Below are positions 1-64,000 of a DNA stretch of 64,000 nt, piece after piece. The DNA is taken from NCBI RefSeq assembly GCF_048403405.1, contig NZ_CP183129.1; one strand, 5' to 3'. Origin of the DNA: Escherichia coli. Its GTDB lineage: Bacteria > Pseudomonadota > Gammaproteobacteria > Enterobacterales > Enterobacteriaceae. Every line of letters begins with the position of its first letter. Positions within the stretch are counted from its first letter, which is position 1. The translations under genes were made by a program, and so were the position numbers. The notes under the pieces are model-generated. The model did no database searches, was not told the origin of the DNA, and worked only from the letters and a program-made list of their open reading frames with translations.

Positions 1-1919
1 CGCTCACGCTCCAGCAACTGTTGCAGATATTCAGTGACGTCCTGGCTGGAGGTGAACTCTTCGCCGCACTGTTCGCTCAACTGGTTGAGACTGTTTTGCG
101 CTGCCAGCCAAACCGGCGCACGCTGCATCAAACTCTGAATGCGAGACTGCAGCTGTTCCTGTTCCTGGCGCAGTGCCATGCGCTCTTCGCGGGCGTTAGA
201 CACGCTATCGGAAAGAGAGGCAATGCGTGCTTCCAGCTCCTGATGCAGAGCTTCCAGTTCATCAATATCAAAATTCTTGCCCTGACGTTTGCAGAAATCT
301 GCCAGCAGGCGTTCGGCTTCTTGCTGCTCGCGCAGACGCTGTTCCAGTTCGCTTAAGCGCATCCGCAACGGTTGAACCTGCTCTGCCAGGTGACGCTGAT
401 CGACCCCTTCGCGCAATAGTTCGCGAGCGACATCCCACGCCTCGTTACGCGCCAGCGGGCCATTAATTGCCACCACCAGCTGATAAGCCTGCTCAAACTG
501 GCTGTGTGCGGTTTGCGCCATGCTCATTTTCTGCTCAAGAGAGAGCATTTTTTCAGTCGCTTCCAGCTCTTTCGCCTGGAAGGTTTCCAGCCATTCGGCG
601 GCGCTGTCGGCGGTTAAGTCCGGCAGATGGCACAGTTCTTTGGCACGATTAAGCGCAGCAATCGCCTGGTTATACTGGATCGCGCGCGTTTGCTGGACGT
701 CCAGCGCCTGCTGATAGTCAGCAAGCTGGCTTTTCAGCTCGTCCACTTCCAGTTCGGCAGCTTCCGCACGAGCCTCGTTCTCTTCCTGGCGTTCGATGGC
801 TTCTGCCACCACTTCGTTTTGCTCTTCCAGACGGATCTGCAGCTCATCGAGATCCGCTTCGTAACGTTCGATCTTCTCCTGCTGACGCAGTGCGGTTTGC
901 ACCAGGTTCAGGTGATCGCTGGCCGCCTGATAATCCGCTTCCAGATCGCCTTCGGCACCGTTGTGCTCTGCCAGCTCACGCGCCATATCGACGTGTTTGT
1001 ACTGCTCAGCCGCCAGTTGCTGACGCGAAGTGTGTAGCTCGCGACGAAACTCCAGGGCTTTGTCGAGATGGACACGGCGCTCGTTGGCGTGACGCATGTA
1101 GTCCGCCGCCACGTAGTTGGTGGCTTCGCTGATCAGATGCTTAAACAGGTCACGGTCCGACTGGGTGACACGAATCGCTTCCAGCGTCATGCGGTTTTCG
1201 CGCAGCGCCGCTTCCATGTCCTGGAACGCTTTCCGCACGCCGCTGTTTTCCGGCAACAGGTAGTCGCGCAGAGAGCGCGTAATGGCGCTGGAGATCCCGC
1301 CGTACAGCGAAGCTTCGATCAGACGATAGAATTTGCTACGGTCAGACGCTGAGCGCAGACGACGCGCGATGATGCCCAGATCGAACATCAGCGAGTGGTA
1401 ATCGGTAATGGAGTTGAACTGCTTAAACTGCACGCCTTCCATCGCCTCGAGCTTGTCTTTCAGCTCGTTCAGCGGCAGTACACGCGCCTGGCGTTCGTTG
1501 AGGGTTTCGGTCACCAGCTGCGTCGGCAGCACCGACATCGGCAGGCCCTGAATGGCAAACGGTTTGATATCGACTTTACGATCGCGTCCGGCAACCTGTT
1601 GCAGACGCACACCGACCACCACACGCTGGTGGCGCGAGTTAATGGTGTCGAGCATCGAATAACAGACACCCGCTTTCAGCTTACCGTGCAGACCTTTATC
1701 GCGCGAACCGCTGGTGGCCCCGGCTTCCGTGGTGTTACGGAAATGCAGCAGGGTCAGGTCGGGGATCAGCGCCGTAACGAACGCCGCCATGGTGGTGGAT
1801 TTACCCGCCCCGTTACCGCCGGAGAGCGTCGTAACCAGCTCATCGAGGTCAAAAGTTCGGGCAAAAAAGCCGTTCCAGTTAATCAGCGTCAGTGAGCGAA
1901 ATTTACCGCGTTCAATCAT
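1..1919 (-). CDS. mukB: MukB chromosome partition protein (SMC-like), N-terminal ~639 codons; remainder lies beyond the left edge
   Basis: The minus-strand frame is open from ATG 1919-1917 to the window edge, so it is truncated and absent from the ORF track. My reverse-complement translation starts [19 protein letters not shown]. It contains Walker [12 protein letters not shown] (~1790-1822) and ends in-window with ...[20 protein letters not shown]. The ATG overlaps the mukE stop (TAATG). The mukF-mukE-mukB synteny supports the call. Confidence 0.95.
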
Positions 1920-2623
1920 TATTCTTCCTCTCCGCTATCTGGCTGACTCTCTTCGGTTTCATCGTTGAGTTGCAGATGATTTTCAATCGGCATTGCTTCG
2001 CCATCACGAATCAGGCGACGCTGTGCTTCACGGGGATCGTCGCCAGCACGCACATCGGCTCCGAAGCGGAACACCGATTCGGTAATGCGGAACTTGCTGC
2101 TGTCGTGGCCCATAAACCACACCATGCCCAAACGACGCAGACGGTTGAGCGAAGAACGTACTTTCTCCTGCAACTTCTGCCGGTCAACGTCTGAACCGGT
2201 TGAACGGTTGTTCACCAGTTTCAGCAGTTTCGCTTCATCGGCCAGGGTGAGCAGTTCGTCGTACAGTTCCTGTTGAGTAAAAATCCCCTCATTCGCCAGC
2301 CGTTCCGGGCTGAGATAGAGATAACAGAGGATTTTCCCGACCATCATATCCAGTTCCGACAAGACAGAACGAGGGATCAGCGTGGTGGAACGTGGGCGTA
2401 AATAGAAGAACCCTTCCGGTGCACGAATAAGCTCAACGTTATAACGCGCGTAAAACTCTTCCAGATATTCCTGAAAATCCATCAGGAATGCATGATTATC
2501 CAGTTCGTCGAGGCCAATATGGCGGCCTGAACGTAAGGCGCTATCCAGCGCCGGAAATAACGGATTCGCCAGCGCCTGCGCCAGCTTAACCGGCATCACT
2601 TGTTCAATATTTGTCGATGACAT
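1919..2623 (-). CDS. mukE: MukE chromosome partition protein
   Basis: ORF 1919..2650 was trimmed to the Met giving [23 protein letters not shown] (234 aa). It has an acidic C-terminal tail and overlaps the mukF 3' end. Recognised as E. coli MukE; the exact start is less certain. Confidence 0.9.
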
Positions 2624-3926
2624 GCGCCTGTACCTTGGCTCCGTAATCATTAATCGGCTGCCATTTCGCTGGCAGTCCGGTGAAATCTGCTTGCGCTACG
2701 CCAAGACGTACCGCCTGATCAATAACAATGCGCGCAACGTCAAAGTGACGTGCACGCGGATACTGTGACAGATATTCGCGTACCACCAGACCAAGATCCA
2801 GCGGCACTTGTCTGGTTTTGTACACGGCGAGTTGTTCTTCGATGATCGCCGCCAGCTGTTCGCGGATCTCGTTAAACTCTTCGTATTCCAGATCCTCAGG
2901 AAGTTCCCCAGTCACTTCTTCATCGCGCAGTGCCATCTCTTCGTCACGCATATCCAGCAGACGATCGGCATTGGCATAAGTTAGCGCCCACGGCTCATCA
3001 AAATAGGTTTGTACCGACTGACGTAACCGCTGAGCAAAGACACGGTTTTTATCCATATCGATAGCGGTACGGATAAATTTATGTACGTGGCGGTCGTAGC
3101 CAATCCACAAATCGATGGATTGCTGGCCCCAGCTGATAATACGGTCAAGTTTGCTCTGCAGATCGAATACCAGACGATCGACAAAATGCAGATCGTCATG
3201 GGTCATCGTCGCATCCTGAATGCGCAACAGATTAGCCTGCAATTTGTCGCCTGCCGCTTCCAGCGTATCCTGCAATTCACGCAGCGTTCCGGAAGTTTCC
3301 GAAAGCAACAATTCACAGCTGGAGATCGCCGCCCGCCAGTCTTTGTTCAGCAACTGGGCGATATCGTCCTTCACCTGCTGCTGCTGTTCGTCCATCAGAC
3401 GTTGCGTCAGGTCGATACTGTCGAAAATTTCTGCTACCGAATATTTCAGTGGCGCATAAACATTACGGTGCCAGTGAAATTCATCACCGCCCTCTTCGGC
3501 GGCATCTGCCGCGCGTTTGAGCTCACCCGCCACAATCGACAACTGCATAGAAAGGCGCAGCGTAGAAAACTCGCGCTGACGGATGTAATAGTCAGTAATG
3601 CCGATGCCGAGCGGCGTCAGACGGTAAATTGCGTTCCCTTCCGCCTGCTCGCTGGTAAAGCGGTTCAGCAGACGTTGACGCACCATGTCGTTGATCGCGT
3701 TGTTGGCGCGCACGCCGATGGTTTCGCTGGTTTGCTCAAACGCATCACTCACATGGCGGAATGCATCCACCAGCTCGCCTTCACTCATCTCACCATCCAG
3801 ACGCTCGCCGTTCAGCGTGGCAACCGCCAGCAGAAAAGAGAGTCGGTCTACCGGCAGCGAGATGGAGAAGTCATTTTTTCTGGCCCAGGCAACCAGTTCG
3901 GGGACTGTCTGGGAAAATTCACTCAT
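2604..3926 (-). CDS. mukF: MukF kleisin-like chromosome partition protein
   Basis: 440-aa [36 protein letters not shown]... The ATG overlaps the cmoM stop (ATGA, 3923-3926). Recognised as E. coli MukF. Confidence 0.95.
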
Positions 3927-4708
3927 ACTTTATCCTTGCTCTGCGGTTTGCGCGCGGTGACATGAATATAACGCCCCAGGGTAATATACGGTTCCTGACG
4001 GCAATAACGCGTTTCTAATTCAAGTAATGCTTCATAGCAGTCGCGCTGCTGGTGCTTCTCGCGCAGATAATCATGAAACACGCGAACGCCTGTCTTACCC
4101 ATAATTTGCCAACCAGCTTCTTCCAGCCACAGATAAACCTGCGCCGGGTCGCGTGGATAATCTGGCGAAAGCGTCCGTTTTTTCTTTTTCGGCATTCCCG
4201 CCTGCACGTAATCAAAATTCCCGGCGACCATGTTATGCATCAGCAAGCCGTGCGCATTGTAGAACATTAACGACAACACACCGCCTGGACGCAACACTGA
4301 CCACAGGGTCTGTAATACGCTGCGGGGATCGGCCACCCACTCGAGCACCGCATGGAACAATATCAGATCAACGGGCGTTTCCAAATGCGAAGCAACATCC
4401 TGAGCGGCGCAATGTATAAATTGCATGTTGTCGCTCACACCTTTTGCTTCTGCCGCCTGTTTTGCGCGGTCGATCATCTGCGCAGAAAGATCGCATAAAA
4501 TGACCTGATGCCCACGCTCGGCCATTTTGATTGCGGTCTGCCCTTCTCCACCGCCAGCATCCAGCACACGCAGTTTTTGCGGGCCCATTTCCGCCAGCAC
4601 GCGATCGAGATCCTGCCACAGAATAGCCTGTCGAAGCTGCCCTTTGGTGGTGCCGTAAATGTTACGGGAAAACTTTTCCGCAATATCATCAAAATTGCGA
4701 TCCTGCAT
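3923..4708 (-). CDS. cmoM: SAM-dependent tRNA cmo5U methyltransferase (SmtA/CmoM)
   Basis: ORF 3923..4720 was trimmed to [19 protein letters not shown] (261 aa). It carries the SAM-binding motif VLDAGGGEG and lies upstream of mukFEB as in E. coli. Confidence 0.9.
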
Positions 4709-4843
4709 TGCTTTCTCCACCGGTTGGCTAAGACGTTTTCTGATAAAGACGCTATTTTGTCACAGCCACGGCGAGAATGAACCCGTCTGGTGTAATATCG
4801 CTGGCGATCCCTTGCTATATGGTTAAAAAAGGAACCAGAAAGG

Positions 4844-5623
4844 ATGCTTTTTACACTGAAAAAAGTGATTGGCAATATGTTGCTGCCACTTCCGCTGATG
4901 TTGTTGATTATTGGCGCTGGCCTGGCGCTGCTGTGGTTTAGCCGTTTTCAAAAAACCGGGAAGATTTTTATTAGCATTGGGTGGCTGGCGCTCTTGTTAT
5001 TGAGTTTGCAACCGGTAGCCGACCGCCTGCTGCGTCCCATCGAAAGCACCTATCCGACATGGAATAATTCGCAAAAAGTGGACTATATCGTGGTGCTCGG
5101 AGGTGGTTATACCTGGAACCCGCAGTGGGCACCAAGCTCGAATTTAATCAATAACAGTCTGCCCCGCCTGAATGAAGGTATTCGCTTATGGCGCGAAAAT
5201 CCGGGATCAAAACTGATCTTCACGGGAGGCGTAGCAAAAACCAATACGGTGAGTACAGCCGAAGTAGGTGCCCGAGTTGCGCAATCGCTGGGCGTGCCGC
5301 GCGAGCAAATTATCACTCTGGATTTGCCAAAAGATACCGAAGAAGAAGCTGCGGCAGTGAAACAGGCGATTGGTGACGCCCCTTTCCTGCTGGTGACATC
5401 CGCGTCTCATTTGCCGCGGGCGATGATCTTTTTTCAGCAGGAAGGGTTAAATCCGCTGCCAGCCCCGGCGAATCAGTTGGCCATCGACTCGCCGCTTAAC
5501 CCGTGGGAACGGGCAATCCCTTCTCCGGTCTGGTTGATGCATAGCGATCGTGTTGGCTATGAAACGCTTGGCCGTATCTGGCAGTGGCTAAAAAGTTCGT
5601 CAGACGAGCCACGGCAAGAGTGA
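4844..5623 (+). CDS. elyC: Envelope biogenesis factor ElyC (YcbC), DUF218 membrane protein
   Basis: 259-aa ORF with N-terminal hydrophobic segments (LLPLPLMLLIIGAGLALLWF, IGWLALLLLSL) followed by a DUF218-like body. Its position between cmoM and ycbJ fits. Confidence 0.9.
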   Translation: MLFTLKKVIGNMLLPLPLMLLIIGAGLALLWFSRFQKTGKIFISIGWLALLLLSLQPVADRLLRPIESTYPTWNNSQKVDYIVVLGGGYTWNPQWAPSSNLINNSLPRLNEGIRLWRENPGSKLIFTGGVAKTNTVSTAEVGARVAQSLGVPREQIITLDLPKDTEEEAAAVKQAIGDAPFLLVTSASHLPRAMIFFQQEGLNPLPAPANQLAIDSPLNPWERAIPSPVWLMHSDRVGYETLGRIWQWLKSSSDEPRQE

Positions 5624-6493
5624 TTTTGATGCCAGATCGAAGTTGCGCCGACTAAATCGTCCGGTATTAACCAGTTGCGCAACTTCATCCCATAACACAT
5701 ACAACCAACGCCGCCAGATGAATGACTCCGCCACTGGCGCGCGTTGCAGGTAACTCCAGAGCAAATCTTCCGCCAGAGAATTATCCATTAGTCGGAACAG
5801 TTCGTATTCTCGCGGTGCCCAAAGCATTAGTCCCGGCCCGACCATCGCCAGTAACTGATCGCTGCGCGAATCTTTCAGCATGCTGCGTAAACAGAAGTTA
5901 CCGTGAATCAGCACACAATTGTCGTTAAAGCCTTCAAATAATGCCGGGAGACATTCGCGAGTACGAAACAGGATCCGCTTATCCTGCATCGTTAGCCCGG
6001 TGTTATTGAACTGATTGAGCGTAGTCCATAGCACTTCAACATGTTGCCGGTACCATGAGGGCCAGAAATTTTCCTGAGTATTGTCGACCGCGCCGACGCA
6101 ACCGCGACTGTCCTGACGGTGCCAGGCCAGTAAGGCTTCAACGATTTGATCTTTGAGTTGTTCCCAGCGTTCTGGTGTTCGGGCTGGTGCCTCCACCGAA
6201 ACACCACGCATCCGCTCCAGTAGCAGGACATCGGGGCCGGGGTGTTCTTCATGCGTCATCACACCATAAATAGTCGGCATACGGACAGTTCCACTTCTTG
6301 CCAGCATGGTGGTTTTCCATGCCAGTTGTCGGGCTTTTCCGGGCGTACTAAAGCTTCTTGCCATTAACGGCATTGGGTTTCCCTGGCTGTCATACAAAGC
6401 CCACAACGCCGTATCCGCTTTTTCATTGACGCACTCAATACGACTGAGTTTTTCGCCCAGTAAATGGCTTAATTCGGCACGCAGCTGTTCCAT
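5600..6493 (-). CDS. ycbJ: YcbJ, putative phosphotransferase/kinase-like protein
   Basis: 297-aa ORF MEQLRAELSHLLGEKLSRIECVNEK... Its 3' end is convergent with and overlaps elyC. Recognised by sequence and synteny. Confidence 0.85.
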   Translation of the reverse strand: MEQLRAELSHLLGEKLSRIECVNEKADTALWALYDSQGNPMPLMARSFSTPGKARQLAWKTTMLARSGTVRMPTIYGVMTHEEHPGPDVLLLERMRGVSVEAPARTPERWEQLKDQIVEALLAWHRQDSRGCVGAVDNTQENFWPSWYRQHVEVLWTTLNQFNNTGLTMQDKRILFRTRECLPALFEGFNDNCVLIHGNFCLRSMLKDSRSDQLLAMVGPGLMLWAPREYELFRLMDNSLAEDLLWSYLQRAPVAESFIWRRWLYVLWDEVAQLVNTGRFSRRNFDLASKSLLPWLV

Positions 6494-6603
6494 TCAGATT
6501 ACCCTCATAAAAGCTACTGCTTTCATAATGAGCGCCAATATAAAAGATGTCACCTGAATGAGATCAATTGTTGAAAAGAAAAATTGAGGAAAATCGTAAC
6601 GGT

Positions 6604-6637
6604 ACGACACTCCTCCCAAAATTGGCTGGAGTGTCGT
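6604..6637 (-). terminator. Stem-loop immediately downstream of kdsB (possible terminator)
   Basis: Perfect 10-bp inverted repeat acgacactcc (6604..6613) / ggagtgtcgt (6628..6637), 10 nt after the kdsB stop. There is no clear U-tract, so confidence is low. Confidence 0.35.
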
Positions 6638-6646
6638 GAAGTGAAA

Positions 6647-7572
<926 letters not shown>

Positions 7573-7623
7573 AGTTCCTCCAGATGGATCGGGTTATGAA
7601 TGCATAAATCTTATCATAATCAT

Positions 7624-8856
7624 TTATGCGACGGGGTCTATTTCCCAGCCGGTGCGGCAATCAGTAAAGAGGCCTTGCGGGCAGCGTCCTAATGTCACCC
7701 GCGTTGCCTGCTGCCAGTTAGCGAAATCAGTAATCGCCTGACGTAACCCTTTTTGCAGCGTTGTCGTTGGTTTAATGCCTTCTTGTAACCACAGAGAGAT
7801 AACTTCAAGGATGCCTGTCTGGCGATGCATTTTGGCATCCATTCGCCCAACTAATTGCCCACGATGTAATAACGGCAGAACAAAATAGCCATACTGGCGT
7901 TTCGGCGCTGGGGTATAGCACTCCAGCCGGTAGCTAAAATCAAAAAGCTGCTCTGCGCGTTTGCGATCCCAGACAACAGGATCAAAAGGCGAAAGTACCG
8001 CGCTGTGCGTTGCAGTGAGCTTTCCGGCCAGCGCACGCTCGAGTAGCGGCAGCAAATCAGCATGCAGCCAAAGATTGCCCAATTTTTCAACATGCACAGC
8101 AATGATTTGCTGCTGTTCAGCCCTCGCTTCGCGCCAAACCGCCAGTGCCGGACGTTTCAGCCGATAGTAATCTGCCAGCCACTGTTCGCGGAATATGCCA
8201 AGGCTACGCGCACTGTTATCCAGCATGATGATTTCTGCTTCTGTTTGCGAAACGAGATCGCGCTCATCATCCCAGTCAGGCATGACACGATGGGTTAAAT
8301 CATAAACGCGCTGGAAGTTGCGCCGTTCAATCACCATCACTTTCCCGGCAGTAAATAAACCTTCCAGATGCCGTTTATGCGGCTTCCATTCCCACCAGCC
8401 GCTTGCACCTTTACGAGGATGCTCAAAATCGGCTGAACGTACCGGCCCCTTATCATGAATATGCTGAATTAACTGTGCAATTTCCGCCGCATGTTCCTGC
8501 ATCCAGGCGTCTTTGTATTTCCAGCCCATTTTTTCAGGTGCCAGCATGCGGTGGCGAATAAGACGAAAGTCGCTACGCGGCATAAAGCAGGCTTCATGCG
8601 CCCAGTATTCCATTAATTCGCCACGCGCCAGAGACTCATCCAGCCACTGGGCAGGATAATTTCCCAGACGACTGAAAAGCACCAGATATGGACTACGGGC
8701 AACAATATTAATGGTATCGATTTGCAGCAAGGACATTCGGGAGATCGTTGCCGGAATATCCTCCAACGACGCTCGACGGCGGGGTTTGTTTAACAGGCCT
8801 TGCGCGGCGAGGTGAAGATTACGCGCATCAGCAAGAGAGAGGTGCGGCAGCGACAT
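7624..8856 (-). CDS. ycaQ: YcaQ, winged-helix DNA glycosylase family protein
   Basis: 410-aa ORF MSLPHLSLADARNLHLAAQGLLNKP... Synteny between lpxK and ycaR supports the call. Confidence 0.9.
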   Translation of the reverse strand: MSLPHLSLADARNLHLAAQGLLNKPRRRASLEDIPATISRMSLLQIDTINIVARSPYLVLFSRLGNYPAQWLDESLARGELMEYWAHEACFMPRSDFRLIRHRMLAPEKMGWKYKDAWMQEHAAEIAQLIQHIHDKGPVRSADFEHPRKGASGWWEWKPHKRHLEGLFTAGKVMVIERRNFQRVYDLTHRVMPDWDDERDLVSQTEAEIIMLDNSARSLGIFREQWLADYYRLKRPALAVWREARAEQQQIIAVHVEKLGNLWLHADLLPLLERALAGKLTATHSAVLSPFDPVVWDRKRAEQLFDFSYRLECYTPAPKRQYGYFVLPLLHRGQLVGRMDAKMHRQTGILEVISLWLQEGIKPTTTLQKGLRQAITDFANWQQATRVTLGRCPQGLFTDCRTGWEIDPVA

Positions 8857-8892
8857 TCATGACTCCATCAATCGAACGCTGCCGCGGCGTAA

Positions 8893-9879
8893 CTAGTTGC
8901 CAGAAGCCAGCGAGGTTAGTTGCGCAAGCAGTTTCGCTGGTTCATCACCTGAAAGCTGTGCGTCTACAGGCAAATACCACCAATTTTCTTCTGCAAAGGC
9001 CCGGCATTTCACCGCATCTTTTTCAGTCATTACCAGCGTTTGCCCGGCGTTTACCAACGCACTAACATCCGCATGGTTCAAAGACTGATGATCGGCCAGT
9101 GGTACACATTTTTCCGGTTGTACGCCGCACATCTTCAGCGTGGCAAAAAAGCGCGGCGGATGCCCAATCCCTGCCATCGCCACCACATGTTCAAGCTGAG
9201 CAACGTCACAACGCATACCGGTACGCAAATTCACCGCCTGACCCGGCAGCAGATGCATGGGGATTTCACCGCTGCGTGGGACACCGCCGTTGACGATTAC
9301 CGCATCAACCGACTTTAAGCGCCCCGCTCGCTCACGCATTGGCCCCGCCGGCAACCACCAGCCATTGCCAAAGCGACGCACACCATCAATAACGACGATT
9401 TCCATATCACGCGCCAGACGATAATGCTGTAAACCGTCGTCGGTTACGATGATCTGCACATCAGGGTGTTGCGCCAGAATGGCTTTTACCGCATCAGAAC
9501 GCACGGGAGAAACCGCAACAGGCGCATCAGTGCGTTGATAAATCAACACAGGTTCATCACCCGCCTGTGCTGTGGTGGTATCTGCCGACAATAACAGCGG
9601 ATAAGATTCAGCCTTACCACCATATCCCCGCGATACGACCCCCACGCGAATACCGCGCTGTTGCAGCTGTTCCACCAGCCAGATAACGACCGGGGTTTTT
9701 CCGTTGCCGCCTGCGGTGAGATTACCAACCACGACAACCGGTACGGGGGCACGCCAGGCGCGCTTCAGTTTTAGTTTATAGCAAAGACGGATCGCGCCAC
9801 TCACCAGGCCATACAACCAGGAGAGTGGCAGCAATAGCCGCCACAAAGGGGATTCACCAGACCAGATTTTTTCGATCAT
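8893..9879 (-). CDS. lpxK: Tetraacyldisaccharide 4'-kinase (lipid A biosynthesis)
   Basis: 328-aa ORF with P-loop [12 protein letters not shown]. Its start overlaps the msbA stop (9876-9879). Confidence 0.95.
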
Positions 9880-11624
9880 TGACCAAACTGCATTTTGTGA
9901 AGTTGCGCGTAAACGCCACGGTGCTCAAGCAAATCGTTATGCGTACCGCGTTCCACAATGACACCATCCTCGACGACCACGATTTCGTCTGCCTTTTCAA
10001 TGGTAGACAAGCGGTGGGCAATCACCAGAGAGGTACGGTTTTTCTGCAACTCATCCAGTGCCGCCTGAATCGCACGTTCGGATTCGGTATCCAACGCCGA
10101 GGTAGCTTCGTCCAGAATCAGAATCGGGCTATCACGCAACAAGGCTCGAGCGATAGCAATACGCTGACGCTGACCGCCAGAGAGCAGCACGCCGTTTTCA
10201 CCAATCACTGTATCGAGACCGTTATCCATCTTATTGATGAAGTCCATGGCGTAGGCCATACGCGCCGCTTCTTCAATTTGCTCACGGCTGTACTGTTCAG
10301 TCCGTGCGTAAGCAATGTTGTTAGCAACCGTATCGTTAAACAGATGGACATTCTGCGACACCAGAGCAACCTGGTTACGTAACGACGCCAGGGTATACTC
10401 GCGCAGATCGTGACCATCCATCAGAATTTCGCCTTCATCAATATCGTAAAAACGCGTGATCAGGCTGGCGATGGTTGATTTACCCGAACCAGAGCGTCCA
10501 ACCAGAGCAACCGTCTTCCCTGCCGGAATTTTCAGGTTGATGTTACGCAATGCGGGTACGTCACGTCCCGGATAAGTAAAGGTGACATTGCGGAATTCCA
10601 CGTCGCCAGTCGCACGCTCGATCACGCGCTTACCTTCGTCTTTCTCCTGCTCACTGTCCAGAATGGTAAACAGCGTCTGACAAGCCGCCATACCGCGCTG
10701 GAACTGGGCGTTAACGTTGGTCAGCGATTTCAGCGGACGCATCAGTGCAATCATTGAAGAGAAAACAACGGTAATCGTACCGGCAGTCAGGTTATCCATA
10801 ACACTTGGGAAGCTCGCCGCATACAGAACAAACGCCAGCGCCAAAGAGGCGATCAGCTGAATGATCGGATCAGAGATGGAAGAGGCTGAAACCATTTTCA
10901 TCCCCTGAAGACGCATTCGGTTACTGACTTTATCGAAGCGTTTCGTTTCCACTTCCTGACCACCGAAAATCAATACTTCTTTGTGGCCCTTCAGCATTTG
11001 TTCTGCGCTGGTGGTTACCTGCCCCATGGTGTTCTGCATGTTTTTACTGATATTGCGAAAACGCTTCGATACAACGCGAATCGCAATCGAAACAATCGGT
11101 GCCAGCACAATCAAAATGATCGACAGTTGCCAACTGTAATAGAACATCATGATGAACAGGCCGATGATCGACGCACCTTCACGCACAACAGTAATCAGTG
11201 CGCCGGAAGAGGAAGAAGCAACCTGTTCGGAATCGTAGGTGATACGTGACAACAGCGTACCCGTTGACTGTTTGTCAAAGAATGAAACCGGCATTCCCAT
11301 CATGTGACCAAACAGGCGGCGACGCATGGTCATTACCACCTTTCCTGATACCCAGGAGATACAGTAGCTGGAGACATAGCTGGTGATACCACGTAAAATC
11401 ATCAGCCCGATCACCACCAGCGGCATCCACACCAGCACGGAGCGATCTGTTTTACCAAAGCCATCATCAAGAAGTGGCTTAAGGAGCGATAACATGAAGG
11501 TATCGCTGGCTGCGTTGAGGATTAACGCTACGCCCGCCACGATCAGACCCGCTTTGAAAGGCGCAATGGTTGGCCACAGTCGGCGGAATGTCTGCCACGT
11601 AGAGAGATCTTTGTCGTTATGCAT
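9876..11624 (-). CDS. msbA: Lipid A/LPS flippase, ABC transporter MsbA
   Basis: 582-aa ORF with an N-terminal 6-TM domain, Walker [13 protein letters not shown] signature LSGGQRQR and Walker [10 protein letters not shown]. Confidence 0.97.
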
Positions 11625-11660
11625 TCAAAAAACCAGCATTTGTTGAAATAGCCGCATATT

Positions 11661-13925
11661 CTACCCGTTATCCACTGGCACGCCAAACCACTGATGATAC
11701 CAACGAGGTAAAATTTGCTCCCTGAAGCTGCTAATCCGCCAGCCTTGCGCTGAAAAATTGACCGTCATTTGCCCCTGATGAGGAGTATCAAGCCACTTAT
11801 AACCCTGTTGTTGATAGCGATGTTTAACTTTGCTTGAGGGCAGTCGCCATGCGTTATAGCGCGATGCCGATGCGAGTGCCACTTTTCCATTCACTCGCTG
11901 AATTAATGGCAACGATGATGAGGTATTACTGCCATGGTGAGGTACCTGAAGTAATGTTGCCTGCATTTGCTGCCAGTAACGGCTTAGCATCTTTTGTTCA
12001 GCGGGGGCTTCAATATCACCGGTTAGAAGAATGCTATTCGTCCCGTCATCAATCTTAACCACACAGGAATGGTTATTTCCTTTATCGTTGCTACCTTGTA
12101 AAGGCCAGTGCGCGCTGAAACTCAATCCTTGCCATTGCCACGCTTCGCCACGCACACAGGGCTGATGATGTTCCCAGTTTAACGGACTTCTGATCCATAA
12201 CATCGGCCATGTATGCAATATTGAGTCCAGCCCTCCCCGGTGATCCAGATGTTCATGACTCAGAATAACGCCTTCCGGTTCAAGATTATGCCAGTGGAGC
12301 CAGGGGATAATCAGTTGTTGCCCACTATCCCCTTCGGGCCAGGCCAGTCCCGTGTCATAGAGAATCGCTTTGCCGTTTCTGGCTATCACCATTGCCAGCC
12401 CTTGCCCGACATCAAGCATGTACACTTGCCACTCGTCAGGTCGAGGTTTTTGCCACAGCGGCCAGCACATCAGCAAGCCTACAGCCACACACATTGCTGG
12501 CAACGTTCGCCAGGCGTTTAATCGCCATACCACCAGTAAGAACCATGGGGAAAATGTTAGCCATTGCCAACGTTCAGCAATGTTGATCCACCCTTCCGGC
12601 AAACTCTTTAACCCCCAGAAAAGTAAAGCCAAAGACCGGTCGGCAAGAAACCATAATCCTTGTTCCAGAATAAGCGGCCCGCTTAAATGCACAACCATCG
12701 CGGCGAGGATCAACGGAACCGTGATAAATGTCACCAGGGGAATTGCAAAAAGATTTGCAATAAACGAGGTCAGACTAATGCCATGAAATATGACGATTTG
12801 CACGGGCATAAGCAGGAGGGTGATTCCCAGTTGCAGATGGATGAGGGAAACAACCGCACGCAATACCGGCGGCAGCTGCCACTCAGGACAGGGAAACCAC
12901 TGATACCAAAAAATCAGTGCCGCGACCGCAGCGGCAGAGAGCCATAAACTTTGCGAGAGAATGGCAACAGGATCCATCAACAAAATTGCCGCCAGACAAC
13001 ATATCCATACATCCCAGCCACTCCATTGTCGCCCACTTAACTTAAGCATTCCCCACATGGCAAGCGCCACCACGGTACGCAATGCAGGAGGTTGCATCCC
13101 AGTCAGCCAGGCATAAAAAGCAGCACAGCAGATTCCGCCAATTAATGGCATTTGCCATTGGATCCAGCGCCCGGGCAGAAAAACTTGCCCACCGCGAATG
13201 AGTCCGGCAGCCAGCAACGCCGCAAAAGCGATATGCAATCCCGATATCGCCATTAAATGCGCCGTTCCAGTATCGCGCATGATATTTTTGATTTCTTTGG
13301 GAACGGATAACCGTTCCCCCATACCTAAACCAAGAATAACCGCATTCCACATATAGGGTTGCAGCGTTGTTTGTAGTGACGCCAGATACTGTGCACGCAG
13401 GCTACAATTCGGTTCAATGACACTTGCCTGCAGAAATCGGCCGGTGAGCGGCTGATGCTGGGCAATGGCATAACGCTGGCTATCAAAGCCGCCATCATTA
13501 AGTTGGCCATGAACTGCACGAACTTTGAGTTTCATTGACCACAGTTGTCCAGCACAAACCGCTTGCGGAAGATATTCGCCATACAGCACGAGGCCTGGCG
13601 CAGGGAATATACGTCGACCTTGTAGATGAGTAATTTGACCGTAATGAGTGGTCATACCGTCAGTAGCAGTGATCTCAACAATTGCATCCTGCGTCGCGCC
13701 AGTTAACGTTTCTCCTGCCCACAAAATTTGCTTTGCTGCTAATATGCCCCAAACGAAAAACAGCAACGTCAGCGCGATATAACGGACAGTTTTAAAAGGG
13801 ATAAATACCAGTACGCAGGCGAAGACGGTCAGAGACGCAAGGGTTAATGTCCCAGGCAATTGTGGCAAAACCAGCAACGGAAAAATTCCGCAAATTATGC
13901 ATACGCCGACTGTCGTTATTTTCAT
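11661..13925 (-). CDS. ycaI: YcaI, ComEC/Rec2-family inner membrane protein with metallo-beta-lactamase domain
   Basis: ORF 11661..14003 was trimmed to MKITTVGVCIICGIFPLLVLPQ (754 aa). It is polytopic and carries a C-terminal HxHxDH-type motif (SHEHLDHRGG). Confidence 0.85.
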   Translation of the reverse strand: MKITTVGVCIICGIFPLLVLPQLPGTLTLASLTVFACVLVFIPFKTVRYIALTLLFFVWGILAAKQILWAGETLTGATQDAIVEITATDGMTTHYGQITHLQGRRIFPAPGLVLYGEYLPQAVCAGQLWSMKLKVRAVHGQLNDGGFDSQRYAIAQHQPLTGRFLQASVIEPNCSLRAQYLASLQTTLQPYMWNAVILGLGMGERLSVPKEIKNIMRDTGTAHLMAISGLHIAFAALLAAGLIRGGQVFLPGRWIQWQMPLIGGICCAAFYAWLTGMQPPALRTVVALAMWGMLKLSGRQWSGWDVWICCLAAILLMDPVAILSQSLWLSAAAVAALIFWYQWFPCPEWQLPPVLRAVVSLIHLQLGITLLLMPVQIVIFHGISLTSFIANLFAIPLVTFITVPLILAAMVVHLSGPLILEQGLWFLADRSLALLFWGLKSLPEGWINIAERWQWLTFSPWFLLVVWRLNAWRTLPAMCVAVGLLMCWPLWQKPRPDEWQVYMLDVGQGLAMVIARNGKAILYDTGLAWPEGDSGQQLIIPWLHWHNLEPEGVILSHEHLDHRGGLDSILHTWPMLWIRSPLNWEHHQPCVRGEAWQWQGLSFSAHWPLQGSNDKGNNHSCVVKIDDGTNSILLTGDIEAPAEQKMLSRYWQQMQATLLQVPHHGSNTSSSLPLIQRVNGKVALASASRYNAWRLPSSKVKHRYQQQGYKWLDTPHQGQMTVNFSAQGWRISSFREQILPRWYHQWFGVPVDNG

Positions 13926-14089
13926 GCACCCCTCCCTGTTTATGGAAAGTGTGCAACTTTGTTGAGCGGTTGTCTGGTGGGAGTTTTGCGTTCCCCGAGG
14001 CACGTTCAGAAGAATTTAACGAGAGGGTGAAAACTGTTCAAAACTCTGCGAGGCTGCTTCCAGTTCCAGATTAGAGAAATGAAAAAAGC

Positions 14090-14114
14090 ACCCGACAGGT
14101 GCTTTTCTCGCGTT
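14090..14114 (-). terminator. Rho-independent terminator after ihfB
   Basis: The minus strand reads AAAGCACC-TGTCG-GGTGCTTTTTT directly after the ihfB stop. Confidence 0.7.
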
Positions 14115-14131
14115 CAAGTTTGAGTAAAAAC

Positions 14132-14416
14132 TTAACCGTAAATATTGGCGCGATCGCGCAGTTCTTTACCTGGTTTAAAGTGAGGAACGTATTTTCCTTC
14201 CAGTTCTACTTTATCGCCAGTCTTCGGATTACGTCCGGTACGTGGTGCGCGGTAGTGCAAAGAGAAACTGCCGAAACCGCGGATTTCAATACGCTCGCCC
14301 TGCGCAAGAGTCGAGGCCATATGCTCCAGCATCTCTTTTACTGCATCTTCAACCGTCTTGGCGGGAATGTGCGATTGCTGGGTGGCAAGTCTTTCTATCA
14401 ATTCTGACTTGGTCAT
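14132..14416 (-). CDS. ihfB: Integration host factor beta subunit
   Basis: 94-aa [54 protein letters not shown]... Recognised as IHF-beta. Confidence 0.97.
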
Positions 14417-14575
14417 GATTCCTCCGGTTCCTTAAAGGCAAATTAAGCGGCTGCTGTTGCTGCATTGATTAAGGGCGGCCGTAGCCGCCCTTAGTGCTTG
14501 ATTACAGGACGAAACCTGCAATCTGTCAAGTAAACTCAACAAACTTCGGAATAAAAATCCCGAAGAGTCAGAGAA

Positions 14576-16249
14576 TTACTCGCCTTTAGCTGCTTTGAAA
14601 GCTTCAGCCATTGCGTTGTTGGAGAAGTTTGCATCTTCCTGTTTGTTAACAGTTGCGATTGCATCTTTCTCGTCAGCTTCGTCTTTCGCACGAACAGACA
14701 GGCTGATTGCGCGGTTTTTACGATCAACGCCGGTGAATTTAGCTTCAACTTCGTCGCCAACGCTCAGAACCAGGGTAGCGTCTTCAACGCGGTCACGGGA
14801 TGCTTCAGAAGCACGCAGGTAACCTTCAACGCCGTCAGCCAGTTCTACGGTTGCGCCTTTAGCGTCAACTGCAGTTACTTTACCGGTTACGATAGCGCCT
14901 TTCTTGTTCAGAGCAACCCAGTTGTTGAACGGATCTTCTGCGAGCTGTTTAACGCCCAGGGAGATACGTTCACGTTCTGCGTCAACCTGCAGAACAACTG
15001 CAGCGATTTCGTCGCCTTTTTTGTATTCACGAACTGCTTCTTCGCCTGCAACGTTCCAGGAGATGTCAGACAGGTGAACCAGGCCGTCGATGCCGCCGTC
15101 AAGGCCGATGAAGATACCGAAGTCAGTGATAGACTTGATTTTACCTTCAACACGGTCACCCTTGTTGTGGGTTTCCGCGAACTGCTGCCACGGGTTAGCT
15201 TTGCACTGTTTCAGACCCAGGGAGATACGACGACGTTCTTCGTCGATATCCAGAACCATAACTTCCACTACATCGCCAACGTTAACAACTTTGGACGGGT
15301 GGATGTTTTTGTTGGTCCAATCCATTTCGGAAACGTGTACCAGGCCTTCAACGCCTTCTTCGATTTCAACGAAGCAGCCGTAGTCGGTCAGGTTGGTCAC
15401 GCGACCAGTCAGTTTGGTACCTTCCGGATAACGTTTAGCGATAGCTACCCACGGATCTTCGCCCAGCTGTTTCAGGCCCAGGGATACACGGGTACGTTCG
15501 CGGTCGAACTTCAGCACTTTAACAGTGATTTCGTCGCCAACGTTGACGATTTCGCTCGGATGCTTAACGCGTTTCCAGGCCATGTCAGTGATGTGCAGCA
15601 GGCCGTCAACGCCGCCCAGATCAACGAATGCACCGTAGTCAGTGAGGTTCTTAACGATACCTTTAACTTCCATGCCTTCCTGCAGGTTTTCCAGCAGCTG
15701 ATCGCGCTCTGCGCTGTTTTCGGATTCGATAACGGCACGACGAGAAACAACAACGTTGTTGCGCTTCTGATCCAGCTTGATTACTTTGAATTCAAGCTCT
15801 TTGCCTTCCAGGTGCAGAGTGTCACGCACCGGACGAACGTCTACCAGAGAACCTGGCAGGAACGCACGAATACCGTTCAGCTCAACAGTGAAGCCGCCCT
15901 TAACTTTGCCGTTGATAACACCGGTAACAGTTTCAGCATCTTCGTAAGCTTTTTCCAGCGTGATCCAGGCTTCGTGACGTTTAGCTTTCTCACGGGACAG
16001 CAGAGTTTCACCGAAGCCGTCTTCTACTGCGTCCAGAGCAACGTCAACTTCGTCACCTACCTGGATTTCCAGCTCGCCCTGGGCGTTTTTGAACTGCTCA
16101 GCCGGGATGGCGGACTCAGATTTCAGACCAGCGTCAACCAGTACTACGTCTTTGTCGATAGCAACAACAACGCCACGAACGATAGAACCCGGGCGGGTTT
16201 CGATTTCTTTTAAGGACTCTTCAAAGAGTTGAGCAAAAGATTCAGTCAT
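14576..16249 (-). CDS. rpsA: 30S ribosomal protein S1
   Basis: 557-aa ORF with six S1 repeats, [34 protein letters not shown]... Codon usage is strongly biased, which also produces the long antisense ORF 15074..16213. Confidence 0.98.
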
Positions 16250-16359
16250 GTTTAATCTTCAGGTTTATATTTAACGTCCACCTGGCTCCATGCCGGATGG
16301 GGTTGTTTAACATACCCGCTGTCATTCCATTGCAACGGGGGTACTGCAAATTCGGTCGC

Positions 16360-17043
16360 TTATGCGAGAGCCAATTTCTGGCGCGCGTATTGTAGCGCTT
16401 TTTCAATCACTTGCTCAATGCTTAAGGTGGTGGAATCCAACACTAAAGCATCGGCTGCCGGAACCAGTGGCGCTACCGCTCGGTTACGATCGCGGTCGTC
16501 GCGTTCTTTGATCTCGGCCAAAAGGCGCTCAAAGTTAACACTAAAGCCCTTCTCCTGCAACTGTAGCATGCGGCGATGCGCACGTTCTTCCGAGGAGGCG
16601 TCAAGGAAAATTTTCACTGGCGCATCAGGGAATACCACCGTTCCCATATCGCGGCCATCGGCAATCAAGCCTGGTAATTCGCGAAACGCGCGTTGGCGAC
16701 GCAATAATGCTTCACGAACGCGTGGGAATGCCGCGACTTGTGAAGCAGCATTCGCCACTTCCTGAGTACGAATTTCGCCGCTGACATCTTCCCCTTCGAG
16801 GATCACTTCCAGATTGCCATTGGTCGACACAAAACGTACATCCAGATGGGATGCCAGCGGCACGAGCGCATCTTCCGATGCAACATCAACATGGTGATGT
16901 AATGCCGCCAGTGCCAGTACGCGATAAATTGCACCCGAGTCCAGCAGATGCCATTGCAACGCTTCCGCCATAGCCTTACACAAGGTGCCTTTCCCTGCAC
17001 CGCTTGGGCCATCAATGGTAATAACCGGGGCAATTGCCGTCAT
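16360..17043 (-). CDS. cmk: Cytidylate kinase
   Basis: 227-aa ORF with P-loop GPSGAGKGT, located upstream of rpsA. Confidence 0.97.
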
Positions 17044-17215
17044 CTTTATCTCCTTAAAACAGGCGTACCGTTAACATAACCGCGCGCATTATACGCGCCG
17101 ACGCCCCAAATCGTTAACGTTGTGTGCAAAAACCAGTTTTGTCTGTATTCAGATGGGGATTTATTGCGCAATTATAGCGGGCTGGCAGAAGACCAGCCCG
17201 AAAGATGACAATGAT

Positions 17216-17980
17216 TTACTTACCAGAGGCGATACGATCACGGATGTGTTGCGCACGCTCTGTTGATGGTGGGTGAGAGTCAAACATGGACTGGGTACGA
17301 CCGCCATCCAGGCTGGCCAATTTTTCAAAGCTGCCAACCAGCCCCTGGGTGCTGATGCCACGTTTCTTCAACAGATCAAAGGAGAAATCATCTGCTTCGG
17401 ACTCTTTATCGCGGGAGTATTTAGCATTGATCGCGCCTTCTGCGATATCACCTAATTGTGAGCGAGAAAGCTGGGAAGCCACACCGCTGGTAGCGGAAAT
17501 CGCATCACGTGCGGCAACGATCGCATAAGAAGCTTTCATTTCAGCCAGCGAGTGACCCAACGCGACGTGGCCCAGTTCATGACCCAGAACGCCTTCAATT
17601 TCGTTGTCGTTCATCATGTCCATCAGGCCACTGTAGACACGAACACAGCCGTTCGCCATCGCCCATGCGTTGACGTCGCTGGTCATATAAACCTTATAGT
17701 TGACCGGCGTGCCATTAATATTGTTACCCAATGCTTTGGCGATTTTTGCCAGACGTTTACCGTACTTGCTGGATTTACTTGCGACTTTATTGCCGCTGTC
17801 CATTTCGACACAGCCCTGATTGGCAATCGCTTTTGCATCAGCATCGCTTAACGTTGCTGCTTTATAGGCATTTAAACCTGAGCTGATAGCCATATTGGTA
17901 TCAATACCGTGGGTATTTTGACACCCTGTCAGTAATGCTGCAGAGGCCGCAATCGCCAGCAGTAATTTAGTATTCTTCAT
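17216..17980 (-). CDS. ycaL: YcaL, M48-family zinc metalloprotease lipoprotein
   Basis: ORF 17216..18004 was trimmed to MKNTKLLLAIAASAALLTGCQN, a lipobox LTGC (254 aa). HELGH zinc motif is present. Confidence 0.9.
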   Translation of the reverse strand: MKNTKLLLAIAASAALLTGCQNTHGIDTNMAISSGLNAYKAATLSDADAKAIANQGCVEMDSGNKVASKSSKYGKRLAKIAKALGNNINGTPVNYKVYMTSDVNAWAMANGCVRVYSGLMDMMNDNEIEGVLGHELGHVALGHSLAEMKASYAIVAARDAISATSGVASQLSRSQLGDIAEGAINAKYSRDKESEADDFSFDLLKKRGISTQGLVGSFEKLASLDGGRTQSMFDSHPPSTERAQHIRDRIASGK

Positions 17981-18078
17981 GTGAATCATCCGTTGATTAA
18001 TCATATATAAATATTATGTATCAACAACTTACATTGACAAGCGACGCTACCATTAATCAAAATGACTCACAAGGTCCG

Positions 18079-18105
18079 AAAAAAAACGCCGACAATGTGC
18101 CGACG
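18079..18105 (-). terminator. Rho-independent terminator after aroA
   Basis: The minus strand reads CGTCGGC-ACATT-GTCGGCG (7-bp stem including G-U pairs) followed by a T8 run, about 45 nt after the aroA stop. Confidence 0.6.
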
Positions 18106-18148
18106 TTTTGATAAAGAAAGATTTGGCTATTTATTGCCCGTTGTTCAT

Positions 18149-19432
18149 TCAGGCTGCCTGGCTAATCCGCGCCAGCTGCTCGAAATAATCCGGAAATGTT
18201 TTGGCCGTACATTTGGGATCAAGAATCGTCACTGGTGTATCTGACAACGCCACCAGCGAGAAACACATCGCCATCCGGTGATCATTGTATGTCGCGATCT
18301 CGGCAAAGTTCAGTTTTTCCGGTGGAGTGATACGAATGTAATCGTGCCCCTCTTCTACTTCCGCACCAACTTTACGCAGTTCTGTTGCCATCGCAAACAG
18401 GCGATCGGTCTCTTTAACACGCCAGTTATAGATATTGCGCAGCGTGGTGGTGCCTTTTGCAAATAACGCCGCCGTGGCAATGGTCATCGCCGCATCGGGA
18501 ATATGGTTCATATCCATATCAATAGCGTTCAGTTCACCACGCGTGCAGGAAATATAATCGTCGCCCCAGCAAATAGTCGCGCCCATTTTTTCCAGCACAT
18601 CAGCAAAGCGAATATCACCCTGCATACTGTTGCGTCCAATGCCGGTCACTTTTACAGTGCCGCCTCTGATTGCTGCTGCTGCCAGGAAGTAAGAAGCCGA
18701 AGATGCATCGCCTTCGACCAAATAAGTACCCGGAGACTGATAAGACTGCCCGCCTTTTACGACAAATTGTTGATAGTGCTGATTTTCAATTTCAACACCA
18801 AACGTCTTCATCAGATTGAGTGTGATGTCGATATAAGGTTTAGAAACCAGATCGCCTTTAATACGAATAACCGTATCTTCCGGCGCAAGAGGCGCAGTCA
18901 TTAATAGTGCGGTGAGGAACTGGCTGGAAACGGAGCCATCAACGTCAACGTTGCCGCCAGTAAAGCCGCCCTGTAAACGCAATGGTGGATAATTTTCTTG
19001 TTCCAGGTAAGTGATCTTCGCTCCGCCCAGGCGCAGCGCATCCACCAGATGACCAATCGGGCGCTCTTTCATACGCGGCTCACCAGTCAGCACAATATCA
19101 TTGCTACCCAGACAAAGAGCTGCCGCCAGCGGGCGCATTGCCGTTCCGGCGTTTCCGAGGAACAACTCCAGGGCACCTTCTGCGTGTAATGGACCGCCGT
19201 TACCGATAATTTCGCAACGCGTACGATCAGCTGAAAGCGTATAGCTTACCCCTAACGCTGTTAATGCATTCAGCATATGGCGCACGTCATCGCTATCCAG
19301 CAGATTGGTTAATACTGTTTTGCCGTGTGCTAATGCCGCCAGCAATAAAGCGCGGTTAGAAACGCTCTTGGAACCGGGCAGATTAATAGTGCCATCGACA
19401 CGAGCGATGGGTTGTAACGTCAGGGATTCCAT
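18149..19432 (-). CDS. aroA: 3-phosphoshikimate 1-carboxyvinyltransferase (EPSP synthase)
   Basis: 427-aa [38 protein letters not shown]... Recognised as AroA. serC-aroA operon arrangement. Confidence 0.97.
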
Positions 19433-19502
19433 GAACTCAACTCTCTACAACAGAAATAAAAACCCCACAGGCTGGCTGTGGGGATTATGCAAAATTTCGA
19501 CA

Positions 19503-20591
19503 TTAGCCGTGACGGCGTTCGAACTCAATCATGAAGTCTGTCAGCGCTTTAACGCCTTCCAGTGGCATGGCGTTATAAATGGACGCGCGCATTCCGCCGA
19601 CCACACGGTGACCTTTCAGTGCATGAAGGCCAGCAGCAAAAGACTCTTCAAGGAACAATTTGTCAAGCGCACTGTCCGCCAACTGGAACGGCACGTTCAT
19701 CCGCGAACGGTTAGCTTTCGCCACGTCATTGCGGTAGAAATCGCTGTTATCAATCACCCCATACAGCAGTTCTGCTTTTTGCTGATTGATTTTATCCATT
19801 GCAGCTACACCGCCGTTCGCTTTCAGCCATTTAAAGACCAGACCAGACAGATACCAGGCAAATGTCGGCGGCGTGTTAAACATGGAGTCGTTATCGTTGA
19901 GAATGGAATAATCCAGAATCGACGGACACGCGATATTCGCTTTGCCCAGCAAATCTTCACGAACGATGACGATTGTCAGGCCAGCCGGGCCGATATTTTT
20001 CTGCGCGCCAGCGTAAATTACACCATAACGGCTGACGTCAATCGGACGGGAAAGAATGGTTGAAGAGAAGTCGGCGGCGACCACCACATCTTTGCCGAAG
20101 TCTGGCGTTTCGTCGATAGCGATACCGTCGATGGTTTCATTCGGGCAGTAATGCATATAAGCAGCATTATCAGAGAGTTGCCATTCGCGCATTGGCTTAA
20201 CCGCGCGCAGACCATCAACAGTCACTTTGGCGTCGAAGACATTAGGCGTGCAATATTTTTTCGCTTCTTTAATGGCACTTGCCGCCCAGTAACCGGCATC
20301 AACATAATCTGCGGTGGTTTTATCACCGAGAATATTCAGCGGAACAGCAGCAAACTGACCGCGACCGCCGCCATGGCAGAACAATACCTTGTAGTTGGAG
20401 GGGACATTAAGAAGATCGCGAAAATCCTTCTCGGCTTCCTCTGCAACCTGAATGAACTCTTTGCCACGGTGACTCACTTCCATCACCGACGTACCAAGAC
20501 CGTTCCAGTCGCGCAGTTCCTGTTGAGCCTGTTTAAGCACCTCTGCCGGTAGCATTGCCGGACCAGAACTAAAATTGAAGATTTGAGCCAT
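19503..20591 (-). CDS. serC: Phosphoserine aminotransferase
   Basis: 362-aa [49 protein letters not shown]... Recognised as SerC. Confidence 0.97.
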
Positions 20592-20789
20592 TTCCCCTCA
20601 CCACGTTGCGTTGCTATTAACCCGCGGTCAATCGATTGCGACCACAGGTAATACATTATTCCTGTGGCTATCGGTTTTATCATTCAGTGACACACATCGC
20701 AATGAGTAAAACCGTTGAGGGCAAAAATGTGGCTTGCATCACACAAAAGAATCTCTTGGATTATTAGCAAAAAGCCGATGTTTTTACTG

Positions 20790-21482
20790 TCACGTCACCC
20801 GTTTTGCCCGACTTGCCTTCGTCCATTCTGGATTTGCACAGCGCGGACATAATTGTTTTTCCCCCGCGTTCATATGAATGATTTCACTGCAACGAATGCA
20901 GGCATAGTCCGCCGACTCGGGTACCACTTTGTAACGCTGAGTACAGTCACTGGGTAAAATAAGTAAGCCCGGTTTCACCTTGTCATCTTCAAAGAAATAG
21001 ACACTGATTTGCCCGTTGGTTTCGAGAATCGCCAGACGTACTTGCCCCAACTGCTCTACACCGCGCAATCGTAGCTCCATAAAGAACTCAAATTCCGTCA
21101 TGTTGGAGTTATTGAGTTTCGACCAGGCCAGCTCGCCATCTTCAATAATGACAACCGGCTTACCTTCCAGAAGATCTTCCAGTTTTTCACTGTGTGCCAT
21201 CAACCACATTACCAGGCGGTATAACAACGCCAGAGTAATAAAGACGATAAGTACCGGGACCATCGGCACATCATCATAAAACGCCACATCTCCCGCCGCT
21301 GATCCCAGCGTCAGAATGATTAACACTTCAAAAAGCGACATCTGCCGCACACCGCGTCTTCCGGTCATTTTGAGGAACAAAAAAACCAGTACAAAGGTAT
21401 AAAGACTACGTAGTGCCACTTCGCCAAGGAAATCAAAAGGCACTTTATCAAATGCCATACGGTGGAGATCAAACGCCTTCAT
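20790..21482 (-). CDS. ycaP: YcaP, DUF421 membrane protein
   Basis: 230-aa ORF with N-terminal TM segments and a C-terminal CxxC...CPRC pattern. Synteny between serC and ycaO supports the call. Confidence 0.85.
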   Translation of the reverse strand: MKAFDLHRMAFDKVPFDFLGEVALRSLYTFVLVFLFLKMTGRRGVRQMSLFEVLIILTLGSAAGDVAFYDDVPMVPVLIVFITLALLYRLVMWLMAHSEKLEDLLEGKPVVIIEDGELAWSKLNNSNMTEFEFFMELRLRGVEQLGQVRLAILETNGQISVYFFEDDKVKPGLLILPSDCTQRYKVVPESADYACIRCSEIIHMNAGEKQLCPRCANPEWTKASRAKRVT

Positions 21483-21611
21483 TTTTATGCTCTTATCGTG
21501 GTTTATCCACTAAAAGCATAGTCAACAGTTCATCGGCATGGCGGCGGTGATAGCGCCTTTGAGATAAAACCCGTATTATTGCGCGCTTTCCGTACGACTA
21601 AAGTGATTTTC

Positions 21612-23372
21612 ATGACGCAAACATTTATCCCCGGCAAAGATGCCGCACTGGAAGATTCCATCGCTCGCTTCCAGCAAAAACTTTCAGACCTCGGCTTTCA
21701 GATTGAAGAGGCCTCCTGGCTGAATCCGGTGCCTAACGTCTGGTCTGTACATATTCGCGACAAAGAGTGCGCACTGTGTTTTACCAACGGTAAAGGCGCA
21801 ACCAAAAAAGCGGCGCTGGCTTCTGCACTCGGTGAATATTTCGAGCGTCTCTCAACCAACTACTTTTTTGCTGATTTCTGGCTGGGCGAAACCATCGCCA
21901 ACGGTCCGTTCGTGCATTATCCCAACGAAAAATGGTTCCCACTGAGCGAAAATGACGATGTGCCAGAAGGGCTGCTCGATGACCGTCTGCGCGCATTTTA
22001 CGATCCGGAGAATGAATTGACCGGCAGTATGCTGATTGACCTGCAATCCGGTAACGAAGATCGTGGTATTTGCGGTCTGCCGTTTACGCGCCAGTCCGAC
22101 AATCAGACCGTTTATATTCCGATGAATATCATTGGTAACCTGTACGTTTCTAACGGTATGTCCGCTGGCAATACCCGCAACGAAGCACGCGTTCAGGGGT
22201 TGTCCGAAGTTTTCGAACGCTACGTGAAAAACCGCATTATTGCTGAAAGCATCAGCTTGCCGGAAATCCCGGCAGACGTGCTGGCGCGTTACCCAGCGGT
22301 GGTTGAAGCCATCGAAACGCTGGAAGCAGAAGGTTTCCCAATCTTTGCTTATGATGGTTCGCTTGGCGGCCAGTATCCGGTGATTTGCGTGGTACTGTTT
22401 AATCCTGCTAACGGCACCTGCTTTGCCTCTTTCGGTGCGCATCCTGATTTTGGCGTAGCACTGGAACGTACCGTGACCGAGCTGCTGCAAGGTCGTGGCC
22501 TGAAAGATTTGGATGTGTTTACTCCGCCAACCTTCGATGATGAAGAAGTTGCTGAACATACCAACCTCGAAACGCACTTTATCGATTCCAGCGGTTTAAT
22601 CTCCTGGGACCTGTTCAAGCAGGATGCCGATTATCCGTTTGTGGACTGGAATTTCTCCGGCACCACGGAGGAAGAGTTTGCTACGCTGATGGCTATCTTC
22701 AACAAAGAAGATAAAGAAGTTTATATTGCCGATTACGAGCATCTGGGCGTTTATGCTTGCCGAATTATCGTGCCTGGCATGTCCGATATTTATCCGGCTG
22801 AAGATCTGTTGCTGGCGAATAACAGTATGGGCAGCCATTTACGTGAAACGATTCTTTCGTTACCAGGCAGCGAGTGGGAAAAAGAAGATTACCTGAACCT
22901 CATCGAGCAACTGGATGAAGAAGGTTTTGATGACTTTACCCGCGTGCGTGAGCTGTTGGGTCTGGCGACCGGGTCGGATAACGGTTGGTACACCCTGCGT
23001 ATCGGTGAATTAAAAGCCATGCTGGCGCTGGCTGGTGGCGATCTGGAACAGGCTCTGGTCTGGACCGAATGGACGATGGAGTTTAACTCATCAGTATTTA
23101 GTCCGGAACGCGCCAACTATTATCGCTGCCTGCAAACGTTGTTATTACTGGCGCAGGAAGAAGATCGCCAGCCGCTGCAATATTTGAATGCGTTTGTTCG
23201 CATGTACGGCGCAGATGCCGTGGAAGCCGCCAGTGCGGCAATGAGCGGCGAAGCGGCGTTTTATGGCTTGCAACCAGTAGATAGCGATCTGCACGCGTTT
23301 GCAGCACATCAGTCGTTGTTGAAGGCCTACGAAAAGCTGCAGCGCGCCAAAGCAGCATTCTGGGCAAAATAA
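21612..23372 (+). CDS. ycaO: YcaO-domain protein (ribosomal protein S12 methylthiotransferase accessory factor)
   Basis: ORF 21579..23372 was trimmed to MTQTFIPGKDAALEDSIARFQQKL (586 aa). Recognised as E. coli YcaO. Confidence 0.9.
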   Translation: MTQTFIPGKDAALEDSIARFQQKLSDLGFQIEEASWLNPVPNVWSVHIRDKECALCFTNGKGATKKAALASALGEYFERLSTNYFFADFWLGETIANGPFVHYPNEKWFPLSENDDVPEGLLDDRLRAFYDPENELTGSMLIDLQSGNEDRGICGLPFTRQSDNQTVYIPMNIIGNLYVSNGMSAGNTRNEARVQGLSEVFERYVKNRIIAESISLPEIPADVLARYPAVVEAIETLEAEGFPIFAYDGSLGGQYPVICVVLFNPANGTCFASFGAHPDFGVALERTVTELLQGRGLKDLDVFTPPTFDDEEVAEHTNLETHFIDSSGLISWDLFKQDADYPFVDWNFSGTTEEEFATLMAIFNKEDKEVYIADYEHLGVYACRIIVPGMSDIYPAEDLLLANNSMGSHLRETILSLPGSEWEKEDYLNLIEQLDEEGFDDFTRVRELLGLATGSDNGWYTLRIGELKAMLALAGGDLEQALVWTEWTMEFNSSVFSPERANYYRCLQTLLLLAQEEDRQPLQYLNAFVRMYGADAVEAASAAMSGEAAFYGLQPVDSDLHAFAAHQSLLKAYEKLQRAKAAFWAK

Positions 23373-23703
23373 AATCAAATAGCCTACGCAATGTAGGCTT
23401 AATGATTCGTCTGAGTTATATTACGGGGCGTTTTTTTAATGCCCCGCTTTACATATATTTGCATTAATAAAATAATTGTAATTATAAAGTTAAATGTCGG
23501 TAATTTGTATTTAATAAATACGATCGATATTGTTACTTCATTCGCCTGGTGCTCCCTTTTAATTAACTGTTTTAGCGGAGGATGCGGAAAAAATTCAACT
23601 CATTTGTTAATTTTTAAAATTTATTTTTATTTGGATAATCAAATATTTACTCCGTATTTGCATAAAAGCCATGCGAATTACGGGCCTATAAGCCAGGCGA
23701 GAT

Positions 23704-23717
23704 ATGATCTATATCAA
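23704..23717 (+). promoter_or_regulatory. Candidate FNR box of a focA-pflB promoter
   Basis: aTGATctatATCAA matches the FNR consensus TTGAT-N4-ATCAA at 9/10 positions. A possible -10 TAGTAT (23740..23745) would place the box near -41.5. The focA-pflB operon is known to be FNR-activated. Confidence 0.5.
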
Positions 23718-23777
23718 TTTCTCATCTATAATGCTTTGTTAGTATCTCGTCGCCGACTTAATAAAGAGAGAGTTAGT

Positions 23778-24635
23778 GTGAAAGCTGACAACCCTTTTGA
23801 TCTTTTACTTCCTGCAGCAATGGCCAAAGTGGCCGAAGAGGCAGGTGTCTATAAAGCAACGAAACATCCGCTTAAGACTTTCTATCTGGCGATTACCGCC
23901 GGTGTTTTCATCTCAATCGCATTCGTCTTCTATATCACAGCAACCACTGGCACAGGAACAATGCCCTTCGGCATGGCAAAACTGGTTGGCGGCATTTGCT
24001 TCTCTCTGGGGCTGATTCTTTGTGTTGTCTGCGGAGCCGATCTCTTTACTTCCACAGTGTTGATTGTTGTTGCTAAGGCGAGTGGGCGAATCACCTGGGG
24101 TCAGTTGGCGAAAAACTGGCTAAATGTCTATTTTGGCAACCTGGTCGGCGCACTGCTGTTTGTACTTTTAATGTGGCTTTCCGGCGAGTATATGACCGCG
24201 AATGGTCAATGGGGACTAAACGTCCTACAAACCGCCGACCACAAAGTGCACCATACTTTTATTGAGGCCGTCTGCCTTGGTATCCTGGCAAACCTGATGG
24301 TATGTCTGGCAGTATGGATGAGTTATTCTGGCCGCAGCCTGATGGATAAAGCGTTCATTATGGTGCTGCCGGTCGCGATGTTTGTTGCCAGCGGTTTTGA
24401 GCACAGTATCGCAAACATGTTTATGATCCCGATGGGTATTGTAATCCGCGACTTCGCATCTCCGGAGTTCTGGACCGCTGTCGGTTCTGCACCGGAAAAT
24501 TTTTCTCACCTGACCGTGATGAACTTCATCACTGATAACCTGATTCCGGTTACGATCGGTAATATTATCGGCGGTGGTTTGTTGGTTGGGTTGACATACT
24601 GGGTCATTTACCTGCGTGAAAACGATCACCATTAA
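23778..24635 (+). CDS. focA: Formate channel FocA
   Basis: GTG start at 23778 gives (M)KADNPFDLLLPAAMAKVAEEAGVYKATKHP (285 aa), preceded by AAAGAGAGAG. The 113 extra upstream codons in ORF 23439..24635 lie in the AT-rich pfl regulatory region and are not credible coding sequence. Confidence 0.93.
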   Translation: MKADNPFDLLLPAAMAKVAEEAGVYKATKHPLKTFYLAITAGVFISIAFVFYITATTGTGTMPFGMAKLVGGICFSLGLILCVVCGADLFTSTVLIVVAKASGRITWGQLAKNWLNVYFGNLVGALLFVLLMWLSGEYMTANGQWGLNVLQTADHKVHHTFIEAVCLGILANLMVCLAVWMSYSGRSLMDKAFIMVLPVAMFVASGFEHSIANMFMIPMGIVIRDFASPEFWTAVGSAPENFSHLTVMNFITDNLIPVTIGNIIGGGLLVGLTYWVIYLRENDHH

Positions 24636-24689
24636 TGGTTGTCGAAGTACGCAGTAAATAAAAAATCCACTTAAGAAGGTAGGTGTTAC

Positions 24690-26972
24690 ATGTCCGAGCT
24701 TAATGAAAAGTTAGCCACAGCCTGGGAAGGTTTTACCAAAGGTGACTGGCAGAATGAAGTAAACGTCCGTGACTTCATTCAGAAAAACTACACTCCGTAC
24801 GAGGGTGACGAGTCCTTCCTGGCTGGCGCTACTGAAGCGACCACCACCCTGTGGGACAAAGTAATGGAAGGCGTTAAACTGGAAAACCGCACTCACGCGC
24901 CAGTTGACTTTGACACCGCTGTTGCTTCCACCATCACCTCTCACGACGCTGGCTACATCAACAAAGCGTTGGAAAAAGTTGTTGGTCTGCAGACTGAAGC
25001 TCCGCTGAAACGTGCTCTTATCCCGTTCGGTGGTATCAAAATGATCGAAGGTTCCTGCAAAGCGTACAACCGCGAACTGGACCCGATGATCAAAAAAATC
25101 TTCACTGAATACCGTAAAACTCACAACCAGGGCGTGTTCGACGTTTACACTCCGGACATCCTGCGTTGCCGTAAATCCGGTGTTCTGACCGGTCTGCCAG
25201 ATGCTTATGGCCGTGGTCGTATCATCGGTGACTACCGTCGCGTTGCGCTGTACGGTATCGACTACCTGATGAAAGATAAACTTGCACAGTTCACCTCTCT
25301 GCAGGCTGATCTGGAAAACGGCGTAAACCTGGAACAGACTATCCGTCTGCGCGAAGAAATCGCTGAACAGCACCGCGCTCTGGGTCAGATGAAAGAAATG
25401 GCTGCGAAATACGGCTACGACATCTCTGGTCCGGCTACCAACGCTCAGGAAGCTATCCAGTGGACTTACTTCGGCTACCTGGCTGCTGTTAAGTCTCAGA
25501 ACGGTGCTGCAATGTCCTTCGGTCGTACCTCCACCTTCCTGGATGTGTACATCGAACGTGACCTGAAAGCTGGCAAGATCACCGAACAAGAAGCGCAGGA
25601 AATGGTTGACCACCTGGTCATGAAACTGCGTATGGTTCGCTTCCTGCGTACTCCGGAATACGATGAACTGTTCTCTGGCGACCCGATCTGGGCAACCGAA
25701 TCTATCGGTGGTATGGGCCTCGACGGTCGTACCCTGGTTACCAAAAACAGCTTCCGTTTCCTGAACACCCTGTACACCATGGGTCCGTCTCCGGAACCGA
25801 ACATGACCATTCTGTGGTCCGAAAAACTGCCGCTGAACTTCAAGAAATTCGCTGCTAAAGTGTCCATCGACACCTCTTCTCTGCAGTATGAGAACGATGA
25901 CCTGATGCGTCCGGACTTCAACAACGATGACTACGCTATCGCTTGCTGCGTAAGCCCGATGATCGTTGGTAAACAAATGCAGTTCTTCGGTGCGCGTGCA
26001 AACCTGGCGAAAACCATGCTGTACGCAATCAACGGTGGCGTTGACGAAAAACTGAAAATGCAGGTTGGTCCGAAGTCTGAGCCGATCAAAGGCGATCTCC
26101 TGAACTACGATGAAGTGATGGAGCGCATGGATCACTTCATGGACTGGCTGGCTAAACAGTACATCACTGCACTGAACATCATCCACTACATGCACGACAA
26201 GTACAGCTACGAAGCCTCTCTGATGGCGCTGCACGACCGTGACGTTATCCGCACCATGGCGTGTGGTATCGCTGGTCTGTCCGTTGCTGCTGACTCCCTG
26301 TCTGCAATCAAATATGCGAAAGTTAAACCGATTCGTGACGAAGACGGTCTGGCTATCGACTTCGAAATCGAAGGCGAATACCCGCAGTTTGGTAACAACG
26401 ATCCGCGTGTAGATGACCTGGCTGTTGACCTGGTAGAACGTTTCATGAAGAAAATTCAGAAACTGCACACCTACCGTGACGCTATCCCGACTCAGTCTGT
26501 TCTGACCATCACTTCTAACGTTGTGTATGGTAAGAAAACTGGTAACACCCCAGACGGTCGTCGTGCTGGCGCGCCGTTCGGACCGGGTGCTAACCCGATG
26601 CACGGTCGTGACCAGAAAGGTGCAGTAGCCTCTCTGACTTCCGTTGCTAAACTGCCGTTTGCTTACGCTAAAGATGGTATCTCCTACACCTTCTCTATCG
26701 TTCCGAACGCACTGGGTAAAGACGACGAAGTTCGTAAGACCAACCTGGCTGGTCTGATGGATGGTTACTTCCACCACGAAGCATCCATCGAAGGTGGTCA
26801 GCACCTGAACGTTAACGTGATGAACCGTGAAATGCTGCTCGACGCGATGGAAAACCCGGAAAAATATCCGCAGCTGACCATCCGTGTATCTGGCTACGCA
26901 GTACGTTTCAACTCGCTGACTAAAGAACAGCAGCAGGACGTTATTACTCGTACCTTCACTCAATCTATGTAA
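24690..26972 (+). CDS. pflB: Pyruvate formate-lyase (formate C-acetyltransferase 1)
   Basis: 760-aa [47 protein letters not shown]... It has the glycyl-radical motif RVSGYAV near the C-terminus and the active-site CC (IACCVSPM). Confidence 0.98.
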
Positions 26973-27012
26973 TTAGATTTGACTGAAATCGTACAGTAAA
27001 AAGCGTACAATA

Positions 27013-27040
27013 AAGGCTCCACGAAAGTGGGGCCTTTTTT
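27013..27040 (+). terminator. pflB rho-independent terminator
   Basis: aggctccac-gaaa-gtggggcct followed by tttttt, about 40 nt after the pflB stop. Confidence 0.8.
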
Positions 27041-27165
27041 AGCACGAGAGCCTTTTTTGTCAGCTATCTATACTTTAAGGTGACTGCCAAAACAGACTCG
27101 ACGTAGCCTTCGAGCTGCGCACCAACACGGCCTCAGATGGGCCACATCTGGAGAAACACCGCAAT

Positions 27166-27178
27166 GTCAGTTATTGGT
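27166..27178. repeat. Prophage junction core, pflB-side copy (att core gtcagttattggt)
   Basis: Exact 13-bp direct repeat of 62789..62801; the flanking bases differ on both sides. It is preceded here by the native pflA ATG (27164..27166) and the native pflB-pflA intergenic DNA. Confidence 0.85.
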
Positions 27179-27253
27179 GACATTTTTTGATATCTAATTA
27201 CATGAAATAAAAGGATTTATTTCTTGTCACGTCCACACATTGACCACATCGAC

Positions 27254-27278
27254 AAAAAAGCCCCTCGACTGAGGGGCT
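27254..27278 (-). terminator. Rho-independent terminator after ogr
   Basis: The minus strand reads AGCCCCTC-AGTC-GAGGGGCTTTTTT, 13 nt after the ogr stop. Confidence 0.75.
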
Positions 27279-27290
27279 TTCTGTTTGTAA

Positions 27291-27509
27291 TTACATCCAC
27301 ATAATTTGCTGTCCTGATGGCAACGGGTGCGGCCTTACGGCGTGGACTTCTCCCGGCTTCACGATGTATCGCTGTACCGACTCATAAGTGATGAACGTGG
27401 CGCTGCAATTCACGTTCTGGCACTGATGATAACGCTCTTTTGTCGTGTCAGTGATATAGCGACTTGTACGCGCATGTGCGGCATGCTGGCATAAAGGACA
27501 ATGAAACAT
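27291..27509 (-). CDS. ogr: Ogr, zinc-finger late transcription activator
   Basis: ORF 27291..27572 was trimmed to MFHCPLCQHAAHARTSRYITDTTKERYHQCQNVNCSATF (72 aa). It has a C4 zinc-finger pattern and matches P2 Ogr as I recall it. Confidence 0.93.
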   Translation of the reverse strand: MFHCPLCQHAAHARTSRYITDTTKERYHQCQNVNCSATFITYESVQRYIVKPGEVHAVRPHPLPSGQQIMWM

Positions 27510-27590
27510 CGCGAGCACCTCTTCCGGTTTTGTTGATGGTGCCATTTTAGTTAATTTATCCTTACAAAACAAACAGATAAAACAAAAACA

Positions 27591-28754
27591 TCACTCATCA
27601 TCTTCTGTTTCGTACTCCACATCAGAAAGCCTGACCTCAAGCTCTAAGGACGTCGTGAAGCCGCTATTATTCAGAAAATGTGTCACCTTAGTGATTGTCC
27701 AGTCCTGCTCGTCTATGACGCGCTTAAAGCCAGACACTTTGACCGGTGTTTCCGTGTAAATATCTGCCCGACCGGTAGCCAGGCTGATGGAGAACTCCGC
27801 AACGCCCCGTTGCAGTTTATCCCACTTCGCCTGAGCGGCGCGCATGGCCTGCGCTTTCGTGGCATATACCGTGGTCAGGGCAAAAACGTTGTCAGCCTCA
27901 CCGGCCATGTATTCACCTTCACGCGCTTCCGGTACTTTAGGCGCTTTCTTCTGCCTGACCGGTTTCGCTTTCGGGTGCTCCAGTGCGCGCAGGTGTTTCT
28001 CTTTCTTTTTGCGTTTCAGTTTTACCTTCTGCTTTTGAGGCTTCGGGTCTTTGGTGTGTAGCCATTTTGCCGTTACACCGGTGTAGGCTCCACGGTCAGC
28101 AATCGCAAAATGATGGCGGTCGCCGTCGCTGCGGGTTATGGTGACCTGCGGGATTTTTTTACCGCTGGCCGTCACTCCCTGCCCCGCTTTGAGAAACAAC
28201 AGTTTTCCCATTTTTACCGACACCTCCCCGCCGTTGCGTTCAGCAAGGCGGGTCAGGAATTTTGCATCAGACTCCTGCGACTGGTCGATGTGCGGGATTT
28301 TAATTCCGGCCAGTGACGGCGCGACACTGGCTTCCAGCCTGTTACGGGAGGCTATCACCTCAACAATCGCACCGAGCGTGGTGTCATGCCAGGAGCCTTC
28401 ACTGCGGGAATTGAGCGTCCCGCGAAAATCTGCACTCCGGGCGCGGATGGTAACCACATCCGGCGCGCCCCGGTGTTCAACCTCATCAACGGTAAATTTC
28501 CCTTTGCATACCAGGGCAAAACCTTTCCAGCCGATATACACCGTCAGGACAGCGCCACGAACCGGCAGCCCGACCTGCCCGTCGGCATCGTTCAGTTCAA
28601 TATCAAGCTGGTCAGCCTCAAAGCCCCGGTTATCCGTCAGGGTCATGCTCATCAGACGGTCGCTGATATTGCCGGTAATATCCCTGCTGTCGAGCATCAG
28701 CATGTAATCCGGCGTCAGCGTACTGCCTGCATCAAATGTCAGCGCATCCAGCAT
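27591..28754 (-). CDS. D: Tail protein gpD (late control D family)
   Basis: 387-aa ORF MLDALTFDAGSTLTPDYMLMLDSRDITGNISDRL... Same length and position as P2 D. Confidence 0.93.
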   Translation of the reverse strand: MLDALTFDAGSTLTPDYMLMLDSRDITGNISDRLMSMTLTDNRGFEADQLDIELNDADGQVGLPVRGAVLTVYIGWKGFALVCKGKFTVDEVEHRGAPDVVTIRARSADFRGTLNSRSEGSWHDTTLGAIVEVIASRNRLEASVAPSLAGIKIPHIDQSQESDAKFLTRLAERNGGEVSVKMGKLLFLKAGQGVTASGKKIPQVTITRSDGDRHHFAIADRGAYTGVTAKWLHTKDPKPQKQKVKLKRKKKEKHLRALEHPKAKPVRQKKAPKVPEAREGEYMAGEADNVFALTTVYATKAQAMRAAQAKWDKLQRGVAEFSISLATGRADIYTETPVKVSGFKRVIDEQDWTITKVTHFLNNSGFTTSLELEVRLSDVEYETEDDE

Positions 28755-29233
28755 TATCCCGCCCCCGTCATACCCGTGAATCTGGTCGCCATACTGCCAG
28801 CCTTACCGATGAGCGATTCCGCCTGTTTACCGATATCGCCATAAAGCGCGGCCAGTGATTCATCAACGCGGGTGAGCGACAGCGTAAAATCAATTTTCCG
28901 GGGTGTGCCGTCTGCAAAGAAAATACTCCCTGTTTCACTCACCCTGCTGATGACATACATGCCGTAAATCATGCCGGTGCCATCCAGCAACGGCCACGCC
29001 CGACCTTCCTCTGCCATCAGCCTGAGCGTGGTCATCGTCAGCTTTCCGCCTGTCAGTTCGGGATAAAGCACACCGGCAAGCGTAATGTTTTCCTCACCCA
29101 CACCGAGAAACTGAAAGGCATCCCGTTTACCGATACGGGAATTTGACGGCCAGCGATAATCTGATTCACGCTGCATGGTCTGGTGTGGCAGCGTCTGGCG
29201 CATAAAAACAAACATACCTAACGCGAGCATCAT
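28754..29233 (-). CDS. U: Tail protein gpU
   Basis: 159-aa ORF. Its stop overlaps the D start. P2 U length and position. Confidence 0.9.
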   Translation of the reverse strand: MMLALGMFVFMRQTLPHQTMQRESDYRWPSNSRIGKRDAFQFLGVGEENITLAGVLYPELTGGKLTMTTLRLMAEEGRAWPLLDGTGMIYGMYVISRVSETGSIFFADGTPRKIDFTLSLTRVDESLAALYGDIGKQAESLIGKAGSMATRFTGMTGAG

Positions 29234-29247
29234 TTTTCGTCACCTCC

Positions 29248-31695
29248 TTAACCGTCATGCATCATGCTGGCACGGGCGCGCGCACGTTTATCCCGCTCGT
29301 ATTTTTCGAGCGCATCCTGTAACTGGCGGTCGAGCTGAGTCCCCGGTGCAGTACCGCCCGTCAGACTGATGTGATATTCGTTTTTACTCTGGTCCACATA
29401 AGAGCGGCCAGCCGGTGCCGTAACCGGCTGATAAGCCTGATAGCCTGCATAAGAGCTGGTCGCCGGAATATAACCACCGCTGCCATACGTGGCGGCTTGA
29501 GTTCTGGCGGCGGTCTGGTCAAGTGCGTCAGACTCTTTGTTGATGACCCCGAGCTTTTCCAGTACCCAGTCAATACCGCTGCGCAGTTTGTTGAACGCAT
29601 TAAGCGGCAGCATCAGCGCGTCAGCCAGTGCCTGCCCGAACATGACGCCCGTGTCACGGCAACGATTCAGGGTGTCCTGGGTGGCTTTAACCGGGGCAAT
29701 CAGGTTTTTAAACCACTGCCACGCGGCCTGTAACTTTTCGCCCAGCCAGTCAAACACCGGTTTCAGTGGCGTGAACAGCTCCCCCACCGGCGCAAATGCC
29801 GCTTTCAGCCCTTCAACCACACCGCCAAAGAATGCGCTGACAGGCTCCCAGTATTTACGGATAAGCAACGCCCCGGCGACAATGGCAGCCACCACGGCCA
29901 CAACCGGCCAGCTAATCGCCCCGATGGCCGTCATAATGGCACTACCAACCGTCGTGAAGATTGCACCCATTGCGCCTGCTGCCGCGATGATGGCATTGAT
30001 GCCGGTGATAACCGGCCAGGCTACGAGGCCAATGGCACCGATGACACCAGTCAGCGCCAGTGCACCACCGACAATGATGCCGATGGTTGACGCCAGTGAT
30101 TTGTTTTTCTGTATCCAGCCGTCGAGTTTTAACACATACTTTGTGGCCGTCTGCGTGAGCTTACGCAGCGCGCCTTCCTGCTGGTCAAACAGGTCAGTCC
30201 CCACCGCCTCATAAGCGGACTGAAACTCCTTAAAGTCACCGCCGAGGTTGTCCTGCATGATATTTACCAGCTCCGCGGTCTTCCCGTCTGAGGCTTTAAA
30301 CGCAGCGGTCAGTTTGTCCAGCTTTCCGGTTGAGGCGGCAGTCATCAGCACGGCGGCGGCTGAGCTGGCCTCCTCCCCGAAAATGGTTTTCATGTATTCA
30401 GCCTGCTGGGCAGTACCGAGCCGGTTTTTCTCAAAACTGGCCTGCATTTCTTTCAGAATTGTAAATACTGGTCGGGTGTTTCCCTTGCTATCTGAGGTTT
30501 TCACTCCAAGCTCTTTGAGTGCATCCCATGCTTTTCCCGTCGGTGCCTGCAGGCGACTTAACACGGCACGGCTTCCCGTCCCCGCCATTGAACCGGTAAT
30601 TTTTGCATCATGCAGCGCCCCGACCATTGCGGCGGTTTCTTCAATGCTGACACCGGCATTTTTTGCCACAGGTGCGGCATAGGTCAGCGCATCGCTCATA
30701 CCGTCAAAATCGGCGGCGGTTTTGTTCATCGTCATGGAGAGAACATCCCCGATATGAGCGACCTTATCGTTTGAAAGCTGAAAGGCGGATTTCATCCCCA
30801 TCAGCAGGGCGGCGTTTTCTTCCATCGTGCGACGGTTCGCCAGCGCCATATTCAGCGTGACCGGCGTTGCCGCCTGAATGGCATCAACATCCCCACCGGC
30901 TTTCGCAATAATAATCTGAGCACCGGCTGCATCATCTGCCGAGGCTGCGGTATTGTCGCCGAGCTGGCGCGCCTGCTTGCGGAGCGCGGCCATTTCGGCG
31001 GAGTCTTTTGCCACACCGAGCACGGCCTGCAATTCTGAGTTTTTCTGCGCAAACTCATAACCGGGCATCAGCAACTTAACTCCGGCCATCGTTCCCGCAG
31101 CAGCAATCCCCACACCGGCAGCGCCCACTGAGGCCATATTTCCGGCCAGTTCCTTTCCGGCCTGATAACGCTGTTTGACTGCGTTAAGTTTTGCCTGTTG
31201 CGCACTGACACGCGCCAGCGCGTCACGCTGCCGGTTAAGCTGGGCGGTGGTTTCACTGATACGGTTTTTCAGTCCCTGCTCATCATGTGCAAGATTGCGG
31301 GTATTAATTCCCACAACGGCCAGTTCCCGCTGCTGGCGTTTAACGGAATCCGTCAGGCGGTAATATTTCGCCTGTAAGTCCTCCGCCGCACGCTTCGCGG
31401 ATTCCAGCACTTTCGCCTTAGCACGTGTCGGACGTTCGGTGTTTTTAAACTGTGTTGCAAGGGCTTCGGCCTCCTGCCGTGCCTTTTCAAGTGCATGACC
31501 AGTCACGGCGAGCTGTGCACTGGTCTTGCGAAATCCCTCAATACGGGATGCGTGACCGTTCAGCTCGCGCAGTGATTTTTGTGTTTCCCGGATATCCCCC
31601 GACAGCGATTTGCTCGCTGTGCGGATGGATTTAAACGGGCGGGATGCCTGGTCAACAGCCCTGAGCAATACCTGTAATTTTACATTGTTACTCAT
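29248..31695 (-). CDS. T: Tail tape measure protein gpT
   Basis: 815-aa ORF, Ala/Gly-rich with a central hydrophobic glycine-zipper region, downstream of E/E'. P2 T length. Confidence 0.93.
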   Translation of the reverse strand: MSNNVKLQVLLRAVDQASRPFKSIRTASKSLSGDIRETQKSLRELNGHASRIEGFRKTSAQLAVTGHALEKARQEAEALATQFKNTERPTRAKAKVLESAKRAAEDLQAKYYRLTDSVKRQQRELAVVGINTRNLAHDEQGLKNRISETTAQLNRQRDALARVSAQQAKLNAVKQRYQAGKELAGNMASVGAAGVGIAAAGTMAGVKLLMPGYEFAQKNSELQAVLGVAKDSAEMAALRKQARQLGDNTAASADDAAGAQIIIAKAGGDVDAIQAATPVTLNMALANRRTMEENAALLMGMKSAFQLSNDKVAHIGDVLSMTMNKTAADFDGMSDALTYAAPVAKNAGVSIEETAAMVGALHDAKITGSMAGTGSRAVLSRLQAPTGKAWDALKELGVKTSDSKGNTRPVFTILKEMQASFEKNRLGTAQQAEYMKTIFGEEASSAAAVLMTAASTGKLDKLTAAFKASDGKTAELVNIMQDNLGGDFKEFQSAYEAVGTDLFDQQEGALRKLTQTATKYVLKLDGWIQKNKSLASTIGIIVGGALALTGVIGAIGLVAWPVITGINAIIAAAGAMGAIFTTVGSAIMTAIGAISWPVVAVVAAIVAGALLIRKYWEPVSAFFGGVVEGLKAAFAPVGELFTPLKPVFDWLGEKLQAAWQWFKNLIAPVKATQDTLNRCRDTGVMFGQALADALMLPLNAFNKLRSGIDWVLEKLGVINKESDALDQTAARTQAATYGSGGYIPATSSYAGYQAYQPVTAPAGRSYVDQSKNEYHISLTGGTAPGTQLDRQLQDALEKYERDKRARARASMMHDG

Positions 31696-32115
31696 TCGTG
31701 TTTCCGCTTCGCCGGAGCGCCTTTTCGCGCCATGTGATGAGTTCGGTCAGGCTCATGGGATACAGTTCTGATGGCGGCCAGTGAAATATCACTGCCACAT
31801 CCGCCATCAGGTCATCGACCGAGAGATTTTTCGGAAACGTCACTGCACCGAGTTCGGTGACAAAAAACCGACCACCTTACCGGCCAGCGCCACAAGGTCA
31901 GGCAGTTCCAGTGCGGCGACTTCCTGCTCGGTCAGCATCGGTGCCGTCATGCGCGGCAACACCTTAATCAGTGCATCGACTTCGGAGTTTGCGACCGCTG
32001 CCAGACTGACACCGCGCAGCGTCCCGGCACTGGGTTTCATCAGCGTGACCTGTTCGATAACCTGCTCACCACGTTTGACCGGATTGTCCAGGGTAATCAC
32101 ATTTTCTTTGTTCAT
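31688..32115 (-). CDS. E: Tail assembly chaperone E+E' (product of -1 programmed frameshift)
   Basis: After slippage at T TTT TTG (31867..31861), the -1 frame stays open: ...GFFVTELGAVTFPKNLSVDDLMADVAVIFHWPPSELYPMSLTELITWREKALRRSGNTNE*. The stop TAA at 31690..31688 overlaps the T start. I translated this by hand. Confidence 0.8.
31840..32115 (-). CDS. E: Tail assembly chaperone gpE (unshifted product)
   Basis: 91-aa ORF MNKENVITLDNPVKRGEQVIEQVTLMKPSAGTLRGV... P2 E length and position. Confidence 0.92.
   Translation of the reverse strand: MNKENVITLDNPVKRGEQVIEQVTLMKPSAGTLRGVSLAAVANSEVDALIKVLPRMTAPMLTEQEVAALELPDLVALAGKVVGFLSPNSVQ
31861..31867 (-). other. Slippery heptamer TTTTTTG for the E/E' -1 frameshift
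   Basis: The plus strand reads caaaaaa. In E's frame the sequence is GGT TTT TTG TCA. The arrangement is conserved in tail chaperone genes upstream of tape measure genes. Confidence 0.8.
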
Positions 32116-32171
32116 GGTTTTCTCACTTATGAATCGGGGTTAACCGGTCAGCCAGGCTGACCGGATGAAAA

Positions 32172-32690
32172 TCACAGGCCGATATTGCGGCGGTGTTGCT
32201 CCAGCCGGTCGACGCCGTTCACCTTCTCAATCATGTTGATGGTGTCGATTTCGACCAGCTCCTTACCGTCCATCGTCAGCCGGAAATAGGTGCAGACCAC
32301 GGAGATTTTCGACTCGGTGTCTTCTCCCTGTTTACCCTCGCCGGTGTCGATTTCTTTCTGACGTCCACGCATGACCACCTCGACGGCCACCGTTTCGCCG
32401 GTATCGTCACGCTGGTAAGAGCCTGCAAAACGAATCGGCACAGCATCCACACCGGTTGCGGCGTAAAGCTCCCAGATAACCGAATCCGGGAAGCCACCCA
32501 GCGACCACTCCATTGACAGCGCATCGTCATCAAGGCCGAGGTCTACCGGTGCGCTGCCGTTCATTCCCGCACCGCGATAGTTTTCGAGCTTACGGGTCAG
32601 TTTTGGCAGCGTGACGGACTTTGCAACGCCCTGATAGCTGTAGCCGTTCAGAAAGACGTTCATTAATTTGAGTTTGCGCGGCATTGCCAT
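32172..32690 (-). CDS. FII: Tail tube protein gpFII
   Basis: 172-aa ORF MAMPRKLKLMNVFLNGYSYQGVAKSVTLPKLTRKLENYRGAGMNG... P2 FII. Confidence 0.93.
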   Translation of the reverse strand: MAMPRKLKLMNVFLNGYSYQGVAKSVTLPKLTRKLENYRGAGMNGSAPVDLGLDDDALSMEWSLGGFPDSVIWELYAATGVDAVPIRFAGSYQRDDTGETVAVEVVMRGRQKEIDTGEGKQGEDTESKISVVCTYFRLTMDGKELVEIDTINMIEKVNGVDRLEQHRRNIGL

Positions 32691-32702
32691 CGGTCAGGCT
32701 CC

Positions 32703-33893
32703 TTAATTGCTGTTAACCGAGGTGACCAGATTTGCCAGGTATTTATCGGTAATACGCTGGCGCAGGGTCAGGTTTTCGAGAGGAGGCACCGGTGTATAGT
32801 CGTAGTCGATATACAGTTTTCCGGCCTTGAGGGTTTCCGCATCGTTGGATTCTTCGCTGAACCAGCAGGTCGCATCCACGATATAGCCGTTTGTTTTCAG
32901 CTCACGGAATTTGGCATTGATACCGTCAACGATGTCGCGAATCAGCGTTGCGGTGATGGGCTTGTCCACCGCCCACATGTGCGCCTCAGCCATCGTGTCG
33001 GCCAGCACCTGCGCGGTGCGGGTGTAGTTTTCAAAGAGGAACAGCGGGTCATCAGAGCAGGTACGGTTACCCCAGAAGCGGAAACCGTCGCGGCGAATCA
33101 GCGTAGTGACGCCTGACTCGTTAAGCAGGTCAGCATCGGTGCCGGACTCCTGCAAATCCCAGAATACAGATGCACTGATGCCGGTAACACCGTTCACCCC
33201 AACGTTGGACAGCGTTTTATGCCAGCCCTGCTCCTGGTCGATTTTAGCGCGCAGCCCCAGCGCACGGGCAGTGGCATACGCGGTGGCGGTGGTACTGGTG
33301 ACCGTATCCCATGCGAGGAAATCCGGCCAGATGACCATCAGCTCACGCTGGCTGAAATTCTGGCGGTAGGCTTTCACCTCAGAAATGGTTTTACAGCCCC
33401 ATGCGCTGATATACCCGAAAGCGCGCAGCTTCTGACAGACTGATGCCAGTGCAACAGCCACCTCTTTGGTATCCAGTCCCGGCACGCCGAGAATACGCGG
33501 TTTAACACCGGTTACCGACTCCGCCGCCAGCAGGGCTTTCAGTCCGGTGTACTGACCGTTTTCGTCGGTGGTACCGATGATATTGGAAACGGTCTGCGCA
33601 AGTTTCGTTTCTTCGTCGTCGCCGGTGCCGTCTTCCACGCGCACAACAACGGTGACCGGTTTTGACTGGTCAGCGATGGCCTGTAACGACGCCGCCAGCG
33701 TGCCTTTTTTACCGGCCTTTGCAATTGCGCTCTGCACATTGGTAATCAGCACCGGTTTATTGAGGGGGAAGGTTTCCGCATCTGCATCGCTGGCCGTGCA
33801 GACCATGCCGACAATGGCAGTGGATACGGTGGAAATGACGCGGGTGCCGTCGTTAATCTCCAGCACCTGCACGCCGTGATGATAGTCACTCAT
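32703..33893 (-). CDS. FI: Contractile tail sheath protein gpFI
   Basis: ORF 32703..34007 was trimmed to MSDYHHGVQVLEINDGTRVISTVSTAIVGMV (396 aa), with GGAG 8 nt upstream. P2 FI. Confidence 0.93.
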   Translation of the reverse strand: MSDYHHGVQVLEINDGTRVISTVSTAIVGMVCTASDADAETFPLNKPVLITNVQSAIAKAGKKGTLAASLQAIADQSKPVTVVVRVEDGTGDDEETKLAQTVSNIIGTTDENGQYTGLKALLAAESVTGVKPRILGVPGLDTKEVAVALASVCQKLRAFGYISAWGCKTISEVKAYRQNFSQRELMVIWPDFLAWDTVTSTTATAYATARALGLRAKIDQEQGWHKTLSNVGVNGVTGISASVFWDLQESGTDADLLNESGVTTLIRRDGFRFWGNRTCSDDPLFLFENYTRTAQVLADTMAEAHMWAVDKPITATLIRDIVDGINAKFRELKTNGYIVDATCWFSEESNDAETLKAGKLYIDYDYTPVPPLENLTLRQRITDKYLANLVTSVNSN

Positions 33894-33966
33894 CCGTCTA
33901 ACTCCGTGGTTAATGGGTGAGTGGTATTTTCTGTTGTGCAGAGCATGAGACGCTATTTGACCTGGC

Positions 33967-33987
33967 TGGTCAGTGGATGAAACAACA
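33967..33987 (-). promoter_or_regulatory. Candidate Ogr-responsive element of late promoter PF
   Basis: The minus strand reads TGTTGTTTCATCCACTGACCA, about 84 nt upstream of the FI ATG. It shares the TGTTGT-N12-(C/A)CA pattern with the sites upstream of V and O. P2 late promoters carry a TGT-N12-ACA-like dyad near -55. Confidence 0.4.
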
Positions 33988-33990
33988 GAT

Positions 33991-34013
33991 AAAGAAAAGG
34001 CGGACAATCCGCC
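33991..34013 (-). terminator. Rho-independent terminator closing the V-to-G / cargo transcription unit
   Basis: The minus strand reads GGCGGA-TTG-TCCGCC followed by TTTTCTTT, located between the Z/fun-position cargo and the PF element. Confidence 0.6.
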
Positions 34014-34223
34014 CGCCTGTCATGATTTGTACTCACTTATTTCCCGACTGACAATTTACATAGCCAAAACGCTATCAAATCTGACAGTCTGCTTTGAGCG
34101 AGGAGCGGAAGTTAAGGGGCGGTTTAGTATCTAACATGATCTATATGAAATAGTGATTCTTGGCGTATTGCTAATACAACCCCGATTTGATGTAACTCTT
34201 GTCCACTTTCATCTAACTTCCTC

Positions 34224-34253
34224 TTGTTCAGGTTCATTTTTAACTGCTAATAT
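34224..34253 (+). promoter_or_regulatory. Candidate sigma-70 promoter for the HNH cargo gene
   Basis: TTGTTC (34224..34229), an 18-nt spacer, then TAATAT (34248..34253), about 100 nt upstream of ATG 34354. Pattern match only. Confidence 0.3.
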
Positions 34254-34353
34254 GCAGTATATAAAGGAACATGGGTTTACCGTTGTAAGATGCTGCTGAA
34301 AGGTAAGCATAATTATATTGTTAGGTGTCTTTTTATTTTTAAAGGCTTTAAAC

Positions 34354-35460
34354 ATGTCTAAAACACGCGATGATTTCAGCTCAAAAACTGTAAGAGCTCT
34401 AGCACTACGGGCTGGTTATAGGTGCTCATTCCCCGGTTGTAATCAGCTTACAGTTGGCCCCAGTGATGAATCCTTAACATCTATCACAAATATTGGGGTA
34501 GCTGCGCACATTCATGCCGCAGCTCCTGGGCCATTAGCAAGACGATATGATCCTAATCAAACACCAGATGAAAGGAAAGATATAAATAATGGCATCTGGA
34601 TGTGTGTTAATCACAGCGTTGAAATTGATAGAGATGAAATTAGATATACAGCAGAAATTCTTAAAGAAATGAAGAAAGCCCACGAAGAAGAGATTAAAAA
34701 AGAGGTGAGCAATGGTTCTTCATCAACCAAACATAATGATTTCATTGCAATAGGTATAGACATTATCGTTTTCGGAGAGCTTACCGGAATCTCAACCAAT
34801 GAGTGGACTATAAAATTTGCAAACTTCTTTACTGGCGATTTATCTAAGTTAATATCTTTCAACGAAAGATTCCACTCCATCCCTACCGAAGAAAAATTTA
34901 TTCTAGTTAATCAACTTGGTGAGGGGCGTTTGTTATCAGCACCAATAAAATTAAATAAATTACCAGATAGCTATGAAGTAATCGTCCCTGTTGAAATAGA
35001 CACTCCGCGCATCAATTGCAATAGCCTCCCAATGGATTTAGATATTTTCACGACAGGCGATTTATTTGTAAATAGTTCTGGTGATATAGCTACGATATCG
35101 GGGTTTGAAGCTTTACCACAAAAAATATATACTTCCCTTTCCACCATTAGAGGTGAGATTTATTCCCATCCAACATTGGGTTCCAGAATAAGACAGTTCT
35201 TCCATGACTTTGAAGGAACAATGTGGCTAGACAAATTAGTTAAATTAGAAGTTATACGCTTATCTTGTATACCAATTTTTGATTCAATCACAAAAAACAA
35301 ATACACTCCATTACATTGTGTAAAAAATGTCAAAAATATTCGGGTGATACCAACTGAATATAAAGATAGCAAATTACCTATTGAGTTCACCCTTGATATT
35401 GAAGGTTTCGGCATCTGGTCCAAAGAAATAAGTGTTTTCTCACCTAAATACGATGAATAA
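34354..35460 (+). CDS. Cargo protein: N-terminal HNH-type nuclease motif fused to a gpW/gp25-like C-terminal region
   Basis: ORF 34318..35460 was trimmed to ATG 34354 (MSKTRDDF, AAAGG 9 nt upstream; 368 aa). The HNH-like pattern is C-x4-C (CSFPGC) ... GVAAHIHAA ... NGIWMCVNHSVEIDRD. The C-terminal FEALPQKIYTSLSTIRGEIYSHPTLGSRIRQFFHD aligns by eye with this phage's own gpW LEHISQSIGDILRTPVGSRVMRRDYGSLLASMID. The gene is AT-rich and antisense to the flanking late genes. Confidence 0.6.
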   Translation: MSKTRDDFSSKTVRALALRAGYRCSFPGCNQLTVGPSDESLTSITNIGVAAHIHAAAPGPLARRYDPNQTPDERKDINNGIWMCVNHSVEIDRDEIRYTAEILKEMKKAHEEEIKKEVSNGSSSTKHNDFIAIGIDIIVFGELTGISTNEWTIKFANFFTGDLSKLISFNERFHSIPTEEKFILVNQLGEGRLLSAPIKLNKLPDSYEVIVPVEIDTPRINCNSLPMDLDIFTTGDLFVNSSGDIATISGFEALPQKIYTSLSTIRGEIYSHPTLGSRIRQFFHDFEGTMWLDKLVKLEVIRLSCIPIFDSITKNKYTPLHCVKNVKNIRVIPTEYKDSKLPIEFTLDIEGFGIWSKEISVFSPKYDE

Positions 35461-35929
35461 AATTGAAGTTCTTGAACCGCTATATTTGGCTCCGGTATTT
35501 ACTCCGTGAGTGGTATCCTAGGGCCCTGTGCGGAGGATTTCATTGTAATGCTCATACGCTGTAGCCAGGTTCATGTTTCTTCAGCAAGGCCATTTGGGCT
35601 AGTGGCCTGCTCCCCATTGCTCCACACAAAAAATTATTCGTTACGTCCGCTCCTGGCACACAGTAGACATCGAGAGACAGCTTCGAGCGATAATCAGAAG
35701 TTCGCAATTGTCATCACCCAAAAGTTGTTTATAACTTGTAGCAAGGTGCATTGTTCAACGTTGAGTTGGTCAAGTTCAGTTAATGATCGGACGATATCTC
35801 ACTCTGCCCAATAGCACATCTGTTTTACGGGAAGTGAGTTTCAACATCACGAGCTTTGTTAGTAAACATCACTTATTTATTAAGAATATGTTTCATAGAA
35901 CAGGGCCGGAGAACTTAATTTCATATTCT

Positions 35930-35954
35930 AAAAAGTGATGCGCAGACATCACTT
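35930..35954 (-). terminator. Rho-independent terminator after the HExxH cargo gene
   Basis: The minus strand reads AAGTGATG-TCTGCG-CATCACTT followed by TTTAG (TTTTT run), 30 nt after the stop at 35984. Confidence 0.65.
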
Positions 35955-35983
35955 TAAACTTTTTAAAGCGCGAAAACCCTACG

Positions 35984-36985
35984 TCAGAATTTGACAGTAG
36001 GAACGGTTGGCCAGATTCTAGCAATAGACTTAAACATAGTCTCCACAATATATTCGAGAACCTCATCATCAGGCTCTTTCATTAATGCTTTTACTTTATT
36101 TATTCTATCCTGAAGTGAAGGGTGAGATTTTGAAAAACCCCAGTTGTTTTTACCTAACATAGTAACGCTGAATAATGCACAGTATATAGAAAGTCTTCTT
36201 TTCCTGCTCACCAACACACGGTCATACATAGACTCTTCACAGTAATTATCTATATGGTCAAGGATGAATTTATTTGCAAACTCATCACATGAGAACTCTT
36301 CATTATGAGCTTGTTCTTGTGTGAATTCATTCATATCATAACTGGTACCTTCCTGCTGATGAATGATATGTCGGACTTCATGCAAAAATGCCCAAGCAGC
36401 AGCAATAATTGCTAATTCAGCTGTTGCTCTTTTAACTGGTTCGATTTTACTGTCAGGCATGGTGCCAGGTTCAGGAATTCCTATTGGTAGTGGTTTTTCA
36501 TCCGGTACCTCATCTTTAGCCGTGTTTTCAAAAGCGCAGATTAACTGTTCAAAGTTTACGAAGTCTGCCGAACTGAAATCAGCAAGTTCTTCCTGTAGCT
36601 CCTCGAGTAAAACATGTAATTCTGACTCGGTTGAGACTAATGATATTTTCTTTGAGTCAAAAAGATCTAAAATAGAATCCCTTTTATCGATAATGTCTTC
36701 AATTTTTTTATTTTGCTCAGTGTTTATTGCTTCGTAGCCCGCCATTGCAGCAAATGTTCCTATCCAGAACGTGCGCAAAACACGATGATTGAAGCGGATA
36801 AATCGATACATCCCCGCATCAAAAATAAATTTACCGTCTGTATGATTATCGCTATGATTTTGGAAGGTCATGTTAAATTTAGACCAGAACTCATCCAGTT
36901 CATTCTGACGCTCTGGAATAGAGGCTAAAAACATTTTTCTTACGCTGTCCTGAACTGTTTTATCTTCATTATGCTCTTCAAACAT
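35984..36985 (-). CDS. Cargo protein with C-terminal ImmA/IrrE-like (HExxH) metallopeptidase motif
   Basis: ORF 35984..37045 (TTG start) was trimmed to ATG 36985 (MFEEHNEDKTV, AGGTGAG 5 nt upstream; 333 aa). The motif FLHEVRHIIHQ followed about 25 residues later by EEFSCDEFANKFIL resembles the HExxH...ExxANxFA signature of COG2856/M78 peptidases. AT-rich. Confidence 0.55.
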   Translation of the reverse strand: MFEEHNEDKTVQDSVRKMFLASIPERQNELDEFWSKFNMTFQNHSDNHTDGKFIFDAGMYRFIRFNHRVLRTFWIGTFAAMAGYEAINTEQNKKIEDIIDKRDSILDLFDSKKISLVSTESELHVLLEELQEELADFSSADFVNFEQLICAFENTAKDEVPDEKPLPIGIPEPGTMPDSKIEPVKRATAELAIIAAAWAFLHEVRHIIHQQEGTSYDMNEFTQEQAHNEEFSCDEFANKFILDHIDNYCEESMYDRVLVSRKRRLSIYCALFSVTMLGKNNWGFSKSHPSLQDRINKVKALMKEPDDEVLEYIVETMFKSIARIWPTVPTVKF

Positions 36986-37248
36986 TTGCTCACCTATATT
37001 GCTGTTAATTTTATCTAATGATGAACCGAGTGGGTTGTTTACCAAGCCTCATGTTACATGTTTTTTGCTTTCCGAATATTTAAGCGTTAGAAGCAAGTAG
37101 GAAAAACGTAGAGCAGTTAACCAAGGCTTTCTACAGGCAGATTAACATAACTTGGTCAGGAATGTCCGCTCTTGGCACATAGCGGACTGTCAGATTAGGC
37201 TTTACTCTGTGCTATAGATATGTAAGCTCACACCAGAGATCATACAAC

Positions 37249-37776
37249 TTATTGCGGCATTTCCGGCCATTCGGGATTTGCAGGATCCACACGACTGACC
37301 AGAACGCTGTAGCGTTCCCATGCTTCCAGTCGGCTGCGTTCCTCATCCGTCGCCATATTCAGCCTGACAGCGCGTTCCAGCGGCAAAATCACGGATTCAG
37401 CTTCGGAAAGTAAAGCTGCCTTTTGTGATTCTGCCTGTTGCTCCTGTTCATCTGCCGTATAAATCCGCTTAATCACGGCACCATCCTTAAACATCCATTT
37501 ACCTGAGTCATCAGCACGTCGGTTGGAGGTAATATCAGGAACCTCGACAACGCTGAAACCTTCAGGGTTAAGCGTTGAAGCATCTCTGGTGATGCCGACA
37601 ATTATATTATTCTCGTCGTAAACAATCTTTATCGTGTCTTCCTGAAAATTACTTACTTCCTCATACCAGTTTTTTCCCTCTTCGGACCATAACCAGATAA
37701 CATCAAAATTTTTTGTCAGTTGATATTGGGCAACAGTTTTTGGATTACCCGCAGTAATATTTTTTAAATGCTGCAT
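37249..37776 (-). CDS. G: Tail fibre assembly chaperone gpG
   Basis: 175-aa [43 protein letters not shown]... Directly downstream of H. P2 G length. Confidence 0.9.
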
Positions 37777-37779
37777 AAA

Positions 37780-39825
37780 TTACACCTGTGCGACGTTATA
37801 CCATGTGCCATTGATGTATTTTTGTATTGGCCTGAATACTGCGGGGTCATCACCATCGACTTCACCGACAATACCAAGCCCGGTAATTACGTGCCCTGCT
37901 TTCTCATACATCACCCCTTTCTGCATGGTCTGGACAACACGTGTGCCAAGTCTGATATCTCTCACATAGCGGGAATCAAAGTTACCGTAATCCGAGGGAT
38001 TAACACGCCCCGTAATATTTATGGTCTTATTACTTTGAATGCTTCCGGAAACAAAGCGCATAACATGGACGTTATTAGCATAAACATCCAGATTACCATC
38101 GCCATTTTGTTTAAATCCGGTGTCGTTATCACCAAGAACAATAGAGTTCCCACCCAACGCGTTATTCGTGCCAAGTGCCAGCCCGCCATCAATCCTGGCA
38201 CCATTACCAACAGACACAACTCCTGTTCTTAAGTTGATGCCGAATGGCCTTAATGGCCCAATATCTCCATTTTCACCCTCATTTTCTCGTGTAGGAATGA
38301 TATACAGGTTTTCTTCAGAACGGCGAAAAATAGCACCAAAAGATGAATTAAATATCCTCAGCGCATTGACTGTAGATATTTTTACTTCACTGCTGAAAAG
38401 GGCTTTAACAAGAACATACAGAGCATCCCATTTAAGATTCATCAGGTCTTTTGTTGTGGTGCTCTGGCGACTTCTCCATTTGAAATATTCATTGCCGTTA
38501 TCCCCCGTTTCAAACCACATGTATGAATCAGTGTCACCATCGGCATCATTTTTAAATCCAATCTTCGCCCAGTCAGTATTTCGAATCCAGGCAAGGATTG
38601 AGTCGTTTTCAAAAGTAAGTCCACCGGACAAGGTATCGCCATTTTTTTGCACGGCGTTCCCGGCTCGGTTTACCGTTTCCTGTAAACCGAGATATTCGAT
38701 AACGGCGGCAACGGTCGATTTAGCCAGAATATCCCGCCCGACTTTTGTCAGGGTCGCCAGGCTGGCAACATCATTCCCCGTAAAATACGGAAACCTGTCT
38801 GCCGCAGTAGCAAGCCCCGCCAGCGCCGTCAAAGTGGCATCTTTCGGTTGCTTACCCGCAAGCGCATTAGTCATGGTGGTAGCAAAATTCGGGTCATTGC
38901 CCAGCGCCGCCGCCAGCTCGTTCAGCGTATTCAGTGCGTCAGGCGACGAGTCTACAAGGGCGGCAATCGCGGCCATAACGAAAGCCGTGTTTGCGATCTG
39001 AGTATTATTCGTTCCCTGTCGCGCAGTTGGCGTCGTTGGCGTTCCGGTCAGTGCAGGGCTGTTTAATGGCGCTTTCTTGTTCGTTTCATCCATTACCGTC
39101 TTAACGGCTTTTGGTGTTGCGGCGAGCGTTTCAGACGTGCTGTTGGTCGCACTACTGAGCTGGACAAGGCCTTTTCGCGCTATGGTGGCGTCCTGTGCGG
39201 TATATTTCCCGTTAGCAAGGTCATACGCGGCCTTTACCGCTTTCGGCGTTGCGGCCAGTGTTTCAGACGTGCTGTTGGTCGCACTGCTTAACTGAGTAAA
39301 ACCTTTTGCGGTCAGCGAGGCGTCAGGGTGACGTCGTGACTGTTCATGTTCTGCAATTTTGTCATCAACGTAATCCTGCGTTGCCATCACCGTTGTGGTG
39401 TCAATGGTCAGCTCCACTGAGGCCACACTGCTGACGATGATGACCATGCGGCAGGTCTGCGAACGCCCTGAGCCTTCGGCAAGGGCTGGCTTATAACTTT
39501 CGGCCATGTTCGCCACGGCAATTAGCGTTCCCGCATCATCGTACAGGCCAAGTTCACGCATCCAGAAACCGCCCACCTCCGGCGGAATAACCAGCTCTGC
39601 GATAATATAATTACTGTTTCGTTTGTCCTGGCTGATTTTGTTCAGCGCATGTCGCCAGACTTCGTGGATAAGCCCGGTCTGTCCGGCATCCGGGACAGGC
39701 AATTTACCACCGCCATCCCCGACGGCCATCGTGGTAATGTTGACCTTCCGCCCTCCCGGTGCGGTTGCCGCTGCCAGCTTTGCTGCACCGGCAGTGGTGA
39801 TAACGGTTTTGAATTTTGTGCTCAT
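37780..39825 (-). CDS. H: Tail fibre protein gpH
   Basis: 681-aa ORF MSTKFKTVITTAGAAKLAAATAPGGRKVNITTMAVGDGGGKLPVPDAGQTGLIHEVWRHALNKISQD... It has two tandem QLSSATNSTSETLAATPKAVK fibre repeats. Confidence 0.92.
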   Translation of the reverse strand: MSTKFKTVITTAGAAKLAAATAPGGRKVNITTMAVGDGGGKLPVPDAGQTGLIHEVWRHALNKISQDKRNSNYIIAELVIPPEVGGFWMRELGLYDDAGTLIAVANMAESYKPALAEGSGRSQTCRMVIIVSSVASVELTIDTTTVMATQDYVDDKIAEHEQSRRHPDASLTAKGFTQLSSATNSTSETLAATPKAVKAAYDLANGKYTAQDATIARKGLVQLSSATNSTSETLAATPKAVKTVMDETNKKAPLNSPALTGTPTTPTARQGTNNTQIANTAFVMAAIAALVDSSPDALNTLNELAAALGNDPNFATTMTNALAGKQPKDATLTALAGLATAADRFPYFTGNDVASLATLTKVGRDILAKSTVAAVIEYLGLQETVNRAGNAVQKNGDTLSGGLTFENDSILAWIRNTDWAKIGFKNDADGDTDSYMWFETGDNGNEYFKWRSRQSTTTKDLMNLKWDALYVLVKALFSSEVKISTVNALRIFNSSFGAIFRRSEENLYIIPTRENEGENGDIGPLRPFGINLRTGVVSVGNGARIDGGLALGTNNALGGNSIVLGDNDTGFKQNGDGNLDVYANNVHVMRFVSGSIQSNKTINITGRVNPSDYGNFDSRYVRDIRLGTRVVQTMQKGVMYEKAGHVITGLGIVGEVDGDDPAVFRPIQKYINGTWYNVAQV
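39104..39294. repeat. Tandem ~59-nt repeats (period 132 nt) inside H encoding the duplicated fibre motif
   Basis: Copy 1 is 39104..39162 and copy 2 is 39236..39294. They share an identical 26-nt core gtttcagacgtgctgttggtcgcact at 39128..39153 and 39260..39285. Confidence 0.85.
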
Positions 39826-39835
39826 TATTCCTCAC

Positions 39836-40366
39836 TTATCCGGGGTAAACCGTAATTACATCGCCGTCATAAGCCACACCACCGACGAACAGGTAGCCGG
39901 GAATGTCCCGGGTAATGTTCAGGCCAATAAGGTGGCGGCTTGCAGGTTTGGCATCAGCAATCAGCCGTTCCATTTCCTGATACATTGCCTCTGTGATACC
40001 GCTTTCCAGTACACCAATATCAAGCCGGAAGGTGCCGGGCGGGTCACTGGTTTCCCACCACTCCGTCACGTTGATGAGATAGCCCAGCGGCTCCACCACA
40101 CGCCGGATTGCACCTATAGTGCCTTTATGACAGTGGATGAAATAGGCATCGCGAATAACGGCGCGTTTGGTCGCTTCCGGCCACTTTTCATCCCATCTGT
40201 CGACCGAAAACGCCCACGCCAGCCACGGCAGCAGATTTGCCGGGCAGGTGTCCGGGTTCCACAGCTCACGAATACTGACCGGCGTTTTTTCAATTTCCGC
40301 ACAGGCTTTTGCAGCGGCGACTTCAAGCGGTGATGAGCCGGTCGGCAGCAGGCGCGAATCACTCAT
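39836..40366 (-). CDS. I: Baseplate assembly protein gpI
   Basis: 176-aa ORF MSDSRLLPTGSSPLEVAAAKACAEIEKTPVSIRELWNPDTCPANLLPWLAWAFSVD... P2 I. Confidence 0.92.
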   Translation of the reverse strand: MSDSRLLPTGSSPLEVAAAKACAEIEKTPVSIRELWNPDTCPANLLPWLAWAFSVDRWDEKWPEATKRAVIRDAYFIHCHKGTIGAIRRVVEPLGYLINVTEWWETSDPPGTFRLDIGVLESGITEAMYQEMERLIADAKPASRHLIGLNITRDIPGYLFVGGVAYDGDVITVYPG

Positions 40367-41267
40367 CCGAGCCTCCGGTCACGACGCGGTATTCGGTACA
40401 GAAAGACGCCTGCGTACTGTTGAGCACGATGTCGGCCAGCGGTGCAGCCAGTTCGACACGCTGCACGCCTTCCACATGCAAAGCGGCATAAATGGCAGAC
40501 AGTCGGATGTCGCGCCCCAGCCGGTGCTGTGCCGTGATATACGCTTCCAGTTTTTTCACGGCGGCAGCGCGAATGGGTTCGCTTTTGGGGCCAGGGTAAA
40601 GGTAAAGCATGGCATTTATCTGGTATTCAACGATGGCGGCAGACTGCACGGTCACACGGTCGGCCACCGGTCTGACGTCCTCGCCATTCAGGGCGTTGCG
40701 CACCACAGCCAGCAGGTCTTCAGATGCCACACCGTTATTTTCACGTGACAGCACAGAGATGGTGACACAGGCCGGAGACGGACTGGTGACAGAGATATCC
40801 GCGACACGCCCGTCGGCACTGCGACCATGATACTGATAGGCTCCCACCGACCCGGCGACGCTTAAGCCTTCAAACGCCTGCTGAATACGCAGACGATAAT
40901 CGGTGTCAGACTCCATCACTGCCGGTGTCGGCGGGATAGTCGAATCATCTGCCGGGGTGATAGTCAGGCGCGTGGTGTTGTAATTGGCACCAATCACATC
41001 AAGGTCATTACCGGCTGCACAGGCCAGCATCACCGCCCGTGCAGCCTCATTCACACGCTGACGCCAGATAAGCTCGCGATACGCATTTTCCTCCAGCAGT
41101 TTGACGAGAGGCTCGGATTCCAGCGTCAGGGTACGGGCGACCGCCTCCTGCTGGTCTTCCGGGTAAAGGGAAATCAGTGTCGCCTTGCGTTCGGCAAGAA
41201 TGGTTTCAAAGTCCAGCTCCTCGACCACATCCGGTGCGGGTAGCTGGTTCAGGTCGATAATCGGCAT
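40359..41267 (-). CDS. J: Baseplate wedge protein gpJ
   Basis: 302-aa ORF MPIIDLNQLPAPDVVEELDFETILAERKATLISLYPEDQQ... It overlaps the I start by 8 nt. P2 J. Confidence 0.92.
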   Translation of the reverse strand: MPIIDLNQLPAPDVVEELDFETILAERKATLISLYPEDQQEAVARTLTLESEPLVKLLEENAYRELIWRQRVNEAARAVMLACAAGNDLDVIGANYNTTRLTITPADDSTIPPTPAVMESDTDYRLRIQQAFEGLSVAGSVGAYQYHGRSADGRVADISVTSPSPACVTISVLSRENNGVASEDLLAVVRNALNGEDVRPVADRVTVQSAAIVEYQINAMLYLYPGPKSEPIRAAAVKKLEAYITAQHRLGRDIRLSAIYAALHVEGVQRVELAAPLADIVLNSTQASFCTEYRVVTGGSDE

Positions 41268-41271
41268 GGTT

Positions 41272-41619
41272 TCAACTCACAGGGATGGTTAATGAAAGTG
41301 GCTGGCCGGTGTCGTTGTGCTGGCCGGTTAACGTGACCGTCATTCGCCCGTCAAAGCTGCGCGCCGTGGTAACGGATGACAGGGTGACGCGGGGTTCCCA
41401 TTTCAGCACCGCCATGTAACAGGCGACCTTAATCTGCAACTCAAGCGCCGGGGTCTGCGGCTGGTCAATCATTGACGCCAGCAACGAGCCGTAATCACGA
41501 CGCATCACCCGTGAGCCGACCGGCGTGCGCAGGATATCGCCGATACTCTGGCTGATATGCTCAAGGTCAGTGACAGTCAGGCCATCACTGCGATTCATTC
41601 CGAGATAACGCGCTGTCAT
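41272..41619 (-). CDS. W: Baseplate wedge protein gpW (gp25-like)
   Basis: 115-aa ORF MTARYLGMNRSDGLTVTDLEHISQSIGDILRTPVGSRVMRRDYGS... P2 W. Confidence 0.92.
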   Translation of the reverse strand: MTARYLGMNRSDGLTVTDLEHISQSIGDILRTPVGSRVMRRDYGSLLASMIDQPQTPALELQIKVACYMAVLKWEPRVTLSSVTTARSFDGRMTVTLTGQHNDTGQPLSLTIPVS

Positions 41620-42257
41620 TTTGTCCCCTGCGTCCAGTTGTCACCTGACTTAACACCACCGTGACCGTGGTCATCCACCTGAACGCCGTTAGAAGTGAAT
41701 TTCCCGTCGGTATGCTCGATGTTGCCGTGCATCTTCCCGCCCTTCTGCACTTCCAGCGTGCCGGTAATCAGCCTGTTGGTGCAGACCACCTCCGGTGTGT
41801 CCAGGGTGACGCGGGTTGATGCTTTCACCATGACCACCGGCACCGTGGCAGTAACAGAATCAGAAGCCGTCACGCTGGCTGTTTTAATTCCGCTTACCGT
41901 GAGTGCACTGGTTTCGGGTTCATATTCAATCACCGCCCCGTCAGGGAAACGGATATGCAGGGCATCCGCCGACGCAGACGGCGCGGGGTTATCGCCGGAA
42001 TAAATCCCCGGCAGAACGAACGCCGTGTCGAGTTCACCGCCCACGGCCAGAATCAGCACCTGCTCCCCCACGGAAGGTGCCCACCATGTGCGCGAACGAC
42101 CGGCACGATGGGTCAGCCACTGAAGCCAGTCAGTGCACATGCCGCCGGTCTGCACACGGCAGCGACCGGCGTTAAGGTCGGTTTCGACGATAATGCCGGT
42201 GCGAATCATGTTGCGCAGTGCGCGCGCGAGTTCCTGAATATTTGCGAGAGTGTTCAT
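41616..42257 (-). CDS. V: Baseplate central spike protein gpV
   Basis: ORF 41616..42275 was trimmed to MNTLANIQELARALRNMIRTGIIVETDLNAGRCRVQTGG (213 aa). P2 V. Confidence 0.9.
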   Translation of the reverse strand: MNTLANIQELARALRNMIRTGIIVETDLNAGRCRVQTGGMCTDWLQWLTHRAGRSRTWWAPSVGEQVLILAVGGELDTAFVLPGIYSGDNPAPSASADALHIRFPDGAVIEYEPETSALTVSGIKTASVTASDSVTATVPVVMVKASTRVTLDTPEVVCTNRLITGTLEVQKGGKMHGNIEHTDGKFTSNGVQVDDHGHGGVKSGDNWTQGTK

Positions 42258-42304
42258 GCATGTGAGATTGCACAATATATAAAAGTTATGCTATCTGGAT
42301 TCAT

Positions 42305-42325
42305 TTGTAGAACTACCAGACAACA
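42305..42325 (-). promoter_or_regulatory. Candidate Ogr-responsive element of late promoter PV
   Basis: The minus strand reads TGTTGTCTGGTAGTTCTACAA, about 60 nt upstream of the V ATG. Same TGTTGT-N12-CAA/CCA pattern as the PF and PO candidates. Confidence 0.4.
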
Positions 42326-42340
42326 TTCAAGGAGAGCGTA

Positions 42341-43126
42341 ATGGTCAGCTATAATGTGACTAATGTGTGGGGGCTAATCGTTTTTTTCCTTTGTAGCTTT
42401 GCAGTATTAGCATTTTTTAGCTTTGGTAAAAGTAACCTTATGAGGCTTATTGCACATTATTTCAATTTTGGATATTCAGACAAAAAATTAAAAAGACTTG
42501 ACCGCGAGTGGCGCGACATTCAACTATTTAAAATAATTAATGGAATCAATGTATCAGGCATTGAAAATGTGAGAATGATACAGCAGGGACTGATTGATGG
42601 AAAACTAAAAACATCGTATTTTTTCCTTACTCGCATCTGGGGTGACATAACAAAACCACCACACATAATTAAAACAATAATTGTAATTCTGGCCAGTATT
42701 TTTTACATTCTCCTCGCATGTTACATACACAACGAACAATCCGTTATAGTAAGGGATGCCATAGGCATACCATATAAAAACATGATGTACTATGTTTATA
42801 GTGACAAAGTTCTTTTATCCTTCAAAAATAAAGCAGTTGAATTTAATAAAACTTATAGCCTTGCCGATTGCAAGAGACTGCAAAACGTATTTATAAAAGA
42901 CACACTTCCTGAGATCGCCTGCAATAAGCTCTTACAGCTAAACGAGGAGGACTCCGAATGGTTAAGCCAGGAGATTAAAGATAATAACAGTCACAAAAAA
43001 GCATTATTAATACTATCCCTCGTCTATTTCACTTCAGGTCTGGTTATATTCCTGTCATATACAAAATTCTTTTACGCCAATAAGAAGGTTTTAGAATACA
43101 AAGCATCAAATAAAAATCACTCATAA
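42341..43126 (+). CDS. AT-rich cargo membrane protein (3 predicted TM segments) at the P2 orf30 position
   Basis: 261-aa ORF with a strong SD (AAGGAG 6 nt upstream). Hydrophobic segments are VWGLIVFFLCSFAVLAFFSF, IIKTIIVILASIFYILLACYI and ALLILSLVYFTSGLVIFLSY. It is antisense to the flanking late genes S and V. Confidence 0.6.
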   Translation: MVSYNVTNVWGLIVFFLCSFAVLAFFSFGKSNLMRLIAHYFNFGYSDKKLKRLDREWRDIQLFKIINGINVSGIENVRMIQQGLIDGKLKTSYFFLTRIWGDITKPPHIIKTIIVILASIFYILLACYIHNEQSVIVRDAIGIPYKNMMYYVYSDKVLLSFKNKAVEFNKTYSLADCKRLQNVFIKDTLPEIACNKLLQLNEEDSEWLSQEIKDNNSHKKALLILSLVYFTSGLVIFLSYTKFFYANKKVLEYKASNKNHS

Positions 43127-43197
43127 ACCTCTAAACATTGAGCGACCAGCATGGCCGCTCAATGTTTAATTGCGCATCAGCCTCTGCCTGGATAAAA

Positions 43198-43650
43198 CTA
43201 ACGCTCAAGGTGAGTCAGGATAATCTCTTCAATCATCTGCACATCCTCACCGGTAAAGCTGAGCAGAGGACGCGCCGGATAATCAATTTTCTTACCGTCT
43301 TTCCGGGTTTCTTCCGACAGACCGAACTGATGCACACTGGCGATTTTCGGCGACTTCCCGCCGTAAAATTCCATTGATGCCTGTTCCGGGCTGGCGCGGA
43401 TATGCAAAAAACGACTGGTGATAAGTTTCGCAAACATTTTTCGCTTAACACGACCGGTCTTTTTTCTGGCGCTCTGCTGCTGGCGTGGCGCGTAGGGTGT
43501 GCCGTCCGGGGCTTTCTGTGCCATCACCCGACGCTGCTGACTCTGCCGCAGACGCTTCGCCAGCTCTGCACTCAGCCGCCGACGCCCTGACGGTGACAGC
43601 GACTCAATCAGTCCGGTCAGCCGGTCTTCAAAACGCTTAAACTCATTCAT
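43198..43650 (-). CDS. S: Tail completion protein gpS
   Basis: 150-aa ORF MNEFKRFEDRLTGLIESLSPSGRRRLSAELAKRLRQSQQRRVMAQKAPDGTPY... P2 S. Confidence 0.92.
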   Translation of the reverse strand: MNEFKRFEDRLTGLIESLSPSGRRRLSAELAKRLRQSQQRRVMAQKAPDGTPYAPRQQQSARKKTGRVKRKMFAKLITSRFLHIRASPEQASMEFYGGKSPKIASVHQFGLSEETRKDGKKIDYPARPLLSFTGEDVQMIEEIILTHLER

Positions 43651-44110
43651 CCCACTTGCTCACCAGTTCGCCATTGATATAAAGCTCCATCGGGCGGGTG
43701 ACCGGCTCCGGCGGCGGGGGTTCCGGGATATTCTTCACATGCAGTGCGCCGTCCACCTCACTGACCAGCGTTCGCTCGGTCAGCATCAGGCTGATGCTGA
43801 TATCAAAGCTGCTGTCATTGTTGATGTCCGCATAAAACGTGAAGCCCTTTTTCTGGCCTGCGTCGGTGGTCATGATGTCGGGCTGATTTTCCCGCAGCCA
43901 CGCCAGCACCGGCACAATGAGCAGGTCAAAATCACCGGTAAAGTCGGTCACAATCACATTGAGCGTGTAACGCTTTTCGAATGACAGCGACGTCGCCAGT
44001 GTGGAGGCAATACTCCCGTTATCCACGAATATCCGCAGCATATCGGGGTTAGTTTTCAGCACCGTGACGGCATCAGTCAGCGCCCTGCGCAGGCTGTCGG
44101 GTTTGAGCAT
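43643..44110 (-). CDS. R: Tail completion protein gpR
   Basis: 155-aa ORF MLKPDSLRRALTDAVTVLKTNPDMLRIFVDNGSIAST... P2 R. Confidence 0.92.
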   Translation of the reverse strand: MLKPDSLRRALTDAVTVLKTNPDMLRIFVDNGSIASTLATSLSFEKRYTLNVIVTDFTGDFDLLIVPVLAWLRENQPDIMTTDAGQKKGFTFYADINNDSSFDISISLMLTERTLVSEVDGALHVKNIPEPPPPEPVTRPMELYINGELVSKWDE

Positions 44111-44363
44111 CGTTTTCGTCCTGACAGTGTTTAATCATTTTTACCTGGCTGGCACAGCGTGCCAGCGCGTTCTCAAGCTGCCGGATATCGGCACTTAAAT
44201 CGCCGTTCGTCTCCGGGTCACTGCCCGGCATCGGGCAAAGACTCACTTTCGGGCAGGCGTTGTGGACAATCACTGGCGTCAGTGCAGGCCGGACGCTGGT
44301 GCAACCGGCGCACAGCATCAGGCAGGTCAGCGCCATACCAGCGGCGAAAATCTTCGTTTTCAT
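44073..44363 (-). CDS. lysC: LysC, outer-membrane lipoprotein spanin (Rz1-like), embedded/overlapping
   Basis: ORF 44073..44480 was trimmed to MKTKIFAAGMALTCLMLCAGCTS, a lipobox LCAGC (96 aa). It starts inside lysB in another frame and extends into the R start. Confidence 0.8.
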   Translation of the reverse strand: MKTKIFAAGMALTCLMLCAGCTSVRPALTPVIVHNACPKVSLCPMPGSDPETNGDLSADIRQLENALARCASQVKMIKHCQDENDAQTRQPAQGAD

Positions 44364-44643
44364 TGAGTAACCTCGTGATGGTTTTCTCGCGCTGTGCTTC
44401 ACGCTTCGCGGCGTTCTCCAGTTCCTGACGCAGTGCCACCTGCGCCAGCTCGTTTTTGTCTGCCCTGGTGAGCGCAACATGAAGCTGATTTTTCAGCATG
44501 GTGATGGTCGTCTGCTGCCCGCTGGCGACGTTGTTCGCCCTGTCCAGCGAGGCGCGCAGGCTGGCATTTTTGTGTTTCACCAGAAACAGACCGGCCACCG
44601 CCAGTGATAACAACACAACCAGCACAGTCATCAGCCTTGACAT
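44218..44643 (-). CDS. lysB: LysB, inner-membrane spanin (Rz-like)
   Basis: ORF 44218..44652 was trimmed to MSRLMTVLVVLLSLAVAGLFLV (141 aa). It has an N-terminal TM anchor followed by a coiled-coil-like region. Confidence 0.88.
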   Translation of the reverse strand: MSRLMTVLVVLLSLAVAGLFLVKHKNASLRASLDRANNVASGQQTTITMLKNQLHVALTRADKNELAQVALRQELENAAKREAQREKTITRLLNENEDFRRWYGADLPDAVRRLHQRPACTDASDCPQRLPESESLPDAGQ

Positions 44644-45056
44644 GGTTCCCACCCCTCAAAACGCTGACAGCAGGCCGTACGTATCAACCGGAAGAACACC
44701 GATGCCACAAGATAAATCAGCGCGGTAAAAATCCACCCGGCAGCGACCAGCGAGATAAACGTCGCCACCACCACTACCAGAGCCACTGCCCGTCTGCGCC
44801 ACGGCACCGGCTGCAAAAACAGCGACGTGACAATCTTCACGGCCAGCGATTCCGGCGGCAGCTCCCGTCCGTAGCGTTCCAGTACATACTCAGTGGCATA
44901 CATGCCGACACCACCGGCAACCACACAGATAACCGTCGCCAGAATCGCCCAGGTGGCGACAAAACTGACGGCCACGCTCTGCGGGTAAATCAGGGACAGT
45001 GCCAGCATCAGCGCCAGCGACACGTTCAGCATCAGTGAAAGGGATAATTTCTTCAT
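44631..45056 (-). CDS. lysA: LysA, membrane protein modulating lysis timing
   Basis: 141-aa hydrophobic ORF MKKLSLSLMLNVSLALMLALSLIYPQSVAV... P2 LysA length and position. Confidence 0.88.
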   Translation of the reverse strand: MKKLSLSLMLNVSLALMLALSLIYPQSVAVSFVATWAILATVICVVAGGVGMYATEYVLERYGRELPPESLAVKIVTSLFLQPVPWRRRAVALVVVVATFISLVAAGWIFTALIYLVASVFFRLIRTACCQRFEGWEPCQG

Positions 45057-45070
45057 GGTGTTTACTCCGT

Positions 45071-45568
45071 TTAAGCCGGTACGCCGCCAGCGGTACGCCA
45101 GACGGTGACCAGTTTTTCCAGTGAATGCTCACGCTGACCGTAACCGGCACCCGGCAGGGACGCCCAGATATTGCGACAGCGTGAAATGGCGCGTTCAATG
45201 CGTCCCGCCCGGATGTCATCCAGTGCACCGCGTTCGCGGATCAACTGAATGGCGAGTCTGTCCTGTGACAACGGACTGAAATCCGGCAGGGCAAGCTGTT
45301 TGCGGTAATGCGGCCAGAACAGGTAAAGCTGCTGATAGCGACCGGAGGCCGTTGATTTTTCACCGCGACGGTTAAACACCTTCGCCGGTCGGCCATGTGC
45401 GAACGGGTGGTCACTGTAGTCGGTGAAAATTTCCGGCTTTCCGTCCAGTCCGGTGACTATCACGTCATAGCCCCGGTTTTTCGTCAGCGGATGATTCGCC
45501 GTCCCTTCGGACACGGCCAGCATGTCGAGAAAGGCGGCGATATTCTGATGCGTGTTAATTACCGGCAT
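45071..45568 (-). CDS. K: Endolysin gpK (lambda R-like muramidase/transglycosylase)
   Basis: 165-aa ORF with FLDMLAVSEGT...GYDVIV...TDYSDHP...SGRYQ...NIWASLPGAGYGQ, closely resembling lambda R. Confidence 0.93.
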   Translation of the reverse strand: MPVINTHQNIAAFLDMLAVSEGTANHPLTKNRGYDVIVTGLDGKPEIFTDYSDHPFAHGRPAKVFNRRGEKSTASGRYQQLYLFWPHYRKQLALPDFSPLSQDRLAIQLIRERGALDDIRAGRIERAISRCRNIWASLPGAGYGQREHSLEKLVTVWRTAGGVPA

Positions 45569-45849
45569 TACGGTTTCCCCCTGCCCTTAAAGCGGCGCTG
45601 AATGGCAATCTCAATCACCTGATAACCGGCGATACCCAGCATGGAGCCGATGCCGCACACCGCAGGCAGTGACAGGTCAGGAAACTGCACCAGAACAACA
45701 CCGGCAACCATCGAGACAAAACCACCGAGTAACATGCGCCCGATAAACAGACGCGGGGTGATGGGTTCACCACCGGCAAGCACCTTGCCGACAACAATCA
45801 GCACCCCAATCATGAAAAGCGACAGGACGCTTTTTTCTTCTGCTGTCAT
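45568..45849 (-). CDS. Y: Holin gpY
   Basis: 93-aa ORF with hydrophobic segments and a basic C-terminus. Its stop overlaps the K start. Confidence 0.9.
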   Translation of the reverse strand: MTAEEKSVLSLFMIGVLIVVGKVLAGGEPITPRLFIGRMLLGGFVSMVAGVVLVQFPDLSLPAVCGIGSMLGIAGYQVIEIAIQRRFKGRGKP

Positions 45850-45852
45850 GCG

Positions 45853-46056
45853 TTACTCCCACAGATTGACAGTTTCAGCCACGGGCGCGGTCTGAACGTC
45901 GGGCAGTTCGACGGCGGTGCCGTGCGGCAGCACCGCACCCAGTTCAGCCAGTCCCGGATTTGCGGCGAGCACGGCCTCGACCACGCCCTCAGTGCGCCCG
46001 TAATACCGGACACAGATGGCGTCGAGCGTGTCGCCCTGTAGCGCAAAGGTCTTCAT
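45853..46056 (-). CDS. X: Tail protein gpX (LysM-like)
   Basis: ORF 45853..46125 was trimmed to MKTFALQGDTLDAICVRYYGRTEGVVEAVLAANPGLAELG (67 aa). P2 X. Confidence 0.9.
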   Translation of the reverse strand: MKTFALQGDTLDAICVRYYGRTEGVVEAVLAANPGLAELGAVLPHGTAVELPDVQTAPVAETVNLWE

Positions 46057-46565
46057 CAGATTTGACTCACAATGCAGCGCGGCTTGTCCTGGATTCGCGC
46101 CACTGCCCAGCGCATATCCCGCCACAGCTCATCAATGGTGCTGTCAATGCTGTCGGCCTTCTTGTCGCCTTTGGCACTGGCATCCACGCCGCGATAACGC
46201 TCATAAAGCGACGCGGTCGCCATCGCACACACGGCGCGCTCGTAGTAAAAAACTTTGATGCTTTCACCGTCGATGTCGTCCGCCGGGACTTCCGCCAGAC
46301 ACGTAAAACCGGCGGCAATTTTCTGTTCGCGGTACTCGTACAGCTCCGCATTCGTCTCCGCCATGCCTGACTTGATGGCCTCACGCAGACGGGCGGGGGC
46401 GACGGTCTGCTCAAGGCGCATACGTTCCCGGACGCGCTTCGGGTCGATATCGGGAAAAAAGAACGTGTTTTTAATCACCGGCTCGTCGCCTGCCGGTTGC
46501 GGGATGACCACCGTACCCTCACCGGACACGGGAGCCTCCTTTCGCGGAATAATCAGCGTCATCAT
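46056..46565 (-). CDS. L: Head completion/stabilisation protein gpL
   Basis: ORF 46056..46625 was trimmed to MMTLIIPRKEAPVSGEGTVVIPQPAGDEPV (169 aa). P2 L. Confidence 0.9.
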   Translation of the reverse strand: MMTLIIPRKEAPVSGEGTVVIPQPAGDEPVIKNTFFFPDIDPKRVRERMRLEQTVAPARLREAIKSGMAETNAELYEYREQKIAAGFTCLAEVPADDIDGESIKVFYYERAVCAMATASLYERYRGVDASAKGDKKADSIDSTIDELWRDMRWAVARIQDKPRCIVSQI

Positions 46566-46664
46566 GACTACCTCTGAAAAGTCGGGCGGTGGACGCCGGT
46601 GCAGTGTCAGGTGATTCACCCTCACTGACCGGCGTGCCGCCCTGGCGCGGGGCGCATTCGGTTG

Positions 46665-47408
46665 TTAACTGGCTTTCTTTTTCGGGCGTCCACGTTTTGC
46701 CGGTGTCACGCTCCGGGTCTTACGCGGGGCGCGGGTGGCCGCTTTGGGCTGCGGCTCCGGCTTCGGTTTCAGCTCCCGCTCCAGTCGTTCAATCTCTTTT
46801 TTGACGCCTGCCTGACAGTCGAGCTGTGTCGCACGTTGCAGGTGCGCCAGCGCGCCGGCGGCATCACCAGCGTCACGCAGAAACAGACCGGTGATTTTGT
46901 GCAGCTTTGCGCGCACTTCATCAGGCATGTCAGCCGTGGCGGTCAGTTCAAGGGTGTCCGTCAGCAGGCGGGGATCCACAGACTCACCGGCAGCGTGAGC
47001 GCGCATGGCCGCAAGCGCCACCTCCTCGGTGAACATGTACGGCGGGGTGCGGCGGTGTTTCCCCGGCATGGTCAGACCATACTTCAGGGCATAACGGGCA
47101 ATCTCCAGCGCACCGGCAATATCGCCGGTATCCAGACGCCACAGCATGACCGTCATCAGAATGTCATCCTGTGCACCTTTGCCCTGCTCCAGCACGCCGT
47201 TCACCCACGGCAACCAGAACGGCAGCAGTTCGCGTTTTTTCGCGGCCTTCAGCTCTTTTGAATAAATCGCTTTCAGTGTGCGCTGGTCTGCGGCCAGCTT
47301 GACCAGCATCTGCTCATAGACAGTTGCATGTCGCAGCGGGGCGGCTTCCCGCTGCGCGGTCATCGCTGCCGAGACCCGCATCATGTGGCGCTGTGCGGGA
47401 CTCGTCAT
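46665..47408 (-). CDS. M: Terminase small (endonuclease/DNA-recognition) subunit gpM
   Basis: 247-aa ORF MTSPAQRHMMRVSAAMTAQREAAPLRHATVYEQMLVKLAADQRTLK... P2 M. Confidence 0.92.
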   Translation of the reverse strand: MTSPAQRHMMRVSAAMTAQREAAPLRHATVYEQMLVKLAADQRTLKAIYSKELKAAKKRELLPFWLPWVNGVLEQGKGAQDDILMTVMLWRLDTGDIAGALEIARYALKYGLTMPGKHRRTPPYMFTEEVALAAMRAHAAGESVDPRLLTDTLELTATADMPDEVRAKLHKITGLFLRDAGDAAGALAHLQRATQLDCQAGVKKEIERLERELKPKPEPQPKAATRAPRKTRSVTPAKRGRPKKKAS

Positions 47409-47411
47409 CGG

Positions 47412-48485
47412 TTACGCTCCCGGCTCTGCGGTCGCTTTAGCCGGTGTGGAGAAATCACCGACCTTAATTTTTTCCACCAGACAACCGGCGGCGTAGTCTT
47501 CCACCACGTAATCAATGTTCATTGACTCGTAGTTCTCCACGCGGTCGAGTTTCGGGTTTTCCACAATCACGCGGCGATGGCTGTCATCCATGTAGTAGAT
47601 GGACAGGTTTTCCAGCTTCGTGATGAGCATCGCATCCGCCGGGAAGTACGGGACGCGTACCGCCGGCAGGTTGCCGATGCGTTTCTGGCTGATGATGACG
47701 TCAGCGGCCAGCATCTCGCTGTTGTCCTGCTCCTTGTTAACGATGGGGAAATACTTGTCCGCCAGTAGCTGACGCCCCACAATCACCACAAGGTCAGGGT
47801 CTTCCTGATACCACGGCTCAATCAGGTTGTTGGTCGCATCCATCACCAGTGCATCGAGGCTGGCATAATCACCACCCTTACCCACGCGGATGACCTCAGA
47901 GGTGGTGTGACCTTCCTCGTCAGTAACCTTGCTCATCACGCGCGCCGGGGCTTCATTGCGGTATTTCTGCAGCCAGCCGACCGCCACATCCTGCAGCATC
48001 GGATTGCTGCTGCGGTCAGAGGTTTCGGCACGCTTCACGCCGTTAAAACCGGCCATGATGAAATCAAGGGACTGGCGTTTGATAATGGCGTTACGGATAC
48101 GGAGCTGGAAATCCTGATAACGCGCCCACAGGTCCAGCGTTTTGTAGCGGATATAAAAATCGAAGTTAATCTGGTCGCATTCGTACTTGTTTGACGCCAG
48201 CTTCGAGAAGTCCTTCGGCTGACGCTCGGTGCCACCGGCGGTGTCGGTGGTGCTGGCGATGGAGCCGGTGACACCAATACCAATTTTTTCCCCTTTCATT
48301 TCGCTGACCGGCACAATGTTGATGCGGGTCAGAAAATCAGAGGACTCCTGCATGGTGTTCATCAGGATCTGGGTGACCGACGGTTCAACGGTGAATTTTT
48401 TCGACACATCACCGGCGTCGATGCCGTTCAGTTCGGCAACACGGGACAGGTAGGCATTAAATTTAAAGCGGGTTTCCTGGCGCAT
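47412..48485 (-). CDS. N: Major capsid protein precursor gpN
   Basis: 357-aa ORF MRQETRFKFNAYLSRVAELNGIDAGDVSKKFTVEPSVTQ... P2 N. Confidence 0.93.
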   Translation of the reverse strand: MRQETRFKFNAYLSRVAELNGIDAGDVSKKFTVEPSVTQILMNTMQESSDFLTRINIVPVSEMKGEKIGIGVTGSIASTTDTAGGTERQPKDFSKLASNKYECDQINFDFYIRYKTLDLWARYQDFQLRIRNAIIKRQSLDFIMAGFNGVKRAETSDRSSNPMLQDVAVGWLQKYRNEAPARVMSKVTDEEGHTTSEVIRVGKGGDYASLDALVMDATNNLIEPWYQEDPDLVVIVGRQLLADKYFPIVNKEQDNSEMLAADVIISQKRIGNLPAVRVPYFPADAMLITKLENLSIYYMDDSHRRVIVENPKLDRVENYESMNIDYVVEDYAAGCLVEKIKVGDFSTPAKATAEPGA

Positions 48486-48543
48486 AGTTTTTCCTGAAAT
48501 TAAGGGTTAATCGTGAAGGTTTTCCCGGACTGACTGACGCCGG

Positions 48544-49398
48544 TCAGCAGTTCGTCATCAGGGCGTCACCGCCACCGCCGGTGGCCTTGCTGCGGCGCTG
48601 CTGGGTCAGACTTTCGGTGTGGTCGAGGCTGTTTTTCAGGCGGGTGAATGCCTGGCTGGTTTCATCCGCCCTGTCAGTCACCTCCTGCTTAAGTGCGGAA
48701 AAGGCGGTTTCCATCTCAGCGAGGCGCTGCTCAGTGGCGCTCAGTTTTTCCTGCACATGTTCAGCAACAGCGGTCACCGCTTCATGCACGTCATTCAGAC
48801 GGGCGTCATCGCTGGCCTGTTTGCGGCCAAAAATGGATTTCACCTTTTCGGTCAGGGCGGTGAACACGGTTTCAGGCAGGTCTTCAAATTCCAGCTCAAC
48901 AGGCGTTGCCACTGAAATCAGGTTTTCAGGGCTTAATTTGAAGCGGTTCAGGGGGTTGTGTTTTGCCGTGCGGCAGAATTCCAGGTATTCCGTGCCGAGG
49001 CTTGCCGGGTCATCGGTGACGGCCAGACCCACCAGATAACATTTGCCGGTATTGGCAAAGTTCGGCTGAATTTCCATTGAGGTATAGACCTTCTGCGCGG
49101 CCTTGTTCATCGCGATAAGGTCATCGGTCGGGGTGATTTTCGCAAACAGCGCCCATTTGCCTTTCAGCGCCGAATCATCGTCAATCTTTTCGGCCTTCAG
49201 TTCGACCACATCGCCATAACGCTTAAAAATGCCGTCAGGCAGGATGCCGCGCAGATGTTCCAGGTTAATGCGGCAACCATAGACTCGCGGGTCAAAGGTT
49301 TCGGCCATTTCCTGAATATCCTGCGCACTGATGACACGCCCGTCACAGGTGTCACCCTCAACGCCGATACGAAAGAATTTTGAGACTTTTTTTGCCAT
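48544..49398 (-). CDS. O: Capsid scaffolding protein/protease gpO
   Basis: ORF 48544..49464 was trimmed to MAKKVSKFFRIGVEGDTCDGRVISAQDIQEMAETFDP (284 aa). P2 O. Confidence 0.92.
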   Translation of the reverse strand: MAKKVSKFFRIGVEGDTCDGRVISAQDIQEMAETFDPRVYGCRINLEHLRGILPDGIFKRYGDVVELKAEKIDDDSALKGKWALFAKITPTDDLIAMNKAAQKVYTSMEIQPNFANTGKCYLVGLAVTDDPASLGTEYLEFCRTAKHNPLNRFKLSPENLISVATPVELEFEDLPETVFTALTEKVKSIFGRKQASDDARLNDVHEAVTAVAEHVQEKLSATEQRLAEMETAFSALKQEVTDRADETSQAFTRLKNSLDHTESLTQQRRSKATGGGGDALMTNC

Positions 49399-49484
49399 TG
49401 TCAGGAGTCCTGAATAGTGATTAGAGGAGTCACATGTCGGCATCAGTTTCCCGACGATGCGCATCCTCCGCCATCAGTCCCGGA

Positions 49485-49505
49485 TGGCTTATCACTGACA
49501 CAACA
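49485..49505 (-). promoter_or_regulatory. Candidate Ogr-responsive element of late promoter PO (in the divergent P/O control region)
   Basis: The minus strand reads TGTTGTGTCAGTGATAAGCCA, about 100 nt upstream of the O ATG. Same pattern as the PF and PV candidates. Confidence 0.4.
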
Positions 49506-49571
49506 GCACCTTAGCGAATCGCAGGGCGCGACTCAGTAGCCTTGCCGTGTATTCATCACGGCGAGGTATTC

Positions 49572-51344
49572 ATGACCATCACCACAGACACCACTCTTTT
49601 ACACGACCCGCGTCGTCAGGCGGCGCTGCTGTACTGGCAGGGGTTTTCCGTGCCGCAGATTGCCGCCATGTTGCAGATGAAACGCCCGACGGTGCAGAGC
49701 TGGAAACAGCGCGACGGCTGGGACAGCGTTGCCCCCATCAGCCGTGTCGAAATGAGTCTGGAAGCGCGGCTGACCCAGCTCATCATCAAACCGCAGAAAA
49801 CCGGCGGTGACTTCAAGGAAATTGACCTGCTGGGACGCCAGATTGAACGACTGGCACGGGTCAACCGCTACAGCCAGACCGGCAACGAGGCAGACCTTAA
49901 TCCGAACGTCGCTAACCGCAACAAAGGCGGGCGGCGCAAACCGAAAAAGAATTTTTTCAGTGACGAGGCCATCGAAAAGCTGGAGCAGATTTTCTTTGAG
50001 CAGTCTTTCGAATATCAGTTGCACTGGTATCGCGCCGGGCTTGAGCACCGCATCCGCGATATCCTGAAATCCCGCCAGATTGGCGCGACGTTTTATTTTT
50101 CCCGCGAGGCGCTGCTGCGCGCCCTGAAAACCGGTCATAACCAGATTTTTCTGTCGGCCAGTAAAACGCAGGCGTATGTGTTCCGCGAATACATCATCGC
50201 CTTTGCCCGTCTGGTTGACGTTGACCTGACCGGTGACCCGATTGTCCTGGGCAATAACGGCGCAAAACTGATTTTTCTCGGCACCAACTCCAACACCGCG
50301 CAGAGCCATAACGGCGACCTGTACGTCGACGAGATTTTCTGGATCCCGAATTTTCAGGTACTGCGTAAGGTGGCATCAGGTATGGCCTCACAGAGTCACC
50401 TGCGCTCGACCTATTTCTCCACCCCGTCCACGCTGGCACACGACGCCTACCCGTTCTGGTCGGGTGAACTGTTCAACCGGGGACGCGCCAGCGCCGCCGA
50501 ACGCGTGGAAATCGACGTCAGTCATAACGCCCTTGCCGGTGGGCTTCTCTGTGCGGACGGCCAGTGGCGACAGATTGTCACCATTGAGGACGCCCTGAAA
50601 GGCGGCTGCACGCTGTTCGACATTGAGCAGCTCAAACGCGAAAACAGCGCCGACGATTTTAAAAACCTGTTCATGTGTGAATTTGTTGACGACAAGGCGT
50701 CGGTGTTCCCGTTTGAGGAGCTGCAACGCTGCATGGTCGACACGCTGGAAGAATGGGAAGACTATGCGCCGTTTGCCGCAAATCCGTTCGGCTCCCGACC
50801 GGTATGGATTGGTTACGACCCGTCACACCGTGGCGACAGCGCAGGATGCGTGGTACTGGCACCGCCGGTGGTGGCCGGTGGCAAATTCAGGATCCTTGAG
50901 CGTCACCAGTGGAAAGGCATGGACTTTGCCACTCAGGCTGAATCCATCCGCAAACTCACCGAAAAATACAACGTCGAATACATCGGTATTGATGCCACCG
51001 GCCTCGGTGTCGGCGTGTTCCAGCTCGTGCGCTCGTTCTATCCCGCCGCGCGCGACATCCGCTACACGCCGGAAATGAAAACCGCAATGGTGCTCAAGGC
51101 AAAAGACGTCATCCGCCGTGGCTGTCTGGAATATGACGTCAGCGCCACCGACATCACCAGCTCGTTTATGGCTATCCGCAAGACCATGACCAGCAGCGGA
51201 CGCAGCGCCACCTATGAGGCCAGCCGCAGCGAGGAAGCCAGCCACGCCGACCTCGCCTGGGCGACCATGCACGCCCTGTTAAATGAGCCACTCACCGCCG
51301 GTATCAGCACCCCGCTGACATCCACCATTCTGGAGTTTTACTGA
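49572..51344 (+). CDS. P: Terminase large (ATPase) subunit gpP
   Basis: ORF 49542..51344 was trimmed to MTITTDTTLLHDPRRQAALLYWQGFSVPQIAAMLQMKRPTVQSW (590 aa). P2 P. Confidence 0.93.
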   Translation: MTITTDTTLLHDPRRQAALLYWQGFSVPQIAAMLQMKRPTVQSWKQRDGWDSVAPISRVEMSLEARLTQLIIKPQKTGGDFKEIDLLGRQIERLARVNRYSQTGNEADLNPNVANRNKGGRRKPKKNFFSDEAIEKLEQIFFEQSFEYQLHWYRAGLEHRIRDILKSRQIGATFYFSREALLRALKTGHNQIFLSASKTQAYVFREYIIAFARLVDVDLTGDPIVLGNNGAKLIFLGTNSNTAQSHNGDLYVDEIFWIPNFQVLRKVASGMASQSHLRSTYFSTPSTLAHDAYPFWSGELFNRGRASAAERVEIDVSHNALAGGLLCADGQWRQIVTIEDALKGGCTLFDIEQLKRENSADDFKNLFMCEFVDDKASVFPFEELQRCMVDTLEEWEDYAPFAANPFGSRPVWIGYDPSHRGDSAGCVVLAPPVVAGGKFRILERHQWKGMDFATQAESIRKLTEKYNVEYIGIDATGLGVGVFQLVRSFYPAARDIRYTPEMKTAMVLKAKDVIRRGCLEYDVSATDITSSFMAIRKTMTSSGRSATYEASRSEEASHADLAWATMHALLNEPLTAGISTPLTSTILEFY

Positions 51345-52363
51345 TGAGCAAGAAAAAAGGGAAAACACCGCAACCTGCGGCAAAAAAAATGACCGCCAGC
51401 GCCCCGAAAATGGAGGCATTCACCTTTGGCGAGCCGGTGCCGGTACTCGACCGCCGTGACATTCTGGATTACGTCGAGTGCATCAGTAACGGCAGATGGT
51501 ATGAGCCGCCGGTCAGCTTTACCGGTCTGGCGAAAAGCCTGCGTGCTGCCGTGCATCACAGCTCGCCGATTTACGTCAAACGCAATATTCTGGCCTCGAC
51601 ATTTATCCCGCATCCGTGGCTTTCCCAGCAGGATTTCAGCCGCTTTGTGCTGGATTTTCTGGTGTTCGGTAATGCGTTTCTGGAAAAGCGTTACAGCACC
51701 ACCGGTAAGGTCATCAGACTGGAAACCTCACCGGCAAAATATACCCGCCGTGGCGTGGAGGAGGATGTTTACTGGTGGGTGCCGTCCTTCAACGAGCCGA
51801 CAGCCTTCGCGCCCGGCTCCGTGTTTCACCTGCTGGAGCCGGATATCAATCAGGAGCTGTACGGCCTGCCGGAATATCTCAGCGCCCTTAACTCTGCCTG
51901 GCTGAATGAGTCGGCCACGCTGTTCCGCCGCAAGTATTACGAAAACGGCGCTCATGCCGGATACATCATGTATGTCACCGATGCCGTGCAGGATCGCAAC
52001 GATATCGAAATGCTTCGCGAAAACATGGTGAAGTCGAAAGGCCGCAACAACTTTAAAAACCTGTTTCTCTATGCCCCACAGGGGAAAGCCGACGGCATTA
52101 AAATTATCCCCCTCAGTGAAGTGGCGACGAAGGACGATTTTTTTAATATCAAAAAAGTCAGCGCCGCAGATCTCCTGGACGCACACCGCATCCCCTTTCA
52201 GTTGATGGGCGGTAAGCCGGAGAATGTCGGGTCACTAGGAGATATTGAAAAAGTGGCAAAGGTCTTTGTCCGCAATGAACTCACTCCATTACAGGAGAGA
52301 ATAAAGTCAATAAATGAATGGTTAGATATGGAAGTCATAAAATCCCTTGATTATAACTTATAA
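51344..52363 (+). CDS. Q: Portal (capsid vertex) protein gpQ
   Basis: 339-aa ORF MSKKKGKTPQPAAKKMTASAPKMEAFTFGEPVPVLDRRDILDYVECISNGRWYEPP... Its start overlaps the P stop. The last ~30 codons switch to AT-rich composition. Confidence 0.92.
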   Translation: MSKKKGKTPQPAAKKMTASAPKMEAFTFGEPVPVLDRRDILDYVECISNGRWYEPPVSFTGLAKSLRAAVHHSSPIYVKRNILASTFIPHPWLSQQDFSRFVLDFLVFGNAFLEKRYSTTGKVIRLETSPAKYTRRGVEEDVYWWVPSFNEPTAFAPGSVFHLLEPDINQELYGLPEYLSALNSAWLNESATLFRRKYYENGAHAGYIMYVTDAVQDRNDIEMLRENMVKSKGRNNFKNLFLYAPQGKADGIKIIPLSEVATKDDFFNIKKVSAADLLDAHRIPFQLMGGKPENVGSLGDIEKVAKVFVRNELTPLQERIKSINEWLDMEVIKSLDYNL

Positions 52364-52375
52364 GTAAATATATAA

Positions 52376-52402
52376 AGTTGGCGGAATGCAATCCCGCCAA
52401 CT
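52376..52402. terminator. Bidirectional stem-loop between convergent Q and the 2-TM gene
   Basis: agttggcgg (52376..52384) / ccgccaact (52394..52402), a 9-bp perfect stem with a 9-nt loop and A/T-rich flanks. Confidence 0.55.
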
Positions 52403-52405
52403 TAA

Positions 52406-53113
52406 CTATATATACTTCCTTTTTACTCTACTTAATTCTATCACTGATGAGGAGTGACAAAATGACAAATTAATAGTATCGATATAATCCAAAATTTGAC
52501 TCTCAACCTCAATAAAAATATTTTTGGGCCCATTACTAATCGATATACCGATTTCATCCAAAACAGCCATCATTTTTCTCTGATGAGTTTTATATTTATA
52601 GTCTTTATTTTCCTCTGTAATATGTGCATTGGCTTCCTCAATAACACATTTGATTCTAGATATTATTTCTAGATAATCTCTCGAAACAGATATATCACCG
52701 CCTTGCGCTTCAGGGAACATAACCCTATACCATCTAAAAAAATTAACTTTCTCTGGATAGATGCTACTTCTTTTAGTTAACTCAGCACTTGCAAATTCTC
52801 TAAACATCGTCAGATGACTAGTGTAATTACTATTATTATTATTTTTAACTCCAGCGTTATATGTCATCAAAGCAATCATAACACCAAAAACGGTAACAAA
52901 AGTTGTTATAAGCCATCCAAACGCCTGAAAATACATTACTATACCAGATGTTTTTTCCGCAAAAAATTTTAAGCACTGGCTATCGAAGCATATATCACGC
53001 TCATATAGCTTTTCATTCTGAATAGTTTCAAAAAGAGAAATTAGCGAAAAAATCAAAAAAAGAGCTGACGACACACCGACAATATATTTGAGAAGTCTAA
53101 TATTTGCATTCAT
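52406..53113 (-). CDS. Two-transmembrane protein translationally coupled to the RT (candidate effector)
   Basis: 235-aa ORF. TM1 is YIVGVSSALFLIFSLISLF and TM2 is IVMYFQAFGWLITTFVTVFGVMIALMTY, followed by a soluble C-terminal ~150 aa. The ATG overlaps the RT stop (ATGA at 53110..53113). AT-rich. Confidence 0.7.
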   Translation of the reverse strand: MNANIRLLKYIVGVSSALFLIFSLISLFETIQNEKLYERDICFDSQCLKFFAEKTSGIVMYFQAFGWLITTFVTVFGVMIALMTYNAGVKNNNNSNYTSHLTMFREFASAELTKRSSIYPEKVNFFRWYRVMFPEAQGGDISVSRDYLEIISRIKCVIEEANAHITEENKDYKYKTHQRKMMAVLDEIGISISNGPKNIFIEVESQILDYIDTINLSFCHSSSVIELSRVKRKYI

Positions 53114-54300
53114 AATGGTTTTAAAGATGCCAATCTAGATTTAAAACACTCCAGTTTTTCTTTAAATGATTCAGAGCGAGTAAGAATAATCATCTTATAT
53201 CTCGTCAAATCATATTTTCTTTTATACCAATGTTTATTTTGATTACCTTTCGAATACGACAACTCTAAACTTTTTATAGCTGCATCAATCACAGCAACAT
53301 CTCTTTTAGATGGCATCGGTTTTATTGCCTGCAACTGTTTCTTGAATGATTCATATTTTTCATGCCCAACACGGCCAAGCTTATTCACTCTCCCCATACA
53401 TCTATTGAATTCTTTTCTGTATGCAACACTTGTTTTTGTGTTATTTTTTGCCGCCAGTAATTTCAAATTATGTATAGATGCCCTGATTCTTTTGACTTCA
53501 TCGGATGGTAGTCGAGGTGAGTCATAGTCAACTCTTAAACCATGTACTTTTATAGGTTCAGATGAACAGTGAAATATTTTTGTTTTGTGCTTATTTATCG
53601 GCAAGTCATGCTCAGAAAGCATCCTCTCTATATGGCTTTGCATTTGAGAAAAATCATAATTACTTATTTTAGATGACACGGTAATATCATCTACCAAACG
53701 CGTATAAACAAGTCCTTTCCTCTGCGCACGTCTTACCACATCCCCTTCAACAGCGAATAAACACAAAGTTGCTATATAGCTTGATGTTAAGGCCCCCTGT
53801 ACGACAAAATCATCCTTAGTACATATATCCACCAAGTATTCAAGAGCCTCATCCTTAATATGCAATATCTCCTCAAACACGCTCCTAACCAGATCTCTAT
53901 GGATATTATCGAAAAAATTACTTATATCCACCTTGAGAACTGTTTTTGCTCCACAATGAGCCTTTGCACATGAAACATAGTCACGTTTGACATTAGAATT
54001 TAAAACATCATTTTTACTGGGAACTGAACCAAACAAAAATGAAGGAAAAACAACCAATTCCTTAAAAATACGTTTATTAATTCTACTCTGTAATAATCTC
54101 ATTTTAGGATGTAGGGAGTAGACAATCCGTTTGCTTCCGTCAATTTTGGGAATTTCTTTTAGAGTATATTTCTCATCTAATGATAATTCTGCAATAGCTT
54201 TAAGCTCTTCAACAGAAATCGATAAAGCCTTTGACAACTTTTCAAGTGTTGTGATAGGAGCATTGGATTTGCTGTATGGTTTAAATTTATCCATAAACAT
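53110..54300 (-). CDS. Retron-like reverse transcriptase
   Basis: RT motifs read from the ORF: KIDGSKRIVYSLHP (motif 1), LLQSRINKRI (2), VLKVDISNFFDNI (A), QGALTSSYIATLCL (B), YTRLVDDITVSS (C, YxDD-type), INKHKTKIF (D/E) and VHGLRV (a retron VTG-like position). The N-terminal LEKLSKALSISVEELKAIA segment is as in retron RTs. The start is ambiguous: ATG 54300 or 54294 is favoured, with ATG 54336 or TTG 54384 possible. Confidence 0.8.
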   Translation of the reverse strand: MFMDKFKPYSKSNAPITTLEKLSKALSISVEELKAIAELSLDEKYTLKEIPKIDGSKRIVYSLHPKMRLLQSRINKRIFKELVVFPSFLFGSVPSKNDVLNSNVKRDYVSCAKAHCGAKTVLKVDISNFFDNIHRDLVRSVFEEILHIKDEALEYLVDICTKDDFVVQGALTSSYIATLCLFAVEGDVVRRAQRKGLVYTRLVDDITVSSKISNYDFSQMQSHIERMLSEHDLPINKHKTKIFHCSSEPIKVHGLRVDYDSPRLPSDEVKRIRASIHNLKLLAAKNNTKTSVAYRKEFNRCMGRVNKLGRVGHEKYESFKKQLQAIKPMPSKRDVAVIDAAIKSLELSYSKGNQNKHWYKRKYDLTRYKMIILTRSESFKEKLECFKSRLASLKPL

Positions 54301-54552
54301 ACCATTCAAATTCAAAGTTACGTACGGTCTTCCCATACTCAAGGGTGGAACAGCAGAGATGCTTACATCAACAATTGTCAGCAACAGCCTCTGCTATCTT
54401 TCGACCGTACGTAATGTCGTCGGCTACGGCACCATCGTAGTTGACGACGGTGGGGCCTCGCTGATAGGTCCATAGTGGACGCTTTTTTGTAAAAGCAAAA
54501 ACTGACAATTTAATGTTGTTGACTGCCGCATACCAAGCGAATCGCTGGTGCG
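54301..54552 (-). ncRNA. Candidate structured non-coding leader (possible retron msr-msd) upstream of the RT
   Basis: About 250 nt lie between a predicted promoter and the RT ATG, with no credible ORF and dense inverted repeats. These are a 12-bp perfect IR 54318..54329/54403..54414, a compound hairpin 54416..54448 (GTCGTC-AA-CTACG-loop-CGTAG-CC-GACGAC), a 9-bp IR 54373..54381/54502..54510 and a 7-bp IR 54352..54358/54389..54395. I could not assign a1/a2 or the branching G uniquely. Confidence 0.35.
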
Positions 54553-54558
54553 CTAAGA

Positions 54559-54587
54559 ATAATGCAACAAAAAAATAAGAATTTCAA
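54559..54587 (-). promoter_or_regulatory. Candidate sigma-70 promoter for the RT leader
   Basis: The minus strand reads TTGAAA (54587..54582), a 17-nt spacer, then CATTAT (54564..54559). The predicted start is near 54552, within ...TCTTAGCGCACC. Confidence 0.35.
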
Positions 54588-54625
54588 CCGGGTAACTGCA
54601 AGCCAGCGACATCGTTTAGCGCGCA

Positions 54626-54644
54626 GTGCTTTCCCCGCCTCGCC
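54626..54644 (-). other. cos cohesive-end sequence (P2-type 19-mer)
   Basis: The plus strand gtgctttccccgcctcgcc is the exact reverse complement of GGCGAGGCGGGGAAAGCAC, the P2 cohesive end as I remember it. It sits in a GC-rich block (about 54590..54780) with repeats ccgg[a/c]acatgcaa at 54720..54732 and 54735..54747. Confidence 0.8.
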
Positions 54645-54805
54645 CGCCCGCTTCGTGGGGCGGTTTTAATGCAGGTGCAATACCGCTTTTGAGCCACGCC
54701 CGTCCTGGCGGACGCACGGCCGGAACATGCAACTCCGGCACATGCAAAACCATGCACATATTGCACGCAGAAAGATAAATGCCAAAATACCTAAATCAAC
54801 TTCCA

Positions 54806-56644
54806 TTAATCAGCCAGATAAGGTTCAACTTTATCTTCCCATACACTAAATAAAGGCAAACAAGTTAAATAAAAGATAAAGACACAGGCAAAAACTGAAG
54901 TTGGTTGATAACAATGATTTACAGTATACCTGCCATGAGCCATCGTGTGTCTAATTGCAGCACCACCTTTCATATTGAACAATAAATCCATAGTCAATAC
55001 ATGATCACTATCAAAAACACCTTCCATTTCACTCCTATAATTTGCAAGCATTTGAGATAGGCTAGTAGCCTCCTCAAAAAGCGACACATCTATTTTCGTT
55101 GTTTCTTTTCTTCTTAATTCTAAAATCCATCTAATTGAATTCTCCAATTGCGGCAATAACAAATAACAGGCAGACACATAATCTCCCTGCCAAAGCTTAT
55201 AAAACCCCAAAGAAAATATTTCTGCATACCCAGGTGGAACAAATGCACTTTGTTGTGAGATTGGGTCAAATGTATTTTCATTTAATGAATACCTAGCCAA
55301 CACACTTTGCCTAACGACTTCAAACTCACCACAAACATAGACCTGATGCTCAATGTTACTAGTTCTTAAATAATTTGCACAAGCATCATTTAAACTTATA
55401 TCCCCCGCAGGATCCAAAGGTGAACGACTTGCTACAACGCGCCCTCTATCATCATAAACAACCGTTTCACTCATATTAAGAAAAAAATGTTTTTTAGCAT
55501 CGGAACGAGCTCTTTCCATAATTTCACTGGCACTTACAATCTTAAATCTAGCAATTAAAGTTTTAATTACCCTTGAGAAATCCAATTGATTATAAACATG
55601 CTCTTTCTGAGCGATAACATCACTAAGATCCATTGGTATTGCAAAGAAGTGCATTTCATCATTGATTTGATCTCGAATAGAATTCAATTCCTCTCTAATC
55701 TTTTTAATTTCTTCATTCATTCCACCAATTGCTCTAAATTCGCCAAGAGCAACTCTTAACCAATGAGCCTTCAATATTGAAGATGAAGACTGTTCAAATT
55801 GAGCCAATGTTATTTCTGACGCTTTAATTCTGCACCGTCTTCCTTGCTCTTCCATATCGTTTTTAACATATAATTCAGACGCAAAATAAAACAATTTTTT
55901 CACTGCATCAAAATAAGACGCTCCACAATGCTCATCAGCTATCTTTTCTGCATTCTCAGCCAATTGCAAGGGACACAATAAATTATTCTTATAAAGAATT
56001 TCAGAAACTCTTAATACACCGGTGAATATACCAGAGTCTATTAATACATGATATAACCTTAATGTCGAATCAACTATCCCCCCTTGTAGTTGTTTTTTCC
56101 TGCCAATAAGCATGCGCGATATTGCGATACCTCTATCCAAGCAGTCAACAACATCAAAAATATGGATATCACCTGACTCTTGTTTTTCTATTAAAGTATC
56201 GCAAGCATCATTAACCATTAGAGAATATGACTCTATTGCTTTATTGGCAGAGTCTATATCCTTACGGTTATTTATCCATAAAACATCACACACCCTAGAT
56301 ATAATATAAGGATTATCGGAGTTTTCTTTAATACAAGTTAATATTGTTGAAAAACTCTCCTTATAATCTGAAGGCCTATAGCCCCTCTCAGGATAGAGAA
56401 TGATTTTTGGCTCAAAACCGATAATATCACCAGACCTAGAAAATTTAAAATTAAACAACGCACGTAATAAATAGCAAAGCCGCCAAGAACTTACATCGTT
56501 TTTTAGCTTGTAAGATGACAACAACTGAACAAAATAAGACTCCATATCAAAATGAGAATAACTTCTTGGCGATGATAATATACTGGCGTATTCACTTTTT
56601 TTAAAATCATCAACTGAAATAGAAAAAACATCAAACTCGCTCAT
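54806..56644 (-). CDS. 612-aa cargo protein of unknown function with C-terminal R-x4-H (HEPN-like) motif; candidate anti-phage/abortive-infection effector
   Basis: Uninterrupted AT-rich ORF with a strong SD (AAGGTGAGGA immediately upstream of ATG 56644). It is largely helical by composition. I could not find a P-loop, so it is not Old-like. The C-terminus reads YLLLPQLENSIRWILELRR...GGAAIRHTMAHGRY. It occupies the tin/old position between A and cos. Confidence 0.55.
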   Translation of the reverse strand: MSEFDVFSISVDDFKKSEYASILSSPRSYSHFDMESYFVQLLSSYKLKNDVSSWRLCYLLRALFNFKFSRSGDIIGFEPKIILYPERGYRPSDYKESFSTILTCIKENSDNPYIISRVCDVLWINNRKDIDSANKAIESYSLMVNDACDTLIEKQESGDIHIFDVVDCLDRGIAISRMLIGRKKQLQGGIVDSTLRLYHVLIDSGIFTGVLRVSEILYKNNLLCPLQLAENAEKIADEHCGASYFDAVKKLFYFASELYVKNDMEEQGRRCRIKASEITLAQFEQSSSSILKAHWLRVALGEFRAIGGMNEEIKKIREELNSIRDQINDEMHFFAIPMDLSDVIAQKEHVYNQLDFSRVIKTLIARFKIVSASEIMERARSDAKKHFFLNMSETVVYDDRGRVVASRSPLDPAGDISLNDACANYLRTSNIEHQVYVCGEFEVVRQSVLARYSLNENTFDPISQQSAFVPPGYAEIFSLGFYKLWQGDYVSACYLLLPQLENSIRWILELRRKETTKIDVSLFEEATSLSQMLANYRSEMEGVFDSDHVLTMDLLFNMKGGAAIRHTMAHGRYTVNHCYQPTSVFACVFIFYLTCLPLFSVWEDKVEPYLAD

Positions 56645-56798
56645 TCCTCACCTTTAAAGCACTTAACAAACAATCATGGTAAACAATACCAAACTGCAAG
56701 CAACGATTAAATACAGAAAACTCTTTCTGTCGAGATTTTTCAATAACACTAAATATATACAGTACGAAATTATCTAATATTGCGTGAATTTTTGCCAT
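56631..56798 (-). CDS. 55-aa hypothetical protein coupled to A and to the 612-aa gene
   Basis: ORF 56631..56834 was trimmed to ATG 56798 (MAKIHAILDNFVLYIFSVIEKSRQKEF...). This ATG overlaps the A stop (TAATG). Its 3' end overlaps the 612-aa ORF start by 14 nt. It is AT-rich. Coding status is unproven. Confidence 0.4.
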   Translation of the reverse strand: MAKIHAILDNFVLYIFSVIEKSRQKEFSVFNRCLQFGIVYHDCLLSALKVRNERV

Positions 56799-59083
56799 TA
56801 TGTCCACTCCATTACTGTTGAGAATCCCGGCCACTCATCAATGACCGGATACGTGAATTTTTTCCCGCCATAATTTATGGTCGCTCCCCGAGCCAGCGCC
56901 TCAAGCTCCCATCGCTGTGGCCTGATACCGTTCTGAGCAAGGTCAACGCGGATACGGGTAATTTGCATTCGTTCCGACCGGGTCAGTCTGGCCGATGGCG
57001 CTATTTCATGCGGTTTTAACGGGCTTCCGTTTCTTTGCTGACGGTTTGGTCTTCTCAGACCGTGTTTTAATGCACCTCTGAGCGCCCTCACGACCTCCTG
57101 GTCATTCCATTCGATAACACCGTCATCTACCAGATTAAGCACTGCTACGGCGTGTTCAGAAGGCGTGGGAGCCGGTGACGAAGTATCACCACCGGTGAGC
57201 TTTCCACAGTTATTGACAGGACTCCGAGGCGCGGCGATGCCGCTTTTTAAAGTCAACGGCTCAACGACCGGAACTTTCGGCACAATGCGCCAGTCCGTCG
57301 TTCTGGTGATATGAATATGACGCGTGCCGAGATGCGGCGCGTAAATGCCGACCACTCTCTCGACTTCTTCCTCGTACTCGTTAACGTCATCCGACGGGCT
57401 ACGGGCGACCCTGACAGTCTGACAATCGCGCGGGACATTTGCCCCGCCCTGCGCGCTGATATACAACGCAAAATCACCACTGTCTGCGGCGGCGCGTGCA
57501 GCCTCGACGCGTTCGTCAAACTCATCAGCAATGCTGACGCCGCGAGGCAATTTGCGTAGTTCACGGTAAGCCCCCATTGTCGGCAGGCCAACCGTTTTAA
57601 ATTGCGGGATACGCCACGTTGACGCCCATGCGGTAACAGCCGCTGCAGTGTCTTTCAGCGGCCTGCCGGTATCGTTATCGAGCTGACCATCCAGTGCATA
57701 GCCGTCGATATTTTTTGAGATGTATTTCGCGATATATCCCGCAGCACCGCCCCGGTTAAGGTGTTTCGCCTGAAAACGGTTTCGCGCGGCTCCTCTTTCG
57801 TCGCCATCCTCTTTGAGCGCATAGCGACGCATGATTTCGATAATCTGGTTACGCTGGCGTGGATTACAAAAAAGCATCATATGCCAGTGCGGCGTTCCGT
57901 CGTGGTGTGGCTCGACGACTCGCAAACCGTAGACCTGTAAATCATTATCCTTGAATGCCGTGCGCATCAGGCTCCAGATACGGCAGAGATAACGCTGCGC
58001 ATCCTTCGGATTAAATGCCTCATCATTCCAGCCGTGATTAAGCTGCACGGTTTTACTTTCTCCTTTTCCGACCTGACGTGTCGGGTGATACTTTGACGGC
58101 GCGGTCAGCGTGATAAACATCCCCACATCACCCTCTGCGGCGGCGTAACGCTCAATACCGGCGATGGTGTTCATCAGCTCCATCCGGCGAATTTCAGGAT
58201 TAGAAATACTGCCCATCACCTTACTGATAAGGTCGATGCGCTCGCCGGTTTCCCTGTTTTCGAGGTCACACGATTTAAGAAATTCCAGATTTGCCTGGCG
58301 GCGTGCACGCACATCACGAATGGCGTGTTTACTGGCATAAGGAGAACGATCTTTATTGACCTCCCCGACAGCAATCAGTAACGCCTCATGCCAGCGCATA
58401 CGCTGGCCTTTAAGCTGATGAGTCCACCACTCATCGTTAAACAGGCGGGCAATGGCAGAATATGCCTGCCTCGTGGTCATCTGTCCTTTACGGTATTTTT
58501 TCCAGTAGAGCGGGGAAATATTGAAAGCACGTGCAGCGCCAGCAACATGACTATACAGGTGAGCCTGCGCCTCATCCGTAAACAGCGATTCTTTTTCGCC
58601 ATGCGCATCCACCCAGGCATCGCTGAGTTCCTCATACATCATGAAAAGCTGCGATGAGATACGGGCGGCAAACTTTTTCAGCTCCTTGTCATTCATTCCA
58701 GGCAGGCGCGCATAGTGGTCACGCTCTGCCAGAAACAGCAACGACGCGTCGGTGTTCATTTCATGGCGCTGATTCACGCGCTCAATGCGCGGCCATAAAC
58801 GACGCTGAAAAGTGGATGTGAGGAAATAAAACCCGTGTACCGGGCTTTTATTGCGCCGGATGTAGTCATAGCGTGAAGTAAACAGCGAGCGCAAAAAGTA
58901 AGGCAGGCGGTTAATCGTGGATAAAACCCCTTGCACCTGACGCATCTCGTCACGTGTAAGGGGTCTTTCGCGCCCGACGGCCTCGCGTGGCGCGTTCCAT
59001 GCATAAGCACCGGTAAACGTCTTACCGGTGCCTGCGGCAAATGCTGACGGAGGGACAAAACGCCCGGAGGCTTTAACGGCCAT
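56798..59083 (-). CDS. A: Replication initiation endonuclease gpA (rolling-circle, HUH-type)
   Basis: ORF 56798..59125 was trimmed to MAVKASGRFVPPSAFAAGTGKTFTGAYAWNAPREAVGRERPL (761 aa). It contains VEPHHDGTPHWHMMLF (HUH-like) and YIAKYISKNIDGY (catalytic Tyr pair). It matches P2 A closely as I recall it. Confidence 0.93.
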   Translation of the reverse strand: MAVKASGRFVPPSAFAAGTGKTFTGAYAWNAPREAVGRERPLTRDEMRQVQGVLSTINRLPYFLRSLFTSRYDYIRRNKSPVHGFYFLTSTFQRRLWPRIERVNQRHEMNTDASLLFLAERDHYARLPGMNDKELKKFAARISSQLFMMYEELSDAWVDAHGEKESLFTDEAQAHLYSHVAGAARAFNISPLYWKKYRKGQMTTRQAYSAIARLFNDEWWTHQLKGQRMRWHEALLIAVGEVNKDRSPYASKHAIRDVRARRQANLEFLKSCDLENRETGERIDLISKVMGSISNPEIRRMELMNTIAGIERYAAAEGDVGMFITLTAPSKYHPTRQVGKGESKTVQLNHGWNDEAFNPKDAQRYLCRIWSLMRTAFKDNDLQVYGLRVVEPHHDGTPHWHMMLFCNPRQRNQIIEIMRRYALKEDGDERGAARNRFQAKHLNRGGAAGYIAKYISKNIDGYALDGQLDNDTGRPLKDTAAAVTAWASTWRIPQFKTVGLPTMGAYRELRKLPRGVSIADEFDERVEAARAAADSGDFALYISAQGGANVPRDCQTVRVARSPSDDVNEYEEEVERVVGIYAPHLGTRHIHITRTTDWRIVPKVPVVEPLTLKSGIAAPRSPVNNCGKLTGGDTSSPAPTPSEHAVAVLNLVDDGVIEWNDQEVVRALRGALKHGLRRPNRQQRNGSPLKPHEIAPSARLTRSERMQITRIRVDLAQNGIRPQRWELEALARGATINYGGKKFTYPVIDEWPGFSTVMEWT

Positions 59084-59348
59084 ATGAGCCAAAAGCCTCT
59101 GAACAACGCTTGCTGAGTTGCTCAACCTGCGCGTTTAAATCAGCAAAAGACTTTGCGCTTCCGGTCAGAATATCGTGATGCATCAGGCCGGAAACGAGCT
59201 GGCTTAATTTCGGGTAATAACCAACCACCGCCAGCCATTCCTGACCGGCGTTTTTACCGCTTTCCGCTCTCTTTTTCTCGTGGAGAATAAACTGAAAGCT
59301 GTCACTGGTAACGACATAACGTTCGCCAATTTCAATACGAATGCTCAT
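59073..59348 (-). CDS. P2 orf83-like early protein
   Basis: 91-aa ORF MSIRIEIGERYVVTSDSFQFILHEKKRAESGKNAGQEWLAVVGYYPKLSQ... Position immediately upstream of A. Confidence 0.8.
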   Translation of the reverse strand: MSIRIEIGERYVVTSDSFQFILHEKKRAESGKNAGQEWLAVVGYYPKLSQLVSGLMHHDILTGSAKSFADLNAQVEQLSKRCSEAFGSYGR

Positions 59349-59569
59349 GCCATTCTCCGGTAATGTTTGTTTTTTGCTTCAAAGACTGACTGACAGGAAA
59401 CACAACGCGTGGCTGACGGATAAGCCGCACGACGGGCAGCAGGTATTGGCGCGTCACACTCTTCGCAAACCAGCGCAGAAGCACCGCAATGTTTTACCCT
59501 TGCCGCGTTAATCTGGCGCTCCAGTAATTCAGCCTGTTGTTCCTGAATAAAATCTACGTTGTCCGGCAT
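59345..59569 (-). CDS. P2 orf82-like TraR/DksA-family C4 zinc-finger protein
   Basis: 74-aa ORF with CEECDAPIPAARR...RCVSCQ. Confidence 0.8.
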   Translation of the reverse strand: MPDNVDFIQEQQAELLERQINAARVKHCGASALVCEECDAPIPAARRAAYPSATRCVSCQSVFEAKNKHYRRMA

Positions 59570-59571
59570 TA

Positions 59572-59874
59572 TCAGCTCCTTTTATCGTTAAGTTTCCTGG
59601 ATACATCAGCGCAATAACTGGCAAGTTCTGTCGTTAATTTTGTCAGTTCATCCACTGAGGAAATTTGCTTGTGGAATACAGCGCGTTTAACAAGTAAATT
59701 GACCACATCAGACAGGAGGTTTAATTCATTCTGATAAATCGCGATAACAGATTCAGTGATGTCGCGTTTTTCTTTATCAAGACAAAGTTGAATAAGAGAC
59801 AAATCGCCATTTTTCATAACGGCGATTTTTAAGGCGTTATTCAGTAATACAACTGAATGAGAACAGGACATCAA
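59572..59874 (-). CDS. P2 orf81-position early protein, function unknown
   Basis: 100-aa ORF in the early operon. Its start overlaps the upstream gene's stop by 4 nt. Confidence 0.7.
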
Positions 59875-60095
59875 AGTACCTCCCCGCGAGACAATCCGAT
59901 ATTGTGAAATTTTTCCGACTCCTGACTGAGCAGCTCGACTATCTCCACGCGGGATAACTCCGCCTTTGTGATATGGCGAATCATGGCGTCAAGATGAGAA
60001 GAAAAGCGCGTCGCAGCGTCGGCCTGTGCTTCGGTTCTGGCCTGTTGCAGCAGTAATGCGTATTTACCGCACTGATTTTCAGAAACTGTATGCAT
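59871..60095 (-). CDS. P2 orf80-position early protein, function unknown
   Basis: 74-aa ORF downstream of B in the early operon. Confidence 0.7.
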
Positions 60096-60158
60096 GACTT
60101 TCTCCAGGCAAAAAGAAGCCCCGCACGATTAAGTGCGTTAAAAACTCTGGTTAATTAC

Positions 60159-60659
60159 TTAATGCAGATATTGCTCTGGTTTTACCGACGTCAGAATTGT
60201 CGGTGCATACTCAAACAGACTGAATAATTCACGTAATGCACGGAATAAAGCATCACGCCAGTAACATGATTCTTCATTAATTCGCCAGTATGGCTGGTTA
60301 AATTCTTTTTCTGTCAGTCGTGCGTGCATAAATAAAGTGCGACGCTGACTGACTGTTAAAAAACTAATATATGCATACTCACTTGCGCCAACCTGACGGC
60401 GTTTTGAGAATGCCCCACGCAATTCATCAATTGCACAAACCAGCCGTTCACGTTCGACGTCGTTCATTTCTTCAAAACGCATCGTTGCGTGACGCTGTTT
60501 TAACTGCGCATGGAAGCAAACCGTTAGCCGTTCACGTTCCATCATCTGATTATAATAATCGCATGTCTCCTGCCAGCGAGGGACGGCCAGATGCTTACCA
60601 ATTATCCGGCGCATAGCTGCTGGCTGTTTTTCAACAAGATTGAGCGTCATCACTGTCAT
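60159..60659 (-). CDS. B: gpB, replication protein (DnaB helicase loader-like)
   Basis: 166-aa ORF MTVMTLNLVEKQPAAMRRIIGKHLAVPRWQETCDYYNQMMERERL... P2 B length and position. Confidence 0.88.
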   Translation of the reverse strand: MTVMTLNLVEKQPAAMRRIIGKHLAVPRWQETCDYYNQMMERERLTVCFHAQLKQRHATMRFEEMNDVERERLVCAIDELRGAFSKRRQVGASEYAYISFLTVSQRRTLFMHARLTEKEFNQPYWRINEESCYWRDALFRALRELFSLFEYAPTILTSVKPEQYLH

Positions 60660-60892
60660 TTCCAGACCCTCCGGCTTTTCAGAAAGGTCAGAGCCTTCTT
60701 TAACGGACTCTGTTTTTTGGTGCGGATAATGATTCCCTTACGCCCCTTACCGTGGGTAATGGTGAAGTCAATCGCCCTTGGGCTTTCGTTACGCAATAAC
60801 TGAGCAATACAACGAGGCTCGTTCATCCTTTCCACCTTAAGCCGCACGGCCATGTCTTGATTTGCTGTAACTAATGCGATTTTTCCAGTCAT
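60656..60892 (-). CDS. Small early protein between cox and B (P2 orf78 position), function unknown
   Basis: ORF 60656..60916 was trimmed to MTGKIALVTANQDMAVRLKVERMNEPR (78 aa). Its stop overlaps the B start (4 nt). The start is uncertain. Confidence 0.55.
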   Translation of the reverse strand: MTGKIALVTANQDMAVRLKVERMNEPRCIAQLLRNESPRAIDFTITHGKGRKGIIIRTKKQSPLKKALTFLKSRRVWK

Positions 60893-60896
60893 GCCA

Positions 60897-61193
60897 TTAT
60901 GTCGGAGCTTCATCAACTAGCTGGGCTGCGTACTTGTCCCACTCACGGCGATTAATCCATAACTCAGCATGACCGCCCGGCTTTAATGGGTCCGTCATAT
61001 AAAAGGCTGGTAACTTGCCTGCTTTCGCCATTTCAGCAACAGCGCGAGGCGTCTTACCGATGTAAAGAGCAAAACCCTCTTTCGAGAGCAAATCCGACGG
61101 TGCGGCTGCAAGTTTGATGTCACATTTTTTACTTTTTGTGAGATCAGATACTTTTTCTCCAACATCGTTATTCATTTCTGATCCAATACTCAT
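60897..61193 (-). CDS. cox: Cox-like excisionase / early-promoter regulator
   Basis: ORF 60897..61223 (TTG) was trimmed to ATG 61193 (MSIGSEMNN..., GAGGA 8 nt upstream; 98 aa). It is the first gene of the early operon, divergent from C. The segment FALYIGKTPRAVAEMAKAGKLPAFYMTDP is similar in pattern to the P2 Cox HTH region. Confidence 0.7.
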   Translation of the reverse strand: MSIGSEMNNDVGEKVSDLTKSKKCDIKLAAAPSDLLSKEGFALYIGKTPRAVAEMAKAGKLPAFYMTDPLKPGGHAELWINRREWDKYAAQLVDEAPT

Positions 61194-61297
61194 TTTGATA
61201 TCCTCAACTTTGGTGCCATTCAACCAGAGCTATTTGAAGCCGCTCTGCGTTGTTCTGGCGTGTCGCATACAACATAAATTACGAGATACGACAATTC

Positions 61298-61609
61298 ATG
61301 TCAAATACACAAATCACATCTCAAGCAGAGAAACTCGCACTTATTCGGGAATCAGAAAGAATGACAAGGAAGCAAGTTGCTGAATTAACTGGAATTAACT
61401 ACAACACCTATGCTGGATATGAGCAGGGAAAAGTAAAGATGTCTTTTGACGCAGGTATGAAATTTTTCAAGCCAGAAAGATTTCGCAAGTACCGTGACTG
61501 GTTCATGTTTGATGAAACTGATCCCGCTGGCGGACAAATAGCCCCGGCGCTCGCGCACATTGGGCAAGACTCAACAACCTTGCACCACTCAGACCAAAAG
61601 ACTGGCTGA
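61298..61609 (+). CDS. C: Immunity repressor C
   Basis: ORF 61250..61609 was trimmed to MSNTQITSQAEKLALIRESERMTRKQVAELTGINYNTYAGYEQGK (103 aa; HTH). The C-terminal GQIAPALAHIGQDSTTLHHSDQKTG is close to my memory of P2 C. It lies upstream of and co-oriented with int. Confidence 0.85.
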   Translation: MSNTQITSQAEKLALIRESERMTRKQVAELTGINYNTYAGYEQGKVKMSFDAGMKFFKPERFRKYRDWFMFDETDPAGGQIAPALAHIGQDSTTLHHSDQKTG

Positions 61610-61702
61610 CGATTTATTCAGCATATGTGTGCAGTAAATGTACGAAAGAAAATTGCATTAATTTTCAAGTAGTAGAAGTAAACAGCGTCATCGGAGGGCT
61701 TT

Positions 61703-62698
61703 ATGTCTATTAAAAAGCTCGATGATGGTCGTTATGAAGTGGACGTCAGACCGCAGGGTGCAGATGGAAAACGTATCAGGCGGAAATTTAAAACTAAAGG
61801 TGAAGCTCAAGCATTCGAACGTCATGTGCTGGTTAACTACCACAACAAAGAGTGGCTGGAGAAGCCAGCCGACCGCCGAACTCTTACAGAGTTGTTAGGC
61901 AGATGGTGGATATATCACGGAAAATCACATGAGCGTGGAAATATTGAACGGGGGCGTTTGACGACAATAATCGCCAAATTTGCAGAAATGGGGGTGTCCA
62001 GAGCTGACCAGTTAACAAAGAAAACGATAACTGATTATCGAGTTGTAATGATGAACGATGGTCTAAAACCAGCCAGCGTAAATCGGCATCTGGCAATAAT
62101 GAGCGGGATGTTCACCAAGTTAATTGACGCCGGTGAATACCACTCTCACAACCCGTTCCGTGAGGTTAAGCGGTTACGTGAAGCTGTTACAGAAATGGCT
62201 TTTTTGTCCAGTGAAGAGATTACGCGGCTGTTATCCATGCTTGATGGTGATGAGTTAAATGCAACTCTGGTCTGCCTTTCTACTGGTGGACGCTGGAGTG
62301 AAGTGTCTAATTTGAAAGCTGAACACATCATTAACCAGATGGTTACGTTTATGAAAACTAAAAACGGAAAGCGCAGGACAATTCCCGTTTCGCAGGACCT
62401 GATTAAAAGGATCAAGACCAAAAATTCAGGCAGGCTTTTTAATGCCAGTTACTACAAAGTGCGTAACGCTCTCAGGGAAGTAAAACCCGATTTACCTGAC
62501 GGACAAGCAGTACATGTTTTGAGGCATACATTTGCCACACATTTTATAATGAATGGAGGTAACATAATCACATTGCAGCGCATCCTGGGTCATTCTAACA
62601 TTCAGCAAACTATGACCTACGCACACTTTGCACCGGATTTCTTACAAGATGCTGTGACTCTTAACCCGGTGTCAGGAATGTCCATAATGCGTCCATAA
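61703..62698 (+). CDS. int: Tyrosine integrase (P2 Int family)
   Basis: 331-aa ORF MSIKKLDDGRYEVDVRPQGADGKRIRRKF... It has the catalytic signature GGRWSE...HVLRHTFATHF...TMTYAHF (R..HxxR..Y) and lies adjacent to the right junction. Confidence 0.93.
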   Translation: MSIKKLDDGRYEVDVRPQGADGKRIRRKFKTKGEAQAFERHVLVNYHNKEWLEKPADRRTLTELLGRWWIYHGKSHERGNIERGRLTTIIAKFAEMGVSRADQLTKKTITDYRVVMMNDGLKPASVNRHLAIMSGMFTKLIDAGEYHSHNPFREVKRLREAVTEMAFLSSEEITRLLSMLDGDELNATLVCLSTGGRWSEVSNLKAEHIINQMVTFMKTKNGKRRTIPVSQDLIKRIKTKNSGRLFNASYYKVRNALREVKPDLPDGQAVHVLRHTFATHFIMNGGNIITLQRILGHSNIQQTMTYAHFAPDFLQDAVTLNPVSGMSIMRP

Positions 62699-62729
62699 AC
62701 CAGAGTTAACTAGAGCCAATTGAAGCGAT

Positions 62730-63527
62730 ATGAGTAATTTAACTAATTGTAATACAACAGAAAATACCGCTACGGCGGGGGCTACCAAGTCAGTTATTGG
62801 TCGCATTCACTCCTTTGAATCCTGTGGAACCGTAGACGGCCCGGGTATTCGCTTTATCACCTTTTTCCAGGGCTGCCTGATGCGCTGCCTGTATTGTCAT
62901 AACCGCGACACCTGGGACACGCATGGCGGTAAAGAAGTTACCGTTGAAGATTTAATGAAAGAGGTGGTGACCTATCGCCACTTTATGAACGCTTCCGGCG
63001 GCGGCGTTACCGCATCCGGCGGTGAAGCAATCCTGCAAGCTGAGTTTGTTCGTGACTGGTTCCGCGCCTGCAAAAAAGAAGGCATTCATACCTGTCTGGA
63101 CACCAACGGTTTTGTTCGTCGTTACGATCCGGTGATTGATGAACTGCTGGAAGTAACCGACCTGGTAATGCTCGATCTCAAACAGATGAACGACGAGATC
63201 CACCAAAATCTGGTTGGAGTTTCAAACCACCGCACGCTGGAGTTCGCCAAATATCTGGCGAACAAAAATGTGAAGGTGTGGATCCGCTACGTTGTTGTCC
63301 CAGGCTGGTCTGACGATGACGATTCAGCGCATCGCCTCGGTGAATTTACCCGTGATATGGGCAACGTTGAGAAAATCGAGCTTCTCCCCTACCACGAACT
63401 TGGCAAACACAAATGGGTGGCGATGGGTGAAGAATACAAACTTGATGGTGTTAAACCACCGAAGAAAGAGACCATGGAACGCGTGAAAGGCATTCTTGAG
63501 CAGTACGGTCATAAGGTAATGTTCTAA
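62730..63527 (+). CDS. pflA: Pyruvate formate-lyase activating enzyme (radical SAM), with phage-derived start and 19-residue N-terminal extension
   Basis: From [38 protein letters not shown] onward the ORF is canonical PflA (native MSVIGRIH...). The native ATG is at the other junction (27164). The only upstream in-frame ATG is 62730, in phage DNA. Gene identity is high confidence; the actual start codon is uncertain. Confidence 0.85.
62789..62801. repeat. Prophage junction core, pflA-side copy (att core gtcagttattggt)
   Basis: Exact 13-bp repeat of 27166..27178. It is followed by native pflA codons (cgc att cac tcc...). Confidence 0.85.
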
Positions 63528-63537
63528 TTTCCCCGTA

Positions 63538-63568
63538 AAGCGGCAACTTTTTTGAGTTGCCGCTTTTT
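63538..63568 (+). terminator. pflA rho-independent terminator
   Basis: agcggcaact-tttttg-agttgccgct followed by tttttt, 11 nt after the pflA stop. Confidence 0.8.
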
Positions 63569-63736
63569 TATTCCGCTCTGCATAAATAATTCAGAGCTCT
63601 ATTTCTAACGCCCTTACAGCACAGCTTCCAAATGTATTACCCAAACCGCCAGTATATGTCCTGCGGCTTACGCGCATTTCTCGATTATGTAAAAACGGGT
63701 CAGATCTGCCAGAGTCAGCGTCACCGACCACAATAA

Positions 63737-64000
63737 TTATTTACCATTCGCTTTACGCGCCAGCAGCGGGAATATCAGTCCTAATCCTACCAACACAAAC
63801 GGCGTTGCAACATTCAGCGCCAACTGGAAGGTCCACTCTGCAGTGAAGGCTTCCATTTTCGGGAAAATACCAGTCAAACAGGCAAAGGCGGTAAAGGCAA
63901 AACACCAAATCCCGACGGTCATTGCCAGAGGCTTATTACGAATAAAGACATATTCTGGTTTATATTTCTGCGCCAGGCGAACGACTGCAATAAATGCAAC
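63737..64000 (-). CDS. C-terminal part of an inner-membrane transporter-like protein (5' part beyond the right edge)
   Basis: The minus-strand frame is open from the window edge to the stop at 63737: ...VAFIAVVRLAQKYKPEYVFIRNKPLAMTVGIWCFAFTAFACLTGIFPK...LIFPLLARKANGK, which is hydrophobic. It is possibly ycaM-like, but I cannot confirm that from memory. Confidence 0.6.
   Translation of the reverse strand, partial: VAFIAVVRLAQKYKPEYVFIRNKPLAMTVGIWCFAFTAFACLTGIFPKMEAFTAEWTFQLALNVATPFVLVGLGLIFPLLARKANGK

Follow-up and report, generated by a model that had tools for sequence, protein, structure and literature searches.

The DNA analysed here, a window of 64,000 nucleotides from Escherichia coli (GCF_048403405.1, NZ_CP183129.1), contains a complete P2-like prophage, and the stretch is identical in E. 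coli strain 4621 and in four other complete genomes (of 5,426). An island of about 3.1 kb occupies the Z/fun position of P2, with the tail sheath gene FI (32703-34007, minus strand; Phage_sheath_1, E 1.2e-33) on one side and the tail-fibre assembly gene G (37249-37776, minus strand; Caudo_TAP, E 4.8e-35) on the other. Its GC content is 0.377 (37.7%) over positions 34113-37164, compared with values of 0.56 and 0.53 for the neighbouring tail genes. The island contains two convergent genes, one at 34354-35460 on the plus strand and one at 35984-37045 on the minus strand. The first of these, with its ATG at 34354 and its stop codon at 35458-35460, encodes a protein of 368 amino acids and is antisense to FI, G and the late operons. 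The original prediction, made from the sequence alone, had placed an AT-rich, antisense cargo gene of this length at Z/fun between FI and G; the ORF list returns the same coordinates, and the base composition and the Pfam-identified neighbours agree with that description.

The island is bounded by a repeat that was located by repeat and pattern searches. Three copies are present in the 64 kb, where the pattern search would expect 0 by chance: a left copy at 34078-34112 (plus strand), which is an inverted repeat in GenBank AJ512680, a right copy at 37165-37196 (minus strand), which is also annotated in that entry, and a middle copy at 35643-35668 (minus strand). The middle copy lies between the two island genes, which suggests that these are two separate cassettes. 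The flanking repeat is not convincing as a structured RNA (z -1.0), and the island has no Rfam match to a small RNA or riboswitch at E<=0.1 and no enrichment in promoter and terminator scans.

The minus-strand gene (35984-37045; PGAP start 36985, 333 amino acids) encodes a zinc metalloprotease of the Lit family (Peptidase U49), with HEVRH at residue 222. It scores above the gathering score of Pfam Peptidase_U49 (PF10463; 3.7e-6, 27.2 bits against 23.9) and matches the PADLOC Lit model at 9.5e-10. Its match to the NCBIfam Lit model (3.4e-22, 79 bits) is below the equivalog cut-off of 274, and it is therefore considered a distant member of the Lit family and not Lit itself. In every context examined, a Lit gene is absent beside the other homologs of the 368-amino-acid gene; for example, the 333-amino-acid neighbour of a homolog with 82% identity (P0003) is a KAP NTPase. 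Lit was considered as a functional partner of the 368-amino-acid protein and rejected, since it is missing elsewhere and a copy of the repeat separates the two genes. The Lit-family protease is thus an independent cassette.

The 368-amino-acid ORF is not new to the databases. PGAP and AJ512680 make an identical call at 34354-35460 on the plus strand, and the sequence is known as ORF2 of the P2-EC46 Z-region, as WP_225403053.1 and as phrog_34329. AJ512680 is entitled 'Bacteriophage P2-EC46 proviral Z-region, ORF1 and ORF2' and describes ORF2 as a 'putative lysogenic conversion protein', and PGAP labels the protein either 'DUF2634 domain-containing protein' or 'GPW/gp25 family protein'. Hence the databases already contain the ORF, together with a pointer to what its C-terminus resembles, but assign it no function. 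The gene occurs in 5 of the 5,426 complete E. coli genomes. At least 276 full-length homologs (E < 1e-3) were recovered at 38-49% identity from a wide range of Proteobacteria, with alignments that run from the ATG.

An AlphaFold2 model of the protein, based on 58 homologs (38-84% identity), has a pLDDT of 87.9 and a pTM of 0.83, with pLDDT below 50 only at residues 1-3 and in a linker at residues 121-125. Three domains are distinguished: an HNH domain, a tube-like barrel and a sheath-initiator-like domain. In the model, the HNH domain is joined through the flexible linker to a rigid module formed by the other two. The two-part layout first proposed, a nuclease followed by a baseplate-like region, had overlooked a middle domain of 113 residues, so that the tail-like part is a module of two domains. 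The peptide motifs that had been picked out are all found in the protein: CSFPGC at residues 24-29, GVAAHIHAA at 48-56, NGIWMCVNHSVEIDRD at 79-94, FEALPQKIYTSLSTIRGEIYSHPTLGSRIRQFFHD at 251-285, VKNIRVIP at 326-333 and LPIEFTLDIEGFG at 341-353.

The HNH nuclease domain (residues 1-121; 34354-34716, plus strand) is placed in the Cap5/SPARHA clade of immune effectors. Its layout comprises an N-terminal helix (residues 10-19), a cysteine cluster (C24, C29 and C84) and the predicted catalytic residues H52, N79 and H87. Matches to PADLOC models include PDC-M68A (9.6e-24), a CBASS endonuclease effector (2e-20), SAVED_HNH (5e-18) and the HNH of Shedu SduA (2e-16), and in the PDB the family profile matches the SPARHA HNH-APAZ effector 9om4 (1.9e-15) and Cap5 (2.1e-14). 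H52, N79, C24, C29, C84 and D92 are invariant among the 58 homologs, down to 38% identity, and H87 is conserved in at least 90% of them. The catalytic positions align with the AHI and N...H of 9om4 and 8ysq, positions that have been mutated in those HNH domains (PMC12738770), and the beta-beta-alpha-metal fold of the modelled N-terminus superposes on Cap5. The Cap5 and SPARHA HNH domains are closely related and become active only once the sensor part drives the formation of a tetramer or filament via the N-terminal helix (PMC12738770); the equivalent helix (residues 10-19) is present in our model. These profile matches, the modelled fold and the conserved residues support the earlier call of a beta-beta-alpha-metal nuclease, and the N-terminus is, as judged by sequence and model, an HNH nuclease domain of the Cap5/SPARHA type with predicted nuclease activity.

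The middle domain (residues 124-236; 34723-35061, plus strand) is modelled as a beta-barrel whose fold probably resembles that of the tail tube and Hcp. A profile search of the window's ORFs gave no sequence-level match of this domain to the prophage tube protein FII or to any other ORF, and we use the term tube-like to describe the barrel and not to designate a proven homolog of the tail tube. The barrel also has a PilZ-like fold.

The C-terminal domain (residues 237-368; 35062-35457, plus strand) has a sheath-initiator fold of the gp25/GPW/TssE type, characteristic of that family over the whole length of the domain, and carries the signature 'ALPQKIxxxLSxxRGExxxHPxxGSRIxxFF' at residues 253-283. 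The Pfam model Sheath_initiator (PF10934) aligns with residues 232-283 at E 9e-4, and the 19.7 bits do not reach its gathering score of 32.9; the same model is matched by 26 of the 58 homologs at E<0.01, with a best E of 1.5e-6. In PHROGs, the domain matches a 'baseplate protein' (phrog_975, 3.9e-9) and a 'baseplate wedge subunit' (phrog_120, 4.9e-7), and the family profile matches baseplate chains in the PDB at E-values from 1.3e-4 to 1.6e-2, namely phi812 ORF61 (1.3e-4), E217 gp34, Pa193 gp35 and a GPW/gp25 protein. It should be noted that the threshold and context expected of the gp25 family are both lacking, and for this reason we have not filed the protein as a baseplate protein in spite of its fold.

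The original prediction had likened this region specifically to W, the prophage's own baseplate protein (115 amino acids; 41272-41619, minus strand; Pfam GPW_gp25 2.3e-14; phrog_43 1.1e-52), which serves here only as a partner for comparison. When a C-terminal profile built without the 368-amino-acid protein was searched against the 536 stop-to-stop ORFs of the window, W ranked first (E 0.022; next 1.4). Alignment of the profile with W by hhalign recovered the segments that had been aligned by eye (E 0.005), and W and the 368-amino-acid protein match the same part of phrog_975. The signature holds in the register originally given, and these comparisons, together with the Pfam, PHROGs and PDB profile matches, indicate a resemblance to gp25 and W beyond chance. 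The likeness to W itself is thus real, but it is remote and of family level, and W has not been copied. Pairwise BLASTP between the two proteins is not significant (E 12), and on that basis a recent duplication or chimera of W was rejected as the origin of the C-terminus; the domain is not derived from the W of this prophage. It is nearer to the PF10934 branch, which includes pyocin PA0617 and phi812 ORF61, than to the PF04965 branch of W.

To investigate how widely the tail-like module occurs, 1.84 billion cluster representatives were searched exhaustively with HMMER, the tube-like and gp25-like domains alone serving as the query. Approximately 504 representatives were found, 366 of them at E < 1e-10. 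Among the best 150 of the 504, this HNH is present in 64, many are fragments, and about 35 carry other domains, each being matched over both domains of the module. In these, the other domain is N-terminal to the module, with a C-terminal position in one protein (P0124). Pfam searches of the swapped regions identified TIR_2, SEFIR/TIR, a class III cyclase (Guanylate_cyc), GGDEF, a caspase (Peptidase_C14), a calcineurin-like phosphoesterase (Metallophos), Pkinase, Trypsin_2 with SLOG, PNP_UDP_1 and EAD5, and the remaining swapped regions are transmembrane or helix-turn-helix regions. The swapped effectors match the PADLOC models ThsB, PD-T4-6, Avs1b, CBASS PN effector, PycC and Cas10 palm, and PADLOC 2.0 has no model that covers the module itself. 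The cyclase, GGDEF and kinase fusions could represent signalling rather than killing outputs. The converse swap was found as well: a genome-wide scan with an HNH-motif pattern recovered the same HNH subtype on other C-termini, in which motifs resembling GHKL ATPases and ABC ATPases, and nothing phage-like, were recognised by eye. When, in prokaryotic immune and conflict systems, a conserved domain is joined to an interchangeable set of effectors, this is the accepted mark of a sensor, and we read the module as a sensor because it is combined with so many effector domains.

The genomic contexts of the gene were examined at thirteen Pfam-annotated loci and 35 species-representative loci (about 48 in all). 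A copy with 82% identity (L008) occupies the second P2 hotspot (old/tin), beside the P2 replication gene A and a KAP NTPase, and a P2-like Yersinia phage carries a copy with 47% identity adjoining its integrase. Other homologs are located at the edge of an integrative and conjugative element (ICE) by its T4SS genes, next to an integrase with a HamA-like gene, with DRT5, with a SIR2-APAZ/pAgo system and DUF4238, directly against a Type ISP R-M enzyme, in a Tn7-like element, and among methylases with Vsr. Likewise, a stand-alone module lies in a DISARM-like cluster with ApeA-HEPN. DUF4238 is adjacent in only 3 lineages. When the ORFs within 4 kb were clustered for the 35 loci, no conserved partner or immunity gene emerged, and the only synteny was among three Gluconobacter species. 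No tail, eCIS, CIS or T6SS genes are near the homologs in any of the approximately 48 contexts. The HNH-motif pattern gave 46 matches in 185,579 species genomes, about 32 of which are full family members; the matches span at least six phyla (Pseudomonadota, Myxococcota, Acidobacteriota, Bacteroidota, Verrucomicrobiota and one Actinomycetota MAG), and full-length copies occur on six plasmids. The gene thus ranges well beyond P2: it is rare and scattered, and occurs singly in defence islands, ICEs, Tn7-like elements and plasmids. Two features by which defence systems are generally recognised are observed here, patchy occurrence at such locations and the interchange of effectors.

Taken together, these observations make it quite likely that the protein is a sensor-effector of defence or conflict, and its tail-like module probably represents a type of anti-phage sensor that has not been described before. 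The interchange of effectors also strengthens, we infer, the earlier model of a sensor or decoy that triggers DNA cleavage. The reading that we favour, with a probability of roughly 55%, is that of a stand-alone sensor-effector that acts by abortive infection and belongs to the defence cargo of the prophage; it would cut DNA once a baseplate mimic has been clustered. That the trigger is a component of contractile tails, sensed by mimicry, is a tentative proposal. It has as its background that the tube and sheath-initiator parts adjoin in every contractile-tail baseplate. Under this scenario, the protein would be idle in the lysogen. When a contractile-tailed phage makes its tail parts, the module would mimic the platform of tube and sheath initiator and capture the partner that usually docks there, for which the sheath subunit is a first guess, ahead of a gp6/J-type wedge or the tube initiator. 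Multiple copies of the protein would thereby be gathered on an assembly intermediate of six-fold symmetry, and this clustering would bring the HNH domains into an active oligomer, comparable to the tetramerisation of Cap5 and the filament formation of SPARHA. Indiscriminate cutting of DNA would then abort the infection, with capping of tail assembly as a possible additional effect. In its broadest form, and just as tentatively, the proposal describes a rare but widely distributed class of immune receptors built from an exapted piece of baseplate, which may co-assemble with the tail parts of myoviruses such that the symmetry of assembly clusters and activates the effector, be it HNH, as in this protein, or TIR, caspase, PNP, cyclase and others in its relatives. 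It counts against a broadly specific tail sensor that the carrier prophage builds a tail of its own (W, FI and FII), since such a sensor should fire upon induction of the prophage itself.

Alternatively, the protein would serve defence or conflict with a tail-like module that has been exapted purely as a scaffold and senses a ligand unrelated to tails. Candidate ligands would be the state of a host protein, as for the gp25-like IraD, a phage protein of another kind, or a small molecule that docks into the PilZ-like barrel. We regard this alternative as rather unlikely.

Far less probable is a role as a structural or delivered part of a contractile machine, either an accessory or alternative baseplate protein of the P2 virion or a nuclease toxin that its baseplate-like part would load onto a tailocin, an eCIS or a T6SS. 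The folds of the module look tail-like, polymorphic toxins too can contain HNH and TIR domains, and real phages have long sheath initiators with an additional N-terminal domain (phi812 ORF61, phrog_975). However, the gene runs antisense to the late operons, is AT-rich and flanked by repeats, and is rare among complete E. coli genomes (5 of 5,426), and of the approximately 48 homolog contexts 0 contain tail, eCIS or T6SS genes and none shows a conserved immunity-like neighbour. Sheath initiators, moreover, are retained by the cell that makes them instead of being delivered, and caspase, kinase, cyclase, PNP and EAD5 domains are typical of intracellular immunity. Equally improbable is a lysogenic-conversion or selfish gene without a role in defence, be it an HNH endonuclease of the homing kind or an addiction module through which the island is kept stable: the label chosen by the depositors of AJ512680, the frequency of HNH domains among homing endonucleases and the repeats that bound the island fit such a gene, but its HNH belongs to the Cap5/SPARHA effector clade and not with homing enzymes, the sensor module is also combined with a dozen non-nuclease effectors, and a conserved antitoxin-like partner is absent.

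If the proposal of a tail sensor is true, we would, to our knowledge, have the first example of a viral structure being detected by a domesticated copy of itself. The sensing principle would then be distinct from those of STAND/Avs, CapRel and nucleotide signalling: a domesticated tail fragment, wired to a dozen suicide or signalling effectors, would be the bait for intermediates of tail assembly. It would also provide a handle on the sensing of conserved late structural proteins beyond the capsid, portal and terminase, on the activation of Cap5-type HNH domains without a nucleotide signal, and on the way in which a contractile-tailed prophage keeps from setting off the sensor it carries. In addition, the profile of the module (504 clusters) is a tool for annotating defence-island genes that are currently labelled 'DUF2634 domain-containing' or 'hypothetical', and the analysis offers an account of a long-deposited, uncharacterised 'lysogenic conversion' ORF of the P2 Z-region.

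The original prediction had not recognised the architecture as a described system, and no such system was found in PADLOC 2.0 or in a full-text literature search. The latter found no report of protection against phage by this module or gene, and the searchable literature contained no precedent for a sensor derived from phage structure. Two papers on P2 hotspots do not mention the module (PMC9122126; bioRxiv 10.64898/2026.02.27.708500), the second noting only a Lit homolog in a single P2. In a 2026 survey of STAND receptors, the tail sheath and parts of the baseplate appear as targets without a known sensor (PMC13581612). What is new here, we infer, is a single-gene sensor-effector defence protein with a sensor module of viral derivation.

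Comparison with known systems helps to delimit this protein. The sheath initiators gp25, GPW, TssE and PA0617 share its C-terminal fold, but the gene lies outside tail clusters, without gp6/J or TssF/G as neighbours. Moreover, gp25, GPW and TssE are small proteins of about 100-140 amino acids, whereas the protein has 368 amino acids and is fused to an effector, the genuine W being encoded separately, and its gene is rare, horizontally scattered and antisense to the late genes. E. coli IraD is a single-domain, gp25-like anti-adaptor that regulates the turnover of RpoS, and it has neither an effector domain nor a tube-like domain nor a link to defence islands. Polymorphic toxins and CIS-delivered effectors differ in having a cognate immunity gene, which is absent at the 35 loci, and a linkage to secretion or injection genes, which is absent in all contexts.

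The closest relatives of the effector end are Cap5 and SPARHA. Past residue ~125, however, Pfam, PADLOC and fold searches gave no match to the SAVED domain of Cap5 (HNH-SAVED), and neither the window nor the approximately 48 contexts contain the CD-NTase/cyclase partner of a CBASS Cap5. Unlike the HNH-APAZ protein of SPARHA, the protein has no APAZ domain and no Argonaute partner gene. In place of these sensors it has two phage-tail-like domains, and its gene is solitary.

In overall organisation, the protein resembles Avs/STAND, CapRel and bNACHT, in which a single polypeptide combines a conserved sensor with swappable effectors (TIR, nuclease, protease). Like these and like Lit, a protease triggered by a capsid peptide, it is found in defence islands and prophage hotspots, and its presumed trigger is a conserved, late structural protein of the phage. 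It differs from Avs and CapRel in having neither a STAND/NTPase module nor a toxin-antitoxin architecture, and from the single-chain sensors of phage proteins in general in that its sensor is apparently itself derived from a phage structure.

A repeat of ~30 nt (core GTCYRCTnTGnGCnAGGAGCGGA) is present in three copies in the 64-kb window, against zero expected by chance, with no fourth copy elsewhere in the window. Two copies, at 34078-34112 (+) and 37165-37196 (-), mark the boundaries of the cargo island and are annotated as an inverted repeat in AJ512680, the GenBank deposit of the P2-EC46 proviral Z-region. The third (35643-35668, -) separates the HNH gene from its Lit neighbour. These positions suggest that each of the two genes is a cassette in its own right, inserted or exchanged at a common type of site. 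The second cargo gene (35984-37045, -) encodes a Lit-family Peptidase U49 protein with HEVRH at residue 222, and is considered a distant Lit relative because it scores far under the NCBIfam equivalog cut-off. A Lit homolog has been noted in one P2-like prophage (2026 preprint, bioRxiv 10.64898/2026.02.27.708500), which is probably the prophage in the window. Since the HNH and Lit genes are adjacent, two unlike candidate sensors of late structural proteins neighbour each other here.

Additional probable cargo lies elsewhere in this prophage. A 261-aa ORF (42341-43126, +) on the opposite strand separates baseplate gene V from the virion-morphogenesis gene. Its product has no Pfam match, matches phrog_2407 (category unknown function) exactly, and appears rich in hydrophobic segments; it is probably a further moron or cargo gene. 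The prophage's other variable locus, between the portal gene and the replication gene, was located in the prophage of E. coli 4621 (locus L007, 38407-42646; approximately 52400-56650 in the window, converted by offset). There it encodes a reverse transcriptase of the retron Ec48 family, accompanied by two effector membrane proteins, and additionally a DUF7380 protein, and thus defence-type cargo occupies both P2 hotspots.

Outside this prophage, three divergent lineages (Bradyrhizobium, Acidobacteriaceae, and Acidisoma) have a DUF4238 gene directly adjoining the family gene. DUF4238 genes lie beside the family gene at loci L004 (8938-9870), L011 (8168-9049), and L015 (8177-9157), and the observation extends to loci L060, L049, and L059. 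Orientation and spacing of the pairs vary among all three lineages, and the three DUF4238 proteins share 29-36% identity with one another. In Rousset 2022, DUF4238 was validated as a single-gene system against T7. The adjacency could be either defence-island co-location or occasional functional pairing.

The module and the HNH domain are also found in other arrangements. In module-bearing protein P0124 (649 aa) the effector, a class III cyclase, is C-terminal to the module. P0140 and P0241 (~248 aa) consist of the module alone, without a fused effector; P0241 neighbours a transposase and a DISARM-like cluster, and a 161-aa gene lies 26 bp upstream of P0140, with which it may form a split version of the system. 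Conversely, the same HNH subtype (GPSxES...AAHI motif) is joined to different C-terminal regions at further loci (L018, L048, L051, L063, L061; L025, L027). By eye, one type carries GHKL-ATPase-like motifs (RNxFxHG, DDG, GRGGG) and another Walker-A/ABC signature motifs (GNNGVGKT, LSGGEQ). They look like more uncharacterised single-gene HNH sensor-effector families.

In the phrog_975 profile, which has 238 positions, the gp25-like match begins near position 122; in the module it begins near residue 118. The full two-domain module is therefore collinear with the 'long' sheath initiators of Herelleviridae-type phages, exemplified by phi812 ORF61 (PDB 9euf_L, 234 aa). This collinearity may indicate the kind of phage protein from which the sensor was derived.

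What the first reader, a model, noticed from the sequence alone, without database searches (positions are those of the whole stretch)
35984..36985. Z/fun-position cargo: ImmA/IrrE-like HExxH metallopeptidase with a large unknown N-terminal domain, convergent with the HNH gene
The second gene of the island (333 aa from ATG 36985, good SD AGGTGAG, own terminator at 35930..35954) carries FLHEVRHIIHQ, followed ~25 residues later by EEFSCDEFANKFIL. This matches the HExxH ... E-x-x-A-N-x-F-A layout of COG2856/M78 (ImmA/IrrE) peptidases, which normally cleave a partner repressor or antitoxin. No adjacent Xre-type HTH partner is visible. The N-terminal ~200 residues, including an acidic coiled-coil-like stretch (ESELHVLLEELQEELADF), have no motif I recognise. 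It may act alone, or together with the convergent HNH protein as a two-gene system with independent transcription.
Basis: inference. Interest (0 to 1): 0.6.

Follow-up and report, generated by a model that had tools for sequence, protein, structure and literature searches.

The report
Lit-family suicide protease in P2 prophage
The gene is real, but it is a divergent member of the known Lit family of phage-exclusion zinc proteases rather than an ImmA/IrrE peptidase; it travels as a single-gene defence module, has no link to the neighbouring HNH gene, and databases already label it as Lit family.

Summary
The ORF at 35984..36985 (-), 333 aa, exists exactly as described, including the RBS, the hairpin, FLHEVRHIIHQ and EEFSCDEF. 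It lies in the Z/fun slot of a P2-like prophage, between the tail sheath gene FI and the tail fibre assembly gene G.

The family assignment is wrong. It matches Pfam Peptidase_U49 above the gathering score, the PADLOC Lit model and the NCBIfam Lit model. RefSeq already names it 'phage exclusion protein Lit family protein'. A profile-profile comparison with the canonical K-12 Lit clade gives 99% probability over 246 columns. The 'unknown N-terminal domain' is therefore part of the Lit family fold. Only the acidic helical stretch (residues 91-134) is a clade-specific insertion.

H202, E203, H206, E229/E230 and D234 are invariant across both clades. There was no Peptidase_M78 hit, no HTH partner, and no ImmA/IrrE among the top structural matches. 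The best specific structural matches are M48/M56 zincins.

The HNH neighbour is independent. None of 38 other Lit-like loci carries it, and none of 7 other HNH loci carries a Lit-like gene.

The most likely function is a latent, phage-triggered abortive-infection protease that cleaves a translation factor, EF-Tu by analogy. At 17-23% identity to Lit, neither trigger nor substrate is established.

It is a new, untested member of a known kind. Interest is low to moderate.

The parts
35984..36985 (-). CDS, 333 aa: divergent Lit-family (Peptidase U49) zinc metallopeptidase, identical to RefSeq WP_000461305.1
   Evidence: ORF listing. RefSeq and GenBank annotation. Pfam PF10463 at 27.3 bits against a cutoff of 23.9. 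PADLOC Lit at E 9.4e-10. NCBIfam NF007238 at E 2.7e-22. hhalign against the canonical Lit clade gives 99.0% probability.
36368..36382 (-). Codons for H202-E203-V-R-H206, the catalytic HExxH, equivalent to K-12 Lit H160-E161-x-x-H164
   Evidence: These residues are invariant in 29 sequences, including K-12 Lit. They align with each other in BLASTP and in hhalign.
36284..36301 (-). Codons for E229-E230-F-S-C-D234, equivalent to K-12 Lit E180-E181-x-x-x-D185. Inferred to be the glutamate helix that supplies the third zinc ligand.
   Evidence: E229, E230 and D234 are invariant across both clades. The ligand role is inferred from the gluzincin-type layout and from the M48/M56 structural matches.
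36584..36715 (-). Codons for residues 91-134: an acidic helical insertion found only in the 333-337-aa enterobacterial clade
   Evidence: The stretch is absent from the ~290-aa homologues and from canonical Lit. The AF2 model places it in the long helices 67-110 and 116-135, with pLDDT above 90.
36989..36995 (-). Shine-Dalgarno-like AGGTGAG, 3 nt upstream of the ATG
   Evidence: Read directly from the sequence. The AJ512680 annotators marked the RBS in the same place.
35932..35955 (.). AT-rich 9-bp hairpin 29 nt downstream of the stop codon, a possible terminator
   Evidence: Pattern scan. The number of such sites in the region is not above chance.
37165..37196 (.). Right boundary repeat of the Z region, part of the conserved P2 backbone downstream of gene G
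   Evidence: Inverted repeat I1. The core TCCGCTCYTGGCACAYAG occurs 3 times against 0.17 expected. The flank is conserved in other P2-like phages.
35643..35668 (.). Extra middle copy of the boundary repeat, in the spacer between the HNH gene and the Lit-like gene
   Evidence: It tentatively marks the junction between two separately acquired cassettes. A 55-nt match at 89% identity also occurs in a non-P2 island of E. coli R2.
34078..34109 (.). Left boundary repeat of the Z region, downstream of FI
34354..35460 (+). Neighbouring, independent gene of 368 aa: an N-terminal HNH nuclease fused to a C-terminal GPW/gp25-like (DUF2634) domain. It is not part of the Lit-like module.
   Evidence: PADLOC PDC-M68A at E 9.6e-24, plus HNH effector models. 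Pfam Sheath_initiator and PHROG baseplate families match residues 228-301. It never co-occurs with a Lit-like gene outside this island.

Best explanation
The gene encodes a stand-alone Lit-family (MEROPS U49) zinc metalloprotease, carried as lysogenic-conversion cargo in the Z/fun hotspot of a P2-like prophage.

Shown here:
- It is homologous to the e14 Lit protease over essentially its whole length.
- The HExxH motif and the downstream EE...D helix are invariant.
- The predicted fold is confident, and its closest solved relatives are M48/M56-type zincins.
- It is a single-gene module that moves between prophage hotspots, integrative elements and defence islands without any conserved partner.

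Inferred by analogy with Lit: the protease is made in the lysogen but stays latent. When an unrelated phage infects, a phage protein (for Lit, the Gol segment of the T4 major capsid protein bound to EF-Tu) creates the cleavable substrate. The protease then cuts an essential host translation factor (for Lit, EF-Tu between Gly59 and Ile60). Translation stops, and the infected cell dies or arrests before progeny are released, which protects sibling lysogens.

The clade-specific helical insertion (residues 91-134) and the divergent N-terminal half are the likeliest determinants of a trigger specificity different from that of K-12 Lit.

The convergent HNH-gp25-like gene is a second, independent defence candidate stacked in the same hotspot.
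For: Family membership: Pfam Peptidase_U49 scores above its gathering cutoff. The PADLOC Lit model matches at E 9.4e-10. NCBIfam 'phage exclusion protein Lit' matches at E 2.7e-22 across residues 17-316. RefSeq uses the name 'phage exclusion protein Lit family protein'. All 38 homologue clusters carry PF10463.

Full-length homology: profile-profile comparison with the canonical Lit clade gives 99.0% probability, E 2.6e-18, over 246 columns spanning residues 12-321.

Catalytic residues: H202, E203, H206, Q210, E229, E230, D234, K262, R263, H288, P289 and R294 are invariant, K-12 Lit included.

Stand-alone architecture: of 644 family clusters found by exhaustive profile search, nearly all of the 150 best listed are single-domain proteins of ~285-320 aa or fragments of such.

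No conserved partner: no neighbour family occurs in more than 5 of 38 loci. Contexts are mobile or defence-type. They include RT plus SLFN/AlbA_2, an OLD-like ATPase plus integrase next to smpB, an ICE with ArdC, and the portal-side region of another P2-like prophage.

Independence from HNH: 0 of 38 Lit-like loci carry the HNH gene and 0 of 7 HNH loci carry a Lit-like gene.

Lit mechanism and prior report: the mechanism is taken from the review PMC3014915. Lit has already been reported in a single P2-like prophage (PMC13586616).
Against: Identity to K-12 Lit is only 17% overall, and 23% over the 135-residue catalytic core. The NCBIfam score of 79 bits is far below the equivalog cutoff of 274. 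Functional equivalence in substrate and trigger is therefore not established.

Lit H169, invariant in the canonical clade, is Q211 here. This clade instead has a near-invariant H209.

No member of this clade has been tested. No solved structure exists for the family. Expression in the lysogen has not been shown: the promoter scan found nothing above chance.
Confidence: 0.6

Rival explanations
1. It is an ImmA/IrrE (COG2856, M78) peptidase that cleaves a partner repressor or antitoxin.
For: It has an HExxH motif followed about 25 residues later by an acidic helix, which superficially resembles the M78 layout.
Confidence: 0.03
2. The Lit-like protease and the convergent HNH-gp25-like nuclease form one two-gene defence system.
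For: They are adjacent in the same hotspot and are always found together in E. coli. The whole island occurs in 5 of 5426 complete genomes and in P2-EC46, and neither gene occurs alone in E. coli at megablast sensitivity.
Against: Those six occurrences are 99.8-100% identical, so they represent a single acquisition. Outside this island, 38 Lit-like loci lack the HNH gene and 7 HNH loci lack a Lit-like gene. An 82%-identical HNH homologue lies next to P2 gpA beside a KAP NTPase. The HNH family is much larger, with 276 clusters against 38. The two genes are convergent, separated by 523 bp and by an extra copy of the boundary repeat.
Confidence: 0.06
3. It has the Lit fold but different biochemistry: it senses a different phage protein and cleaves a host or phage protein other than EF-Tu.
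For: It is strongly diverged from Lit at 17-23% identity and scores below the equivalog cutoff. It has a clade-specific 44-residue helical insertion. The position of the conserved His after the HExxH motif is shifted. The family forms a continuum of 644 clusters, which leaves room for several specificities.
Against: The catalytic core and the overall architecture are conserved. Nothing here points to a specific alternative substrate.
Confidence: 0.25
4. It is cargo that benefits the phage by some route other than abortive infection. Examples would be a protease that inactivates a host defence protein, or a virulence or lysogenic-conversion factor.
For: The original depositors called it only a 'putative lysogenic conversion protein'. 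Z/fun cargo was historically thought to affect virulence (bioRxiv 10.1101/2021.01.21.427644).
Against: Homologues sit mostly in chromosomal islands, ICEs and defence-type neighbourhoods rather than in virions or lytic phages. The only hit among 50,697 phage records is P2-EC46 itself. The only characterised relative is an abortive-infection protease.
Confidence: 0.06

Closest known systems
Lit, the cell death peptidase of the E. coli K-12 e14 cryptic prophage (MEROPS U49, Pfam PF10463, NCBIfam NF007238)
   Same: It is homologous over the full length (hhalign 99%). It has the same HExxH and EE...D motifs and the same conserved KR and HP...R positions. It is a stand-alone protein of about 300 aa, and it is carried on a prophage or other mobile element.
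   Different: Identity is only 17-23%. The score is far below the equivalog cutoff. It has a 44-residue acidic helical insertion (residues 91-134). Lit H169 is replaced by Gln, with a His two residues earlier. It sits in the Z/fun slot of a P2-like prophage rather than in e14. Neither its trigger nor its substrate has been tested.
M48/M56 zincins (BepA, HtpX/Ste24-type proteases, BlaR1 sensor protease)
ImmA/IrrE (COG2856, Peptidase_M78)
   Same: It is a zinc-dependent HExxH peptidase found on mobile elements.
P2 Z/fun and other P2 hotspot cargo (the old and tin genes, retrons, PARIS and similar)
   Same: It occupies the variable slot between genes G and FI, bounded by the backbone inverted repeats. 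The AT-rich composition is typical of acquired morons.
   Different: The protein family is different. Lit has been reported as rare in P2-like prophages (PMC13586616).

Membership tests
Lit / Peptidase U49 family | Match to Pfam PF10463 above the gathering score | tested here: met
   27.3 bits against a cutoff of 23.9, E 3.4e-6, residues 185-297. All 38 homologue clusters are pre-annotated with PF10463.
Lit / Peptidase U49 family | Homology over the whole protein, including the N-terminal half, to canonical Lit proteins | tested here: met
   The NCBIfam NF007238 alignment covers residues 17-316. hhalign between the clade profiles gives 99.0% probability, E 2.6e-18, over 246 columns.
Lit / Peptidase U49 family | Conserved catalytic HExxH (Lit H160, E161, H164) | tested here: met
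   H202, E203 and H206 are invariant in 29 aligned sequences, K-12 Lit included.
Lit equivalog (same function as e14 Lit) | NCBIfam NF007238 equivalog score of at least 274 bits | tested here: not met
   79.3 bits. It is a family member, but not demonstrably an equivalog.
Lit equivalog (same function as e14 Lit) | Cleaves EF-Tu between Gly59 and Ile60 | not testable with these tools
   This needs biochemistry. The mechanism is known only for K-12 Lit (PMC3014915).
Lit equivalog (same function as e14 Lit) | Activated by the Gol segment of the T-even major capsid protein bound to EF-Tu | not testable with these tools
   This needs a phage challenge or Gol co-expression.
ImmA/IrrE (COG2856, Peptidase_M78) | Profile match to Peptidase_M78 (PF06114) | tested here: not met
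   Peptidase_U49 was the only Pfam hit at E<=1.
ImmA/IrrE (COG2856, Peptidase_M78) | Adjacent cognate Xre/HTH repressor or antitoxin gene | tested here: not met
   There is none in the island. No neighbour family is shared by more than 5 of 38 homologous loci.
ImmA/IrrE (COG2856, Peptidase_M78) | Fold similarity to solved IrrE/ImmA structures | tested here: not met
Two-gene HNH + protease system | Conserved co-occurrence of the two genes across lineages | tested here: not met
   The genes co-occur only in this one island lineage. 38 Lit-like loci lack the HNH gene and 7 HNH loci lack a Lit-like gene.

The most novel reading that the evidence does not exclude
This enterobacterial clade of Lit-family proteases carries a unique 44-residue helical insertion and a diverged N-terminal half. 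It may recognise a phage trigger other than the T-even Gol peptide, and possibly cleave a host factor other than EF-Tu. That would make Lit-type 'substrate-assisted' proteolysis a diversified sensing platform rather than a one-off T4/e14 curiosity.
Probability: 0.3. Interest if true: 0.5.

Novelty: new member of a known kind. Interest (0 to 1): 0.25.

Why it matters
It corrects a misassignment: the protein belongs to the Lit/U49 family, not to ImmA/IrrE. It also shows that the Z/fun slot of this P2-like prophage holds two independent defence candidates rather than one two-gene system.

Lit is one of the oldest abortive-infection paradigms, yet only the e14 protein has been studied, and no structure has been solved for the family. 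This divergent, confidently modelled homologue sits on a P2-like prophage found in human-derived E. coli isolates, including a blood isolate (strain 4621). It would be a tractable second example for asking whether EF-Tu cleavage and capsid-peptide sensing hold across the whole family.

The practical value is modest. Databases already label the gene correctly, and a 2026 survey already notes Lit in a P2-like prophage.

Tried and rejected
Structure and sequence searches that gave little:
- Foldseek of the AF2 model against PDB found nothing at E<=0.001.
- Foldseek against BFVD viral structures gave only one weak unnamed hit, S5VY85 (E 7e-3, TM 0.35).
- The afdb50 library was unavailable, so no direct structural comparison with the AlphaFold model of K-12 Lit was possible.
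- PDB sequence searches with the single protein and with the clade profile returned only chance coiled-coil or short matches.
It was redone without that sequence.

Searches for other elements or prior work:
- An Rfam scan of the island found no RNA family.
- The promoter and terminator scans were not above chance.
- A literature search for the accession numbers and for P2-EC46 found nothing. The search for 'Lit-like' or 'Peptidase U49' papers found nothing specific.

Leads followed and dropped:
- A 333-residue gene next to an 82%-identical HNH homologue in L042 looked like a second HNH/Lit pairing. It is a truncated KAP NTPase with no similarity to the Lit-like protein.
- The C-terminal gp25-like domain of the HNH protein has no detectable similarity to the prophage's own gpW.
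- The idea that the middle boundary repeat proves two separate insertions remains tentative. A 55-nt match to that stretch also occurs in a non-P2 island.

Full report
OBSERVATION

It runs 35984..36985 on the minus strand and encodes 333 aa from the ATG at 36985. A longer 353-aa reading from an upstream TTG also exists. AGGTGAG lies 3 nt upstream of the ATG. An AT-rich 9-bp hairpin at 35932..35955 follows the stop codon, but such sites are no more frequent in this region than in shuffled sequence. FLHEVRHIIHQ is residues 200-210, EEFSCDEFANKFIL is residues 229-242, and the acidic stretch ESELHVLLEELQEELADF is residues 120-137.

RefSeq annotates the identical CDS as WP_000461305.1. GenBank AJ512680, the P2-EC46 proviral Z-region, annotates it as ORF1, a 'putative lysogenic conversion protein'.

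The window is 99.99% identical over 48.5 kb to E. coli strain 4621. The gene lies in a P2-like prophage integrated between pflB and pflA. It occupies the variable slot between the tail sheath gene FI and the tail fibre assembly gene G. The island is AT-rich, with GC 0.34-0.39 against 0.50-0.58 in the backbone. The complete island occurs in only 5 of 5426 complete E. coli genomes, at 99.9-100% identity. Among 50,697 phage records it occurs only in P2-EC46.

WHAT IT IS

The protein is not an ImmA/IrrE peptidase. At E<=1 the only Pfam family hit is Peptidase_U49 (PF10463), at 27.3 bits against a gathering score of 23.9. PADLOC gives only 'Lit', at E 9.4e-10. NCBIfam gives NF007238, 'phage exclusion protein Lit', at E 2.7e-22. 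That alignment runs from residue 17 to 316, but its 79 bits fall far below the equivalog cutoff of 274. RefSeq already uses the name 'phage exclusion protein Lit family protein'.

Direct BLASTP against K-12 Lit (b1139, taken) aligns 135 residues around the HExxH at 23% identity. A search of 5.8 billion proteins found 38 clusters, all pre-annotated with PF10463.

I built two alignments: one of this clade (A2, 28 sequences) and one of the canonical K-12 Lit clade (A4, 26 sequences). hhalign between them gives 99.0% probability and E 2.6e-18 over 246 columns, covering residues 12-321 of this protein and 9-265 of Lit.

P24, E25 and W74 are invariant even when K-12 Lit is included. What is truly clade-specific is a 44-residue insertion, residues 91-134. 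It is present only in the 333-337-aa enterobacterial members (Escherichia, Dickeya, Proteus and metagenomic relatives). It is absent from the ~290-aa homologues and from canonical Lit.

CATALYTIC RESIDUES AND FOLD

The following residues are invariant in all 29 aligned sequences, K-12 Lit included: H202, E203, H206, Q210, E229, E230, D234, K262, R263, H288, P289 and R294. They correspond to Lit H160, E161, H164, Q168, E180, E181, D185, K205, R206, H232, P233 and R238.

One difference stands out. Lit H169, invariant in the canonical clade, is Gln211 here, and this clade has a near-invariant His209 instead.

AlphaFold2 run with A2 gives a confident model, with mean pLDDT 92 and pTM 0.91. It shows a small three-stranded sheet (residues 40-66), a long helical hairpin (67-110 and 116-135) that contains the insertion, and a helical catalytic half.

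An exhaustive profile search of 1.84 billion cluster representatives found 644 family clusters at E<=1e-3. Among the 150 best hits listed, scores fall off smoothly and nearly all are stand-alone proteins of 285-320 aa or fragments of such.

ONE SYSTEM OR TWO

The convergent neighbour, 34354..35460 (+), is 368 aa. Its N-terminal HNH nuclease domain matches PADLOC PDC-M68A, SduA-type and CBASS-effector-type HNH models. Its C-terminal region matches GPW/gp25-like sheath-initiator and baseplate-wedge families. RefSeq calls it a DUF2634 or GPW/gp25 family protein.

I tested whether the two genes co-occur:
- A scan of one genome per species found 32 loci with a Lit-like gene, and none has an HNH homologue within 6 kb.
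- The five closest homologues, at 87-55% identity, sit in five different contexts with no HNH gene. P0002 is next to a reverse transcriptase and an SLFN/AlbA_2 protein. P0003 is next to an OLD-like TOPRIM ATPase and an integrase beside smpB. P0004 is in a conjugative element. P0005 is next to an integrase fragment and a Fic gene. P0006 is about 2 kb from the portal gene of another P2-like prophage, and I infer this is its cos-proximal hotspot.
- The HNH family is much larger, with 276 clusters. Seven HNH loci examined lack any Lit-like gene. One of these is an 82%-identical homologue next to P2 gpA, beside a KAP NTPase.
- Pooled tblastn confirms the result: both genes occur together only in L001 and L002, which are this same island.
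- No neighbour ORF family is shared by more than 5 of the 38 Lit-like loci, and those five share a mobile element. The recurring neighbours are integrases, ArdC and AAA_21/SMC-like ATPases.

The Lit-like gene is therefore a single-gene mobile module, and the HNH gene is separate cargo.

One further feature is consistent with two separate acquisitions. The core of the island's boundary repeat, TCCGCTCYTGGCACAYAG, occurs three times against 0.17 expected: at both ends of the island and once in the 523-bp spacer between the two genes. This reading is tentative, because a 55-nt match to the middle copy also occurs in a non-P2 island of another E. coli strain.

HOW IT MOST LIKELY WORKS

The only characterised relative is e14 Lit. 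It is a latent zinc protease that cleaves EF-Tu between Gly59 and Ile60. It does so only when the Gol segment of the T4 major capsid protein binds EF-Tu domains II and III. Cleavage shuts down translation late in infection and excludes the phage (PMC3014915; PMC13581612).

I infer the same logic here. The protease would be expressed from the prophage and stay inactive until an infecting phage supplies a protein that makes a host translation factor cleavable, leading to abortive infection. Family membership, conserved catalytic residues, stand-alone architecture and mobile or defence contexts are shown. The trigger, the substrate and expression in the lysogen are inferred.

At 17-23% identity, with the insertion and the shifted histidine, a different trigger is quite possible and a different substrate cannot be excluded. 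Confidence is about 0.95 for Lit-family membership and about 0.6 for a protease-dependent abortive-infection function acting alone. Within that function, I put EF-Tu as the substrate at about 0.35-0.4.

COMPARISON WITH WHAT IS KNOWN, AND NOVELTY

This is a new, uncharacterised member of a known kind. It is already correctly named in RefSeq, and the PADLOC Lit model detects it. A 2026 survey of P2/P4 defence repertoires states that Lit is rare in prophages and was found in a single P2-like prophage, probably a recent acquisition (PMC13586616).

The contributions here are limited to four points: correcting the family assignment, showing that the N-terminal region is not an unknown domain, delimiting the clade-specific insertion, and rejecting the two-gene hypothesis. 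Interest is low to moderate, at 0.25.

The most novel reading not excluded by the evidence is that this clade has a different trigger or substrate. I give that about 0.3 probability and 0.5 interest if true.

Noticed in passing
window 34354..35460 (+): The neighbouring gene fuses an N-terminal HNH nuclease to a C-terminal GPW/gp25-like baseplate or sheath-initiator domain (DUF2634). The HNH part matches PADLOC PDC-M68A and SduA- and CBASS-effector-type models. The full-length architecture is conserved in at least 276 protein clusters across Proteobacteria, in varied contexts. The tail-protein-like domain on a nuclease suggests a sensor or decoy for phage baseplate components. It shows no similarity to the prophage's own gpW.
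   Followed up: partly
window 34092..34109, 35646..35663, 37165..37182: There are three copies of an 18-26-nt repeat with core TCCGCTCYTGGCACAYAG, against 0.17 expected by chance. Two bound the Z-region island and one lies in the spacer between the two cargo genes. The spacer has higher GC (0.435) than either gene. A 55-nt match to the middle copy is also found downstream of an FRG-domain gene in a non-P2 island of E. coli R2.
   Followed up: partly
window 52406..54384 (-) and 54806..56644 (-): The prophage's other hotspot, between portal gene Q and replication gene A, carries a retron Ec48-type system and a 612-aa DUF7380 protein. The retron consists of a reverse transcriptase ORF at 53110..54384 and a 235-aa effector membrane protein at 52406..53113. 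In strain 4621 the effector is annotated as two CDS. The window has one intact ORF and a length difference from strain 4621 consistent with a 1-bp indel whose position I did not locate.
   Followed up: partly
window 42341..43126 (+): A 261-aa hypothetical protein is encoded on the opposite strand to the surrounding P2 late genes, between baseplate gene V and the virion morphogenesis gene. It may be another moron-type insertion.
   Followed up: no
L042 3..1004 (+), next to the HNH homologue P0114 and P2 gpA: An 82%-identical homologue of the HNH-gp25-like protein lies beside replication gene A of another P2-like phage, paired with a KAP-family P-loop NTPase. It appears to occupy that phage's other hotspot, which would mean the same cargo shuttles between the two P2 hotspots.
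   Followed up: partly
L040 1766..2779, about 2 kb from a P2-like portal gene: A 55%-identical Lit-like homologue (P0006, 337 aa) lies about 2 kb from the portal gene of a different P2-like prophage, apparently in its cos-proximal hotspot. Lit-family cargo would then occur in both P2 hotspots.
   Followed up: partly

Follow-up and report, generated by a model that had tools for sequence, protein, structure and literature searches.

Retron-Eco6 (Ec48) is a type IV retron whose reverse transcriptase (RT) falls in RT clade 3 (Mao et al. 1997; Millman et al. 2020; Mestre et al. 2020). Its msDNA is given as 48 nt long (Mao et al. 1997, as cited), and an Eco6 RT-DNA of about 48 nt was seen by gel and sequencing (PMC8989520). 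Phage inhibitors of RecBCD trigger the effector of Ec48, a protein with two TM helices (2TM), and lead to abortive infection (Millman et al., 10.1101/2020.06.21.156273). It is on this retron that the 'guardian of RecBCD' idea was established. Published work on Ec48 comprises defence against phages of three families, which needs RT residues D216/D217 as well as the TM helices, triggering by both Gam and gp5.9, and the inability to introduce the system into cells without RecB by transformation. Triggering of Eco6 by Gam was confirmed in 10.1101/2025.10.22.683967, where Ec48 msDNA also served as a reference band. The Eco6 accessory protein showed no toxicity when over-expressed alone (Palka et al., PMC8989520), and a simple toxin-antitoxin picture may therefore not fit Ec48. 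Its RT is a validated retron RT that departs from the NAXXH and VTG motifs (Simon et al. 2019, PMC6868368), and gave rise to the compact prime editor PE6a (PMC10482982). The interval gpA-cos-gpQ of P2-like phages is a defence hotspot, retrons included (Rousset et al. 2022, PMC9122126).

Here we describe an RT locus in this interval of a P2-like prophage, within a stretch of 64,000 nt of Escherichia coli DNA (contig NZ_CP183129.1) that we call the window.

Results

The locus is, to near certainty, Retron-Eco6 (Ec48), which the prophage carries as cargo in its cos-proximal hotspot. Compared with pAA10, a tested Ec48 defence construct of which 400 nt entered the comparison, window positions 54674..54375 matched at 299 of 300 nucleotides, cos and ncRNA included. 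In a comparison spanning 399 aa, all 399 RT residues were identical to the 'Ec48-RT' printed in PMC10482982. The ATGA-overlapped gene order is common to Ec48 and the window, and the P2 cos neighbourhood of Ec48 is likewise found here. Relative to phage pro147, the RT differed at three positions (S40P, H238R and G312A in 396-aa numbering), the 2TM protein was identical and the ncRNA showed no difference. The module was present in 56 of 5,426 complete E. coli genomes in addition to pro147, and in RefSeq the identical DNA of GN02461 and other E. coli is annotated with a 'retron Ec48 family effector membrane protein' adjoining the portal gene. We saw no sequence evidence against the identification as Ec48. 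The locus is an already known and well-studied anti-phage system, and its gene content holds no new biology.

The RT gene lies on the minus strand at 53110..54300 and encodes 396 aa from the ATG at 54300. It is part of one open frame (53110..54384, minus strand) with in-frame ATGs at 54336, 54300 and 54294, and sources differ on the start: PGAP uses 54294 (394 aa, WP_000357146.1), the literature 54336 (408 aa, MGRPYV...). Among relatives, the first usable RT start occurred about 44-73 nt past the ncRNA, in agreement with 54300/54294. ATG 54336 was rejected as RT start: it is conserved, yet only 4 of 21 relatives have it in frame and without a stop before the RT, its equivalent in the remaining ones opening an ORF of 2-84 codons or being out of frame. 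The family comparison thus favours a start at 54300/54294, giving a shorter protein than in the literature. Numbered from ATG 54336, the catalytic DD corresponds to D216/D217, which Millman et al. had mutated. We also observed that the residue numbers used in the prime editing paper (PMC10482982) disagree with a numbering from M1 = MGRPYV.

The effector gene (52406..53113, minus strand) encodes a 235-aa membrane protein with two N-terminal TM helices. It scored 226.7 bits against the NCBIfam equivalog NF038235, 'retron Ec48 family effector membrane protein' (cut-off 65), and 282.9 bits (E=4.1e-85) against PADLOC 2TM_IV. A hydropathy scan gave two hydrophobic segments, at approximately residues 5-32 and 58-86, with no further one after them. 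The RT stop TGA (53112..53110) and the effector ATG (53113..53111) overlap as ATGA, which suggests translational coupling. A 2TM homologue immediately followed the RT on its 3' side in 43 of 47 relatives. In one complete genome, that of strain 4621, the 2TM gene is annotated as two pieces.

An earlier note on this DNA had described an RT frame of about 395 aa, overlapping by ATGA with a 235-aa protein with exactly two TM helices and inserted between cos and the portal gene Q, where, it said, P2 is not known to have coding sequence. All of this agrees with our results, down to the end coordinate of the frame. The note had counted a lack of co-conservation of the 2TM gene with the RT as a refutation, and the two genes were found to be co-conserved among relatives. 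The P2 cos cohesive-end core, GGCGAGGCGGGGAAAGCAC in minus-strand reading, is located at 54626..54644 and equals cosL 1-19 of P2 (NC_001895). It marks the left edge of the cassette. Q occupies 51344..52363 on the plus strand in the ORF list. According to blastn against P2, P2 1-27 corresponds to window 54644..54618; homology ends at 54618 and restarts at 52302, with 96.8% identity onward. The intervening AT-rich hotspot cassette (52303..54617, minus strand) stands in place of P2 28-262, where P2 has its tQ terminator and the final ~25 codons of Q. Between cos and Q, reference P2 (NC_001895) holds the tQ terminator only and no gene. The GC content of the RT and 2TM module was 31-38% vs 53-59% in the flanks; the last 61 nt of Q had 25% GC, and the Q tail departs from P2 at residue 314. 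On the gpA side of cos, the window carries a different gene (DUF7380), a second candidate defence gene.

Consensus scans pointed to putative expression signals on either side of the operon. A promoter-like site (TTGAAA, 17 nt, CATTAT; 9/12 matches) occurs on the minus strand at 54559..54587, about 30 nt 5' of the ncRNA. Promoter-like sites in the region were in no excess over shuffled sequence, and it is the position of this one that suggests a promoter. A terminator-like hairpin with a 13-bp stem and a T-rich tail (52375..52403, minus strand) begins 3 nt past the 2TM stop, between the convergent 2TM and Q genes, and would serve as the terminator of the retron operon.

Prophage cargo may decay, and the split 2TM annotation in strain 4621 could be taken as an example, so a decayed or silent copy of Ec48, non-functional in the prophage, has to be considered. 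We regard it as very improbable. It found no specific support: neither ORF is disrupted, the RT has exactly the sequence of a functional protein, the ncRNA stretch is the same as in the tested construct and in pro147, the promoter-like and terminator-like sites flank the operon, and the allele recurs with 100% identity in several unrelated genomes.

The family assignment of the RT was unambiguous in the profile scores. PADLOC RT_IV matched over model positions 2-385 of 386 with 585.7 bits (E=1.1e-176), followed by RT_V (212.6 bits) and RT_VI (181.5 bits); the best 25 PADLOC matches were all RT models, nearly all of them for retron RTs. Pfam RVT_1 covered residues 78-284 (E=1.7e-31). This generic domain would also fit the RT of a mobile retroelement, a group II intron or a diversity-generating element (DGR), rather than that of a defence retron. 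Such an origin is extremely improbable for this locus. The group II RT/maturase model TIGR04416 gave 45.3 bits vs a cut-off of 300, Rfam found no intron RNA in 52000..57000 at E<=1, an inverted-repeat scan of 54250..54640 revealed no template/variable repeat of DGR type, and the partner gene encodes a 2TM protein kept across the family. The family assignments already refute a mobile retroelement.

The translation contains KIDGSKRIVYSLHP, LLQSRINKRI, DISNFFDNI, QGALTSSY, YTRLVDDITVSS, NKHKTKIF, VHGLRV, LEKLSKALSISVEELKAIA and CAKAH, among them every motif quoted in the earlier note. At three positions it deviates from the canonical retron motifs: CAKAH is found for NAXXH (region X), LVDD for YADD and VHG for VTG (region Y). 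On these grounds the note had hedged its reading as a type IV (Ec48/Eco6 class) architecture, leaving room for a distinct RT-based system. Such a system might be of the DRT/UG or Abi-P2 kind, retron-like only and without msDNA. Other P2-like phages do carry non-retron RTs in the hotspot: pro147 has an RT of 514 aa on the opposite side of cos, and an Abi-P2 RT from P2-like phages is known from Odegrip et al. 2006, as cited in PMC9122126 and PMC7736814. However, the deviating motifs are a signature of the type IV family, documented for Ec48: LVDD, VHG and CAxxH were invariant or nearly so in a set of 26 type IV RTs whose identity went as low as 46%. NAXXH, YADD and VTG are typical of retrons, not defining. 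The competing models remained far below their cut-offs (Drt3a 39.8/200, Drt2 34.8/390, AbiA 23.9/250, Drt4 16.6/450), in contrast to the type IV retron model, and the RT grouped with neither the group II intron nor the Abi or DRT profiles, among them groupings that the note had named as fatal to its proposal. A covarying ncRNA lies 5' of the RT, and the protein is the Ec48 RT, for which msDNA was repeatedly seen. By this identity, a distinct RT-based system is already refuted, and we give it hardly any weight. Only the hedge fails; the type IV architecture proposed in the note is that of Ec48 itself, and the note was a correct reading, from raw sequence, of a textbook system.

The retron ncRNA (msr-msd) extends over 54360..54529 on the minus strand and is identical to the matching stretch of pAA10. 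Strand a1 (~54521..54502, minus strand) closes with an invariant (U)UAG, which makes 54502 the candidate branching G, and pairs with a2 (~54381..54365, minus strand). Two msr hairpins follow a1 at 54496..54481 and 54480..54468 (minus strand). The a1/a2 stem and both hairpins covaried across 27 sequences, with compensatory changes in 45 of 52 pairs; 90.4% of cells could pair vs 67% in shuffles, and the RNA fold had z = -4.3. Our covariance model of the ncRNA, R1, scored 152 bits here, and for 26 of 47 relatives it found a full-length match just 5' of the RT. Rfam matched no family in 52000..57000 at E<=1, which is a coverage gap of the library and not evidence against the ncRNA. An outer a1/a2 pairing, 54587..54579 with 54313..54305, was rejected: it has no following G and overlaps the -35 element, and the inner pair covaries strongly.

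We place the msd, the template of the 48-nt msDNA-Ec48, at 54407..54454 (minus strand), and the predicted msDNA reads, as plus-strand sequence, GTACGTAATGTCGTCGGCTACGGCACCATCGTAGTTGACGACGGTGGG. In the retron census (PMC10849725, supplement 3) the Eco6 RT-DNA begins GTACGTAATGTCG, which corresponds to a start at window position 54407; the 3' end would follow from the published 48-nt length alone. The census positions for donor insertion, 130;136, fall in the hairpin loop 54444..54438, and as DNA the stretch is predicted to form a hairpin with 13 bp (-11.1 kcal/mol). The start at 54407 is 25 nt off the a2 stem, whereas in classic retrons the RT-DNA start adjoins a2. An msd directly beside a2 by analogy with Ec86 (54429..54382) was discarded; its DNA fold was weak (-4.9 kcal/mol, z = -0.5), and it clashes with the census RT-DNA start and with the donor site in loop 54444..54438.

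The leader of the RT gene harbors a second conserved RNA hairpin, S2, at 54318..54414 (minus strand). Its helix A/A' is a 12-nt perfect inverted repeat (54414..54403 with 54329..54318), its helix B/B' pairs 54400..54387 with 54362..54349, and a small hairpin within it (54345..54332) bears a conserved UAUGG. Applied to 16 loci in an unfitted MAFFT alignment, RNAalifold gave 27 pairs, 24 of them with compensatory changes; 95.6% of cells paired, compared with 72.7% after shuffling and 38-44% in slid controls. Support for the structure as such is good. With about 22 G-U pairs vs 1 A-C, S2 is to be read as sense-strand RNA, and the same bias ruled out a DNA palindrome or an antisense structure. In S2, the beginning of the msd template and its 3' flank are paired with sequence just 5' of the RT start. 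Since the a2 strand sits in its apical loop, S2 and a1/a2 are mutually exclusive; the calculated energies were -76.9 kcal/mol for S2 vs -70.6 kcal/mol for a forced a1/a2. Some relatives have a U-rich stretch 3' of S2 that is absent in the window, where the consensus scan did not flag S2 as an intrinsic terminator.

Discussion

The published results on Ec48 can be carried to the window copy by sequence match (399/399 RT residues, 299/300 nt), and by this identity the copy would respond to RecBCD inhibition with abortive infection. A single minus-strand transcript would span the ncRNA together with both genes, RT and 2TM. The RT would bind the folded ncRNA and prime from the 2'-OH of a branching G, for which 54502 at the end of the a1/a2 stem is the candidate, copying the msd into a 48-nt DNA that would remain joined to RNA as msDNA. 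In published work Ec48 is silent in uninfected cells. Inactivation of RecBCD by a phage (lambda Gam, T7 gp5.9) or deletion of recB triggers it, presumably through some sensing of RecBCD status. The effector, whose two TM helices are required for defence, may kill through membrane permeabilisation, and the infected cell would die before the phage cycle ends. Abortive infection would thereby shield the lysogen population and, with it, the prophage.

S2 goes beyond what is known of Ec48. In the literature searched we found no description of an S2-like hairpin, and the covarying S2 may be a new element of type IV retrons. Its function is more speculative: we consider it possible, and somewhat doubtful, that S2 is a switch or attenuator coupling ncRNA folding or reverse transcription to expression of RT and 2TM protein. 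Clade 3 retrons cloned as the a1-to-a2 segment alone made no RT-DNA (PMC10849725), a failure for which such a switch could account. If true, this would make S2 akin to the msDNA-dependent riboregulator that has just been described in type VI retrons. S2 may add an unrecognised regulatory layer to type IV retrons, whose molecular activation remains unexplained.

Type V (Retron-Sen1/Se72) and type VI (Retron-Vpa2) are the remaining members of RT clade 3, with RTs related to the one in the window. Gam triggers retron types IV and V. In place of the 2TM protein found here, type V has a cold-shock-domain protein as effector, and type VI an HTH protein with a small toxic protein. Type VI retrons have structured RNA beyond msr-msd, with a start codon in stem-loops, which recalls S2 and the conserved AUG. 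Their msDNA is undetectable until triggered and was proposed to hybridise to a direct repeat. In the window the msd RNA is complementary to the leader, so that msDNA and leader are of the same sense, unlike in type VI.

The P2 genes old and tin occupy the same niche and follow the same logic as the window retron: in each case a prophage carries cargo for the exclusion of other phages. Like Ec48, OLD kills cells deficient in recB and acts against lambda, according to the abstract of 10.64898/2026.07.10.737580; unlike Ec48, it is an ATPase-TOPRIM nuclease without RT or msDNA. The Abi-P2 RT of P2-EC30 (Odegrip et al. 2006, as cited) is likewise an RT in the variable region of a P2-like coliphage that acts in phage exclusion. 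Abi-P2 and UG/Abi RTs are single large RTs without an msr-msd RNA or a 2TM partner, whereas the window has both. P2 has its cargo on the gpA side of cos; the window presents Ec48 in its native setting, a retron on the Q side of the P2 cos.

Results

At the locus described in the earlier note, a minus-strand frame is open over 54384..53110. In-frame ATGs occur at 54336, 54300 and 54294; read from 54300, it encodes a reverse transcriptase (RT) of 396 aa. The RT contains every motif quoted in that note and matches Pfam RVT_1 over residues 78-284 (E=1.7e-31). The RT stop codon and the start codon of a 235-aa ORF (53113..52406, -) overlap within ATGA; as claimed, the product of that ORF (2TM) carries two hydrophobic stretches, around residues 5-32 and 58-86. 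The proposed type IV (Ec48/Eco6) retron architecture was equally borne out: PADLOC RT_IV matched the whole RT with 585.7 bits (E=1.1e-176), followed by RT_V with 213 and RT_VI with 182 bits. 2TM matched 2TM_IV (E=4.1e-85) and passed the NCBI equivalog 'retron Ec48 family effector membrane protein' with 226.7 bits against a cut-off of 65. In profile searches with group II intron, Drt2, Drt3a, Drt4 and AbiA models, the RT remained far under every cut-off. Family assignment by these profiles is unambiguous; the initial observation is confirmed and its interpretation supported.

Judged by sequence identity, the locus is Ec48 (Retron-Eco6) itself. The window's ORF contains, as an exact and uninterrupted stretch of 399 residues, the 'Ec48-RT' given in the supplement to Doman et al. 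2023 (PMC10482982), and the catalytic aspartates D216/D217, numbered from ATG 54336, are the residues that Millman et al. mutated in the Ec48 RT. A 400-nt part of their Ec48 construct pAA10 matched window 54674..54375 (-) at 299/300 positions. This stretch covers the P2 cos site and the ncRNA (the msr-msd RNA, 54360..54529, -), and the tested construct therefore derives from the same prophage context. Identical DNA is present in E. coli GN02461, MS 69-1, TUM1226 and others, with the RefSeq order RT, Ec48 effector, portal protein. The module occurs in 56 of 5,426 complete E. coli genomes (unbroken matches to at least 80% of the query, window 52300..54800). It is also present, at 99.6% identity, in phage pro147, where three RT residues differ and 2TM and ncRNA are identical.

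The earlier note had taken the divergent RT motifs to leave open a distinct RT-based system, a reading that did not hold. Y211-T-R-L-V-D-D217, V264-H-G266 and C123-A-x-x-H-C128 are invariant or nearly so across 26 relatives (46-79% identity, from Serratia to Burkholderia, Variovorax and Acidithiobacillus), and RT-Eco6 is documented as having VHG instead of VTG and as one of two validated retron RTs without the asparagine of NAXXH (Simon et al. 2019, PMC6868368). By this conservation, the LVDD, VHG and CAxxH variants are a family signature rather than decay.

Co-conservation of 2TM with the RT was likewise found. Among 47 loci recovered from one-genome-per-species contigs, with RTs 35-56% identical to the window's, 43 have a 2TM homologue directly downstream, the RT stop usually being overlapped by 1-35 nt; three of the others lie at contig ends, and in the fourth an ORF of fitting length was not picked up by tblastn. 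Sequence upstream of the RT is detectably common to the window and four Enterobacterales loci, which when aligned show compensatory changes in the closing stem a1/a2 (54521..54502 with 54381..54365) and both msr hairpins. A covariance model built from them matched at full length, on the RT strand and just upstream of the RT, in 26/47 loci. In the resulting, model-fitted alignment, 90.4% of ncRNA cells were paired, whereas shuffles reached 67% and slid controls 27-46%; 45/52 pairs showed compensatory changes. Because a1 terminates in an invariant (U)UAG, G54502 is the candidate branching G.

The retron census (PMC10849725), which draws on existing Eco6 sequencing by Palka et al. (PMC8989520), lists an RT-DNA starting GTACGTAATGTCG, which corresponds to window 54407; its editing-donor positions map to the loop 54444..54438. 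With the 48 nt reported in the literature, the msDNA would span 54407..54454, which as DNA forms a 13-bp hairpin (-11.1 kcal/mol). For the 3' end, Palka et al. (PMC8989520) give a position three bases short of that originally described. An msd directly adjoining a2 is probably wrong in view of the census start and the donor loop. Whereas in classic retrons the template starts directly beside a2, here 25 nt (54382..54406, -) separate the a2 stem from the first templated base, an uncommon arrangement among retrons. The gap might be spanned by a small hairpin (54408..54403 with 54389..54384), for which support from covariation is weak.

A second RNA hairpin, S2 (54318..54414, -), is closed by a 12-nt perfect inverted repeat: TTACGTACGGTC (54414..54403), covering the msd start, pairs with GACCGTACGTAA (54329..54318) in the RT leader. 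This pairing is kept in relatives (among loci L004-L046) despite different sequences, as is a second helix flanking the a2 strand; S2 as a whole joins the msd start and its 3' flank to the RT leader. In 21/27 loci, the 110 nt following the ncRNA interior hold a perfect complement to it of 10 nt or more; among control windows the figure is 1.3%. Applied to 16 loci in an unfitted MAFFT alignment, RNAalifold gave 27 pairs, 24 with compensatory changes; 95.6% of S2 cells were paired, whereas shuffles reached 72.7% and slid controls 38-44%. The pairs include many G-U but almost no A-C, so that S2 is an RNA on the sense strand. Since the a2 strand lies in its loop, S2 and the a1/a2 stem are mutually exclusive; in the window about 6 kcal/mol separate them. 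A conserved UAUGG (AUG = 54336) is carried by a 3-bp hairpin located between the two S2 helices.

The stretch 54382..54427 (-) is nearly invariant in Kosakonia, Xenorhabdus, Buttiauxella and Rahnella (L003, L004, L005, L026), the RTs of which are just 53-56% identical to the window's and the msr hairpins of which vary freely. One possible reason is that it has to be compatible with the a1/a2 fold as well as with S2.

The annotated RT start varies by source: 54336 (408 aa) in Millman et al. and Doman et al., 54300 (396 aa) in pro147 and 54294 (394 aa) in PGAP. Family comparison makes 54300 or 54294 the more likely native start, because the ATG equivalent to 54336 leads into the RT in just 4/21 relatives. 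Mostly it opens a short ORF, e.g. MGRP-stop, and the RT has its first usable start about 44-73 nt past the ncRNA.

Discussion

The system is already known and is the reference member of its class. The discovery value is low, and only S2 is possibly worth following up. No account of S2 turned up in the retron papers examined. Clade 3 retrons cloned from a1 to a2 only gave no RT-DNA, for which the census authors suggest a non-canonical ncRNA (PMC10849725), and in type VI retrons, the sister group, the effector start codon lies in stem-loops and is freed by msDNA. Both observations may be related to S2, the regulatory role of which is hypothesis only.

By sequence identity, the published Ec48 mechanism would carry over to the window copy. 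Ec48 protects against phages of three families and requires RT catalysis and the TM helices; lambda and T7 escape mutants map to the RecBCD inhibitors Gam and gp5.9, expression of either is lethal to Ec48-bearing cells, and recB-deleted cells cannot be transformed with the system (Millman et al., 10.1101/2020.06.21.156273). In triggering Eco6, Gam by itself is as strong as the complete Red operon (10.1101/2025.10.22.683967), and the accessory protein over-expressed alone is not toxic (Palka et al., PMC8989520).

The P2-like flanks comprise terminase P (49542..51344, +), portal Q (51344..52363, +), the P2 cohesive end GGCGAGGCGGGGAAAGCAC (54644..54626, -) and replication gene A (56798..59125, -). 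GC content is 31-38% in the RT-2TM block versus 53-59% in the flanks. The cos-to-Q interval of reference P2 holds the tQ terminator alone, in keeping with the earlier note, which placed no P2 coding sequence there. P2 homology ends within Q, the 3' end of which is 52303..52363 (+); the final ~25 residues of the portal protein are unlike P2 and encoded by 25%-GC DNA. The cassette boundary thus lies inside Q, and the cassette itself supplies the Q tail and terminator.

This location agrees with the defence hotspot that Rousset et al. (PMC9122126) described between gpA, cos and gpQ of P2-like phages, with retrons among its contents. On the gpA side of cos, where P2 has old and tin, the window holds a 612-aa AT-rich ORF (54806..56644, -) with matches to Pfam DUF7380 (E=1.9e-24) and to PDC-S39, a candidate defence family in PADLOC (E=2e-68), named DUF7380 domain-containing protein in RefSeq; it is probably a second, uncharacterised defence cargo of the hotspot. 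At that position pro147 has an unrelated 514-aa 'RNA-directed DNA polymerase' (1280..2824 of its locus, L002), hence two RT genes in one hotspot. The constructs pAA11 (Ec67) and pAA16 (Ec86) both contain GGCGTGGCGGGGATACGAGC, close to the P2 cos core (Millman et al., supplementary table 4), which suggests that Ec67 and Ec86 also adjoin the cos of a P2/186-like prophage. Like Ec48, P2's own gene in this hotspot, old, is lethal to cells deficient in recB and blocks lambda (10.64898/2026.07.10.737580).

What the first reader, a model, noticed from the sequence alone, without database searches (positions are those of the whole stretch)
54301..54587. About 250 nt of densely structured non-coding leader upstream of the RT: msr-msd candidate with unresolved architecture
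No credible ORF lies between a plausible promoter (TTGAAA-17-CATTAT, 54587..54559, minus strand) and the RT ATG (54300). The region is packed with inverted repeats. (a) There is a perfect 12-bp IR: minus-strand TTACGTACGGTC (54414..54403), immediately followed by G, and GACCGTACGTAA (54329..54318), which ends 18 nt before the RT ATG. That geometry resembles retron a1/a2 with a branching G, but only 73 nt lie between the arms, which is short for msr plus msd. (b) A 33-nt compound hairpin spans 54416..54448. (c) An interrupted ~15-bp IR (54365..54381 with 54502..54523) encloses ~120 nt. (d) An imperfect palindrome lies at the predicted transcription start (54526..54556, containing TTAGCGCACC, reminiscent of the TTAGCG branch context of Ec86). 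Alternative foldings are mutually exclusive, so the true RNA cannot be decided by eye.
Basis: seen in the sequence. Interest (0 to 1): 0.6.

Follow-up and report, generated by a model that had tools for sequence, protein, structure and literature searches.

The report
Retron Ec48 msr-msd leader RNA
This stretch is the promoter and non-coding RNA of the already known E. coli retron Ec48 (Retron-Eco6) anti-phage system; comparison with 44 relatives shows the RNA is one conserved, knotted fold that runs further downstream than the published ncRNA.

Summary
The interpretation (a retron msr-msd) is right in kind but wrong in detail.

**Identity.** The locus is Retron-Eco6 (Ec48), a type IV retron.
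- The RT matches PADLOC RT_IV at 8e-177.
- The effector is the exact sequence named TM48_ECOLX.
- The published Eco6 ncRNA maps to 54573..54388.
- The published RT-DNA starts exactly at + strand 54407.

- Hairpin (b) is the msd. msDNA-Ec48 is + strand 54407..54454.
- The perfect 12-bp repeat (a) is not a1/a2: eight nucleotides of its 5' arm are themselves reverse transcribed.
- Even so, (a) is a genuine helix. It is 93% paired in 45 diverse leaders, and all 12 pairs covary.
- Repeat (c), a second long-range helix (54398-89/54358-49) and several hairpins are also conserved.

**Fold.** These helices do not share nucleotides.

**5' end.** A promoter conserved in position places the RNA 5' end near 54553-54551. 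The upstream "a1" implied by the published ncRNA boundary therefore lies in promoter DNA, and its pairing shows no conservation.

**Open.** The priming (branch) nucleotide and the role of the 3' domain remain unresolved.

**Verdict.** The element is already known. The extended fold is a modest, testable addition.

The parts
54559..54587 (-). Sigma-70-type promoter: -35 TTGAAA (54587-54582), 17-nt spacer, -10 CATTAT (54564-54559). Inferred transcription start about 54553-54551.
   Evidence: Found by the scan. In 34 of 45 homologous leaders the best -35/-10 match within the 70 nt upstream ends 5-9 nt before alignment column 6, which is G54551. The start site is inferred; no RNA data were available.
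54533..54548 (-). P0: 5'-terminal hairpin CCAGCG-AUU-CGCUUGG.
   Evidence: 95% of cells paired, 5 of 6 pairs with changes on both sides, and the loop-closing G-C pair invariant. Also recovered by RNAalifold.
54550..54552 (-). t-helix 5' strand: the first nucleotides of the RNA, which pair with 54388-54386.
   Evidence: Pair counts: col 6-260 GC31/AU6/GU4; col 7-259 CG41/UA1; col 5-261 AU12/UA9. Overall 80% paired against 70% in shuffles, 0 of 500 shuffles as high. In the window itself only two of the three pairs form.
54502..54531 (-). Three segments: c_outer 54531-54528, c_mid 54522-54518, c_inner 54510-54502. A conserved 5-nt internal-loop strand lies at 54527-54523, and a 7-nt bulge follows c_mid.
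   Evidence: c_outer 95.5% paired and c_mid 95.4% paired, with every pair covarying. c_inner is 73% paired in the MAFFT columns, but a per-sequence search finds 5-11 contiguous base pairs in all 45 leaders.
54481..54496 (-). msr hairpin HP1 (GCUUUUACAAAAAAGC).
   Evidence: 92% paired, 5 of 6 pairs covary. Recovered by RNAalifold.
54468..54480 (-). msr hairpin HP2 (GUCCACUAUGGAC), directly abutting HP1.
   Evidence: The three outer pairs are 97% paired, and the closing G54480-C54468 pair is nearly invariant.
54407..54454 (-). msd: the template for the 48-nt msDNA-Ec48. The DNA product equals the + strand 54407..54454, GTACGTAATGTCGTCGGCTACGGCACCATCGTAGTTGACGACGGTGGG.
   Evidence: The first 60 nt of the RT-DNA string for Retron-Eco6 in the retron census supplement (PMC10849725) match the + strand exactly from 54407. 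PMC8989520 states that the sequenced Eco6 RT-DNA agrees with the 1997 description except for being 3 nt shorter at the 3' end. A hairpin of 28-56 nt occupies this position in all 45 homologues.
54403..54414 (-). Helix a, 5' strand (UUACGUACGGUC). Its first 8 nt (54414-54407) are also the first 8 templated nucleotides.
   Evidence: Pairs with 54329-54318. 92.9% of cells paired, 12 of 12 pairs with changes on both sides, covariation score 0.727 against 0.302 in shuffles (0 of 500 as high), and 25-42% paired when the partner is slid by 1-3 columns.
54389..54398 (-). Helix I10, 5' strand (GAUAGCAGAG).
   Evidence: Pairs with 54358-54349. 84% paired, 8 pairs covary, and the top pair G54389-C54358 is nearly invariant. 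RNAalifold recovers it with a better register in its lower part.
54386..54388 (-). t-helix 3' strand (GCU), immediately 3' of the I10 5' strand.
   Evidence: Together with P0, c_outer and I10 it gives an inferred four-way junction.
54359..54381 (-). Helix c, 3' strand: c_inner 54381-54373, c_mid 54372-54368, internal-loop strand 54367-54363, c_outer 54362-54359. It lies inside the apical loop of I10, which makes the fold a pseudoknot.
   Evidence: This segment lies outside the published Eco6 ncRNA, which ends at 54388.
54349..54358 (-). Helix I10, 3' strand (CUCUGCUGUU).
54332..54345 (-). HPx: short hairpin CCC-UUGAGUAU-GGG with invariant C54343, U54342 and U54335, and nearly invariant A54336 and G54334.
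   Evidence: 97% paired; invariant columns listed. The AUG at 54336-54334 lies in all three reading frames relative to the RT across homologues.
54318..54329 (-). Helix a, 3' strand (GACCGUACGUAA), 23 nt upstream of the RT start codon at 54294.
53110..54294 (-). Retron Ec48 reverse transcriptase, 394 aa. Some gene callers start at AUG 54336 and give 408 aa.
   Evidence: PADLOC RT_IV 8.4e-177; Pfam RVT_1. RefSeq WP_000357146.1 starts at 54294. The catalytic residues D202/D203 correspond to D216/D217 in the 408-aa numbering used for Ec48 in 10.1101/2020.06.21.156273. It carries VHG instead of VTG and lacks the Asn of NAXXH, as stated for RT-Eco6 in PMC6868368.
52406..53113 (-). Retron Ec48 effector with two transmembrane helices, 235 aa. 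It overlaps the RT stop by 4 nt.
   Evidence: PADLOC 2TM_IV 4.1e-85. The exact sequence carries the name 'Retron Ec48 transmembrane protein', TM48_ECOLX.

Best explanation
The interval holds the promoter and non-coding leader of Retron-Eco6 (Ec48). This is a type IV retron carried between the cos site and the portal gene of a P2-like prophage.

**Transcript.** One transcript starts near 54553-54551 (inferred) and continues into the RT and two-transmembrane effector genes.

**Fold of the first ~235 nt**
- A 5' hairpin (P0).
- A three-segment closing helix c. By position it is the a1/a2-like stem.
- Two msr hairpins (HP1, HP2).
- The msd hairpin.
- A 3' domain, in which helix a, helix I10 and hairpin HPx meet at a three-way junction.
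- The 3' strand of helix c sits in the apical loop of I10, which makes a pseudoknot.
- The extreme 5' end pairs next to I10, giving an inferred four-way junction.

**What the literature shows for this exact sequence**
- The RT copies 54407 to 54454 into the 48-nt msDNA.
- RNase H1 sets the length of that DNA.
- RT activity and the effector are both needed for abortive-infection defence.
- Defence is triggered when phage proteins such as lambda Gam or T7 gp5.9 inhibit RecBCD.

**Shown here.** The identity of the locus, the mapping of the msDNA onto the window, and the conserved fold.

**Inferred only.** The transcription start, the junction geometry and any role of the 3' domain. My working inference is that helix a holds the initiation site in a defined structure. 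If so, copying its first 8 nt followed by RNase H digestion would dissolve helix a and cut the msr-msDNA part away from the mRNA. Which nucleotide primes DNA synthesis is not resolved.
For: **Identity**
- RT_IV at 8.4e-177 and 2TM_IV at 4.1e-85.
- 100% DNA identity to E. coli loci annotated 'retron Ec48 family effector membrane protein'.
- The effector is the exact TM48_ECOLX sequence.
- The census ncRNA for Retron-Eco6 aligns to 54573..54388, and the RT-DNA starts exactly at 54407.
- The RT carries the Ec48-specific motif deviations and residue numbering.

**Fold**
- The alignment is sequence-only (MAFFT), 45 non-redundant leaders with RT identity 41-78%.
- 82.3% of cells are paired against 66.4% in shuffles, 62 of 71 pairs change on both sides, and 0 of 500 shuffles reach any of the five measures. 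Sliding the partners by 1-3 columns gives 36-44% paired.
- Helix a alone: 92.9% paired, 12 of 12 pairs covary.
- Helix c: 83.8% paired, 18 of 18 pairs covary.
- t-helix.
- RNAalifold independently recovers P0, HP1, helix a, I10 and HPx.

**5' end.** The promoter is conserved in position.

**Function.** Taken from 10.1101/2020.06.21.156273, PMC8989520 and 10.1101/2025.10.22.683967.
Against: - No RNA-level data were available here, so the transcription start, the 3' end of the functional ncRNA and the co-existence of the helices are inferred.
- A straight helix c of about 23 layers cannot co-exist with I10 given the 4-7 nt connector. Either helix c bends at its 7-nt bulge or the helices form at different times. 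This is my own geometric reasoning and was not modelled.
- The template start is not next to any helix end that carries a conserved unpaired G, so the canonical priming geometry is not visible.
- I could not read the original 1997 description (Mao et al.), which reports the branch residue.
- Editing at 0.2x the Eco1 level was reported with a construct (pAGD150) listed under the published ncRNA, which ends at 54388. I assume that ncRNA is what the vector carries. If so, the 3' domain may not be strictly required for some cDNA synthesis.
Confidence: 0.85

Rival explanations
1. The 12-bp repeat (a) is the a1/a2 stem, G54402 is the branching G, and the msd lies in the 73 nt between the arms.
For: - The repeat is perfect, is followed by G, and is strongly conserved as a helix.
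- An unpaired G occurs within 1-3 nt after the 5' arm in most homologues (alignment).
Against: - On this model cDNA would start at the complement of A54330 (TTCCCATAC...).
- The published Eco6 RT-DNA starts GTACGTAATGTCG, at 54407 on the + strand, and covers hairpin (b), which lies outside the two arms.
Confidence: 0.03
2. The canonical model implied by the published ncRNA boundaries. Here a1 = 54573-54554, the branching G = G54553 (in the TTA-G context typical of retrons), a2 = 54405-54388, and the downstream 3' domain is not part of the retron RNA.
For: - The census ncRNA runs exactly 54573..54388.
- In that register G54553 faces G54406 and the next template base is C54407, the same geometry as in Ec86 (geometry recalled from my own knowledge of Ec86).
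- The census paper reports that the branching G is often preceded by TTA.
Against: - The pairing is weak, about 10 pairs with many G-U pairs and mismatches.
- It is not conserved. In the 10 closest relatives 56.8% of cells pair against 56.2% in shuffles, with 240 of 500 shuffles at least as high.
- The a1 segment contains the -10 hexamer, and the positionally conserved promoter puts the RNA 5' end at about 54553-54551.
- The a2 segment instead covaries with 54358-54349, as helix I10.
- That these boundaries represent a1/a2 is my inference from the ncRNA ends; no paper I could read states it.
Confidence: 0.15
3. The segment downstream of the msd (54406-54301) is an ordinary cis-regulatory 5' UTR of the RT-effector mRNA. 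It would act as a processing site, stability element or translational control element and play no part in reverse transcription.
For: - The segment lies between the msd and the RT start.
- PMC6868368 states that the RT-encoding transcript is cleaved from the msr-msd.
- A 12-14 bp helix could be a nuclease target (inference).
- Some editing activity was obtained with a construct listed under an ncRNA truncated at 54388.
Against: - The segment is physically interlocked with the msr-msd. Helix c 3' strand and the t-helix partner lie in it, and helix a includes the first 8 templated nucleotides.
- The Shine-Dalgarno sequences of homologues lie about 10-15 nt downstream of helix a rather than inside it (sequences read).
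Confidence: 0.25
4. The leader is translated, either as an N-terminal extension of the RT from TTG 54384 or AUG 54336, or as a small upstream ORF.
For: - The frame is open from 54384 into the RT in this window.
- Some gene callers start at AUG 54336, giving 408 aa.
- That AUG is nearly invariant.
Against: - Across 41 homologous loci the AUG lies in frame 0, 1 or 2 relative to the RT in 12, 15 and 14 cases.
- In 28 of the 41 an in-frame stop separates it from the RT N-terminus.
- The intervening sequence covaries as RNA helix a.
- No Shine-Dalgarno sequence precedes the AUG (read from the sequence).
Confidence: 0.04

Closest known systems
Retron-Eco6 (Ec48), type IV retron (RT clade 3) of Escherichia coli
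   Same: - The proteins are identical or near-identical.
- The published ncRNA maps to the window with three single-base differences in the PDF-derived text, and the first 60 nt of the RT-DNA match exactly.
- Same gene order, ncRNA then RT then two-transmembrane effector, with overlapping stop and start.
- P2-like prophage context.
   Different: - Nothing separates this locus from Ec48 itself.
- What differs is the description. The published ncRNA (54573-54388) begins 20 nt upstream of the inferred RNA 5' end.
- It also stops before three conserved strands: helix c 3' strand, I10 3' strand and helix a 3' strand.
Canonical retron msr-msd ncRNA (e.g. Retron-Eco1/Ec86)
   Same: - It lies upstream of a retron RT.
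- It has short msr hairpins followed by a stable msd hairpin that is reverse transcribed.
- A long-range closing helix (c) brackets msr plus msd.
- The first templated base is C followed by G, and RNase H1 trims the product.
   Different: - The template start lies 25 nt upstream of the closing helix and inside another conserved helix (a), whose partner strand lies downstream.
- No conserved unpaired G sits at the end of a stem next to the template start.
- An extra 5' hairpin and a pseudoknotted 3' domain are present.
- No Rfam family matches.
Type VI retron hybrid RNA (hyRNA) of Retron-Vpa2 (10.1101/2025.10.22.683967)
   Same: - Same RT clade 3.
- The msr-msd is continuous with downstream coding RNA.
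- Long-range inverted repeats tie the msr-msd arm to downstream sequence.
   Different: - Type VI encodes a small toxic peptide and an HTH protein and keeps msDNA repressed until triggered. Here the downstream genes are the RT and a two-transmembrane effector, no small peptide is conserved, and Ec48 msDNA is readily detected.
- No sequence or structure homology to the hyRNA was tested.
Retron-Sen1 (Se72), type V retron
   Same: - Same RT clade 3.
- Reviews describe it as lacking an apparent priming guanosine, and a self-priming initiation has been published for it (PMC6868368).
   Different: - PMC6868368 counts Ec48 among the 15 retrons with a priming guanosine.
- I found no evidence here either for or against 3'-OH self-priming in Ec48.

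Membership tests
Type IV retron (Retron-Eco6/Ec48 family) | RT belonging to the type IV / clade 3 retron RT group | tested here: met
   PADLOC RT_IV 8.4e-177 over 8-395 of 396 aa, against RT_V at 1.9e-63 as the next best hit.
Type IV retron (Retron-Eco6/Ec48 family) | Effector with two transmembrane helices encoded immediately downstream of, or overlapping, the RT gene | tested here: met
   PADLOC 2TM_IV 4.1e-85. The exact sequence is named Retron Ec48 transmembrane protein. The effector start overlaps the RT stop. Homologous loci carry Pfam Retron_Ec48_antiviral in the same position.
Type IV retron (Retron-Eco6/Ec48 family) | Produces the 48-nt msDNA-Ec48 from the upstream ncRNA | not testable with these tools
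   The published RT-DNA for Retron-Eco6 is identical to + strand 54407 onward. Production by this particular strain cannot be measured here.
Canonical retron msr-msd ncRNA | Inverted repeats a1/a2 that close the msr-msd, with the template starting directly 5' of a2 | tested here: not met
   Helix c closes msr plus msd and covaries, but its 3' strand begins 25 nt downstream of the template start at 54407. The weak upstream a1 in register with the start is not conserved.
Canonical retron msr-msd ncRNA | Conserved unpaired branching G immediately after a1 | tested here: inconclusive
   - A G lies within 3 nt of the end of the helix c 5' strand in nearly all of the 45 leaders read, usually paired.
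- G54553 sits in a TTA-G context, but only in the window and one relative.
- No invariant unpaired G is adjacent to the template start.
Canonical retron msr-msd ncRNA | One to three short msr hairpins followed by a stable msd hairpin | tested here: met
   HP1 and HP2 covary. A hairpin of 28-56 nt occupies the msd position in all 45 leaders.
Type VI retron hyRNA | Small toxic peptide ORF embedded in the structured RNA, plus an HTH accessory protein | tested here: not met
   No conserved ORF in the leader: the frame of the only conserved AUG varies and stops intervene. The downstream genes are the RT and the two-transmembrane effector.

The most novel reading that the evidence does not exclude
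Type IV retron RNA may not be a free-standing ~185-nt msr-msd. It may instead be a ~235-nt pseudoknotted leader, continuous with the RT-effector mRNA.

- In this fold the msDNA initiation site is buried in a conserved helix formed with the RT 5' UTR.
- Priming would then be non-canonical. Either the primer nucleotide is positioned by tertiary structure rather than by an adjacent a1/a2 stem, or the helix a partner strand itself supplies the primer.
- Reverse transcription followed by RNase H digestion would dismantle helix a and separate msr-msDNA from the mRNA. That would couple msDNA synthesis to RT and effector expression, as described for the sister type VI hyRNA.
- It would also explain why clade 3 retrons rarely made RT-DNA from predicted ncRNAs in the retron census.
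Probability: 0.2. Interest if true: 0.6.

Novelty: already known. Interest (0 to 1): 0.35.

Why it matters
**The element itself is ordinary.** It is the well-studied Ec48 retron in its usual P2-prophage location.

**What is useful is the comparative fold.**
- It shows that the ncRNA boundaries currently used for Retron-Eco6 omit three conserved pairing strands.
- Those boundaries also include promoter DNA upstream of the inferred RNA 5' end.
- The msDNA start lies inside a conserved helix rather than beside an a1/a2 stem.

**Why that could matter.**
- It gives retron engineers a concrete construct to test: extend the ncRNA to about 54318 and start it at about 54553.
- It offers a testable reason for the poor RT-DNA yields of clade 3 retrons.
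- It raises the question of how type IV retrons prime DNA synthesis.

Tried and rejected
- **Rfam.** A scan of 52000-56000 at E <= 1 gave no family.
- **Original description.** Mao et al. 1997 (PMC179752) and the Se72 self-priming paper (PMC11114809) are not held. The branch residue reported in 1997 therefore could not be checked.
- **Sequence strings in papers.** A full-text search for the ncRNA sequence found nothing. The supplements of PMC8989520, PMC6868368, PMC7736814 and PMC8563936 hold no Ec48 ncRNA sequence as text. Only the census supplement did.
- **Solved structures.** No structure of an Ec48-type RT exists; the best match is the Ec86 RT at 4e-16.
- **P0 extension.** It is 68% paired with almost no double changes, and it is not compensated where columns 28-29 change, whereas c_outer is.
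- **Upstream a1/a2.** Rejected as a conserved feature.
- **G54325 as branch point.** This is the nucleotide opposite the first template base in helix a. Rejected because the position is not conserved: it is A in L051, L055 and the Pseudomonas-type leaders.
- **G54388 as branch point.** This is the conserved G after the I10 5' strand. Rejected because it would predict a cDNA starting ATGCTTAC. It is better explained by pairing with C54550.
- **Internal-loop pairing.** GCAG (54526-23) with CUGU (54387-84) is rejected, since variation at the third position is not compensated (read).
- **Not attempted.** A covariance model of the whole leader, because it cannot hold the pseudoknot and was likely too long to calibrate, and any 3-D modelling.
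Full report
**1. Observation**

- The perfect 12-nt inverted repeat is 54318-54329 / 54403-54414.
- The hairpin is 54416-54448.
- The interrupted repeat is 54368-54381 / 54502-54522.
- The promoter-like TTGAAA-17-CATTAT lies at 54587..54559.

As RNA, the 260-nt leader folds 4.4 standard deviations better than dinucleotide shuffles, and 0 of 200 shuffles fold as well. Two small corrections apply. RefSeq and the homologues support ATG 54294 as the RT start rather than 54300. Mechanical ORFs do overlap the region.

**2. Identity**

- The downstream ORF (53110-54294, minus strand) matches the PADLOC type IV retron RT model at 8.4e-177. The next ORF (52406-53113) matches 2TM_IV at 4.1e-85.
- The 2.4-kb cassette is 100% identical to loci in five complete E. 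coli genomes. At least 80% of it is covered in 56 genomes. It is annotated 'retron Ec48 family effector membrane protein'.
- The effector is the exact sequence named Retron Ec48 transmembrane protein, TM48_ECOLX.
- The RT has the deviations that PMC6868368 lists for RT-Eco6: VHG in place of VTG, and no Asn in NAXXH.
- Its catalytic D202/D203 equal D216/D217 of the 408-aa numbering used for Ec48 in 10.1101/2020.06.21.156273.

The locus is therefore Retron-Eco6 (Ec48) itself.

It sits in a P2-like prophage, in this order:
- replication protein A (56798-59125);
- a PDC-S39/DUF7380 gene (54806-56644);
- the 19-nt sequence GGCGAGGCGGGGAAAGCAC at 54626-54644, which I recognise from memory as the P2 cohesive end;
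- the retron;
- the portal and terminase genes.

**3. Where the msDNA comes from**

The retron census supplement (PMC10849725) prints an ncRNA and an RT-DNA for Retron-Eco6.
- Aligned to the window, the ncRNA is 54573..54388 on the minus strand.
- The first 60 nt of the RT-DNA equal the + strand from 54407 exactly.
- PMC8989520 states that the sequenced Eco6 RT-DNA agrees with the 1997 description, except that it is 3 nt shorter at the 3' end.

msDNA-Ec48 is therefore + strand 54407-54454, or 54407-54451 by sequencing.

Eight of the 12 nucleotides of its 5' arm (54414-54407) are themselves copied into DNA, and the msd lies outside the two arms.

**4. Comparative structure**

I collected 48 loci from one-genome-per-species contigs (RT identity 41-57%) and six closer ones (57-78%). 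I then aligned 45 non-redundant leaders with MAFFT, using sequence only (A2).

On the structure I wrote for the window:
- 82.3% of cells pair, against 66.4% in shuffles.
- 62 of 71 pairs change on both sides.
- No shuffle out of 500 reaches any of the five measures.
- Sliding the partners by 1-3 columns drops pairing to 36-44%.

| Helix | Coordinates | Cells paired |
|---|---|---|
| P0 | 54548-54533 | 95% |
| HP1 | 54496-54481 | 92% |
| HP2 | 54480-54468 | 97% (three outer pairs) |
| I10 | 54398-89 / 54358-49 | 84% |
| HPx | 54345-32 | 97% |
| c_outer | 54531-28 / 54362-59 | 95.5% |
| c_mid | 54522-18 / 54372-68 | 95% |
| c_inner | 54510-02 / 54381-73 | 73% in MAFFT columns |

A per-sequence search finds 5-11 contiguous base pairs for c_inner in all 45 leaders. 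RNAalifold, which knows nothing of my model, returns P0, HP1, helix a, I10 and HPx. The msd position holds a 28-56-nt hairpin in every homologue.

The 3' strand of helix c lies inside the apical loop of I10, and helix a spans both. The conserved helices therefore cross one another as a pseudoknot; they do not compete for nucleotides.

The first nucleotides of the RNA (54552-54550) pair with 54388-54386. The G-C pair is replaced by A-U in six lineages, and no shuffle out of 500 does as well. With P0, c_outer and I10 this gives a four-way junction by strand connectivity. That junction is an inference.

**5. The 5' end and the published a1**

In 34 of 45 leaders the best -35/-10 match within the 70 nt upstream ends 5-9 nt before alignment column 6, which is G54551. 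The spacer sequences differ freely among close relatives while the hexamers stay in place. I therefore infer a start at about 54553-54551.

The published ncRNA begins at 54573. Its first 20 nt include the -10 hexamer. If those ends were chosen as a1/a2, the weak pairing 54571-54557 with 54402-54388 does put G54553 opposite G54406, which is the Ec86-like register. That reading of the boundaries is my inference.

This pairing has no support in the ten closest relatives: 56.8% paired against 56.2% in shuffles. The same 3' nucleotides covary with 54358-54349 instead.

**6. Not coding**

The nearly invariant AUG in HPx (54336-54334) is where some gene callers start the RT, giving 408 aa. Across 41 loci it lies in frames 0, 1 and 2 relative to the RT in 12, 15 and 14 cases. 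In 28 of them an in-frame stop intervenes.

**7. What stays unresolved**

- No invariant unpaired G sits beside the template start.
- Candidate primers are G54553/G54551 at the RNA 5' end and the G at the end of the helix c 5' strand. The latter is G54502, and it reads UUAG in several enterobacterial relatives.
- Less conventionally, the strand opposite the start in helix a could prime. Its sequence after C54326, GUACGUAA, is the RNA version of the first eight DNA nucleotides.
- I rejected G54325 and G54388 as branch points (see the tried-and-rejected list).
- I could not read the 1997 paper that reports the branch.
- The census authors themselves note that clade 3 retrons make almost no RT-DNA from predicted ncRNAs, and they suggest the ncRNA may be noncanonical.

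**8. Mechanism**

Shown in the literature for this sequence:
- The RT makes the 48-nt msDNA, and RNase H1 defines its length.
- RT catalysis and the transmembrane effector are both required for defence.
- Defence is abortive infection, triggered when lambda Gam or T7 gp5.9 inhibit RecBCD.

Shown here: the RNA that carries the template is a single conserved fold reaching to 23 nt before the RT start codon.

Inferred: helix a fixes the initiation site. Copying it and digesting the template would break the only covalent link between the msr-msDNA part and the mRNA, and would dissolve helix a. Helices c and t could still hold the two pieces together.

**9. Verdict**

The extended pseudoknotted fold and the conflict with the published ncRNA boundaries are the only potentially new points. 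They rest on covariation alone.

Noticed in passing
window 54626-54644 (minus strand): An exact copy of GGCGAGGCGGGGAAAGCAC, which I recall as the 19-nt P2 cohesive end. P2-family phage records match this flank at their record ends. The retron cassette therefore lies between cos and the 3' end of the portal gene. PMC6868368 describes the same kind of site for Ec86 and Ec67.
   Followed up: partly
window 54806-56644 (minus strand): A 612-aa protein matching PADLOC candidate defence family PDC-S39 (2e-68) and Pfam DUF7380. It lies between the P2 replication gene A and cos, so it is a second defence-type cargo gene on the other side of cos from the retron.
   Followed up: no
window 54334-54336 (minus strand): A nearly invariant AUG inside the conserved hairpin HPx, with invariant C54343, U54342 and U54335 around it. 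It is not a conserved start codon, because its frame varies and no Shine-Dalgarno sequence precedes it. The reason for its conservation is unknown.
   Followed up: partly
window 54424-54425 (minus strand): An invariant AG within the msd template (CU... GUAGC in RNA, CTAC in the msDNA) in all 45 leaders, although the rest of the msd varies freely. It may be a recognition element in the RNA or in the msDNA.
   Followed up: no
window 54523-54527 with 54363-54367 (minus strand): A conserved 5x5 internal loop in helix c, with nearly invariant C54525, A54524 and A54364. It may contain tandem sheared G-A pairs, which would make it a candidate protein-binding motif. This is inference only.
   Followed up: no
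window 54400-54430 and 54313-54330; L050, L052, L053, L054: In four relatives with only 66-78% RT identity, two blocks are 100% identical to the window: GCCGTAGCCGACGACATTACGTACGGTCGAA and AGACCGTACGTAACTTTG. Their other helices covary. This suggests sequence-level constraint on the 5' half of the msDNA.
   Followed up: no
window 54430-54451 (minus strand): An alternative 8-bp hairpin, CACCGUCG / CGAUGGUG, competes with the outer stem of hairpin (b). It is the preferred fold in the closest relatives, with a G-U to A-U change. The same alternative would exist in the msDNA.
   Followed up: no
L051 and L055 (Providencia, Morganella): Type IV retrons here sit next to Ogr/Delta, a DUF927 primase and an integrase. 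That resembles a P4-like satellite context rather than a P2 prophage.
   Followed up: no
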